Assembly: GCA_964057225.1 (NCBI GenBank)
Contig: OZ059898.1
Coordinates: forward strand, 15,500,001-15,564,000
Direction: 5' to 3'
Origin: Auanema rhodensis
Taxonomy: Eukaryota > Animalia > Nematoda
Length of the DNA: 64,000 nt
Numbering within the stretch: position 1 is the stretch's first letter; each line of letters opens with the position of its first letter. The position numbers and the translations under genes were made by a program. Under the pieces are notes generated by a model. It saw only the letters and a list, made by a program, of their open reading frames with translations, ran no database searches and was not told the DNA's origin. Below, one piece after another: positions 1 through 64,000 of this stretch.

Positions 1-555
<555 letters not shown>

Positions 556-1618
556 AGAAACTTATACTTATTGAAATAAAAAGTTAAAAAAATCAATAAT
601 TGTATAAATAATTATTTTTGTTATTAATTGTTATTTTATAACTTTTAATGTTATATTAATTACATACATAAATCATGCATCTCGGATCAATATTTGATTA
701 TTTTTATTAAAAATAAATTTAATTATTGTTTGTTTATTTATTTGTTTGTGGTATTATTAGAGAATAAGTTTAAGTTATATCATATTTGGGAAAATCTTAT
801 TTCAATGAATATTCTTGAGATTCTATAACACAACTGCTAAAGTTGAAATTTAAAATTCTACGTAAACTAAATGTATTTCTAACTTATATAATACATGTGT
901 TTAAGCTATAATCAAGTTGGTTCAAGTTGTAAGTTGGATAATAAGTTTAAAAACTTTTAATAAAGCAAATGAAAAAGATACAGCATATTGATTGAAAACT
1001 AAAAAGAGGATATAACACTCGTAATATAGGAACTTGAATACTGATTTCTCATATAATACAAACACATATGATATCAATAAATTGAAATTAAAAAAAAAGA
1101 AAAATAGAAAGATATGTATAATTACAATCAAATTGTTCAATTTTTTGCACAAAAATATCTGAATGATTAAGTTGGAAGATAAATTTCGAGGTATATGTAT
1201 CATATTGGAATAGTAAAAACAATAAAAACAAACAAAAATAATGACTATTAGAATGAATATGAAACTTGAGCTTAATGTTATGAATAAATAAATCAAAAAT
1301 TAAGCTTTAACGGTACTTTTAAGCTTAAGATGAACATATCAAATGAGAAAATGTTGCCCAAGTTTTAGATGAAAAAAAATAATTTTCATGAAAAATAACA
1401 TTACAGCACCGGATCCTGAGTTCAATTGATGGAATAGCTCTCGGAAAATGATTTAAGATAAGGTACAAAGAGCTATTTTGGTTGAAAAAAGAAAAGAAAG
1501 AAAGATACAACAATAGGCCATTGAAACAAAGCTTAAATGACACAGATGCAGAGAAATTATCGAATTACAATGAAATCATTGATGTCCACGTAAGAGTTTC
1601 GGAAGTTGTTTGAGATTT

Positions 1619-3798
1619 CTATCCGACATGTGGACGTTCTCGTCGGAATGACACATGATTCTCACTGAATACTTCTCGCACTGGCTCGATATGAGGTAAA
1701 GCACCGAATGGACATTCCTCTGTAATTGAGGAAATTAATAATTTTTTGAATTTAATTCAGTTTTTACTTACCAATGATACTGATTCTCGTAGCTGGACAA
1801 TCTGTCATAGGCTTGTGTTGTGGCTGCTGCTGCTGCTGAGGGAGATGATGCTGTGGCTGAGAAGTCGGCCGGATATTAGATAGATCGGAAGCAAGAGGTG
1901 AAATAGGTGTTGATGTATGATTGGGTGGAAGAATTTTCTCAATATCATTGAAATCAAGATATTCCTATAATAATTAATAATATTAAGATTCTGAATATTC
2001 TTTATGATTAACCTTATGACGCAATTGAGGTGAATTTTCAAAGTCAAAGTATGACTGTCTCTGATTGAAAGCATTTGAGAATCTTTTGCGAGCGTCAAAC
2101 ATCATTGAAACTGGAATAAATCAGATAGTTATAAGCATTATTCTGACAAAGTTTCACAAACTTTTTCTTGTTGTTAACGTATCTGTCAAACGTGACTCCT
2201 TTTCTATTGACTTAGGAGTTGGAATAGTGAAAATTGGATCCGGAATTTTGGGATGTATGCCAAGAACTGCAAATAAAAATTTTTATTTTTTTCCTTATAA
2301 TTTCTATTATATTTTTAGTTCTTAATCTTCATTACACTGATAGAACATGATTCTCAAAGCCCAAAAAAAAAGAAAAAAATGAATGATTGAATTGGAAATT
2401 CAGGCCAAGGATTTGTACTTTCCATGTAAGTGAACTGAACACTCATTTATAATGATAACGATGATGATGAAGTTAAAGAAATCATGATTGAACCCTAATT
2501 TGTAAGAATTTAATAAGAAAATAGATGATAAATACTATTTGTATTTATTATTTATTTTAATTTTCTTTTATTTTTTAAAAAATATTTGTAATAAATACAA
2601 TACAACAATAGAGAAAAGTCACAGAGACTATCATTCATTTCATCAATCATGTTAAGTTTTTTAAAAACAAATGCGTGAATTTTGTTTATTTCTTCTTGAG
2701 AATAGTTACATTCCTTTTCATTGTTTATAGATTATATTTCAATTTTACAGGTATTTTTTCAGGTTAAAACACTTAAAAACATGAAAAGACCGAAGAAGAA
2801 ACTTGACATTAATCCTTCGACCATCAACTTTATACTTAGATTCTGAAACATTTCCTTCCAATTTTCTTCTTAACCCCTCTTCCCACCTTGCCCCCCCCCC
2901 CTCTCACCAATTAAAGGAAGCGGAAAAAGTTCATTTATTTGTATTGATTTGCTTTGAAATGTCGTATTGATTATGATTAGGCAATCCTTTCACTATCATT
3001 CACCATTTCTGCCCCTGGGGGCAAGTCGTTATATCAGCAGGAATAGGCAAACTGAGACCGGTTGCTATCAAAACAAAGGTCAATGAGTAAACAAACATCA
3101 AGTCAATAAGGCAGACGGAGACATCTCTGAAGCTTCAATCGCTCAACTAGACGGCCTCCTATCGCAACCTTGTGGTAATTGACACTTTTGATTTCGAGAA
3201 CTAGATGACCACAGTCAGAAAGCTAAGGATATGGAAAGAGAGGTAGATGAGGATGAGAGACCGAAGAGCTGACAGGAAAGGATGCTGAAGATAGTATTCG
3301 GAGAAAAGCATGGTCAACAAGATTCAGAGTATATAGAGATAATCCAATGTGATGAGACTGGATTTTCTAAATTTACCGTTGACAAAACACGGAAAGAGCG
3401 GTTTCCCTTGTAAAGATTAAACGAACTGACGGATTCAAGACGATAAAACAGTTTCGAATTGTTGAAACTATCATTATGACAGATGATTTTGGTTAACCTT
3501 CGATCCACCTCTCTCCCGCTGCCCCCCTCTACCCCTCTCAACGTCTACGCCAAAAAGAAAGACGATTTTAGATGATTTCTAACTGGGAATAATCCAATTC
3601 AATTAGTATGATCTTTGTGAATTTGATCTTTTTTATGTTCGTAAAAGACGTACTTGATGGTTGACGAACAGGAGCTACTATCGCCTGCTTCTGTTTGGTT
3701 CGCTTGGAATTCCGGCATAAGATGAACGTTAACAAGACGGCTGCTAGTAAGACACAAGCTAATGATACAGCTATGATGACAATTATATAATCCTGCAT
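1619..3798 (-). CDS. Unknown 213-aa single-pass membrane protein (N-terminal anchor, disordered Pro/Gln-rich tail)
   Basis: Five exons (3798-3654, 2266-2162, 2110-2013, 1964-1772, 1719-1619) with canonical sites and consistent phases, 642 nt in total. Sequence: MQDYIIVIIAVSLACVLLAAVLLTFILCRNSKRTKQKQ (hydrophobic helix, then basic stop-transfer) ... EECPFGALPHIEPVREVFSENHVSFRRERPHVG*. A TTTTCAG acceptor lies 2 nt before the ATG, so further upstream exons cannot be excluded. Confidence 0.8.
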
Positions 3799-3800
3799 AT

Positions 3801-3807
3801 CTGAAAA
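3801..3807 (-). promoter_or_regulatory. Candidate SL trans-splice acceptor
   Basis: TTTTCAG lies 2 nt upstream of the ATG at 3798; no matching upstream coding exon found. Confidence 0.5.
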
Positions 3808-6800
3808 TGAAAAAAAAGAATATTAGAAGGGATTCAGTTAACTATGCAATACATAGATATAGTAAGATAAACACGCTTTTGAAATCTAAGAAAGAGAAAG
3901 TTTCAGAAAAAATATTACAACTAAAGGGAAGGGATGAAATGATGATCACGTACAGAGATAATCCAGGTTCCTTCTGTATTAGAGCAAATCGACAGAAACG
4001 AGGAAATGGTAGATATAGAGAGAAAGAGAATGGATAAGATAGAGAGAGACTGAATAAGAGGTAGAGACGGTGCTAGAGTTGTTGAAAGAAATGATTAGAT
4101 AATCCATCGAGACAATGCATTGAAATTTAGCAAAACGTTTGACGTTCAGAACAATTGTTGTATGAAGGAAGTTGCAAACCATCTGGACATCTGATGAACC
4201 AGATGGTCTGGCTACATGTGTATGGCCCAAATACGGAAATATGCTAAAGCCGATGATGGTTTTCAGCGGATCGTTAGTTGATACAACTGTCGGTGTATTA
4301 ACATCTTCAGAACTTTCTGATGAACATGCAAACATTGAAGGTTAGATGATCATGAGTAAAGACGATTGTGATGATGATCATGAGGGCTATGTTACAATGA
4401 CTTATGGTCTATGACCATCTGAAGAGCAGAAATTCTGATACTATTCAATAACTCAGTTGGTTATGTGTTGGGCAAAAAGTAGAATGGTGAATGATGTTAT
4501 GAAAGATTCAGAATAATCAATCTAGTTGAAACATCAATGAAATACATAGATAGTTGTCGTAACGATTGATAAGAATTGAACACGAGTTCTAAGACTGAAT
4601 TCAGATAATGGTGATATTGAAGACAAGAAAATGATCAAGTTGGAAAAGTTGCACGACATAAAAAAGTTTCTAAAACTATTGAAATCATGCTTATGAGAAA
4701 AGAAATTAAGAAAAGTACTTCCAAGTGGAAAATACACAAACAAAACAAACGTCATTATCACCTTATTACTCTTGTATAAGAAAGAAAAGACGAGTCGTCT
4801 AGATAACATGATGAAAGAACATAAAAGCATTTTCAAATGTTAAGAAGTTCCTTGAACAGTTCCATTCTATTATTCTATTGATTATATGTTTATATAGTAT
4901 AATACTATATAAATATAATTAAAAGATAGAGATTTAAGGTTAAAGAAGACAGCTAAGGATATAGAGTAGTATACATGATGAGATGTAACTTGACGTTACT
5001 AAAGCTGAGAGAAGAGAACGACTGCAAAGATAAAGTATTGTTTTGAAGAGAACAAATTTCATTTTTTAAGGCTACAAATAAAGTTGGAATATAAATTACA
5101 CATAGTAAAGCATTAAAAGATTAATTTTGAATGAGGAAAAATAGTAATGAAGCTAAAAAATGAATTGGAATAGATAAGATGAAGGAAAAGCATTGGACAA
5201 ACAATGAATGAGGAAAAGAACGTCTGTTTCGGTTTAAAAAAAAAGTTGTTGAGTTAGAAAAGTGGCACAAGCATTAATTCAAGTTGATTCGTGAAATATA
5301 TCAAAATAAAATGCAAAAAATTGAAATAAAAGTTAGTGCTAATGAAGAAATGAGAAACAAAAGAATATTTTTGTATCAGTTAAGGTTGAAATGACACGGG
5401 AGGAGCCATATCTTGAACGATAGTTCAATCTTTTTTTCTTCCGAACTTGACAGATGAAACATGGCAATTGAGACATAAATTTGAAGTTATGAGAAAGGAT
5501 CAACTAAAAAATGAAAGTAGATGTAATAAACATGTGGTCAAAACTATAGAAAACTTACAAGAGATGACCCCATAGGATAAGAGAGAAATGCGAAAAAAGA
5601 AATTAATAAAACAATCCGTCCTGAACGTCTCTCTTTCTTTAACTTTCTCTCTCTCTTTAAGTCTCTTTCTTTCTCTCTCTCTTGTTATCTTTCTCTTTGT
5701 AGGCCTGGCTGTCATTCATTTGAACACCTTCAGGTCAAAGCCGAAATGAAATTACAGTTGAAAGTAAGGAAAATCTTGGACGACATTTATTTTTTTTTCG
5801 GCCAAACGTTTAAGGAAGAAATGACACAAGTTTGAAATGCTGTCAATCATTAAATTAAAATCGAGAATTGAAATATATATTTTACATTAAAATGACTTCA
5901 AACAATAAATTTTTAAAAAAAGAGTGAAGAAACTTGAAAAAGCATAACTCTTGAAAGAGAGATACAAAGGAAGTGGGGAGAGGAGAGGAGATGATGAAAG
6001 GAAGAGCAAGAGAACGAGGAAAAAAGGGAGGTTGATGATGATTCGCAGATATATTTAAATAACAATAAAAATAGAATTTAAATATTACCATAATCATAAT
6101 AATATGTAAAATAATGAAAAAAGAAACAAATATGTACATATTTATGACAAATAAGTTTCAAAAATGATGAATTATGATAACAGCTAGTTGGTTATGAGAG
6201 TAGGTTGGACAAGCTCTATGAGTGAGGGAAAACAGATGATAGCATCATCATCATTGACAGTCTCCGTTCAAGCTGGTATAGTTGATGATGTATACGGTTT
6301 AGCGATAATAGTGGTGACGGCGATGGCGATGATGGCGACGCTTGTATGATGATGTATGAAATCTTTTTTTCTTTTAACTTTCTTTGTAAAGGATAAATGT
6401 ATCTACAACATCATTATCATCTTCATCATCATTTCCAAGGACATTCCAAAGAAAATGTGTGTTGTAAAGGAAGTAGAACTGGTGAGAATAGTGGGGGAGT
6501 GTTGGGAGTTGAAGAGGCTAGTTCATATGGTAGCAGGACGACGGGAGGAGATAGAAGACGTAGAGAGCGTAGAATGGGTGGAAGGTTGAAGAACACGTAA
6601 AACACGTAAACACTATGTATTCATATCAGACAATTAGCCGAATGAAAATAAAGAAAAATTGTTAAAAAATATATTTTTTATGAAAACGTATGTGTGGAGT
6701 TGTTTATTGAATTTCTGATATGAAGATGATGATTTCTAATTATTTTATAAGATTTTCATTAAAAATTATTTTGATTTGGAAAATGGAATGAAAAGATGTA

Positions 6801-9618
6801 AAAAGGTGAGAAGGATGATATGCTGAAAGATGGGTAAAGGTGGATGGAGGAAAGAGATGAAGATGAAGAAGGAGTAGCATAGATGAACAACAGCAGCAGG
6901 CTTCTGGCAACATACGCACATCAGACACTGTTAATCAAATAAAAGTTTAAACCTTTAACTCTATTAAAGTTTAAATTTTATAAATAAATGTTGTGTTCTC
7001 ATTATCAAGAGTATTAGTCACAATAGACAATGAGTCATTTAAAATGAAAGCCTAATAAATTCGAAAAATAAAAAAGTTTTGCGAATTGGGCGACAAATGA
7101 AAAAAAAAATTAAAGATATAGGAACACAAAGAATAGAATTTTATATAAAAGAGAATAAGTTAAAGTAGAAACGAGAGAGGGGGGGAGTAAAAAAAGACAA
7201 AATAAAGGGGGAAATGATAAAATAATAAGAAAGATCAAGAAAAATTGTAAAAGAAAAATATGGAAAAACATTACCGTACTTCACTACTTTGACTTTAAAA
7301 GTTAAAATGAGTTTATATAGTTTTGTATGAAAATACTTGACATTAACAAAAGCAATCACCGCAGATTTTTGCTTTCTTTGAAGAAAAACGGTGAAACATT
7401 ATTAGAAAATACTTTGAAAACACAATAGTACATACAGTAATAGTTAAATATTTTAGAAAAATACAAAATTATAATTAAATAATATTCTAAACTATATGTA
7501 TATGTAATAATAATAATAATAATTATTATTATTATATCTATTTGGCTGTTTTTAAAATTGGAAATTTTTATACACATGATAGAATTTGATTACTTGTTAC
7601 TATCAAAAGCTGAGATCTGCTGATAACAGAGAACACAATAAGTCAATCTATTTGGACAGTATTATACGTATAGTATAGTATAGTATAGTATATATAATAT
7701 AATTAAAATTTGATTTAGATATAGTTAAGATTGAATTTATTAATATTCAAATGACATACTTAGAGAATGCAATTTAGATCGTTTATAATTATGAATGAAA
7801 ATGAAAAAAAAAAAGTTTTTTTTTTGTAGAAACTTTCTTTCTTTTGACAATCTAGGATCATTGTATAGATAAGATAGAATCGAATATAATATACTATTTC
7901 TATCTTTTCTATTATTTTAATTTATAAAATAAATATATTACATATAGTTAATAATAATTTTTACTAAACAAAAATATTTTTAATTTTCTTTTTTTATTAA
8001 AAAAAATAAAAATAAAAGATGAAAGAAACACAAAAATTTGAATATTTACGTGATTTTGACGTGACTTTGACGTAACGTATACGTATACGTAGCTATTTCC
8101 ACGTTTTTAGGCTATACGTGTGGATTTCTCTTATTTTCAAAAGAAAAATTGAATTTGAAGGCTATTTTGGATTTCATTTCAATGACTTTCTTTCTGACAA
8201 TGTCCAACATGAACGGTTGAAATACGCTAGACGATTACAAGGTGTGAACGTTTGAGTAAGATTGAGTGTGATAGGTGAAGGAGAGAAAAAACGTGGGAAG
8301 CTGCAATTGAAATATCTTAGAATCTTCGATAAAAAATTTTTTTTTTCATCTTTTCTGATTGACTTTCAACATGTATAACCAAATAACACGATTGAGTTGA
8401 AAGTGAGATGTTGAAGAAGATTCGAAATCGGATAGAATATGAGCGAACATTGATGATGAGTTTGAATAATGGGTGAATAAGTTTCTCTGATTGAACTGAC
8501 TAAATCGTTCAATTCTGATTCATAATTTGCATTTTTTCCAATCAAACTAAAGTTATAAAGCAAAATTCTGAAACGATAAAAGCTAATCATGTGTACAGAA
8601 TCTGAAATATGAAAAAGTGATTCAACACATAAACTTTTTAGGATGACAAGGAAAAAAAAAGGAAAAAATTATTAATAAAATGGTAAAAAATAATTTGTAA
8701 TATGATTGATGAATATTGTCATTTGGATGTAAAATATCAATTTGGAAATACTAATATAGACTTTCAAATTGGATGTAAAGAGAAAAAAATGAAAAAGAGA
8801 GAAAAAGAGGGAGGGGGGGGGGTGAGATATCCGATGTAAGATGAAGGGAAAGTTGAGATGTAGACATGTATGTACATATAGATGTACTTAAGTTTCAACT
8901 TCATAATCGAACATCATTATTTCGATTTTTGAAACTTTGCTATGGCTAAAGAAACGTTTTCTTTCATCTTTGTAGTGTATAAGTGATATTTGAACTGGGA
9001 AATAGCAGCAGCAATTCTTTTGTAAATTTGTTAAACTTGTGATAACAGAAGATGATACACATACATACATACAGGGACGTTTGTACGGAAGTAAATGTGT
9101 AGAAGGAAATATTATATAACAGGAACTACTGCTCGTGTGCAACACTATCTGTCATGAATTTGACGTGGTGTGAAGATTTTTGATACGAATTTCAATACAG
9201 TTTGAGGATATTGCAGGGCTGGACTAGAATATATCTTCCATCTAGCCTGAGGGCGAGAAAAAGTGCGAGAGTGAAACGAGATTGAAGTTATAACAAAGGA
9301 ATAGCTATGACATAATGTGATGTCGTCTAGTTTATAAGTAAAAGTAATTTTATGCAAACGTGTCAATAGGTTTTTCAGAAAAAAAACACACACAAACCTA
9401 TCAAATAGCAACATTCTTATGTAGAAAAGTGAGATTCAATAGAAAAATATATTTTATGTAATAAAAAAAGAAAAACATGATATGATATAGTTAAGTTTTA
9501 GAAAGAATTTGAGCTCTAAAGCTATTAATAATGGATTAGAAATGTTTCGCTAAAGAAGGACAAGTTTTGGTGAAGGGCACGAAGACAAGTTAAAAGAAAA
9601 AAAATCTAAGAGAGAGAA

Positions 9619-9649
<31 letters not shown>

Positions 9650-11896
9650 GAGAGAGATTTAAAGAGAGAAGACAAGCATAAAAGTTAAAGAGAAACGTGT
9701 GAGATGAAAATTTTAACATGTTGATGTGGATGTCAAAGGAAAATAGCCCAGCAGGCTATTACAGTCGGATCGACTGATCAAAAGCGGATGAATCGTTGAG
9801 TGTGTATCCTAACTGCAGCAGATCTAGCTTGAACATAGATGACGACGACGACGGCGGCGACATCAACGACGACGAAGACGACGACAACGGCCCAGAGTGT
9901 CTGTTTATTTGCTATTAGACTTCAAGTCTCATGGGAATCTCTTGTGAGGTCAAATTTGACAACTGGATTTCAAATAAGGAAAGTTCAAATTTGACGAATA
10001 TCAGGTGAAAAATAGATTTTCAAGATATTTCGGGTTAGCAGTGTTGAGATAATATGATATTAAGAGGTTATTAAGGATGAGGAAGACAAATCTGAAGGAC
10101 GTCAAGGAGGTACAGTTAAAGGGCTTTGATGTGAAAATAAGGAAACAAGTTACTATTGATAGCCTGATGAATAGACAGAGTATGATGAAAGACGGTCAGC
10201 TGAAACAGATGTGACACAAAGTGGAACATTTTCTCTCTCTCTCTCTCTATTTCTCTCTCTCTCTCTATTTCTCTCTCTCTATTTTTCTCTCTCTCTCTCT
10301 TTCTCTCTCTTACCTTTTTCTTTAACTTAAATGGAACATAAGAAGAATAAATAACATCATTAATACTTATTGTTTAGAAATGAAGAGAGAAATGAAGAAG
10401 AATTGTGTTTTACATCGTTTTTCTAATTTCTCAAACAACTTTTCCCATTTAAACTGAATGTGACAAGAAAAACATTGAATTCTCGATTGACCTTAAGAAC
10501 TAATTATGATGTCTGTTTATGAGATAATCAAAAAAAAGGTGAAAAACGATATTTTCTTCTTTAATAGCATGTACTTCATCTTAAAACTACAAGATTTTTC
10601 ATATTTAAATGAAATTTTGTTCATGTTAATATTCAGAATACATTGACTATTCACATAATATTTTGTATTTTTTTTACTTTTTTGGTTTGAAAGGTTGACG
10701 AATTTGGAGAGACATGTGCTGAGAGCTATGTTAACGTGACCATTAGTGAGGGCGATGATGATGATGATGATGATGCAGAATGTTTGACAACGAAATTTGT
10801 ATGAAAATTGTAGAAAATTTGAGAAGAAAAACTATTTGTCAGATGATGTTCACCTAGAATAAGTAATGACACATCTATTGGAAGAAGGAAAAGACAGAGT
10901 GAGTGAGAGGGTAGAAGTTGAAAATACGATTTTCATTTCGGTTATTTTGAATATGCATAGACGTTTTTGAACAATTGCCAACATGTAATCAGATTTTTTT
11001 TGAATGTCAATATTCTTTTCATGAAGGGATATGAATAGAGAGAGAGAGAGAGAGAGAGAGAAAGAAAGAGAGAGAGAGAGAGAGAAGCCTAGTCTGTAGA
11101 CAAAGAGAAAGAGTTAGAAAGAGGGAATAATTGTCTCTTTCCTGTCATATAATATCAAGAAAATGGATTTTTTGTGTTTGGACAATCAGAAAGGCATCAT
11201 GAAGAGGCATGAAAGTTTGAAAATTTAAGGAAAAAGAAAGATAGTTCTGAATGAATTATTGATGATTTTCAGGATGAAAAGAAGAAAAATAAAGAGAAAA
11301 ATGAGAAAAATTAAAATGAATAGCTAGATGAAAGACGGTTATTTGGCTGTTTTTTTCGGAATTAATAGTGAACTTTACTAGCAAATGTTATAAAAATGGA
11401 TAATTTCAAATGAGATAGTCCAAAAAAAACTTTTTTTTTTTCAGAAAATGTTGTCAGAACAATGATTGTATTGCTATGTAACATCCCTATTTCAAATAAA
11501 AAAAAAGTTAAAAGATAAAATGATAGAAAGTTCAAAAATATAAAAAAAGATTTATTAGTTTGTTGAATAGAAAAGGAGAAGAAATATTTGAATTTTTGAA
11601 AAAAAACAAAAAAAAAGTTTTTAGTTAAGTAAACTATAAGCTGTTGTAAAAATGGTATTGTTTCACATATGGTCAACAACACAAAAGAATTTGAAGTTTT
11701 GGTTTATTTTTTGAAAAAAAAAAAAGAAAATATAGTATAGAATACTATTATATGAATTTATATATAATTAGACTAATATAAACTCTAAAACAACTAACTA
11801 ATACATCTCTTTGACATGTTCTTTATGTTCTAATTTCCGTCAAATGAGAAAGAAAAAAAAAGTTTGACAGACTATTGTATAGTTGAGAAGAGAGTG

Positions 11897-11940
<44 letters not shown>

Positions 11941-12141
11941 AAGTTAAAGAAAGAGAGAGCATGGTCGGTATAGTAGTCTGATGGTTTACGGGCGAAAAAA
12001 AAGGAAAAAGAAAGAGACGGGTAGTATAAGGTGGTATGAAAGTATAGACACATACGTAGAAGAAATGAAGAAATAATAGGAAGCTTGTCGTTTCTACGAG
12101 AGGAAATAATTATAGTGAAGGTATGATAGAGAGAGAGAGAT

Positions 12142-12172
<31 letters not shown>

Positions 12173-14823
12173 TTTGTTTAAAGACAATATAATTAAAATA
12201 AAAAATGTTGTAAATGAAGTGATGAAGTGATGAAATACATAAATACATATACAAGAACGCACATAAGAAATCAACTAATGGCTTCACACCAGAATCACTT
12301 TTCAAGTAATTGCCTGTGGCTACTTCTTCTAACGGTCTCAAACTCTTCCTCTCTCTCTGCCTGTCAGTTCTTTCTCTCTTTCAAATTCTTAGTTCCTACC
12401 TGCCTCACCAGAATTCTTAGAGTTCAATTAAGCGTTAAACGAACAGGTGAAAGTCAGAAAGATGACGCAAACACATATTTGAATCAAAGAATTACAATAC
12501 ACGATTTCATCCGGATAATCTACATAACATAGGCATGTTAATCGAATTCCAATTAGGACTTTCGAAATTTTTTCCTTCAAGCATGTTCGAAAAGAGCCGG
12601 AATGTTGATGTCAAAATTGAAATCTTTTAGCGATTTTCTTCACATTAAAAAACTTGGCAAAGCTTCAAATTGGATTTGAATTAAAAGGAAAAAGCTGACA
12701 TCTAGAGTAAGGCATGTTATAGCTTAGTTTATGTTTAAGACAAGTAAATTGTTGATGAGATGTTAATCATAAACACACAAAAATAATTTTCAATTTGAGG
12801 AAGAGGAAGACCGAGCAGAGTCCAGATGATGCCGGCGATCATCATCTAATATCAACACCAGCAGAATCATCGTCGCCATAGTCTCCACCTTTTTCGCGTT
12901 TCTCCTTCATCTTCTGAGCTTTTCTTTCGTCTACTTCTTCTCATTTGTTTTGCCCGTTCTTCTTCGTCTTCGTAATTCATCTCATAAGTCTTAGAATATA
13001 ATCAAAATATTATGAATGAATTTGAGCAGAAATGCGAAAAAGATAATCAAATGAGGAGGGCCGGTTGTGAGACGATTCAGCACAATTGTCGACACAAAAC
13101 CTGCCCTTAGGCACTTTTTTAATAGATAATTATCTAGGCAATAGAAGATTATTGGTCAGAAGAGTCGGACAAGTTGATCATCATGGTATTTGGCAACTTT
13201 CTTCATTGATCCAGAAGTCAAAGAATCATATAGTTTCATGAAAACGCTGATAAAATGGAAAATAGAAGTAAATAGACAGAGAAGAGTATAAGGAAATATG
13301 TTTATAACTATATGAAATTAAGAAAAAGTTTTATAAAAGATCTTAATCTATAAGAAAGAAATCATTAATTATATGGTTGGATAGGTCAATCCTTTCAACC
13401 TTTACTACTCCTCTCTACACATCCATTATCAGATGTTATAGAAAGATAAGTAAAATATTACTGAGTACTATTGATAATATTTCATATTCATATCTTTAGT
13501 TATTTTAAAATTTTATATATAATTATATATAAAAATGATCAAATTAACTAAAATATTGAAGATGAAAATAGAAAAATTGATTGTTGAACATGTATTTACA
13601 AGAAAAAAATATAAAAAAATATGAATTAGTACGAAAATAAATGTTTTTTTATTATAAAATATAAGAGAAAACAATTAAAATTAGAATTAGAATCAATATG
13701 TTTTTGACCAAAACTGCCATCAGATAGTAGAAATGAAACAAAGAATACAGATGGACAAATAACTGAAATTAGTCATTAGTTTTTTGAAAAAAAGGAAAAA
13801 CGAAAAGAACAAAAAGCTTTGAAATATCTGTAGATATCAAGCTGTATATATGTATATTGTGTTCAACTTAACTATATTATAGTTAATATCACATAAACTT
13901 GAATATAAGAAGAATATAGAGAAAGATGAGAATACTACGACGTCTTTCATTCAAACTGAACAGCTTTTGCGTTAAGAGTTTGAAGCTACGAACACACTCA
14001 CTTACCCACCTCTTTCATATATTCAGGTTGTATTTCCTATCCAACTTGAATATACGAAATAAAACTTTTTTTTTTGGAGAAAAAGAATAAAATAATTTTT
14101 CTTATTTTACTATATGATATGAGAATATATATATATAACTTAACAGGTCAAACATATCTGTATATTTGCCAGAGATTGATAATGATGACGAAGTTAAGTA
14201 AACATGCCAAATATGAAATTGGTTGATGATGAATAAGATGATGATAACATACACTCATACGAACACTCTTACTCTTCTTATAATTCACAAAAAAAAACTT
14301 TATATTTCTTTTTTTTACTTTTAAAATATAATTTTTATAATTTTTATTGATTTATTTTTATTAAAAATATTTTAAATAAGATTTTATCAAGTTTTTACAG
14401 CTTCTTCTTCCCTCTCATTCTCTCTCTCTCTTCTTCTTCTTCTTAAAATTAATAAAAAAATGGAAATTTTACTATCTACACCTTACCTATAGTAGCATTT
14501 CCTTATATCTGAGGAGGATGAACAAACAGTTAACATCCATCTTTTCAAATAAGTTTAAAGAAATTATAAATCTAACTATACGTATATAGTAATTAATATA
14601 TTTATAAATAATAATATTTATTTATTTATTCATTAAAATAATTAAAATAATCATTATTTAACAAAAAAAAAGGAAAAATAACTTTTTTTTTAAATTTATT
14701 TTATTAAATTAATTTTTTTTTCAAAATCTGTATAAATGATTTGTTTAGTTAATAATAAGTTTGAATGAGTTATGAGGAATGAGTACATGTATGTACGACG
14801 AGAAGAATCTGAACCACTGATTC

Positions 14824-17800
14824 CTATATGGAAGACCATGGACAGTATTGTTTCTTATTTCGTAATACATCAAGTGTTGGAGATAATGAGCATGTTGTTG
14901 ATAAAAGTGAAGACAAACGTATGGTTGGTGAGAAAACTCCTTTTGAACCTGAATAAAATTATTTTTTTTTCTAAAAAAGAAAATATTTGTAATTGAAAAT
15001 ACCATTATGAGCTGAAACATGCATGATTCGAATGTTATTCTTTCGAGCATATTCTTGTCCTTGCATCATACTTCTACTAATTTTCTTAATTTGCTCTGAA
15101 TCTCTTGATGATATAAGGATCAGAAGTTTTTCTCGATCACTCATATCCATAGTTAATGTATTTGTTCCCATTACAACAGCCTAAAGTTAAATATATTTAA
15201 CCAACGTTTCAGCTTTAAGTTGTAAAGTTAAAGCTTGACTTACATTAGCAAGTGTCATTTCACATTGAGAATTTTGAATATTACATCCACCATACTGTAA
15301 ATTACTAATCATATAATCATTTTCATATTTTGTTGTTGATGATTGAAAATTTAATAAAGTTTTAACAAATTCAGCAGGAACTGTTTTCAATAATGATAAT
15401 CTGGAGACCTGAAAATAAAAATAAAATTATAAATAATAATAAATTAAATTAAATTACTTGATTACATGTATTTGTATTATCTTCAAACATATTATATAAT
15501 TGTCTAATTATTATTTTTATATTTTCAAATGTATATTGATCCATAATATTAATATCATCTATATAGATAACTACATCAGTTCCTAAAATTATAATATACA
15601 TATAGTTAGATTTATATAATTTATATTTAACCTCGAAAAGTACAATTGATTGAATTTGAAGTAGCTTGATATGTCGATGTACCATGTATACGTATAGGTG
15701 TTGCAGATGTGGGCCAATTCATGTTGTATTGTGTTGGATATGTGGGTGCTACATGTTGAATCCTGAAAATGAATTCTCCATGATGATTGTGAACATCAAT
15801 TTTTTAAAAACATAACAGAAAGTTGAATACGGGAATTTACCATTGAACGGGATAGAAAGGGAACGAACGCTTATGGCGATGCCTCATGCCATCCAAATCA
15901 CTCAATATACTACCTAAAACCTCAGTATAAACATCTATTACTCTATGTATGTAGTATATTCAGACCTGAATCAGGTTTTTTCACTTTAGATTTCAAGTTT
16001 GAAATTAGGCTTGAGGTAGTTGAAGCCTGAGACTCGTTAAGGTTAGCTTGAGGATTTAACTCGATTCTTTCTGTTACAGAGGCTGTTGAAGCAGATGAAA
16101 AAGGAGATAGTAGATGATTTAATGAGACAGGCCTTGGCTTTAATAGATCTGGTAGAACATGTGAGATACTGTCAACTTGAATTTAAAAAAATTAAAAAAA
16201 TGAAATATTTTATTCAAATTCTCTTACTTCGTCTTATGTTTGATGTTTCAAAAACAGTATCACGAGCTGCTCGAGAAAAATATGGAATTTCTTTAAGTTT
16301 TTCCGAAATTCCGGTTGATGATCCATCATTCACTTTCAAATCTTCAGTATCATCGTTGCTTTCAGATTTGAGGATGCCAGCATTCTGTGAGCCATCGACG
16401 ACCACCTGTGCAGCCGGAATCTGAAATTGTTGCTTAACGTAAATGAAGGCACAAGCTATAGTAATTGACTTCAAATGGCTGTTGTTGTTGAAAAACTGGA
16501 AGACTAGGATAAACTGGAGCTTGAGGAAAAACTGGAGCAACTGGTCCATAGCTATATGAACGATATGGACAACCAGGCGAAGCATATCCATTAGATGAGC
16601 AGCCGTATGGATATCGTCGTTGTTGTTGTTGTGGCTGATAACAAGGATAATATGGACATCCAGATGTATATGTATTGTATTCCTCATAACCAGAATAATA
16701 TGGATTTGAATAATCAAAACGTCGTTGTTGTAGGAATGAATTGGAATTTGCTTCAATAACAGGCTTCTAAATAAATAATATAATTAGCATAAATAAATAA
16801 AAAAGAAAGAAAAATAACGCTATCAACCGTTACTACATCAAACTGTGTGAATAAATACGTTGACGTGTACGTGAAATTCTCACGTGCTCACGTGAAATTC
16901 ACGTAAACTTTGACGCGAATGAAAGACCAAACTTATACTTACAGAGCATGTACATTCACTTTGACGCTGAGCTGGATATCGTACTTGACGTTTCGATCTT
17001 TTCATTAAGTCAGATGAGTTTTCTGATACGTCAGTGTTTTCTGATGTCATCTTATCGTCATCTTCATATTCATATTCTGGAGTTGATACGGTGGTCCGCA
17101 TCATATCAACATCGTCTTTAGCTGGATTTGGATTGATTTTCACTGAAATGAAAGTTTAAAAAATTGTTTTAAATCTTAATATATAGTTAGAACTTGATAT
17201 GTATGTATGTAACTTACATCCAGGTGGATCAGCAACAATCTCATATTCATAATCTTCTGTTGATGTAGCAGGTTTTCGATTAAATTTCGATGATTGTAAT
17301 AAAATATTTTTTGAATCCTTTAATTTATATTAATTAGTTATAACATATATTATATATTTTATTCAAAACATACTGTATTTTCTCCAAAATTACTTGGAAG
17401 AACTGGTAACATTGGATGTTGACGATCATTATCCACAATAACAATTTCTTTATCATCATTAACATCAGATTCACAGATAGGACATGCAAATGTCTGAGAG
17501 CAAATTGCTTCTCGCATCTTCAGCATATCTAAGCTGCTGAAATAGAAATAGCATATTCAAGTTATACATTGATTTTGATTTTCACATACTCGGATACAGT
17601 AATTCGTCCATCTTGAACTTGTGGACCAAATGTTGGTGGTGAAGGCATTGTTGGTTGTTGAAGAGTAACATTAGGATACAGTTGCTGATATCGAGACATA
17701 TATCTGAAAATAAATAAAAATATTTATATAAATATAAATATATTATACCTTTTATATGGATCATTATAACTCATATAATAATTATAATATGGATTATCAT

Positions 17801-18550
17801 ATGTTATAACTCCTAAACATATAGTTAAGATGGTTTAAAGTTATATGAAAATAGCTATACATACCTGTTCCAAATAATATTTCAACTATTTTTAAATTTG
17901 CATCTCTTTCCGTTAATGAACGATAAAAGTAATAATCTTCTGATAAACCGGAGCCACTCTGGATTATTACAATCTTCTTCATTCGATTTGATTTAATAGA
18001 AAATTGCTTCAAACTATATTCAACAGCCTGAATTCAAATAGTTTATTCACCGCAATGTACTGTGGAATTAGGTTGAAACCTTCTGTGTTCCTGATTCTAC
18101 TTCTTTACACCATGAACTGCCGCAGGGCATTTTTTTGAGATTTTCAATAGCTAAAGCTAGATCACTCTGTCTACCGTAAGCAAACAGTTCAATTTTGGTT
18201 ATTGGATCTTTGATATTATCGAAAAACACAACACCAACTTGAGTATTCTGGAATAAAATTCGAATGAAATTAATAAAATATCTTAAGTTGGCAGCTAAAG
18301 CTGTAAGCTTTAGGAGCTTCAAACTAACCTGTGTATCTCTACCTAAATCAAGTGTGCTGGAAAATCGTTTCATAAATTCTTTAATATTTAAAAATTCTTC
18401 ATTTTGTAAAAGATGTGATGCTTTTACAAGAAAAATAACATCTGAAGGACCAAGATCACAAGTATTTGCTTGTGAATCAACTGATATTGTATTTTGTAAT
18501 AGGAATATGAAGATTATTCTAACAAGTTCAATCAGTTTTGAGTTAATCAT
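14824..18550 (-). CDS. Secreted protein: signal peptide, degenerate vWA, RSKR site, Tyr/Cys/Pro/Gln-rich region, RHKR site, second degenerate vWA
   Basis: About 16 exons splice in frame. N-terminus MINSKLIELVRIIFIFLLQNTISVDS. vWA1: CDLGPSDVIFLV...FLNIKEFMKRFSSTLDLG...TQVGVVFF...KKIVIIQSG...MREAIC. vWA2: CTFRGTDVVIYID...FENIKIIIRQLY...EKLLILISS...ARKNNIRIMHVS...LLSTTC. Ends ...QYCPWSSI*. The ATG directly follows TTTTCAG. Confidence 0.8.
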
Positions 18551-18557
18551 CTGAAAA
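18551..18557 (-). promoter_or_regulatory. Candidate SL trans-splice acceptor
   Basis: TTTTCAG abuts the ATG of the signal-peptide exon. Confidence 0.6.
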
Positions 18558-19203
18558 TGAAAACTTTTTTTCAAGAAAAAATTGAAAATAAGCCAATAGA
18601 AAGCGAAGGAATCAGAAATATGACGAAGCTCTACTTGCTAACAAGTGCAACAATGAAATGAATGAGGCAAGTGCATGAATCAGGATATTACCTTCATTTT
18701 TTTTGTTCATAGCCTCAGGCAAAAAGCAGAAAAACAGGCTGAAGAAGCTGAGACGTGTATAAGAAACTTGTCTTTGGCTAATCCGAGTTGCTAGTTTTGG
18801 AAAATATGAGTAGATGAATCAGAATGAACGGAATACATGGTTATATCGTCGAATCGTTGTCGTCCTTAGCGACCGTCCCAATTACTGGTGGATTGTATCA
18901 TAGAAGGTTAAGAGAGAAGTTTTGCATGGACTGTGGAGGAGTTGACTAAGTAATTGTATAGAAAAGATTGAAAAAGAGAACAGAGAATGGGAGAAACGAA
19001 GAGATAGAACGCGAGCTGGAGAGTAATTAATATGAAGAGAAAGAGAGAGAGAGAGAGTAAGAAAGAGAGAAGGGGGTATTGAGGTAATGAGGTTAAAAGA
19101 GTTATTTTATGAATGAAATTGGTATGAGGTCAACTGAACTTTCAGCAAAAAACCGTTTAATGTATGATAAATAAGCAGAAACATAAATAATGAGCACTCT
19201 TAT

Positions 19204-19235
19204 TCTCTCTCTCTCTCTCTCTTTCTAGCTCTCTC

Positions 19236-19295
<60 letters not shown>

Positions 19296-19313
19296 TCTCT
19301 CTATCTCTTTCTC
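19204..19313. repeat. Imperfect (CT)n tract between the divergent vWA gene and gcy-36
   Basis: Directly visible; an opposed (GA)n tract lies at about 19036-19070. Confidence 0.9.
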
Positions 19314-20499
19314 GCCATTTCCCTTTTTATCTTTTTTTTTTCAGAAAACTATAAATGTCTTGTAATGTCTATCAACTTCTTATATTCTTTTCTTTTTTTC
19401 AGATACTTACACAGTCTCTTCCATGTGCCATATACAATCCGCATGGATGACGTTCTTCTCATTCATTCTCTTACCTATCTGAAGACATTCATCAACTTAG
19501 CAAGACAGTAGTGACTCAGACATAGATAATTAGCTGCTATGTGAATTGAATAGGAAGGAAGAATATCGAAAGTTATAATTTTTCACGCAATGACTTCAAT
19601 ATATGGATATAACGCAATGAAATTTTGTTTCCAAGGCCTTCAGACGTGGATTCATCTTCTGTTATTTCATTGAAATCTTATCCACTTCACTTAGCAATAC
19701 CCACAACCTTAGTCTAAACTCCGTTTCGCAACAAAAAATTTTTTAAGTCAGCTTCTAGTTCTTGTCTGGGGTTTTAGTTACAACTTTCCCATAAAATTGA
19801 TTTGAGGTTAGAACTAATGATTAGTTTTGGTTAACTATTCAAACAAATTTTACTATATCATATAGTTAATGAAAAAGTACTTATTGCGATTCTTGGGAAG
19901 TTCAAGAAATCGGAAATCAATTTCATCTTCAAGAAAGTACCCTCAATTTCTGAACTAACTGATCTCTTTCATGCCTTCTACTTAGTCAATGCTACTTCCC
20001 ACTACTGAACTCTGACATACATTCCAGGTTGCCACGTAACGCTATCAACTAAAGACAAGCAGAAAGCAACGAAGCTGGGAGTGTCCAGGTTTTAAGTTTC
20101 TCTCGTTTCATGTATGAGTATATCGACATCGTCTATCATTCTCAACAGCTCTTCCCATTCTGTCTTCTCTCTATCAACTACATGTTCATCATGATATTGA
20201 TTAGAGTTCTTCTTAATATATTCTATATGGATATGTGTTAAAGAAGAAGAAGAAGAAGAGAAGATAAAGAGGTAAAGATGTCGAAGATGAAGATGAAGCA
20301 TAACGTTTTTGCTTCCACTAGAGAGCTTCGTATGTCATTTATCTATGGACATTGAGCAAGCCTTTAAGGTGCTTCATTGCATGTCTTTTATTTATTCATC
20401 ATTATTTATCTGAAATGAGGGCGTGGTATGGACACCTTTTGGCTATCTTCAACCTGCTTCGACATCTTCAATACACGAGTCAGCTATCCATCCATCAGA

Positions 20500-23400
20500 A
20501 TGGTAAGTATTATTTTTATTTTTATTTTTAAATTTTTATTTTAAATAAATAAAATAATTTTAAAAAACTCATTAAGTATTTAACTATGCTATCTATACAT
20601 ATGTATATATTATAGTTTGGGTTCATTCATGAAAGTATTAAACAGTTAATGATACGTAAATATGGTGAAGAATTTTGGTTAAAAGTATTGTAAGTTTCAT
20701 ATAATTTTAATAAATATAAATTTTAATTTATATATTTAAGAGTAAGAGCAGGATTTGAAGCAGGAAAAGAGAATATAGTTAATCATTATTATTCTGATAG
20801 TGATACATATCTACTTATAGATGCTGTTAGTGTCTTATCAAGTAAGATTTCAAAAACAATTTTACTTTTTCATTTCAACTTTAAAGTTTTTTTCCATCTT
20901 AAAACTTTAGAAATGGGACGTGAACAAGTTTGGGAAACATATGGAGCATTTTTAATTGAATATACTATGGAGATTGGTTGGGATGAGCTTATACGATCTA
21001 TGAGTCCAAATCTCAAAGTAATTCTAAATCTTATTTTATGAGAAAGACGTATATACTTCTTTTCTCTTTACAAAATCTAAATACAATGCTTTTATTTTTC
21101 TGAATTCAAACAAAAAAACATTCGAAAAAATCAATAAAATTCACGTGAAACTCTCACGTTGATATGTTAATTGAATTTGAATTTTGCAGGGATTTTTGGA
21201 TAATTTAGATTCACTTCATTATTTTATTGATCACGTAGTATATAAAGCAAATTTACGTGGACCATCATTTCGTTGTGAAGAAAATAATGATGGAAGTATA
21301 ACTTTACATTACTATACAGGACGACCTGGATTATATCCTATAGTTAAAGGTAATTTTAAGAATATACTATATGTATAGATAGATAGATATAGAATCATCT
21401 CATTTCAAATTGATTCAGGTGTTATTCGTGAAGCAGCTAAGCGTGTTTTCAAGATTGATGTCGCACTCACAATCAATGGACGCACACAGCGGTCAGTTCA
21501 AATGGCATCTGGTGAACGCATAGAAGAGCATGTTGTCTTTCAAATAAAGGTTACATCTTTATAAAAATTTGATGAAAAAACAATGTTTTTCGTTAGACGA
21601 TCATCAAGGATGGATCTTCTGAAATAGAAGTTCCTACTGTGCCTGCTACTAGAATAGTCGCCCCAAGTGATTATCGTATTCGTTTGACACATGAAGATTT
21701 CGTTCAAACCTTTCCATACCACTTTGTGATTGATCAAGATTGTAAGCTTCTTCAAGTGGGAAATGCTCTTTAGTAAGTTATTATGGATACTTCTATTTGC
21801 ATTTTTCCTTTTTCAGTAATCACATACCAAAAGATTTGCTGGCACCAGGAACTTTACTATTACGAATATTTGAAGTTACAAGACCTCAAATTCCTTTAGA
21901 CTTTGAAATGATTTTAAATTTCATTAATGCTGTATTCGTATTACAAGTCAAGACAACACCAATGGATTTTCAGAAGAATAAGAAGAACAGTCAAACAGAT
22001 GGCGTTGGGTATGATTTTTGACATATCTGAAACTCATTAAAACAACTTTATTCAGATCAACATCAGATAGTGAGCATAGCGGCGGCTTTGATCAACTTCT
22101 CAATCAAGCGCAGCATTTGAAGCTTAAAGGCCAAATGATGATGTTGACCACAGGTACTAAGAATTTTCTTTGAAACTTTACGATATTCTGTAAACTATAG
22201 GACAACACATAATGTATTTATGTTCTCCATATGTTACATCAATACCCGAACTTTTACAATTTGGAATGCGTCTAACTGCTATTCCTCTTCATGATGCAAC
22301 CCGTGATCTCATTCTCCTAAATCAACAACGCCTATCAGACGTAGAAATGAAGTAAAAACTTGTTAATCTTATTTATACTAATTATGCTAATTAAAAATAA
22401 TTAAGTCTGCAATTGGAAGCCAGTAATGAACAATTAGAAATGATGGCTAAAGATCTTGAGGTAAGAAATCTCAATGTTTTTCATCAATCACTTACACGTA
22501 AAAACACAGCGTTCACGTAAAACTCTGACTCAACGATTCATTTTATTTTCAAAATAGCAATAGATTCGGTTGATTTTCTTGAGATTTCATTCTTTTTCGA
22601 TTTTTCTATATTTTTTATTTTTTTTTGAAAATTAAGATTGAAAAAGGAAAAACTGATGCTTTACTAAGTGAAATGCTTCCACCAACAGTTGCACATCAAT
22701 TGAAAAGTGGACAAAGTGTTGAAGCAAGTGAGTTTCTAAACATTTATTTTTTATTTTAATATAAATTTTATAAAAAAAATATTAAAAGAGATTTACAATA
22801 AAAAAAGTTTTTTTTTTATTAATTTTCATTAATCTTTACTCTCTGATGTACTTGTCTAGCACTTAGCACTTACATACAAGACATGAATTTTTAACTTTTT
22901 ATCAGAATATAATCATATAATATTCAAATATATATAAATATTTGAATTAATTATATAATTTCAAAAATAAATTTAGGAGAATATGAAGAAGCAACAGTTA
23001 TGTTTTCTGATGTTCCTGTATTTCAACATATAGTTCCATTATCACGTCCAAGAGATGTTGTTCATCTTTTAAATAATTTATTTACACGTTTTGATCGTTT
23101 GGTTGTTATACATCAAGCTTATAAGGTAGAAACAGTTGGTGATAGTTATATGTCTGTTGGTGGAATTCCAGAACAATGTGATAATCATTGTTCAATCATA
23201 TGCCATTTAGCCTTAGGTTTGTTGTAAACTATATATATAATTAGAATTATATTATATACTATAGGTATGATGATGGAAGCATTAAGTATTGAAAATCCAA
23301 TATCTGGAGAGCCATTGCAAATTCGGGCTGGAATTCATTCTGGTCCAGTTGTAGCTGGAGTAGTCGGAGCTAAAATGCCGCGGTAAGATGAAAGCTTCAA

Positions 23401-23872
23401 TAGCTTAGCGATTAAGTTTTCATTGCAGTTATTGCTTGTTTGGGGATACAGTTAATACAGCATCTAGAATGGAAAGTCATAGTCCTGTGGGTAGAATTCA
23501 TTGTAGTGAAAAAGCAGTTTTGTATGAAATTCCTTCTCAAATATATCTTATAATATGATGAATATCTTATAGATCTGCTAAAAATTCTGGAAGATTTGAG
23601 TTTGAGCCAAGAGGAAAAGTTCAAATTAAAGGCAAAGGAGAAATGAATACATTCTTTCTTACAAGAAGTTTAAAGAAATCAATTTGGGAAATTATTCAAA
23701 AGAAACGAGGTGAATTCTATCCAAATTTCATTTTTGAATTATTCTAAATTATCTTTATTTAGATGAAAATATTAACAGTATTGATGGATATGCTGAACTT
23801 CGTAATGGATTAGAAGATAAATCAGATCAAAAAAATGCAACAAAGAGATCAATAACATGTTCTATTTCTTAA
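20500..23872 (+). CDS. gcy-36: Atypical soluble guanylyl cyclase (H-NOX, PAS, coiled coil, cyclase, C-terminal CAAX)
   Basis: ATG|gtaagt, then [24 protein letters not shown]...[78 protein letters not shown] and [21 protein letters not shown]. Ends TCSIS*. Nearly identical to C. elegans GCY-36 as I recall it. Confidence 0.9.
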
Positions 23873-25345
23873 TTATAATTTTTCTTTTCTTTCTTTTTTT
23901 TTTTATAAAACAAAAAATAATATTTTACTTTAAATTTAAATAATTAAATACATACATATAATATATTTTTATATTTTTTTGTTATTTTCTAAAAAGTATT
24001 TTGTATTATTTTCATTTTAAAATTAAAATTTTAATATTTATTTCTTTCTGAACGTTTATCAAAAATTGTTTTCAGTACAGTGTGCACAATGCTTTATGAG
24101 AATCTTATAAATAGAATATTATTCTATAAAAATGTTTATTATACACATACATAGATATGTTTTATAATTAAATAAGTTTAATATGTTGTATTCTTAACCA
24201 ACTTGAATGAACTTACTATTGCAACTTTTGAGGTCATACATGTCACATCAGCAACCATTTAACATTCACTTTTCAACGTTTTAAAATGATTTATATTAAT
24301 ATTTTTTATAGTTAACTTCAAAATAATAACAATATATTGTATTAATCATAAAATATTGAACAGGTATCATCATCATCATTGTTAATCGTCATCGTTTAAT
24401 GTCCATCTGAATTATTGCCTCGTTCTGGCCAATGATGTTCTACCGTTTCACTCTTTCTCTCCCTTTTTTATTTCTGTTTCTCTCTTCTATTCATATCCTC
24501 TCTCTCTCGATTCACTTGTAACTACTCTATCTTTGTCTTCTGTCTTCAACTATCCGGTTTGCTGATTATGAGTAATACCTTCGACTCCGTCGACGACGAC
24601 CACGACGACGACCACGACGATGATGGTGATGATGCCGACGAGACTGTGGGCAGAAAAATCATTCAACATGCAACTTCCGTCGTTCTCACACATACACACA
24701 CATACACCTACAGCCAGATACATAAACTGAATAATAATAATACGTCAACGAGGCTTAGCATAATTTTGACTGGAAAATCTGGAATCAGTCATTTGAAATC
24801 AATAGCTGAAACCAAACTCAGTTTATGTTCTTTCCATCCTCATCATCTATTTCAGACTTTTGCTCTTCCAATTCATGGACTCGTCATCAATGGATGGCAG
24901 ACTGAACACACATACATACACTCATACATTGACCATTTAACATTCTGTTTACCACTTTTACTTCATAATATCTCATGTTAAGCTGTTGCCTCATACTATC
25001 TCTACATCATTTCATACAGTTTTTATATTCATCCGTTAAGTTTGACAACAAAAAAAGCACCAAATCCCACTAACTATAATCCCATAGTATGCTATTGAAG
25101 GTATATAATCCTCTGTCGCATCTTTCATTGTGTTGTTGCTTCCTCTTCGAACCTCAATGATAATTAAAATCTGAATACCCTGAATATCTTTCACACTTCA
25201 AGCCAACTGTTTTAAATTTACTGCGCGATTCTGGAGCTTTTTCACGCTAAAGCTTCTTGTATCCGCCTTGTCATCGTGTAATTTCCAATTACTGATTTTG
25301 AATTTTCTTTTACACGTTCCATTACTAATAGATTGCGTTTGTTCA

Positions 25346-28300
25346 ATGGGAAGTAAGTCTTCAAAGGGCCGGGTGACGGATCACGTGGCCTTTTCGACCA
25401 GCCCTGATCCAATTCCGAACATTGTGGTGACGAAGCCGACTCCATTGAATAGTCCGGATAGTCCAAAACCATTTGCACCACCACCATCTCCAACAGCTAC
25501 GTAAGTGATTATCGTTTACTTACAGTATCTATTTGGAGTTCTTTTTCTAGATATTATTATCCAGAACAGCCTCCACATCGTGCACCTCCACCGACTCCTA
25601 TGCATATCAGGTGAGCTTTGATTGATGCTAAGCGTCATCATGTTGACGAGGTTTTAAGCTTGACATTAACTAATTTTAGCTCAATGGATTTGGCTTCTGC
25701 TGAAACCTCAATCTTATCTGGAACACCTCCCTTAGACAGACCACCTGATAGACCACCTCCACCACCACCAGTTGATGATGACGATATCCCACCACCAGCT
25801 CCATTACATGTAGCGTTTTCTGGAAAAATTTAAATAATAATTTCAAACCAAAAATCATTTTTTACAGCTTTTAATTTTTGATAGCCTTTCAAGTTTGATT
25901 GGAAAAATCAAATGATAATACACAATCGGACAAACGGTATTCCATGATTTTTGCAATTTCAGCCTGCGCCATTTCCGAAAATAACGGATACTCCAATGCC
26001 TGTGCCATCACCCCGAACAGGTTTACCAACTATTAAACGAAATATTATTTATGCGAAGGTAAATCTACGAAAGATTAAACTTATTTTTTGCATGTTCAAT
26101 TGAAATCATCGTGTATTTGGAATTGAACGCCTCAGGCGATAACCACACAAGATTTACAAACAACTTCATCATATGAATTTCAGGATAAAATCAATCAATA
26201 TGAAGCTTTGAATACAACAGATCGTAAAAAGGAAAATGGATATGTTGCTAAAACTGATGATACATCTAAATATTATTCGATTAAAGATGCTAAGCCATCA
26301 GAATATTCTTCAAGATTTAAGCCATTTACTTCAAGTTCTTCGAAATCTTCACCAACAATGCCAACCAGTGCTACAACACCAGCTGTGACACCTAAAGTAC
26401 TGGCTTACAATTAGTTTGAATTAAGTATTAAGATGAAAAATGTGTTTTCAGTTAGATAACTATCCTATATATAATCCTGTTGCTGATTACTCATTCAAGA
26501 GCGGAACATCATTCCAACAAGGAGCTTTTCCTATTGAATCTGTAAGCAGATTTTCGATTTCTTAATAATTCACACAAGTGTCCTTACTTTTTTCTCACAG
26601 AATCGTATTAATATTGGATTTTGTGGCCGGAAAGGATGCGGTAAATCCACGCTCATCAATGCTTTACGAGGAATTCAGCTTGGTGAGCCGCAATCAGCCG
26701 GCAGAACAACGTGCTCATCAATGGAGCCATTTAGGTATCTCTCATATAATAAAATCATTTGAATACAACATAGCTGTATACTGAATCTATTTTTAGATTC
26801 CTTCAAGAAGATCTTCAGAATATAGTATTATGGGAAATTCCATATCCACAAGCATTCAATACAGTTGTTGATATATATGATCGTAATATGAGTTTTGATA
26901 AGATGTATGAGTAAGTTAATTATCAATTTAACTTTAAAACTTTAAAACTTGGTTTAGAACTCATAAACTTCATCTGTTCACTCATATATTTGTCTTAATT
27001 CCTGATGGTGCTACTCATAATGATGATGTATCATTCAGTAGAATAGTGCATGCTAGGTAAGAATTACAGACAATTTCTTTCATATTTCTATTTTTGTTTT
27101 CAAGACGATCACAAATAACATTTATTTCATCAAAAACTGATGATGATCTTGATGCTGAAAGTAGAGAGTTGGGACGATTCGTCAACGATAACTTGAAGCG
27201 TGAATACGAGACCCGAGGTAAAGCTTTCAGAAATTTCTTTTTTTGAACCAAAAAAAAACTTTTTTTTTTCAACTTAAGCTCGATCTGTATTCTTAAAAGC
27301 CATTCATCAGCGTGGACAAATTTTGAGAGAAATTGATTTATGGTTCATTTCATCTAGCGTTATTAAGGATTTATTATGCGGAACAACTGGGTATACTTTT
27401 TCGAAAATTACATTTCAAAAAAATTTTTTTTCCTCTTGAAAGAAAGAAAAAAAGAAAAATAATTTCCAGACATTTACATTATAAAATGGATGAAATGGAT
27501 CTTATTAACAGTTTGAAACTTAAAATCGGATGTCATTATGCTTTAGAAGCAAAGAGAAAACGCGAAGTAAGACATCATGATATTCATTTTTCAAAAATCT
27601 ATTTTGATAGAGAGAAGATGTCTCATCAATGTCGTCACATTATGAAGAAACTGATATTTATTTATCAAAAAGAGTATAATTATTCTATTAAATTATAAAA
27701 TATTTTATATAATGATTTAGCCTGATGTATACAAATCAGCCCAACTTCCTAAATTTGCACCACCAATTGTTCCAACAAAACCACCTGAGGTAACACCTTA
27801 CTAAGCTTTTTTTCGTTTTATTTCAATTTTTTCTGAGATATATAAGTCAATTTTCTGAATATATTATTGTTTATTACTATAGAAAGCTACAACACTAGTT
27901 GATGCTGGCTTTGAAATATTGTATGGAACTGATGATCGAGTATTTGGTAATATGGAACCAAATACAACAGTTCGAAGAGCTGGAAAGGTTTGAAGCTATT
28001 GAGCTCATTCTTGATGAACATCATGATACAACTTGTTTAGACGGTTTTCAATTATGGCTTTGTTGGAGGAAGTGGTGTAGGAAAATCAGCTATGATAAAT
28101 GCTTTACGTGGAATGTCCTCCAGACATCCATTAGCAGCTGGAAAGGTCAGTTTTAATTTTATTTTTAATTAAAATAAAATTTGAATAAAATTTATTTTTG
28201 TAGTCTCGTGCTAAAGCTGGATCATGTGAACGATTTGAATTTGAAGATGATTTACTGAAATATAATGTAACACTTTGGGAATTACATTATCCCAAGAAGA

Positions 28301-29011
28301 TTAATTCATTTTTTGAATTTATTGAGTAAAAAAAAATTTTTTTTTCACCAAAAATATTAAAAATTTGATTTTTTTAGCCGAAATAATTTCTGTCATTTCA
28401 CTGCTATATTCGTCTTAATTGATGGAGTTCCAACTGATCAAGATTTAGCTTTTTCAAAAATTGCTCACAGGTAAAAGAAAATATTTGAAAAAAAAATTAA
28501 TTTTGAAAACAAAAAAAAACAAAAAATATGTTGAGGATATTTAAAATATTTAATTTGATTAATATATGAGACTACATCTATCTATATGTACATATTTGAA
28601 TTAGTACAATCATTACTATATGAAGTAAAGTTGGCAGATTGACATGTATTTCTCATCAAAAAAAAAATTTTTTTTTTACTAATTCCTCATTATTTGAAAT
28701 TTCATATTTCTTATAAGTTTTTTGTATTTTAGAAGAAATGCTTCTGTTGTATTTCTATCATCTAAAAGTGATAAGAAGCTTTCTACTAGAAGTCGAAGTG
28801 ATGAAATTCCTGTATGTGATTTACTGAAGCAAAGATTTGTGGATAAAGGTATTCATATTCATGATGAATTGAAGAAAATTCTATAATTCTTCTGTAGGTA
28901 TTGCACGATTTGATCGAGCTCTTGCTGTTAGTGCTCCAGAGCTTAGTGGACGAGTACATACATTTTTTGTGTCAGCACCCGTATTTCATGCTCTTAGAAA
29001 AGGTTTGTAAC

Positions 29012-29052
<41 letters not shown>

Positions 29053-29281
29053 ATATAGAAAGGTTCAATCAGCATTTGTTTTACTTAAAATATAATTTAT
29101 ATAACATATATTTGTTTTAGGAGACCCACGAGGTCTACTGTTCATTCTTCATGAAAGAGCTGTTTTCGATTTTCTGAAACAGAAGAGAATCATAGCAGAA
29201 CTGCTGGACACGCCCAACAATCTAAAGGAAGGAATGTATGCCAATGTGAACACGGATACAGCTGGTGTTATTCAGAAATAA
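25346..29281 (+). CDS. Tandem IRG/p47 (IIGP)-like GTPase-domain protein with N-myristoylation signal and Pro-rich N-terminus
   Basis: Multi-exon model with canonical sites. Starts MGSKSSKG, followed by poly-Pro tracts. Domain 1: INIGFCGRKGCGKSTLINALRG...VLWEIPYP...FISSKTDDDL...WFISS. Domain 2: FNYGFVGGSGVGKSAMINALRG...TLWELHYP...FLSSKSDKKL...FFVSA. Ends EGMYANVNTDTAGVIQK*. GKSx2INALRG, LW[D]xP and xKxD are IRG-family hallmarks. Confidence 0.85.
29012..29052. repeat. (TTG)13 microsatellite in the last intron of the IRG-like gene
   Basis: Directly visible; explains the poly-Leu pseudo-ORF. Confidence 0.95.
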
Positions 29282-29449
29282 TAGATATCCTACTGTCATA
29301 TTTCTATTTCCTCCCCTCCCTTTTAGTCTTTTTTCAACGTTTTTCATATAAAAAACTTTTTCTTTTCCTTTCCTTCTTACCTTGTCTCTCTCATTGTTCC
29401 AAGCTCAATCGCTTCTTTTCAGTCAAGTATACCTTCTCACCACTACGTA

Positions 29450-29466
29450 CCCACCCACCCCCTCCC
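29450..29466 (-). other. G-quadruplex motif (GGGAGGGGGTGGGTGGG on the minus strand) in the 3' region of the IRG-like gene
   Basis: The plus strand reads CCCACCCACCCCCTCCC. Confidence 0.7.
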
Positions 29467-31115
29467 TCCTTTCCAATTCCTCTTCCCCTTCCCAGCCTCC
29501 CACTCTCTTTTTTCTCTTGTCTCAAGAATATTAACAAACAAACAAACACACAAACAAACTAACAATACATATATAGATTTGTATATTATATTATATGTAT
29601 AATTATGTTTTATATGCGAATGTGAATCCAGCTTAATTTATATGATAAGAAAGCTGAAAATTAATGTTATGTTATTGATCTAATCATCAATTATATATTA
29701 TTACATATACATACATACATGTGTATATCAAGCTCATAATAAGTTTTGTTTAATGAGAAAACTTTCTTCATCTTACTTCTACTACTACTATAGCTGCTAC
29801 TGCTGATGTTGCTGCTGTTCATGTAGCTGCTCATGCTGATGTTAATGCTGATGTTGCTCAGCTAACTATTCCATTACCAACGGCTCAAAACCTCCCTATC
29901 AAACATATATTTTACGTATTTCCTTTGCTTAATATAAGAATAGAAAAAAAAACAAATAAAACAATTAAATGAAATAAATAATTTTTTTTCTAAAACAAAT
30001 AGAACAAAAAAAAATTATTATTGCTTGTAGTACTATGTATGTATGAAGGTATGTATGTACTACAAATGGTTAAAAATATTTATATTATACATATAGTATA
30101 TAGTATTATACATATATAATATTTTTTTTCTTTTTATTTCAATTGTTGACACAATTAAGCTTATTGAGCAACAGCCTCAATACTTGGAGAATTGCCAAAA
30201 AAATATAAAAAAGAAAATGTTTATGAAATTAATAACGAAGGCTCAAACAGATCTCTCTCTCTCTCAAAAAAAAAACACAAACTATATATCTCTCATTACT
30301 CTAATTTTCAAATTTCTTGTTTCAAAACTAACAAAAGTATAATAAAATACACAATCATTCAATTTAAAATGTTTGAAATCTTTTATGAGCAATTTAAAGT
30401 TTCTAAAGTTTTAAAATGAAAATTTTACAATCAATATAAGCTTTTCCTTTATGTATCTTCTACCAATCTATTGTAAATCTTTCTTATTTAGCAACTCTTA
30501 TATGTTCATTCCATGCATATCTTTCTACTTTCCGTTTTTTTTTCCATTTCCTCTATTTCCAGGAGTCGATCCTCCTTGTTCATTTTCAGTTACTTTCTCA
30601 AGCTCTCCCAAGTTCTCTATACATATATCTTTCTATCTTATATTCTATTTTTTTATTTTCTAACCCAAGTTTTCCATATTTTCTGTTGTTTTAAACGTTT
30701 TCTTCTTCTCTTTTTTTGATTTTCGGTTCAGCTAGAGAACATCAATAGTCAACTTACTCGTCTCTTCTTCATTTTCTTGAGAATATTTCCATCGTCACCC
30801 AAGCCATCCCCACTCCTTTCCATCTCCTCGTCCCCTTTCTTCTGTCTCTCTCAACCTACATTCTCTTTCACCAGTGTCTTTCTCTTCTAGTCAAAGTTCT
30901 GCCTCTCCATCATCTGCTTCCTCTCTTCAGTTTGCAACGCGCTGTCTGCTGGATTGCAAGCCTCTTCGTCTCTAGCTTTATCCTAAGTCTCAATTTATAA
31001 AAACTGAAGTATTCTTATTCACCTAGTTATAACTATAATTCTTGTTATATTTTATTCTATTTTAGTTATACTAACTAACTAAATAGCCTTACTAGCTGAA
31101 TCCTTTTTCGTTTCT

Positions 31116-31139
31116 GTCCGTCCGTCCGTCCGTCCGTCC
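31116..31139. repeat. (GTCC)6 tetranucleotide repeat
   Basis: Directly visible. Confidence 0.9.
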
Positions 31140-31499
31140 TTCTTTCTCCTTCACATCATCCTTCTCGTACTACTATCATGTCGAACTCGTTTTCCCTCCA
31201 TTTCATACTGATTCCTCCCAATTTATATTTCAATTTTTATATTTTCATCAATCAGATTCTTCTTATTTTCTCCAACAACTTTGCATGAAAATCCTTTTGC
31301 TCTGTAATTTATTTTCTAAACTACAACTATAATTAAAATTTTTTGGGCTCTCAGAATAAAAAGTTGAAAAAGCAAAAATAAAATTTATTTTCATATTTCC
31401 TTTCAAGTAACGAAAGTTTTTTTTTTGGAAATCATATTCGTAAGACCTTGGTTTTCTATGTCAACCGTTCAATTTAATGATTTGTTAATCTAACCTCTT

Positions 31500-31529
31500 C
31501 CTCTCTCTCTCTCTCTCTCTCAGTTTCTT

Positions 31530-31572
<43 letters not shown>

Positions 31573-32082
31573 TTCTTTCTTTTTCTCTCTTGTACACTTT
31601 CTCTCTCTCTCTCTCTCTCTCTAATAGTCCGGTCAAAAATCCTGATATAAAACACATTAATACAAGGAGTAGTTGAACTCATCATCATCATTTTTATTAA
31701 AATTCAAATAAAAAATTTAAATAAATTGAAAAGACAATTGTTCTTTCGATTCAAAAAAGAGATTTTACTTGTCTTTTTTTTGTCTTCTCTTTCTTCATTT
31801 GTTTCCAAAAAAAAACTCAAAGAAGATAGAGTAATGACTTTAGACTCTCTTCAACCTCAACCTTGGGTTTCTTCTTATAATTCCAAAAAATTTATGAATA
31901 TTCTACCTATCTGAATGGAAAATTTATTTATTTACTTTTGTTTTGTTGATTTTGAAACTCTTCTGTTTAGACTTAAAACAACAACATCCACGAAATTTCA
32001 ATGTTTTTCAGAATATTTCCTTTAGAACATTTAGAGAACAATCTTCATTCTTCTGTCTATCACATTCTCCCCTCCCCCCACA

Positions 32083-32161
<79 letters not shown>

Positions 32162-32183
32162 TCTCTCTCTCTCTCTCTCACTC
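31500..32183. repeat. Two imperfect (CT)n tracts (31500-31623 and 32083-32183)
   Basis: Directly visible. Many similar tracts occur at about 9610, 10230, 11037, 11897, 37636, 40226, 44253, 61915 and 62289. Confidence 0.9.
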
Positions 32184-32866
32184 TTTATATCTCTTGATAA
32201 CCATATTCACATAGATTCATACATAATTTTTGTGCAAAAGAATGTAAAAAGTTTTACAAAAATTAAAAAAAAACCTCAAAATAGATAGTACAAGCTCATT
32301 CCTACTCTGTCTATTCCTCATTTATTTTCAATGTATTTGTATTTCAACTTTAGCTAATACATAAGTCGATTTTGTTTCAGCTTTTCCACCGTTAGGAAGC
32401 ACCATATAGTTCGTAATAACTGGTTTGATATGTAGATTTTATGAAAACTAACCACATATAGATAGATAACACTGAAAATCTGATATCATTTAAATAACAC
32501 CAAAATCATCTTCATCAATCTCTTTTTCTACTGTTCTTTTCCTTTTTGACAAGTTTATACAGAGATAGATAGAGAGAGAAAGAGAGAGATATTGAAGAGA
32601 GAAAGAGAAAACGAAATTTGAAATAGAGAGAAAGGGAGCAACTAAGGTCAAGTGCATTCATGTATCTGCACTTCTGTGTCAAAGCCTTTTCTAGAGCATT
32701 GCGCCATGATGTTGTTTCCGTTATTTGGAAATCCCATGAATCATTGCTCATTTATTTAACTGAAGCAGAAATCATTTCACTTTTTTCTCAATCTCAGCTT
32801 AATTGAACTACAATCCCCTCCGACTGCAATATTGAGGTCTTTGATGGCATCATTCGATAAGTACTC

Positions 32867-32867
<1 letters not shown>

Positions 32868-32962
<95 letters not shown>
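32868..32962. repeat. Perfect (TC)n microsatellite, about 47 units, the longest pure tract in the window
   Basis: Directly visible. It is the source of the spurious RERERE ORF. Confidence 0.97.
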
Positions 32963-32965
<3 letters not shown>

Positions 32966-33308
32966 CATGCAATGAGAAGTGATCACAAATTTTTTTCTCG
33001 TTGTCTTTTCAAATTTTCATTGTCATAAACAGCTTTTCTTCAATTTTTTCTATTTTCGTTGCCTTAGATCTTTCCTTTGTTTCTTTTCCTTAGCTTTTGC
33101 CCAGAAAATGAACAAACGATTGGCATTGTTTATGTATAAAAATTGCATTTTCATCTAAAGAAGATTGTTGTTGTTGTTTTCTTTACCTGTCACGCACTTT
33201 TTTGCATTCAAAATGTTTGTCTCTATGTTACAACTTATTTGAACATGCTCTAAATCATAGATTCTTACAAAACATCAGTTTTTGCTCTTTTCTCCCTTCC
33301 TCTCTCTT

Positions 33309-33354
<46 letters not shown>

Positions 33355-35009
33355 CAGTTAAGTACTGCTCTCTAGTCAGTAGAATAAGTTACGTGATGGC
33401 TAATTCACGTGAACCTATTTCTCATTTTCAGCTTCAACAGACGTATGATACATTTGATATTCAGAATACATTTGAACATGCCTCTCTCTCTCTCTCTACT
33501 CAATATGATCATATTGTCGTCTTCTATTCTCATCTCTTCTCTATCTATTTCTATTTCTATTCTCTCTTTTTATAAATTTCCATATATGATCTGATCGTAA
33601 TTTCTCACTTATTTTCTTTTTAATATAACAATAGAATATCATTTTTAAACAAATCTCTGATAGAGATTCAAATAAAATTTACATAAATGTTAGTCTTTTA
33701 CTAAATATAGTCGAATAATTCGTTTATATTTTTGAAAAACAACAGAAAATTCTTTAAAAATCATCAAAGGTTTGGGTAAAAAAAGATTTCAAATTCATTT
33801 TTGACATGTTATCATCATCATAATTCAAATTATTTATGTTTATTCAATTCTTATTTACTATTTAATTTCTTAACTATACTCATATAGTTAGTATAATCAT
33901 ATTCTCTCTACCCCCTATCTCTCTCTCTATCTTTATCGTTCTATATATATGTCTTATCATCTTTCTTATTCATTCTGTTACTCCTTTTATCTGTTTATGA
34001 GATGCCTTAGGAACAGCAGTTCTCAAACTTAGAAATGAGAACGTATGTCTAAACAAAATTGTTTGTTTTTCACTTATCCTACTACTTTTTCCCATTGGCA
34101 AAGTCGTCATGCTAAACTTAAACTTCTTCACACTCATGTCAAAAATCTCAAAATACAAGCTTATGCTCATAATGCTTTATGTGTGTATCAGTTGTAGTTC
34201 CATTAGATTTTCTTATACATGGAAGAGCATGTTGAAAGTTGAATAACTGCTTCAGACAGACAAACAGGCAGACAGATAGATAGACAGATGTCCAAAAACT
34301 TGCAAAAGAACTTCTTAGGAACTCTTTATCCTTCATCAAAAAAATGTTTTTTTTTTCTGTGAGCAAACGATATGACAGTTGAGAATAGAAATCTATAACT
34401 CATAGTTGAAGTAACATTACTCAACTGAGAAAGCATTAAGAATTTCTTATTTATGCTTCATAGACATGTGTAGATACATACATATGACTTGTTGTACATC
34501 TCATACATACATGCTTACATACATACATATGAAATAATGTAAAAGAGAGGGTGGATTGGCCAAACAAAATGTTGTTTCGATTGAGGAAAAAGCAGCATAA
34601 ACAGCATAATCTATTGCTAATCTTATCCTGTTGTTATTCTAGAAATGAGAAAAAAACATAAAGCAAAGAACATGAAACTTTGTCTCTGTGCTTTTCACTG
34701 AATTCGGTTAAAGTCTTTTTGACTGATTTCTTCTTTTTCAACTTTCTCTCCTGTCTTACTTACTCACTTCCTTTCAATCGCTATAGAATTGTTAGAAAGA
34801 ATGAAGTTCATTGATAGGACTTTGATGAGCTGAATCATCATAACACATAAGCCAATACATCTCAAGATATACATAGTATATGAATAATCATTGAAAGATA
34901 TGCTACAAGCTTCTTTTTTTTTCTTTTAAATGATATGAAATGAGAGATATTAATACATGATTGCTTAAATCGGGGGAGGATAACAGTTGAAACATAGCGA
35001 GCTCATCAG

Positions 35010-35054
<45 letters not shown>

Positions 35055-36598
35055 CTATCTATCTCTCTGTATGAGCGGCATCTTATTTGTCAAAAAAACG
35101 TTTTTTCTCCACAAATCAGCTTGAACCACAATCATCTAATGATGAATCAAAGCAATCATTGATCGCAATGAAACAAAAAAATTTCAGAAAAATTTTGCAA
35201 CTCATACAGCAGCTTTAAGCAAGCTTTAAGTGCAAAATTGAAGTTTTGAACTACAAAGAAAAGTTATTTTGTGAATGAATTATATGATTATCATGGTAGA
35301 GCTGAATAAAGCTCTCTCCAAGCATCTTGATATCTATTCTCAATCAAGTTCAAGCATATTCTTTTTCAAATTTTAATAATAAAAACTATAATTACTATAT
35401 ATACTTATATATATATATATATCCAAATATTTTAAATATTACTAATCAAGTTTCCTATAATTAGTCCAATTTATAATTTTTTTGTCTTCTCCTTCACTCT
35501 TCTTCTTCTTTTTGTCTCACTTCTGCATCTGAACAAAGCAGTCGTTTCAAATTAGTTATTATCTCTATGGTTTCCATACTTGTTGAAACCTCTTTTGTCT
35601 CTCTCTCCCTCTCTCTCTCTCTCTTTTTCTCTCTCTTTCTCTCTAACTATATGTATATCTATCCCTCTTTCACACTTACCCTCTAATTTTTTTTCGTAAT
35701 AAGCTGCTCTTTTTATTCTTTAACCCTCTCTAACTACCTCTCGTTTTTCTTGTCTTCCAAGTTTACCCACTTTTAGATTCTTGAATAAAAACGTTAGAAA
35801 TGATTTTCACACTCAAAACTTCAAAAGAATGTAAAACTACTTACTTAAAGTATTACTTGTTTGGCTTGTCATGAGCGTCTCTCCCTCTCTCTCCTTTCCT
35901 GTTATTCTTGCACTTTTAGGACTAAATTCATCTTTTGATTAATAAAGTCGGATTCTTTTGATTATTTAATTTTAGATTGTCTCTTTCTCTCTCTTCTCAT
36001 CTGTCTCTCTTTCCTCTCTATTCTCTTTCTCTCTCTCAATCCAAAATATTCATTTCATACATATTTCTTCTATTATAATAATTCTATTAGCAATACCTAA
36101 TTGTTTAATTTTCCAGCTTTTCTTCATTCCATTATTCATGTTTTCCTTAACCATTTAGTAATGTCGTATTAGGTCAATATAATTTTCTTCATTTTCATTT
36201 CTTAAGTTTTTCTATTTTCCGTCAAAAAATTAAAGAAAAAGAAGAAATCTTTATGTACAAATAACAAACTGTTTGTCATTAATTGTTTTTTTGTTTACAT
36301 ATCGAATATAATTTTCTATTTTACCGAAATTTCTTCACAAACTCATTTATTTTACCTAAAAATTCGTTTTGTTTTCCATTTCTTCATAACATATCTATGT
36401 ATATGTATTAAAACTTCTCTATAATCTCTTAACCATCATCATCATCATCATCATCATCATAGTTACAACATGAATCATCTTTAAACTTCTTCATAAACAT
36501 ATAATTCTTCTGTATAGTAGAACCATAAATGCTCTCCATCAATCAACCGATCATCATCGTCATATTCATTGAAAATGAAATTGAACTGTAATTATGTT

Positions 36599-36627
36599 TT
36601 CACGTAAATTCACGTAAATTCACGTAA
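36599..36627. repeat. (TTCACGTAAA)x3 10-bp tandem unit, member of a dispersed motif family
   Basis: TTCACGTAAA TTCACGTAAA TTCACGTAA; related clusters at about 6592, 8046, 16856, 21138, 22494, 41272 and 48982. Confidence 0.9.
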
Positions 36628-37634
36628 TAATTTGAATATTCTAATCATATTTGAATATTTATGTTGTCAATTAACTTCTTTTAACTATTAATCAAATTAA
36701 TCTTTTTTTATTTTTATAAAATATTTGTAATTTTTCACAAATTTATTCACAAAAGAAATGGCTTTTTGTGTTATCTTAGTAAGAAATCAGTGTATAGTTA
36801 ATGAAATATTCTAAGCTTTGAATAATCTACACATATTTTTGGTTTGCAAGGTATGAATGAAGGTTTCATCTCATGAAATATGAAATGTTTGTTGATTTAT
36901 ACTCATTTTAATTAAATATATAACATCTATATATCTCTCTAACTATATAGTTAAATATATATATTTTATTATAATAATAGGTAATAAAATATATAAAAAT
37001 TGAAGGATTTCCATATTATTTAACTAATAATATAAGTTTAGGAATATAGTATTTTATATTATTTTCAATCATAATAACTAAGAGAGAAAATAGTAGCTGA
37101 TATATGATAAAGAGAGAGAAATTATAGAGAGAGATAAGGAGAGAGAGAGATACACAACGAGGGAGACAAAGAAGAAGTGAAAGAATTTGAAGTAGAAGTA
37201 ATGAAGAGTGAAAACTGACAGATTGTTTGAGTGAATAGTATAAAGTTCTATCTGTTTACTCACTCATCAAAAACTTTTAAAAAAAAGTAATTATCAAAGC
37301 TCATCATGAATACCCTGGTGCACACATCGAGACATCCAGATTCCAACCTATTCATCTTATACAATTCAACTTTTCTCTTTAACTGTTTTGATTATTTGTT
37401 TTTTTCGACTTCTTGTTCTTGTATGTGTGGCTGTAAGCATATGAGAAGTAGTCAGTCAGCCGGACAAAGCTTCAACTAAGCTCGTTCTTCCGCTTTGTTT
37501 CTTCCGCATTTTCAAACGGATTCTACCTTTTGAAAGCACACGAGGACACAAGACCTTGCTACATCTTTTTTTCCTTTGAAATTGTATTGTTTGTGGTTAA
37601 TCTCTAGTATTTCTAAATCTCATTAAACTTTCTT

Positions 37635-37703
<69 letters not shown>

Positions 37704-38306
37704 ATACTCCCTGTTTCTCATGTTCTCTCTATTCCTCTCTTTCTTGGGACTATTTTGGTAAAAGTTAATCTAATCTGTTTGTTGCGATACTGATAAAATT
37801 AATTTGGACCAAGGTGAATGTAATTTTAACTTTGTTTCAATGAATGTTAATCATTTTTATAATTGAAATATAAATGTATATATATATTTATCAAAAAAAT
37901 AAAAGTTAATTATATTTTACTATACTAACTATCTCTCTCTCTCTTTATCCCTCTTTCTATCACCCTCTCTCTCCCTCTCTATAGATATTTTTACAATTAT
38001 CTTTTAATTTTTCTGTTTCTTTTCTTTTCTCTCCTACTTCTATCGCACTTCTCAATAACATCTTAGAGAGGATTCCTTAACAGCTGTCTGAACATCAATC
38101 TCACAAACCATTTGCACACCATTTCCATTTCGTTTTCCTGATTTTGCAAACATCGAAGAACAAATTTTATGATTTTATTCCTTTCCTATTCAAGAAATAT
38201 CTTCTCTCATTTCTCTCTTTCTTTCTCAAAGATTTTTGAACAATTTTTATAATTTTAAGGAATCAAGGTTATCGGATAACTTGTTGGCACATTGCATCAA
38301 CTTCTG

Positions 38307-38342
<36 letters not shown>

Positions 38343-39077
38343 CTTTTTTCTTCTTAATTATTCTTAAAAAGAGATTTTTCCTACTAATTGTTTACTTTTT
38401 TATTATAATAAAACATACCAGTAGAAGAGGAAAGATGGAACACACACTCATACTCACACACATATACACAACACACAAACATCTTAATCTCACACCTATC
38501 AGAATAGAAATAACTACCGTTTTACCTTTCTTCATAACTTTCACTCTCTTTCTCTCTTTATTTTTTTCTTTTCTCTTTATATTTCTAAACTTATTTTTTT
38601 ATTGTTTATCTTCAAAAATCTCTAATTTCATTTCTCATATTTCAATAATCTAAGATCGAAATGTACATTCATGTGGATAAATAGTTAATTCGATAGAAAA
38701 GGAAAATAGAAACAACAGTGTATAGCTTATAATCATATGGTTTCCCATTATCATCTGTTATCAAAGAACATGAAATTTCCTTTTCTGGTTATTTTTTATT
38801 AAAATTACTAAACTTCATACTAATTTCTTCATATAAAACTGATATCTTATCTATTCATAATACTTATCCATTCAAAGATTGACTAGAAAATAAAAAGAAA
38901 ATGTTTAAGTGAACATGATAACTATGATTGAGTATTAGAGAGAAAGAGAGAACAACTAGTGAAGACGAATCACAAAGATACGCAGACTGATCAGACCACC
39001 TTCACCAACTTTCGACTTTGCTCCTCTGAGGCTAGAACATATACTAGATACGTACTCACTTCTTCTGGCATAATAAC

Positions 39078-39113
<36 letters not shown>

Positions 39114-40226
39114 TATTGAGGGAATACGTAGTTCTTTCTATTGGTCATACCACTTAACATCAATGCCTCCATCACATTACCATCTTGAAATCACCTTAAT
39201 CTCATTTATTGCAAAATTGTCATTACTGACCACAATTTCATTATTTCCGATAATTCACATTTTATGAGATTTTTTCAAAAAAATGATTGGGAAAAAGTGA
39301 TTTGAATCAAGGAATTATTCCAAGAAAAACAAATAAAAGTTCTTCATGTTTCATAAGCAATCCCTGTTAAACGATAGCTATTCGTACAAAAGTAAGAAAA
39401 ACTTGTTTTCTATATCGAATTTCTGAACTTTAGACGTTGAAGATTATAATTTTTTTTATTTTTAGACCAAAAAAATAATTTTAAATTCTTTATAATCGGG
39501 TTGAAAAACCTTTTTTTCCTACCATAGTATCCCCAGTCGATCATCAGTCTTTTGCTATTCAGTACTAGCTTTGCAAACTCCTTTTTCCCTCTCTCTCTCT
39601 CTCATTTGACAAGTTATTTCTCTCTTTCTCCTAAGTTCCCCTTTACCTCTACCCTATCTCTCTTGATTCCTTTCAGTTCCATTTCGTCGGTTTTCCGTTT
39701 TTTTCATTTATGATCATTGGACGTCATTACTCTATCGCAACACAATTGTTTCAGAATCCATGCTTTTCGACCCTATTCTTCACTGATCGTTCAGGCTTTC
39801 CTTTAACTAACCTGTTTCTCAGTTCACGAATGTTATGTCAACTTAAGCAGATTTCATCAATTCCTGTCGTTGTCAGCCGTAACTTTCTGATTTTCTCTTC
39901 TTCATCTTCTTCCCATTTTTCATTTTTCCAAAATGCTGTCTCCTCCATGGCCTCCATCTACCTTCTGTGAATACAATTTTTTTTTGATTTTAAGGCTTTT
40001 GAAATTGTTTTAAAGTTTATATTATGCTGCTCCTCGTTCTAACATTACTTTGAACTTCGTTACAATACTCACTGCTCATTGATCTTCATGCTACAGGATT
40101 TTCGAACAGCATTGATTGCCATTCAAAACTCCTCTTTTTCACTTTTTTTTTATTTGAAGTTTCGCTCTGCTTGCTTTTATAGCCTAACAGTTCTCCCATT
40201 GCAATGAAAACGTTATATAAAAGAAT

Positions 40227-40279
<53 letters not shown>

Positions 40280-42823
40280 AGAAGACAAATATTGTAAAAT
40301 TATGTTGAATTTCTAAACAATATCTTTGATTTTTGTCTTATGTATCAAGCTGTTGAAGCCTTTTTCAACACTATTCAAATCTCTTTGTTATTCATAACAG
40401 CACTGTCATTCTATTCTCTTTCACTGCTCTTGTATTCTTTTTCAATTTCCCTCTATATCTCACTCATTATCTCTTTCTCTCTCTCTCTCTCTCTCTTATA
40501 GTTTTGTCTTTTCCTTTTTAAAGGTTTGTCTATTCTTTCTATCCTTTCTGATTTGTGGAAACATTAGTTAGCTTTTCGTTTTAAAAGCAATGCGGGAGTT
40601 CTCACTACTTAAGATTCTGAATATCAGATTTCCATATCCTCCTGTCAATTCTTACTTCTTTCTTTCAATTCCTATTTTCTTCTTCATAATTCCACTACTG
40701 ATATGCATAGATACAAGCTTTGCTAATCATTCGTACTATTCATCTATTCTCTATGAATTCTTTCAAAATATTTGAATAAACAGGAAAAATTCAAAAGATT
40801 GTTTTCAAAAATGAATTTATTTTCAATTTTTTCAGTAATTTCGTTCCTAAAATTCACTAATATTTGTATTTCACATGAACTTTATGTTGTATTTAGCTGA
40901 CCTTCTTGAATTGTTTTGTCTTATTTTTGTCTTAACAACATCACATCATACGAGGCTTAGTTTCCAGATTATCTTGCCCTTCATCTCAACTACTCTTCTC
41001 TTCGTCAGCCATATTCTAACCTCAATCGACCTCATGATGTGAGCCGTCATCATCAGCATGTACTACCCGATGCTTACTTCCCAATATCATTGAGTACATG
41101 TCTTATCTGTAAATTGTCACATCCACAAACTTCAAACTTGATTTTTCAATTTTTTTCCAAAGTCTTTCAACGCCTTTTTCTCATTTTTATTGTTTCATTC
41201 AATGCTACTATTGAATCAGTTTCTATTCCTTTCTATCTATCATGTTTCTCTCACTCGAAATGGTTCAGCAACTTACGTCACACGCAATTTTCACGTGAAC
41301 TTGTGTGGGTCATCTTATGCCATACGCATGCTTAGAGCGGTTGTGTTTCTCCATCTCTTTACTATCTGCTTTATGTTTCATCTTCCTCCCAATCATCTTC
41401 TTTTCTCTCTCATTCTCTCTCTCTCTCTCTGTTTCATGTATGTCTTCCCGTTTTTCCAATTTGCTGTTCTCAAACTGTCCCTGCATAAGGACATTGCGTC
41501 CATGATAACTAACATAAGCATATTGCTTCAACTTATTGTCTTCTCTTCACTATATTATCCTAAAACTTTCATTTAATTGACGAAAACAAAGATTTGTGTA
41601 TATTCTGTTGCTGCTTTCTATGTCCATATATGCATATCTCTATCTAATCATGTCTTTCTCTCTTCACTCATCATATTCTCTCGTTTGCCCTCTCTTTCTC
41701 TCTTTCTCTTTCTCTTGCATCATACTACTCAGCTTTCCCTCTGTTCATTCCTATCTAGGATATGTTAGCAATGGTTGGCATACGCATTGCAAGGCCATAT
41801 GTTCGCTTTGCTGTCAAATCTGTTGTTATGACCATAGCATCTGCTCTTCGGAAGATGAGCTCATGAATCGGTAGCGCGCTGATCATCCAATTTTCTGTTG
41901 CCTGCACCTATTCTCACTCCCCCTCTTCCACTCCCTCCCCTCTCTCTCTCTCTCTCTCTATCTTCTGCTGACCCCATAATTCTTCTTTTAACTCGTTCTT
42001 CCCTCTATTCTCTTATGCTCGAATACATTCCTCTCTAACCAGATTTTTTCCAAAAAAAAATCCTTTTTTCTCATGAATATATGGACGTGAACATCAAAGA
42101 TTTTTCATCTTTTAGTCCATGTCCTATCCATCAACTTTTATATATTTACATACATATTTCTATTTAAATATTTAAAAAAAATATAATTTATGGATCATTA
42201 ATCTATTCATATATTCTAAAATGTTTCGTATATTATCTTCATCATCCTCCTCATCATCAGTATCATCAACGTCTTCTTCTTCTTCTTCTTTTTCTTCTTC
42301 TTCTTCTTCTATACTTTGTCATTTCACTTACCTTCAATTTCTTATTCACATACATATAATTTAATTTCTTTTTTAAACATAAATAATCAAAACTCTATTA
42401 GAATTCAAGTTCTGTCGCTCCATAATTTTCACTCAAAATTTCTTTTACTTTTACATGTTTTTTTTCTATTTCCAAGCAGTCATGACGTTTTTACTCTCTC
42501 TCTCTTTCTCTCTTTATCTTTATTTTTTAATTTTTTATGTATTTCCCTCTATTTCTCTTTGAATATTTCATATGATCATACATTCAGTCATCTGGATAGA
42601 TTGTTAAGATGATAAACATTGGTGATTATCATGTTTAAAATTTATGTTTTGTGGTTTATTTGATCGTCACCTATCATTCTAGATGTTCATTGAATTTCTT
42701 ATCTTTTTTACATTTTATATTGATATTGTTCACATTTTAAACTCCACTACACATTTTAGACAGATTGATGTCATATTAGCCGATTATTCAACTTGTTTTT
42801 ATTATTATTCATCTCTCTCTCTC

Positions 42824-42854
<31 letters not shown>

Positions 42855-43451
42855 ATTCACCTCTTTCTACGTTTCATTTTTTGTTTCAACTCACTTTCTT
42901 CCTTTAATCCGACAAATTGAAACATTTCTCTATAAGGACCATTTTGTTTATAAAAAAAAACGTTTCTCCTACAAATCATTGTTTACGAGTTGCTACCATT
43001 CTCTCAAGATCAAGATTTATACAACAAACTTGATCTCATTTTCAACTAATTCTGACCCCTATACTTCTTTTGAACTCTTTATGATGTAGTTAATCATTGA
43101 TTTTCTATTATATTTCCGATGTTCTCAACTATTTGTTTTTATTTTTTTGCCGATTTCGATTACATTCGACCTCAATATATCTTTGAGTTAGAACATTAAG
43201 CTTACTCATCCTCATCATTTCACTCAAAACTTGCTTGCCTTCTCTTTATTTCTTTTTCTATGAATCTTTGGCATATCTGCACATCCAACAACAACAACAA
43301 CAACAACAACAACTTAGATATTTATATGTTTAGATCTATAGCATATCTATCTGAATGTATGTATGTAGTTTTATATTTTAAAAATCATATGAACAACAGG
43401 TACCTTTGACTAGAATATACTCAATAACTAGAAAAGTGACAGATAAAGAGG

Positions 43452-43486
<35 letters not shown>

Positions 43487-43490
<4 letters not shown>

Positions 43491-43503
43491 AGGGAGGGAG
43501 GGG
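43487..43503 (+). other. Canonical G-quadruplex motif GGGGAGGGAGGGAGGGG
   Basis: Four G-runs with 1-nt loops, fused to a (GA)n tract. Confidence 0.75.
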
Positions 43504-44252
43504 ACAAAGTAGAGAGGAATTTTTGTGAGTATGATGTCTCTAGAATAGGCTGTATACAACACAGGTTGATAAAGTTCAGAGGCAATCGATGACTGCTCAT
43601 TGGGACAACACCTCATATACTTCGTTCGATCCACAAAATATTTTTTGTTTCTTTTATCTTTTTCACCTTCACACTCGTTTTCATTGATAATCTTTGTTTT
43701 TGGAGCTTTTAAGAGGCTAATGACAAAGCTTTCTATCTTCCATTGATGATTTTTGGATGTCAATCGCTCATATTTGAAAAATCGAAACATCTCCTCTCTT
43801 GCTTCACAAGCAATTTGATGTTCCTGTTTCTCTTACGTATTGTGATGCCGTTTGTTCACATCTCTGACTATCTGGTTGAGTTCACACGTCGTCCTTGCCA
43901 CTACCTCCTTCCTCTCTTTCTTTTCCTCCGAAAGTCCAGGGAGCAACAAGATTTGATAATACTCTGATCTCTTATCATCTCTCAATCAGTTCATAACTGT
44001 TTCCGTTCATTCGTTATTATTCTTTTTCCATCAACACTTTCACTTTTCAGTCTCACTACTCTCTATATTTCAGATAAATTTGTCTTTTTCTCTTCTTTTC
44101 TTACTTTGTATTCCTCTCAACTTTTTATTTCTTTTTCATATTCAGTTGATTGAACTATTTTCGTTGCACTGTCTGGTGCTGTTCTTGTTTCTCCCACCCA
44201 CCACTTGATCTTTCTCCCTCTCTCAAAAACAGTTTTCTTCTCTCTAACTTGC

Positions 44253-44325
<73 letters not shown>

Positions 44326-44583
44326 AATATTTTCGTGGTCAAACCATCATCATCTGGAATTGGTTGCACGTTGATTCAGAAGCATTTATATCTTCTTTTG
44401 CAACTTTCTATCATTGTACTGGCTTTCCACCTCCATTCTTTCGTCCTACACGCCATCTATACTAGTCCTGTATGTTGTTTCAGTTTATCAAACTCATTTC
44501 TTTAAAATCTTTTTGCTTTATCTTCTTATTTGTTTGATATTCGTATATTTTTTATGTCTTCTAACTATTATCATAACTCTTCA

Positions 44584-44590
44584 TTTGCAG
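44584..44590 (+). promoter_or_regulatory. Candidate trans-splice or 5'UTR-intron acceptor of acl-12
   Basis: TTTGCAG abuts the ATG at 44591 and is preceded by a long T-rich tract. Confidence 0.55.
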
Positions 44591-47056
44591 ATGTTGGGTG
44601 GAAGTCTGATTGAGACACCAGGAGGAGAGCAGGTTGCTGCTGTAACCAAACTCAGCGCAGCAGCTGAAGAGCCACAATCAACGGATATACGCAAAATGAT
44701 GACCTTTTTAGGTAAATTAAAGTTAAAACTAAATATAATATTTTATAATTTATGGTGTAGGAGCTACATATTTCCTATTGATGACCACTTTTATCGTACC
44801 TGTTGCATGTGTAGCTACAGTCACAATGCTCTTCCCATTAACCTGGATCAGGTATGTTGTCCTTCTCTCTTTGTTTCCAAATGAATCTAATGATATCTGT
44901 TTAGCATGTCGTTATTTAGTAAATTAGAAAATCGTTTATGTCGTTTTGTAAATGATCATTGGGTAGCTGGCTCAGTCTATTCTGGTATGAATGGTAAGGC
45001 TTCATCCATCATTTTTTTTAAATTTTAGTGTTTCATTCAAAGTATCATAGAAAACACAATTTTCATTTTATAGTTGTGGAATATGGAAAAGATCTTTGTG
45101 ATATTTCCGAAAAGAAATGTCTGTACTTAGCTAATCATCTTGGATTACTTGACCATTTTGTTGTTATGCAAAGTTTACATGATAAAGGATCTGTATCATC
45201 CAGAGTATGAACATGTTTAATTTTAAAATTTTTATTTTAAAATAAATTTATTTTCAGTGGATGTGGGTTATTTATAATATTTGGAAATACACTCCTCTTG
45301 GACTTATGTGGACAACTCATGGCAATTTCTTTGTAAATGGTGGAGCATCAAAGAGGTGAGTCATTGAGTCATCTATTACACATACAACACACATATCTTG
45401 TTTTCAAGCATTGTAGCTTGACTTGTAGGCCTTTTTGAAATCATAAAATCTTATGTATTCTTGATCACTATCACTATCACAAGATGTTGATTATGAGAAA
45501 TAATATTAAAAACATATCATTTAATGTTTTTAGTTTATTTAGAAAAGATGAAGAAAGTATTTTGAGAAAGAAAGAGTTGAATAAAACCTCTCTCTCTCTC
45601 TCTCTCTCTCTCGCTCTCTCTCTCTCTCTCGCTTTCTTGTTTTTAATTACAAAATGAATAGTTTGTGCTAATCAAATGCCCTTTTGCAATTGCAGATCAT
45701 GAAATATATTTTTATAAAATTTTGATTAAAAAAAAAACAAAAAAAGTTAAAATTTAATAAATTCGTAACAATTTTATTTGTTTTAGAGAAGCTATTCTGA
45801 AATCATTCAAGGAACATCTTCAAAAGTACTTTATGAAACATAATTATGGATGGGTTGTTATGTATCCAGAAGGTAATTCATCTCTACATGGCATTTGAAT
45901 GCATTTTACACCATCATGATGATCATCCTCATCTTCTACATGCTTGTTCATTTCAGGATCAAGATTGTTCTTAATTACTGAAAGTGCTAAACGATTCGCT
46001 GAAAAGAATGGTTTGAAGCAATTAGAACACTGTGCTCATCCACGTACTGGAGCTGCTCATGCCGTGCTTGACGTAATGGCTCCATCTGACAGTAAGTCTT
46101 GTTTTCTCTTAGCTACTACATCAATCAGCCATTATTCGTTATCATTAATGATACTAATGACACACACCTTTACTGAATAAAACAAAAAATTTATTGTCCT
46201 TGAGATTGGCTGCATTTTCTGATTTGCAAAATGAGTTTTGAACGAGAAAAAAATAGAAATATAATCTTTGATCTGAACAAGTTTGTTAAGCTGTAAGCTT
46301 GTTGATTTTATAAGTTTATATATATATATATAAACAATTATATTTTATAAAATTATAAATATAATATATCATTTTTATTAATTATAGATGATATGAACGT
46401 TGCTAGATGTGGAGGTGGACCACCTGTTGAATATATTATTGATGCTACACTTGGCTATCCTCATGGAGAAGTTCCAGATATTTGTAAGTTATTCAAACAT
46501 TCATATCTTCATTTGTATTCTATTTTTCATCTTAATTTAATTATTTTAAAACTTATGTAGGTTCTGCTATGATGGGTGAATGGCCACAAGTTGATTCAAA
46601 TCGCATATCAATTCACTATGATGTTATACCTGTAAATCCTGAATGGGCTGATGAAGAAAAGCTTAAAACCTTTTTATATAAACAATATGAAAAGAAGGTA
46701 TATAAAACCCTTCTTTCTCTTAACTATATCATATCATATATAAATATTTTTACTTTAGGATCAATTACTAAATGACTTCTATCGAACTGGAAAATTCCCT
46801 GGGGATGGTCGATCAGTTGTTGTACCACAGACAACAATGCTCATTTCACAAGTAATCTTTTGTCCTTTTATTCATTAAAAATTTTGATTTTTTTTGAAAT
46901 TTTAAAATAAAAATAGAAAACATCAATCTATCTAAACCGATATCAGTTTATTAAGTTTTTAAATTTCAGTTATTCTGGATGGGATTGTATTATTTCCATT
47001 ATACATTATGGATCCGGCCGGTCTGTAGCTTCGTTTTTCGTTCAATTTTTGGTTAA
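44591..47056 (+). CDS. acl-12: LPGAT1-like lysophospholipid acyltransferase (PlsC family)
   Basis: The spliced product has the HX4D motif LANHLGLLDHF, plus WMWVIYNIWKYTPLG, VMYPEGSRL, HPRTGAAHAVLDV, YIIDATLGY and FLYKQYEKKDQLLNDFYRTGKFPG, with hydrophobic termini. Matches C. elegans ACL-12 as recalled. The ATG directly follows TTTGCAG. Confidence 0.88.
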
Positions 47057-47390
47057 ACTGGTGTATTCCTTTTAAACTTTTTCACTAACTCTTCTCTCTC
47101 TCTCTCCCCCTCCCTCTCTCTCTCCTTTCTCTTAATTTTTTACTGTCTAAGACAGCTAAAACGAAACATAATTTTTACAATCAAAACTAATTTTATTTAC
47201 AAAGATTGTTTTAAGTAGATTAGACGAGCATTCACAACTGTATTATACTAATTGCAAGATATTTATTATTATTTTTTGATTATGTTAACATATATGTTAT
47301 AATTATATTTTATATATATTTGCATATATCATTCATTTTCCCCTTCTCTCTCTCCCACTCTCACTCTTTCTCTCTTTCTCTCTCTCTCCT

Positions 47391-47421
<31 letters not shown>

Positions 47422-48562
47422 TGTTTCCCTCTCAGTATAATCTTTTGATTTTACTAATTATATCATATACTTAACTAAGAGATCAAAAAAGAGAACATTC
47501 TCTAACATACTTTATCGTATTCATTGAAATCAATCGAAATATCCTTGGAAATGGATAGGAATCAATTGATTATAAAGCCTAAAATATACTTTAAACGTGT
47601 CAAATATATATATATATATATATATTGTATTGTTATACTATAAACTATATTTTATACTAATTATATCATATAGTTAGTATTTAGTATACAGTTTTGTTCC
47701 AAATAGATCTAAATATTTGCATGTCTCATTTCATTTTCATGGTTTTGTATATTCCAAGTGCCTTTTTTGTGTTCTGCGTACAGAACTGCTTTAGCTTGTT
47801 TCTTGCTCGCACATCGCTCCAAAAATATCTTAATATGCTCCGAAGGCATTGCTCCAAAATTTTCTCTCTCTCTGTATATGTACTAACGTTATGTTTTTCC
47901 CTCTTTACTACTCTTTCCCCCCTCTCTCTCTCTCTCTCTTTTCTGTTAAAGTATTTCGAATGTATTAGCTGTATATGTTGTCTAGTCATATCATCCATAT
48001 TCTGAAGCGAATGTTATCAAACACAACTTCAGATATGTCGTATGTTTTATACATTTTGTTTTCTTTGAAAATTCTCCTTTTCTTCTTCTTTAAATATCTG
48101 AATTAACAAAAAAAATACAAAGATGATGTTTCTCTGTACTATTCTGATATCTTCTTCATATTGCTCTGTCACATTATACGATATGTTCTCTTCGTCAGCT
48201 CTATTCTGATATCGGGTTCATTTTATTTTTTCTTTTTAAAAGAAAAGAAATATAATTTTTTACATTTGTTCATTTAATTATTATTATTATTATTATATGA
48301 TCATATGTATAATTATTATTGTCAAACTTTTTTTTTTGTTATTTAAAGAAAAAAAAATTATATTCAAAAGAAATATTTTCATATACAATATATTACAGAC
48401 AGAAGAACTATATGGAAAGAAAAATCAATTAGATAATATGGAACAGAAATGAAAGTTGTGAGATCCTATGATAGGAATTTCTGAAAAAAAAATTTATAAT
48501 TATATAAAATCTTTTTTGACGATTATAAATAAGAAGAGAAATGAAATATGAAATAGATTTAC

Positions 48563-52011
<3,449 letters not shown>

Positions 52012-52036
52012 ACTGATAATGATGATGATGATGTTT

Positions 52037-52043
52037 CTGAAAA
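52037..52043 (-). promoter_or_regulatory. Candidate SL trans-splice acceptor of the zinc-finger gene
   Basis: TTTTCAG lies 25 nt upstream of the ATG at 52011. Confidence 0.5.
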
Positions 52044-53141
52044 TAAAAGTAATGAAAATATAAAATAAATGTCGGCTGGCTATCGTATGGTTATAAATCG
52101 GAAGACTTGGAGTAAAGACAGACAATTTGGACAAAAAAGTGGGGGCTGGAGAGAAATAATTAGAGAAAAAGACAAAAGAATTATTATAAATTATGTGATG
52201 AGTTGATAATATTAAGTTGGACGACAACGTATATAGTATATACATAGCTTCGAAAACTCAATTTATGGCCAGATGAAGCAAGAAAATCTGATGCTATAAA
52301 GGGGAGCAAGAAGTAAGTTGATGAACCAGTGGGAATTGAAACCGATTTGCAGTCGAGTTTTCGTCATTTTTAATTAAAAATTAGTAAAGAGTCTTGGTTT
52401 GTATCATATTCTTTGATAAGGAACAGTAAGAAAGCAATTAATATTAGTTATTTAGGAAGTTATAAGATGAAATCTAATGGGAATATCTGATATAGGTATA
52501 TCAACTTTGAAGCTCATTTTCATAAAACTTGAAGTATTGAAGATGGAACAACATGTTTAGCAGATTTATCTTTCAGTATCAGTACATCTTTCTATTGAAA
52601 CTGTGTTTGTAGTTTGAGAAGATCTATGTGATTGGATAAGTGATTGAACAAGAAAGACAGATCATTGAAGAAGAATCAAAAATGAAAATATGAGATGAAG
52701 CTAAGAATATGAAGATGAAAAGCATGAGATCGAAAGGTGCCGACTCATCTGAGAGCTGTCCTCCAAGCCTTTTATGGACTATAAAACTGCTTCTCGTTTA
52801 CGAAGTCTCAAATTAAAAGGAGAAACAGTGAAAGAACGTAGGAACGTACTAACAAGTACTCTCGAAAGAGTATGAATAAAGTGAAAAGGATAAGGGGGAA
52901 AGGAGAAAAGGATGAGACGATGAAGATATGAGAATGAAAAAGAGTATAAAACATTGAAAGAGAGAAATATAGAGAGAAATAAGTATATATATAGAGAGAG
53001 AATAACGAAAGATATGGGATATGACGTCTAATCAAAAAATTTGGATGCGCTTCCTTTTATTATGTCGAAAGCTATATCGATAGTTAAAGCATAATGCTGT
53101 AGAATGGACTATTGCTAATAGAAAAGTAGAAAAAGCAAGAT

Positions 53142-53174
<33 letters not shown>

Positions 53175-56100
53175 AAGTTTTTAAATGTATCCGATGACTT
53201 ACTCGTACTCGTGCAACATCATCAGACATATACCTAATACCACGACTAATTTCATTCATTATGATTGTTATAATTAATAAAATATTTATTGTCTACTTAT
53301 TATATAATATAGTTAACCAAATAAAATTAATTTTTTGCTTTAATATTAATTTTAGAAAAAAGGAAAAGACGAAAGGATTGATAATACTGCCTGGGAATGA
53401 GACATGAGGAACGATGAACAGACATCACCACATTCCTTCACGAACATCTTGCTAATACATAACTATATTAAAATCAAATAAGGAGAGGCTGAAGTTCGGC
53501 AAAAATGAAGAAAAAGGAAAAGCAGCCAAAGCTGGAGCCGGATGCTACTAGAGTGAGCTGTTGAAGGATCTGCCGGTGGGTGGACGGACGAAGGAGTTGC
53601 TGTTGGAGAAGCTACTACCGTAACCCTGGAAAGTGGGCGGAGCATATATGCATGCAGGCTCATCTCTGGTGGTTTTAGCATCCGGAAAGAAGGCTGGACC
53701 AAATATGTGCATAGATAGAGAATTGTAAAAAGGGAGAGAACGTCATAGAAGGAGTGTGAAACAGGGGGAACAGGGAGGATGGGAGGGTATGAGTCTCTGA
53801 AGGTTTCGGAGCTATGAATCCGGAATTTGCACAGGGAAATATCGGATGTTGGAAGATGAAGGTTTGCCCTTGCTGAACAGGTAGATATACGACGGAAAAG
53901 TATCATTGTGGCATCATGTGATGAATACCTATGAAGAATCGGCTTCCATCTACTGCCAATTCAGGAAATGGGTTGTAAGGATTGAGACATCAAAGCGGTT
54001 CGTAGTGTTTGCTTTGTTATCTAACAAATCCTAAGGATCATAGAGACAATTGGATCATCTTCCTGCTCACATCATCCTTATCTACTTGCCTTCTGAACAC
54101 TATAGCTATACAACTATGTATTAGCGTATTCGGAAGAAACATGAAGACCAGCTGTAAGAGGAGATGTTGCTTTATATTCAAAACGGGACTACGGTATGCA
54201 TATAAAGCTTTGAAGGTGATGATGCAAAGGCAAATGAAGAGACATCAGCTGATTGGTAGATCAGCCAGGTGACACCACCATATGAACTTAGCTTATTCAT
54301 TAGGCTACGGTGGAAGAAATGAAGCTGGAACTGCTAAAAAAATTATCGACAGCTGAGGGAAAAATAACGAAAGAAAAGGAAAACAGACGAAGAAATATTG
54401 AAAGAGTTTGAATTAGAGAGGAGGAAGTATGGGTGTGTATATGAATGCTTGATAAAGAATGAATGAACTAGAGATTGTGTGCTGGAAACCTCAAGGGGGT
54501 GAGGGGAGGAGACTTAAGCAAGCTGCCTCAGGTATAAAGAACAGAAAACGAAAAAGTCAATGATTTAAGTAACACATATAAGAAGAGAAAGAAATAGAAA
54601 AAGGGAACGTAGGAGGGAAGCAGAGGAACGAGATGCCTCGTTTTTCGGTTTTATGTTTGTCTTACAACTTCAGAATGCACTGAAGTTTAACTTGAAGCTT
54701 AAGGAAGTCTTTCTAGTTGTGGCACAGCGGATATGATGATTTTGAAAATATTTTTTTCTTTTCCTAAAAGGTAATGATAATACGCACGCGATGTTATGTG
54801 TTTTTGTGTCTATAGCCATGTGTAGAGAGAATGATATGTTCTTCAGAAGATAGGTGAAGAGAAAGAGAGAGAGAGAGACAGAGAGAAAGTGAACGATTCA
54901 GATGTATACGGATATTGATAACAAAAAACGGAAAAGTTTGGAGTAAATTTAACTGTGACATCTCAGATTATAGCTAAATTTTAGACACTAGGGTAGCATA
55001 GACGCTTGTTGCTGACGTCCCTCTTGCTGCATTCCGCATCAGGGGCCCGCTCTTCTGCCTTTCGTTCTCTATAGTTCAAGCTCTCAAGAAACATATTCAG
55101 ATAGATGAGAAAGCCTCCTGTGAGCTGAATCTATTGTCGGAAAGCAATATTATTCATCTCTTCATCTATAGAATAGTCACTGATTCTTCAGAATCCACAT
55201 CGTTTTCACATACACGCTCGTCACGTCTCTCTTTCTCAATCCTGTCAACGATGCTTTCGTCGTTGTGGTTGTCATCGCTTCTTTCCTTCTATTCATTTCC
55301 ATCTACTCTTCTAGCTTCTTCATCCATTTTGCTTTCTCTTCTTTTCATTATATGGCTATATCCTGCTCTCACTTCATCTATCGAATTCAGAAAAGAAGTC
55401 GACTATCGTCATCAGCCAGGCCGGAGCGCCATGACTTTCCGTTGTTGGCAGCAGCTCATGGGCACTCGATTAGAGCATAATTAATGGATATGCGTGTGTA
55501 TCTGGAGTGGTATGAATGACAGACTGCTTGGCGACAGAACGATCAGACGAAGAAACAGAAAAAGAAGAAGAAGAAGGAGATGACGAAGAAGCTGTGACAA
55601 CTAAGATGTTGATGTTGATGATGATGACGACTATGATGATGATGATGTTACCACAGTGAAAGATTGCCCTCTTCGGCACTTTCTACTTCATCTCTTCTTC
55701 TGACTCAAGATATATGCCGCTGACAAAAACGAAGATCGGGGAAGAAAGCAGAAGAAGCTAACAATAACGAATTGAATGTTTGATATCCTTCTACAGATAG
55801 TCAGATGTATCTATGACATCATCATCTCATCATCTGTGTCTTCTTTATGATGAAGCACACATGCTCATCTTGTGAATAATCTCACAGTAGGCGTTTAACT
55901 CATAGGCTCAAGCCATCTGACCTCAAATTCATAGAAGACTGGCACTTCGCTTCGCATCTCCAGCACCGTCGTGAGCATTGTCTGGTCAAGTAATAGAGAT
56001 GATTGCAATTGATTCATTCAAGATGATTAGCTTGACTGACGATGGTTTAAGAGGTACTGAGAGGGAGCTAGTAAAACTGAGAAGATATGAAGAGGATGAG

Positions 56101-59100
56101 AGTATAAAGATACTTGAATATGATACCATCCACACACAATTAGTTGAATAGCTCGAAGAAAAGAGCTGAGAACTGTAGCAGATTGGCTTGAAATTTCGCG
56201 CAGTTTGTCGATTGCTTCCTCTGATCATAACATGATCAACAACTTATGTTTTATTAAATATTCCTCCTGATTATAAGGAAAAGCTTCAACAGATTAAAAC
56301 TTAGAAGAATATTTCTCTTGGTTGATGTTTGCAGTTCATTCTGTACTTGCTATCCATCGTACAGTATGCTCCTGAACTGAATAAGCTGTTCCTAAATCAG
56401 GATTGAATTCCGAAAATGATGATATAAGGTAGAAGCTATATGATTGTTACTAATGCTTCTAATGGCACAATCTGGTGCAATGATGAGTCATGAAAACAAG
56501 GATTTTTCATTCTAATGTTCTAATTCAATCATCAATCTGTGAGAAAATTATGAGCATCTGTGTTGAAACTACTTTTCTTGCCAGTTATTACATATGTGTC
56601 TTCTTCAAAAAGACTTTATCCACTGCTTCAGGACACGCAACATCTCTCCATTCGTCTCTCTTCATCTGTCTCACTCTCTCATGCTTTGTTTGGACTCTCT
56701 ATCCTGTTCACGCTGCTGTCCGCCTTACCTTCAATTTCTCGCAACAGATGTACTCATCCAGTTGACTCGAGAGAGCCACATATGGAAGACGAATCATCTT
56801 CCCATATAGCACATCTTATAGTCTCAGGTATTCAGGCCAACAAATAATCCAGTCATATTGAATAAACTATTAGTCTAGGATCATTAAATGAAACGGACTG
56901 AAAAGATGGGACTGCCATGCTTCACCTTTTCGTTGAAACAGGGAAAGAAGAAGAAGGGGAGGGAAGGGAGGTAGAAAAATAGCAAGATGATGATGAGGGG
57001 GGATATGAATGAATTGAAAAATTGAAAATACTTACTGAGATTTCTTTTAATTTCTGTGAAAATTCTCAGTTTTGATATGAATGAATTCTGTGAGCAATAT
57101 GGGCAATTTCTTGATGATGAGCTAGATTAATGCAAAAACAACTGTAATATTCAACATCTTTAAGCTGTGTCTTCTTCTATAAACATTCTTTTTCTAATTA
57201 CTTGGGAAAACAAGATTCTGAGATGAGATAAGACTACTTGAAGTTCTAATGACAGTTAGCTGAGAAACACATGAGATTCTTACTACATGACCTGATGAAA
57301 TTGACTTGTAACCTGACGAGATCGCGCGATAAGCCAGTAGATTACATCCGGAAACAAAACAACGTCTACTACTTACCTGATTGTATAAGATAATTATCAT
57401 CTTATACAGCATTTTAAGTTTTTTTAGGGTTCAACATATCCTGAACTTAACTATACATGGGGGTTTGTAACTAAGTTTACAAGAGCTTATTATACCGAAG
57501 TTTTTGAGTTTAAGATCAATATCTAATGTCTAGTTTTTCTTTTTTTTTAAATATGATGTGTATAATCTATTTTAAATTTAATTATTTAAGTTAATTATTT
57601 GAATATAATACAATATTATTACATATAATATAGTTAATTATATGTTCTCAAAATTAAAGACACCTGTATTAATAGTTTGATATGAATATTGCGTTTCATT
57701 CCACTTATATTCAACTAATGAATCTGTCACTCACTTATGTTGTACTTATAACTATGACGTCATATACATATAACTATCATCCTTATACTTGTGTTTTTAC
57801 TATTATAGGCCAACGGATTAACCGGCAAGTATCTAATGGACTGACAAACGGTCACAACTTGCTGACAATCATAGTTTTGCTCCATCTGTTGCTTGAACTG
57901 TGTGTCAAAGTAATCGGTGCCAACCAAAAAAAACTTATTTTCCTGTACATGAATGTAACGGGGATCACATCATTTTTCTGAAACATCTAGCTCTATAGCA
58001 ATATTTAACTGTTTGGATATGAAGAAATTTCAAAAACCTCACAGATTCTTGACTGACCAGACGATTTTCCATGAAATAACTGAAGAAACGAAAAACAATT
58101 TTGATTCTTATCAGTTGCAGCCTAGCTTCTAAGGCTTCAACAGTGTGCGCCCATCTCTACACCTTGGCTGAACGTTAACTCCGATGGCGATAAAGCTGAA
58201 GAAGCTATGATGCTGACGAGACTAAGATGAGAGACGATAGCACAACCATAGCTCCCGACGGCAAGTATGAAGACACGCAATGAGTCTTTTGATGAATTCT
58301 TCATGAAACCAAGGATCTACTGCCATCTCCTCGTCACATCCAAGCCCATCATTCATTGAAAATTCTCCGAATTATCAGAACATGCCACGGCAAGCCGACG
58401 AAGCAATATATGACGACTTTTACCTTAGTTATTCACGTAAAAGAGCAAAATGAAAAATCGTACGATGGAGTAGAAGTTCAAACATCAGTAATTCGTGTTT
58501 TTGAAGAATATTTTCCTAAAAGCAACGTTTGCAACGTGTGAAGTATATAAAGATTTGGTTGAACATTTGCTTGGATCTGAACTAATTATGGTAACTCTAT
58601 TTGAAAATGAGACGAAGCTCAAGTGTTGAGCATGAACTTACTGATTGTCACCATTGTTCATGAATGAAATGACTTTTCGGAATAAGTTTCAATATATTTT
58701 CTTATATAATTAGTATTATGTATAAATAAACATATATGATGACATGAAACAAATATCGGAAGCTTTAAAGCATAAATACTTTGAATTGGAAAAACATCTG
58801 TATGATGTATGTTGAAGTACTTGACTTGATCATATGCAATGATACGGCACTTTGTCGGTTTCGTTAATCTGTTTGCTTTATTAGTAAAAACATTGATGAT
58901 AGACATAGCCATCTGATTGTCATCATGATCATCTTCTATTTACTCTTGCACAAGGCTGGCTGTAGCTGATCAGAGGTATTACACAAACAGAGAAATTGAG
59001 AGAACGAGAGAAAGAGAGAGATAGAGATAGAAGGAGTCAAGGACGGATAAGGGAACCATGAATTACTGATCGTCAATGTTTCTTTTACAGTTCCCTTTTC

Positions 59101-59296
59101 ATCGTCATCATCCATCAGCAATCTATCCGATATGAAGAAAAAGGAAAAATGAAAGAAAAACTAACAAAGTTGTGAAGTTTTCGCTTTTGTTCTAAAGATA
59201 GACCGTCATATATCAAGCTGTGATAAGATGGTACAAGTGCACCTTAATTCCAATAATAGTGTGTATTTTAGAGAGAAAGAGAGAGAAAGAGAGAAG

Positions 59297-59328
<32 letters not shown>

Positions 59329-60641
59329 AAGTATTAATTCTTCATTTCATATACTATATGTACATATAATCATATGTATTATGTTCATTATGCTTATAAA
59401 TTCAGGACATCTATCCGCCACACATGAGAACATCATGTTGTCCTGTGTTCACATAATAACTTTTTCTATTATAATGACTTGGATATCAATAGAAAAATCA
59501 AAATGTCATCTACGGATTAACGGATTAGGCAATATGCGATTGGCAAAACTTCCAACAATTTTCCAGTAAAGACAAAGGTCAAGCGTACCATTAGAGCTTA
59601 GGTGTCAGTATGTTAGAGAACATACTACCTAGCCTACAGCAGAGCTTATCAAGCTGTTCCAGTTGAAAGAGCATGATATTCCAAACTTTCATAATGAGGA
59701 CAAGACAGAAGGTATTATGTCGTTTTAACAAGAAAGCTGTAGCTGTAGTTGGGGAGAACTTAGCCTCAACTTGAACAGAGATATCACAATTACCGTAATC
59801 CTACATATGATGTGGAAGGAAAATACAAGATATAAGCAATTCAAAGTATTACGTCTAATAGTACTTGAATGATACTTACAGAGTATATTCTCAAAACAAC
59901 CTTTTTCCCTCATCTTCCCAGTTCATTGGAGGTGATAGTTATCGCTGTTAGTCTCACAAAGATTTTGAGATCTCAAGATTGAAGGTTACAGCCTACCGTT
60001 TCCAGTACCTTGTTATCTCTCTCTTTCTTTCTCTTTCTCTATCATCACTATCTTAATCTTTCTATATACTGCTCTCTTAATCTCTTTCTCTTCATATTCC
60101 CTCATATCATCTTGTACTAACTATCTAACCTTTTAATTCCTTTAGGTTGTCAGTAATCTGTGAGAGAATATTACTGTGTTTCCCTCTCTACTACTTCAGG
60201 CCACTCCTCACCTGTATCTATTCACCCAACGTTATTACTCTCCCGTCAAGGACACTAGATGCATATCGATTGATCTGTAGTAGAATTCCGACAACAACAA
60301 GGCTGCTGTCACACAGTCCAAATTCTGACACTCAGATAAATTCCTATCCAAGCCAGCCTTGTCCAGTTATTTTTATTTCTCTCTCTTCCTCTTCCCTCTT
60401 TTTTTATTTTTAATTCTTATTGCTCTCTTCGATTTTATTTTTATTTTATCACAAAAAAAAAAAACATTTTATTCAAATAATTACTATAATAATCCAATTA
60501 TAATACAATTTATGAAAATTAAAGAAATATAATAATAGTTTTTTACAAAAAAATATTTGTTATCTTTCAAAATGATAATCGATCGCAAACCCAACTCTCT
60601 CTCTTTCTCTCTCTTCAACTCCCTCGATGAGTTTTTTACAT

Positions 60642-61455
60642 CTACATTGACCACGTCCATGATTCATATGAACTCAAATTCTCTTCTTGATATCTATTTC
60701 GGTAATGTTTCTGAAAATGAAATGAAAATGATTTTCATAGAACTCATCATATCATTACTTTCTTGAGTAACTCAGTCCAGTTAGTTGTCAATTTTGGACG
60801 TATTTGAAGCTTTCTTACAACTCGAACTTTCTGAAACAGCCCATCCAGTTGGACTTTGAAATTAATTTTATCTGAAAAATACCAAACATCTTCGTCGAAA
60901 ATCGGAATTTTGCAAATATCGTTGGTATAAATATTCTCCTAAAAATATTTTTTTTAGTTTTAAATGTGAATATTCATATTATTACTTCGTAAATCTCTTC
61001 TATTCTTTCTTCGACCAACATCTGATGTATCTGATCCTGTTAATGCTAATGATGGAATATCAAAAAATGTATCAGAAGAGCCTAATGATGAAGCATCTGT
61101 TCCACTGCTATCATCAGTACTATGTGAATCCTCTTCAGAATCATTTTCAAGACGAGATTCCACTATATGATCCTTCTTATGATCTTCATGACCATCACCG
61201 CTACAGCAGCTTGTAATCTTACGTGTTGCTGCTGCTCTTACAGCAAGTTTGTCTCCTGAGTTAGCATTTTTGTTTGGAGCAACATCATGTCGTCTGAAAA
61301 CATAATTTTTCCATTTAAAATAATAATTCAACATCAAATTCTGAATTAAGAACAGTGTTTAACTGAATATTTGAATGAGTTGAACCATTTTGACCAGTTA
61401 TAACCCGACGAACATAGTGAAGAGCGCTAGACAAGCTATGAACAACCGATGACAT
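60642..61455 (-). CDS. Unknown protein of about 195 aa with an acidic/Ser-rich middle and a basic C-terminal part
   Basis: Five exons join in frame via GT-AG introns of about 50-70 nt: MSSVVHSLSSALHYVRRVITG...RHDVAPNK...ENDSEEDSHSTDDSSGTDASSLGSSDTFFDIPSL...RRKNRRDLRREYLYQRYLQNSDFRRRCL|KVRVVRKLQIRPKLTTNWTELLKK|KHYRNRYQEENLSSYESWTWSM*. No domain recognised; the true 5' end is uncertain. Confidence 0.65.
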
Positions 61456-61812
61456 CAGTTGGAATATACTAAATGAAATTCATTTATTTTCGTTTTAAGA
61501 GCTCATTTTTCACATAAAAAATATAAAAATTGTTTTGATTTTCAAATAATTTCTTCTTCTAACCTATAATAATTATTTTCTTAATTATGCTATATATGTA
61601 TATTGGAATAGTTTATCCATATGTTCAAAAGTCATTGTCCCTATATGGAAGTGCTGTAAAATCGATTCGCTTTCTGCTATTCTTCAAGTTGCCGACCATA
61701 TAATTGCCTTGGGACCTACCCCTATCCACCTGTCAGACGGAAAGGTTCTTGACCAGCCTTATAGCCTATGAATACCTTTTTCTAATTGAATGTTCGCTGT
61801 CTGCACTTGTTT

Positions 61813-61829
61813 CCCCCCCCCCCCCCCCC
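61813..61829. repeat. C17/G17 homopolymer (G4-capable)
   Basis: Directly visible between the unknown gene and the clc gene. Confidence 0.9.
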
Positions 61830-61923
61830 TAAAACGGCACTGTCGCCTATTTTTCAAAATAATTTATGCCCTTATGGGTTAAAAAATAATTTAATTTTCA
61901 ATGAATAAACTCTTTTTCTCTCT

Positions 61924-61995
<72 letters not shown>

Positions 61996-62297
61996 TTCTC
62001 TCTACCTTTCTTTCGATTTCAGGTTAAATACTTTCAAGAAACATCTTGACTACTAATGAAAAGAAACTTTTATCTGCAAAATCTTTTGTCTAATCCATTT
62101 TCTCTTGTCCTTTTACCTTCACAACAAACAGTTCATCTGCTAATAAACAAGAGGAAGGTGAAAGGCTTTCGAGCGTTAGATTGAGGTCATTCCGTTTCAT
62201 TATGCCTTTCTTATAAGGAACATAGCATTTCTTCAACAAATGTCTTTCTTGGCTACAGGCCATGGTCAAACCAGTTACCCTTTCCATAATCTCTCTC

Positions 62298-62372
<75 letters not shown>

Positions 62373-63290
62373 TTTAACATTTTTCGTTCCTTTTTCGTTC
62401 TCACTTATACACATACATACATATTTCCACTTTTTGTTTTTTATTGCAAAACGAGGAACAGAATCACGTGCAAAGCCTGTGTTCTCTAACTACTTTTGCT
62501 AATTTCTCAAATGCTTTCTCTTTCGTAGACAACAGTTTTCCTTCACAATTCATGTTCAAAATATAAAAAAATATCACAATCACCTCATATTCCTTCTTTA
62601 TATTATTAATTCTAAAGAATTATATAAGGCACAAGATTTGCCAACAATGAACTATAAACTAATACTACTAAATCCAATATTCTATAGGCACTTATCTACA
62701 ATATGAATATATTATATATTATATTATATATACTATATACTATATATATGATTTTATTTATAAAATTATAATAATCTTAATAGATTATTACTCAACTTTA
62801 AAATTAAAGCCATATAACTACTTATACACATACAAATACTTTCATTTCGACAACAGTTTCTATTTAAGTTTCACCCATTAAAATCAAATAACATAATTCA
62901 ACTTTCAAATATTATTATTTGTTTATTTAATAAATTTATAATTGAACTTGTTCCAATTTTTTTATTATTCAATAGATGTTTTTTTTGTATTTTTCTTTTG
63001 ATATTATTTGCTTATATTTGAATTCAAACATTCAATGTCCTAGAAATAGTTTTTTCACAATTTTCAAGTATTTCAACATCTTCTTTATCTTATTCATCTA
63101 ACTCTTGTATTCTCATAACTCACGAGCATACTTGTGTATATGTATATGTGAAAGGAATATGATGTCACATCTTCAACTATCTGTGTATGTAGTATGTCCA
63201 TATATCGTCGTGAAGTACATGAAATTCTCAATAACGTTATCCATTTCATTTTCTATGCTAACTATGCAACTTATTTGTTTTAGATAAGCC

Positions 63291-64000
63291 ATGACATCGG
63301 CACGATTGTATCTTCAAATTCCATCATTTGTTCTAGGAGTTATAGGATTTATACTCATTTTCGTATCTCTTGGTACTCCTTCTTGGCAAGTTGTTTATGC
63401 GCGTGAGTTACAACAATGGATTCAAAGTGGTTTATGGCTTAGTTGTATCAGAAGGTAATTGCATTGAGTTAAGCTATGTTCACAATATCTGATGGTGTTC
63501 AGGCCAGCAGGAATGTATACTTGCACATATCAATTCTCGGAAACAGATTACAGCTTCTATACCTCAGCAGATAACATCAACTTTAGAACTCCAGCATTCT
63601 TTAGATGGCAGCGAACACTGTTGCATCTCATTCTCGTAGCACAGTTATTAGCTTTGCTTGCATTTATCACATTTTGTATATCAAATACTCAAAAAGTTCA
63701 ATTAAAATCCAATATTGTATATAATGTACTTATGACATTGTCAGGTAAAGTCAAGTTTTAAGCTTTTCTAACTAATATTTCATTTCTATAGCTGTTCTTG
63801 GTATTGGATGTATTTTGACTTTTGCTGTATTCTCACATATGGTTGAATATAGATTTTACTATGTGTCAGTCAGTGGAATATATGAGGTTTGTTCATTAAT
63901 CATAAGGTATTTTTTAAAATTTTTAATTACAGAAGCATAAAGGATATTCGTTTTACGTTTGTTTAATTGGATGTCTCTTCCTCTTAGCTTCAGCCATAGC
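63291..64000 (+). CDS. clc-2: Claudin-like (Clc family) tetraspan protein, 3'-truncated
   Basis: MTSARLYLQIPSFVLGVIGFILIFVSLGTPSWQVVYARELQQWIQSGLWLSCIRRPAGMYTCTY... shows the W-GLW-C-C claudin signature. Further TM helices and MVEYRFYYVSVSGIYEKHKGYSFY follow. The family is secure; clc-2 versus clc-5 is from memory. Confidence 0.8.

Follow-up and report, generated by a model that had tools for sequence, protein, structure and literature searches.

The window, a 64,000-nucleotide stretch of the Auanema rhodensis genome, carries on its forward strand a gene whose entire coding region extends from 25346 to 29281. The ATG is located at 25346 and the stop codon at 29279-29281, and the 21 exons encode a protein of 783 amino acid residues. 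Exons 1-7 lie at 25346-25500, 25551-25610, 25680-25809, 25963-26058, 26184-26396, 26452-26541 and 26601-26734; exons 8-14 at 26797-26910, 26958-27056, 27105-27217, 27279-27390, 27470-27566, 27611-27673 and 27721-27789; and exons 15-21 at 27883-27987, 28041-28145, 28204-28325, 28378-28470, 28733-28848, 28898-29002 and 29121-29281. The model keeps a single open frame across all exons, and every intron is of the GT-AG type. An acceptor of exon 5 at 26136, which gives a protein of 799 residues, was replaced by the one at 26184 on the basis of transcript contigs and orthologues. Transcript contigs, spliced and about 2.5 kb long, were present in four runs of one study and covered at least the region from 25330 to past 29400. 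Fifteen intron joints among those listed were identical to the model, and three further joints were unlisted. An Rfam scan of the window gave no match. The gene is real and expressed, and it encodes a predicted lipid-anchored, tandem GTPase resembling the immunity-related GTPases (IRGs).

The protein begins with MGSKSSK (25346..25366, forward strand, as are all features below), which matches the N-myristoylation consensus G-{EDRKHPFYW}-x-x-[STAGCN]-{P} and is followed by basic residues. Orthologues whose models start at the same position or a few residues before it share the MG start and a sixth residue that is Ser or Gly, with Lys next. The myristoylation claimed in the original prediction agrees with this conserved motif, which points to a putative N-terminal anchor. 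Behind it lies a Pro-rich, low-complexity region (25436..26022; aa 31-135, exons 1-4) with a mean column conservation of 0.45. This region is probably disordered, and no Pfam domain was found in it when the orthologues were scanned. It is followed by the conserved motif LPTIKRNIIYAKDKI..EALNTTDR (26023..26225; aa 136-161), which crosses the exon 4/5 junction, so that its span includes the intron 26059-26183. The motif forms a conservation island in an alignment of 21 sequences.

Orthology to C. elegans EXC-1

Over its full length, the spliced model shares 75.8% identity with the closest database protein, that of Auanema sp. JU1783 (P0050). It is also 51% identical over 647 aa to the C. elegans protein P0040 (NP_001024474.1, "CELE_C46E1.3", UniProt Q7YTQ6). 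When the two proteins were compared with the window by tblastn, the HSPs were colinear, exon by exon. All 12 matches of the C. elegans protein in the 181-Mb genome fell inside this one gene, and no second locus was detected in the genome with the P-loop exon or with PF05049. The best database matches of the P-loop exon were likewise EXC-1 orthologues. Thirty orthologues were recovered, from Caenorhabditis, Strongylida, Pristionchus, Auanema, Diploscapter, Mesorhabditis, Heterorhabditis, Toxocara, Anisakis and Enterobius, with one orthologue each in most of the nematode species recovered and identities of 50-76%. The relationship to C46E1.3 proposed in the original prediction was borne out by the identity, the colinearity and the genome search alike.

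From WormBase and from the match to published descriptors, we take C46E1.3 to be exc-1. P0040 fits published EXC-1 in its MGHKTS start, its two GTPase domains and its standing as the sole nematode IRG homologue (PMC7594493, PMC7557474), and the description of C46E1.3 as uncharacterised was therefore wrong. The name C46E1.3 is not used in PMC6505153. The architecture of the EXC-1 orthogroup, with an MG myristoylation start, a Pro-rich N-terminal half and two G domains, is found in the Auanema protein, and the same architecture was described for EXC-1 in PMC7594493, where the MGHKTS motif is highlighted. The likeness to C. elegans EXC-1 extends as colinearity over the whole protein and includes the IRG-type character of both G domains, the conserved C-terminus, the replacement of DxxG by ExxY in the G domains and the single-copy state in both species. 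A difference was seen at position 3 of the myristoylation motif, which is Ser here, fitting the PROSITE pattern, and His in C. elegans EXC-1. We are confident that C. elegans exc-1 (C46E1.3) has its single-copy orthologue in this gene, and EXC-1 function would carry over to it by orthology.

The cloning paper of exc-1 is reportedly that of Grussendorf et al. in 2016. In the canal, EXC-1 has an apical position and EXC-9 as a binding partner (PMC7594493). Its known role is in endosomal recycling and in maintenance of the canal lumen, and its endosome phenotypes and genetic pathway are summarised in PMC7557474. Mutants of exc-1 show cystic excretory canals and endosome defects, and the gene is expressed in the canal and amphid sheath cells (PMC7594493, PMC7557474).

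The Auanema protein is built of a predicted myristoyl anchor with basic residues, a Pro-rich, probably disordered region with one conserved motif, and two IRG-type G domains. By orthology with C. elegans EXC-1, it would be located in the excretory canal cell at the plasma membrane of the apical (luminal) side, and EXC-9/CRIP would engage its N-terminal half. There it would help to deliver vesicles of the recycling endosome to that membrane, acting genetically upstream of RAB-8 and of the step from EXC-5/FGD to CDC-42, and the outcome would be a constant diameter of the single-cell tube. We infer from the orthology that the function of EXC-1 is the same in this species. Membrane remodelling, which the original prediction had offered as an alternative to defence, agrees with the published function of EXC-1.

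Two G domains with an altered G3 motif

Unit 1 (26452..27566; exons 6-12, aa 219-471) comprises an IRG-type G domain and, behind it, two short helices. Unit 2 (27883..29278; exons 15-21, aa 516-783) comprises a more divergent IRG-type G domain, and its C-terminal part is highly conserved. The linker between the units (27611..27789; exons 13-14, aa 472-515) is poorly conserved (0.31), and in the orthologue model, where it is 77 residues long, its pLDDT is below 50. The G1 P-loop of unit 1 is GRKGCGKS (26625..26648), of the GKS type, and all orthologues with coverage of it retain GxxxxGKS. The G3-equivalent LWEIPYP (26828..26848) aligns with WDLPG of Irga6, and the G4 motif SKTD (27130..27141), of the (T/S)KxD form, aligns with TKVD of Irga6, its Lys and Asp being invariant in 25 of 25 orthologues. 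In unit 2, the P-loop is GGSGVGKS (28065..28088), with the G..GKS core invariant in 25/25 orthologues; the G3-equivalent is LWELHYP (28273..28293), with L, E, Y and P unchanged in all 25; and G4 is SKSD (28761..28772), which reads S(K/R)xD in 22 of the 22 covering orthologues. The P-loop is followed by (T/A)(L/M)INALRG in both units. The MGxxxS start, the positions of both P-loops and the INALRG after each had all been read correctly from the sequence in the original prediction.

Units 1 and 2 are 34% identical over 210 aa (E 8e-31), which indicates that they are homologous. After the G3, alpha3 and G4 regions, the introns of the two units match in position and phase. The two G domains are the product of an old internal duplication, and this duplication is older than the split of the nematode clades recovered.

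The canonical set of G1, G3 DxxG and G4 was not found in either unit. G1 and G4 are intact in both, but G3 has Glu for Asp and Tyr for Gly, and this ExxY is shared by 22 of the 23 covering orthologues in unit 1 and by 25/25 in unit 2. Of the "two complete G domains" first proposed, the two domains with their G1 and G4 motifs stand, but their G3 motifs read WEIPY (unit 1) and WELHY (unit 2). Because G1 and G4 are intact, we infer from the motifs that both units still bind guanine nucleotide; because G3 is ExxY in both, an ordinary GTP switch is doubtful, and the units would switch atypically. On the same sequence grounds, the published "GTPase" model of EXC-1 may need revision.

The altered G3 also bears on a different reading, that the protein is a scaffold which does not switch. 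According to this reading, nucleotide would be bound permanently or never and would not cycle, the two units would form an intramolecular, IRG-like G-G pseudo-dimer, and regulation would come from CRIP at the N-terminal half rather than from GTP hydrolysis. The near-uniform ExxY beside retained G1 and G4 motifs is consistent with it. Ras, moreover, needs Gly60 and Asp57 for its switch II transition and to bind Mg2+; Tyr could nevertheless still contact the gamma-phosphate through its backbone NH, and Glu could still hold a water on Mg2+. Pairing of the units was modelled as a complex of unit 1, unit 2 and two GTP. The median ipSAE was 0.38 against 0.00 for the best control, a score rated weak, since in the calibration 5 of 78 solved complexes passed at 0.60 or below and all four passing mismatches lay in the same range; the prediction also carried ligand and the calibration did not. 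At least 90% of contacts were common to the runs and the partner pLDDT was at least 83, but one of the three runs scored 0.08. The pass could, in addition, reflect the model's memory of the solved Irga6 G-G dimer. With its weak score and this possible memory, the complex prediction was not counted as evidence of binding. The model of the whole tandem reached a pTM of 0.46 with the linker disordered and gave no confident packing. The non-switching scaffold is a possible explanation, though on balance an unlikely one. For the "covalently pre-paired dimer" of the original prediction, the predicted pairing exceeds the controls and would fit the claim, but the pTM of the tandem and its disordered 77-residue linker do not place the units together.

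A more specific proposal for the EXC-1 family is that of a nucleotide-loaded, myristoyl-anchored scaffold, not a cycling GTPase, whose units would pair in one chain through an IRG-like G interface and in which apical vesicle delivery would be switched on by the binding of CRIP. Its premise is that the switch II motif has been lost permanently in both G domains, ExxY being fixed across the nematode species sampled. Premise and proposal taken jointly are speculative, and we consider them rather improbable.

Comparison with immune IRGs

The preferred reading, an EXC-1 orthologue acting at the apical membrane, differs from the cell-autonomous defence suggested originally, in which a membrane-anchored tandem IRG would coat and disrupt parasite compartments (e.g. 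of microsporidia), as mouse Irga6 and Irgb6 do. The G domains are truly IRG-like. They share with the mouse p47 IRGs (Irga6/IIGP1, Irgb6, Irgb10 and GM4951; PF05049) the G-domain fold, GxxxxGKS followed by (F/L)IN.LRG, a Trp before G3, (T/S)KxD and a residue other than Gln at the position of Ras Q61. The N-terminal myristoylation motif is shared with Irga6. Tandem IRGs are known in rodents, and these (e.g. Irgb2-b1) also have two IRG G domains in one polypeptide. In the rodent proteins, each of the two complete units has helical domains and a mass of about 47 kDa, and the genes are recent, polymorphic immune genes; in nematodes the duplication covers the G domains only.

Against a role in defence, the p47 IRGs form a polymorphic multi-gene family, and the nematode gene is single-copy and conserved, with its one orthologue in most species recovered. 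The p47 IRGs attack pathogen vacuoles, whereas the known function of EXC-1 is apical membrane recycling, and we know of no interferon in nematodes. The nematode protein has neither the N- nor the C-terminal helical domain of the p47 IRGs, its match to IIGP being confined to about positions 27-195 of 375; it has ExxY at G3 in place of the canonical motif; and its two short units share one chain, preceded by a long, Pro-rich and disordered region. Vertebrate effector IRGs are multi-copy and fast-evolving (PMC1297648). As opposed to an interferon-induced multi-copy family, one locus was found in the genome, and the phenotype published for EXC-1 is one of tubule morphology (PMC7557474). The canal cysts and endosome defects, and expression that does not include the intestine, the site infected by intracellular pathogens of C. 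elegans, also argue against an immune effector (PMC7594493, PMC7557474), and a literature search found no link of C46E1.3/exc-1 to infection. The suggestion of cell-autonomous defence was thus left unsupported, a conserved single-copy gene being unlike an immune effector, and we consider this explanation very improbable.

Affinity and fold of the G domains

The EXC-1 orthologue was compared with other GTPase families through its orthologues, which served as proxies for the 783-residue protein in the Pfam, PDB-profile and fold tests; databases were searched with single exons. A search of 1.84 billion proteins with the P-loop exon 7 returned nematode orthologues and IRGs, and those non-nematode matches that were traced to their source were all IRGs or IRG-type proteins (vertebrate, amphioxus and cnidarian). 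The top 13 matches of the orthologue profile against the PDB were all IRGs, with E values of 6e-13 to 2e-8 over about 150 residues; the best covered Irga6 residues 64-202 (E 6e-13), and the next family, EngA, was matched at 7e-4 at the P-loop only.

IIGP (PF05049; gathering cut-off 24 bits) was the top Pfam family in the orthologues, with 30-59 bits. The scores were 59 bits in P0050 (47.3 for the unit 1 part), 34.1 in EXC-1, 49.1 in orthologue P0002 and 40.2 in orthologue P0001. Unit 1 was thus above the cut-off in orthologues, and unit 2 alone was below it, with 16.2 bits in P0050 and no match in EXC-1. Among the single exons of the window, which are too short for the profile, exon 7 scored 21.2 bits and exon 16 scored 15.6 bits; across the whole genome the sole PF05049 match was exon 7, under the cut-off. 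Septin, AIG1 and MMR_HSR1 matches in Pfam covered about 20 residues at or below their cut-offs.

The fold was compared using an AF2 model of P0050:210-780, in which unit 1 is residues 36-252 and unit 2 residues 335-547. With VIA-align, predicted unit 1 gave Z 19.5-20.0 to GM4951, Irgb6 and Irga6, and predicted unit 2 gave Z 20.4 to Irga6 residues 64-257. The range to IRGs for both units was Z 18-20.4 with 175-187 aligned residues, and the next families were mitofusin (15.4), EngB (14.7) and septin (13.7). For both units the best match among solved structures was an IRG G domain. By sequence profile and predicted fold, both units have real IRG affinity, and the claim of a tandem IRG-like GTPase was upheld; neither septin, AIG1 nor Era scored better than IIGP and the solved IRGs.

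It is hardly conceivable that the protein is unrelated to IRGs and belongs to another TRAFAC family (EngA/Der, septin, AIG1/GIMAP or Era) with IRG likeness at the P-loop only: among single exons, it is true, only the P-loop exons match Pfam, several families scoring alike, and EngA/Der, present in the Foldseek list, also has two consecutive TRAFAC G domains with a residue other than Gln at the catalytic position, but its sequence likeness ends at the P-loop, the KH domain is absent here, its arrangement is not superposable (rmsd 22-26 Å), and all of these families were rejected on profile and fold scores weaker than those of the IRGs.

The protein, as judged from its sequence and predicted structure, is not a full IRG, lacking both the IRG helical domain and DxxG. 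The units are about 215-230 residues long, and behind G5 each has just two short helices. The IIGP match starts at about profile position 27 and ends at position 166-195 of 375, and the structural alignments span their 175-187 residues against IRG chains of about 395 residues. PMC1297648 leaves open whether the C. elegans sequence has the IRG fold, which is defined there, after Irga6, by a G domain surrounded by N-terminal helices and a large C-terminal helical domain. The predicted structures bear on this question, placing both units near solved IRG G domains without the helical domain.

The finding itself is already known: what was met again is exc-1, the one IRG-like gene of nematodes. Publications of 2016 and 2020 already describe its tandem GTPase domains, its myristoylation motif, its localisation at the apical membrane and its part in endosomal recycling. 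Its main value is in annotation, as a transcript-supported gene model of the exc-1 orthologue in another rhabditid nematode. The conserved ExxY in both units questions a conventional GTP switch in this protein; this and the placing of both units beside solved IRG G domains are modest additions that may be of use to those who work on EXC-1 or on the origin of the IRGs.

Gene structure and expression

The forward strand of the window holds a single protein-coding gene at 25346-29281, with 21 exons, a 783-aa product and short GT-AG introns of nematode type. Transcript contigs of ~2.5 kb, present in four public runs of a single study, matched the exons only. At least 15 intron joints in these contigs fall exactly at the modelled positions, and the contigs have 3 further joints. 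The gene is therefore expressed, and its mRNA is present in spliced form in these runs. The contigs place the start of exon 5 at 26184, behind the acceptor tttcag, and this boundary agrees with the orthologues. An alternative in-frame acceptor, cctcag (26130-26135), was rejected; the downstream one is used in the contigs and in every orthologue. Since the acceptor lies at 26183 and not 48 nt upstream, the protein has 783 aa. Retention of 26136-26183 would add 16 residues.

In the stretch 25325-25346, contig matches begin at 25330, at an acceptor-like taatag, and the contigs have 2-5 extra unmatched letters at the 5′ end. Such ends could reflect a spliced leader trans-spliced 15 nt upstream of the ATG. 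Intron 18 (28471-28732) is by far the longest (262 nt) and has a high A/T content, including long runs of A and of T. In this region separate contigs from all four runs overlap 28443-28583 and run into unrelated sequence on either side of 28504-28507; the overlap is probably a low-complexity or dispersed repeat. Intron 20 contains a (GTT)n microsatellite of ~13 units (29013-29052). Long TC/GA dinucleotide tracts are scattered in the window (11823-12341, 43428-43790 and others) and translate as SLSLSL in the open reading frames. Rfam matched no family over the whole 64-kb window.

Domain architecture and relation to IRG proteins

Single exons were the queries for database searches, and database orthologues served as proxies for the spliced protein in tests of family, fold and complex. 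Joined exons from the window were used only for translation, local BLAST and MAFFT alignment with fetched proteins. In a check independent of the joined exons, tblastn with two orthologues as queries on the raw window gave HSPs that were colinear, exon by exon.

The protein starts with MGSKSSK; within residues 1-30 the myristoylation consensus comes first and basic residues after it. The stretch 31-218 is rich in Pro and Ser/Thr and shows little conservation except for a motif around IKRNIIYAKD. Two G domains follow, unit 1 (residues ~219-471) and unit 2 (residues ~516-783), separated by a poorly conserved linker. Their G1 P-loops, GRKGCGKS (26625-26648, +) and GGSGVGKS (28065-28088, +), each precede INALRG. 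Both P-loops and the myristoylation motif had been read correctly in the original prediction. The units share 34% identity over 210 aa (E 8e-31) and have intron positions and phases in common after the G3, alpha3 and G4 regions, which indicates that the G domain was duplicated in tandem within the gene long ago.

Single exons are too short for Pfam family assignment; the P-loop exons alone matched, with IIGP (PF05049) at 21.2 and 15.6 bits (cut-off 24). Of the Pfam families, IIGP scored best in the orthologues, with 59 bits for P0050 (Auanema sp. JU1783), 34 for C. elegans C46E1.3 and 30-49 for others; its match spans 130-170 residues, whereas every other family is confined to the P-loop. When a 25-orthologue profile was compared with all PDB sequences, the top 13 entries were IRG (Irga6 6e-13, Irgb10 8e-11, Irgb6 8e-10, GM4951 2e-9), and after a gap the next family was EngA (7e-4, P-loop only). 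In the AlphaFold2 model of P0050 residues 210-780 both units are well folded (block pLDDT mostly 72-93), and the 77 residues that link them are disordered. Solved IRG G domains were the best structural matches of both units (Z 18-20.4, 175-187 residues aligned, rmsd 2.2-3.5 Å), followed by mitofusin (Z 15.4), EngB (14.7) and septin (13.7). On these proxies IRG led the septin, AIG1 and Era families, which the original prediction had named as competitors, by profile, Pfam and fold.

Unit 2 alone scored 16.2 bits against IIGP, under the cut-off. IIGP matches end at profile position 166-195 of 375, the Irga6 match ends at about residue 257, and only two short helices follow G5 in each unit; judged from these ends and models, both units lack the defining helical domain of the IRG fold. 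Instead of DxxG, G3 has WEIPY (unit 1) and WELHY (unit 2), opposite WDLPG of Irga6 in the alignment. Of 23 orthologues, 22 have this Glu and Tyr in unit 1, and all of 25 have them in unit 2, with G1 and G4 invariant. Intact G1 and G4 speak for binding of guanine nucleotide by the G domains, and the fixed ExxY speaks against a standard switch II. Fairly described, the protein repeats the IRG-type G domain and not the whole IRG protein.

The original prediction also regarded the units as a covalently pre-paired dimer. The predicted complex of unit 1, unit 2 and two GTP scored 0.08, 0.42 and 0.38 in three runs against 0.00 in three controls, a result that could reflect model memory of the solved Irga6 dimer. 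These scores weakly support pairing; the pTM of the whole-tandem model of P0050, 0.46, speaks against it.

Orthologues and copy number

A phmmer search with exon 7 (44 aa), the P-loop exon of unit 1, gave 36 matches among 1.84 billion representatives. The top five were rhabditid nematode proteins with two matching stretches each. Sources were checked for 20 matches and 15 were named: nine nematode proteins, seven of them labelled 'IRG-type G domain-containing', and six IRG-type or SLIP GTPases from fish, shark, reptile, amphioxus and soft coral. A word search with one nematode protein found 30 orthologues. They belong to Caenorhabditis, Strongylida, Pristionchus, Auanema, Diploscapter, Mesorhabditis and Heterorhabditis, with Toxocara, Anisakis and Enterobius representing clade III. 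P0050 is the closest (780 aa; 75.8% identity, full length). The C. elegans protein P0040 (NP_001024474.1, 'Uncharacterized protein CELE_C46E1.3') shares 51% identity over 647 aa. In the 181-Mb genome P0040 has 12 matches, all within this gene, and no second locus was found genome-wide with the P-loop exon and PF05049. The gene is therefore single-copy and very probably the orthologue of C46E1.3, to which the original prediction had pointed.

EXC-1 function and the question of immunity

On the strength of matching published descriptors, we take C46E1.3 to be exc-1. The first residues of P0040 are exactly the myristoylation sequence MGHKTS at the published EXC-1 N-terminus (PMC7594493). The gene has already been studied under this name (PMC7594493, PMC7557474), so the original prediction erred in calling C46E1.3 uncharacterised. 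C46E1.3 is indeed mentioned as a candidate IRG by Bekpen et al. (PMC1297648); the same paper recognised no unambiguous IRG outside vertebrates and called for structural evidence.

Canals are cystic in exc-1 mutants (Grussendorf et al. 2016, as summarised in PMC7557474); in the cysts EEA-1 endosomes accumulate and RME-1 recycling endosomes are lost (PMC7557474), in agreement with the membrane role originally proposed. The mutants are partly suppressed by RAB-8 overexpression, and EXC-1 is present in amphid sheath cells as well as in the canal (PMC7594493). The genetic order is EXC-9, EXC-1, EXC-5/FGD, CDC-42 (PMC7557474). Function is likely conserved with C. elegans EXC-1. The protein would be co-translationally myristoylated and held at the apical membrane of the excretory canal cell, where CRIP (EXC-9) may engage its N-terminal half at thin stretches of the terminal web. 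After that the tandem G domains would help recycling vesicles to reach the lumen via RAB-8 and the EXC-5/CDC-42 step.

It is highly improbable that the protein is a cell-autonomous immune effector, as the original prediction had suggested; the family resemblance to IRG is the sole point found in favour. The gene is single-copy, conserved (50-76% identity), and represented by one orthologue in most nematode species recovered, a pattern opposite to that of the multi-copy, fast-evolving vertebrate effector IRGs. Its C. elegans expression is in canal and glial cells, the phenotype is developmental, and a literature search found no paper tying C46E1.3/exc-1 to infection. The original interpretation is, overall, partly supported, and conserved EXC-1 function is the reading we prefer.

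The exon 7 matches also include IRG-type G-domain proteins from beyond the vertebrates and the EXC-1 orthogroup: P0034 and P0066 (Plectus sambesii), P0020 (Panagrolaimus sp. ES5), P0021 (Dendronephthya gigantea) and P0036 (Branchiostoma belcheri). Among them are a cnidarian protein labelled 'interferon-inducible GTPase 1-like' and short proteins of Plectus that share ~30% identity with unit 1. Such proteins from Plectus, Panagrolaimus, a cnidarian and amphioxus could help to root the family.
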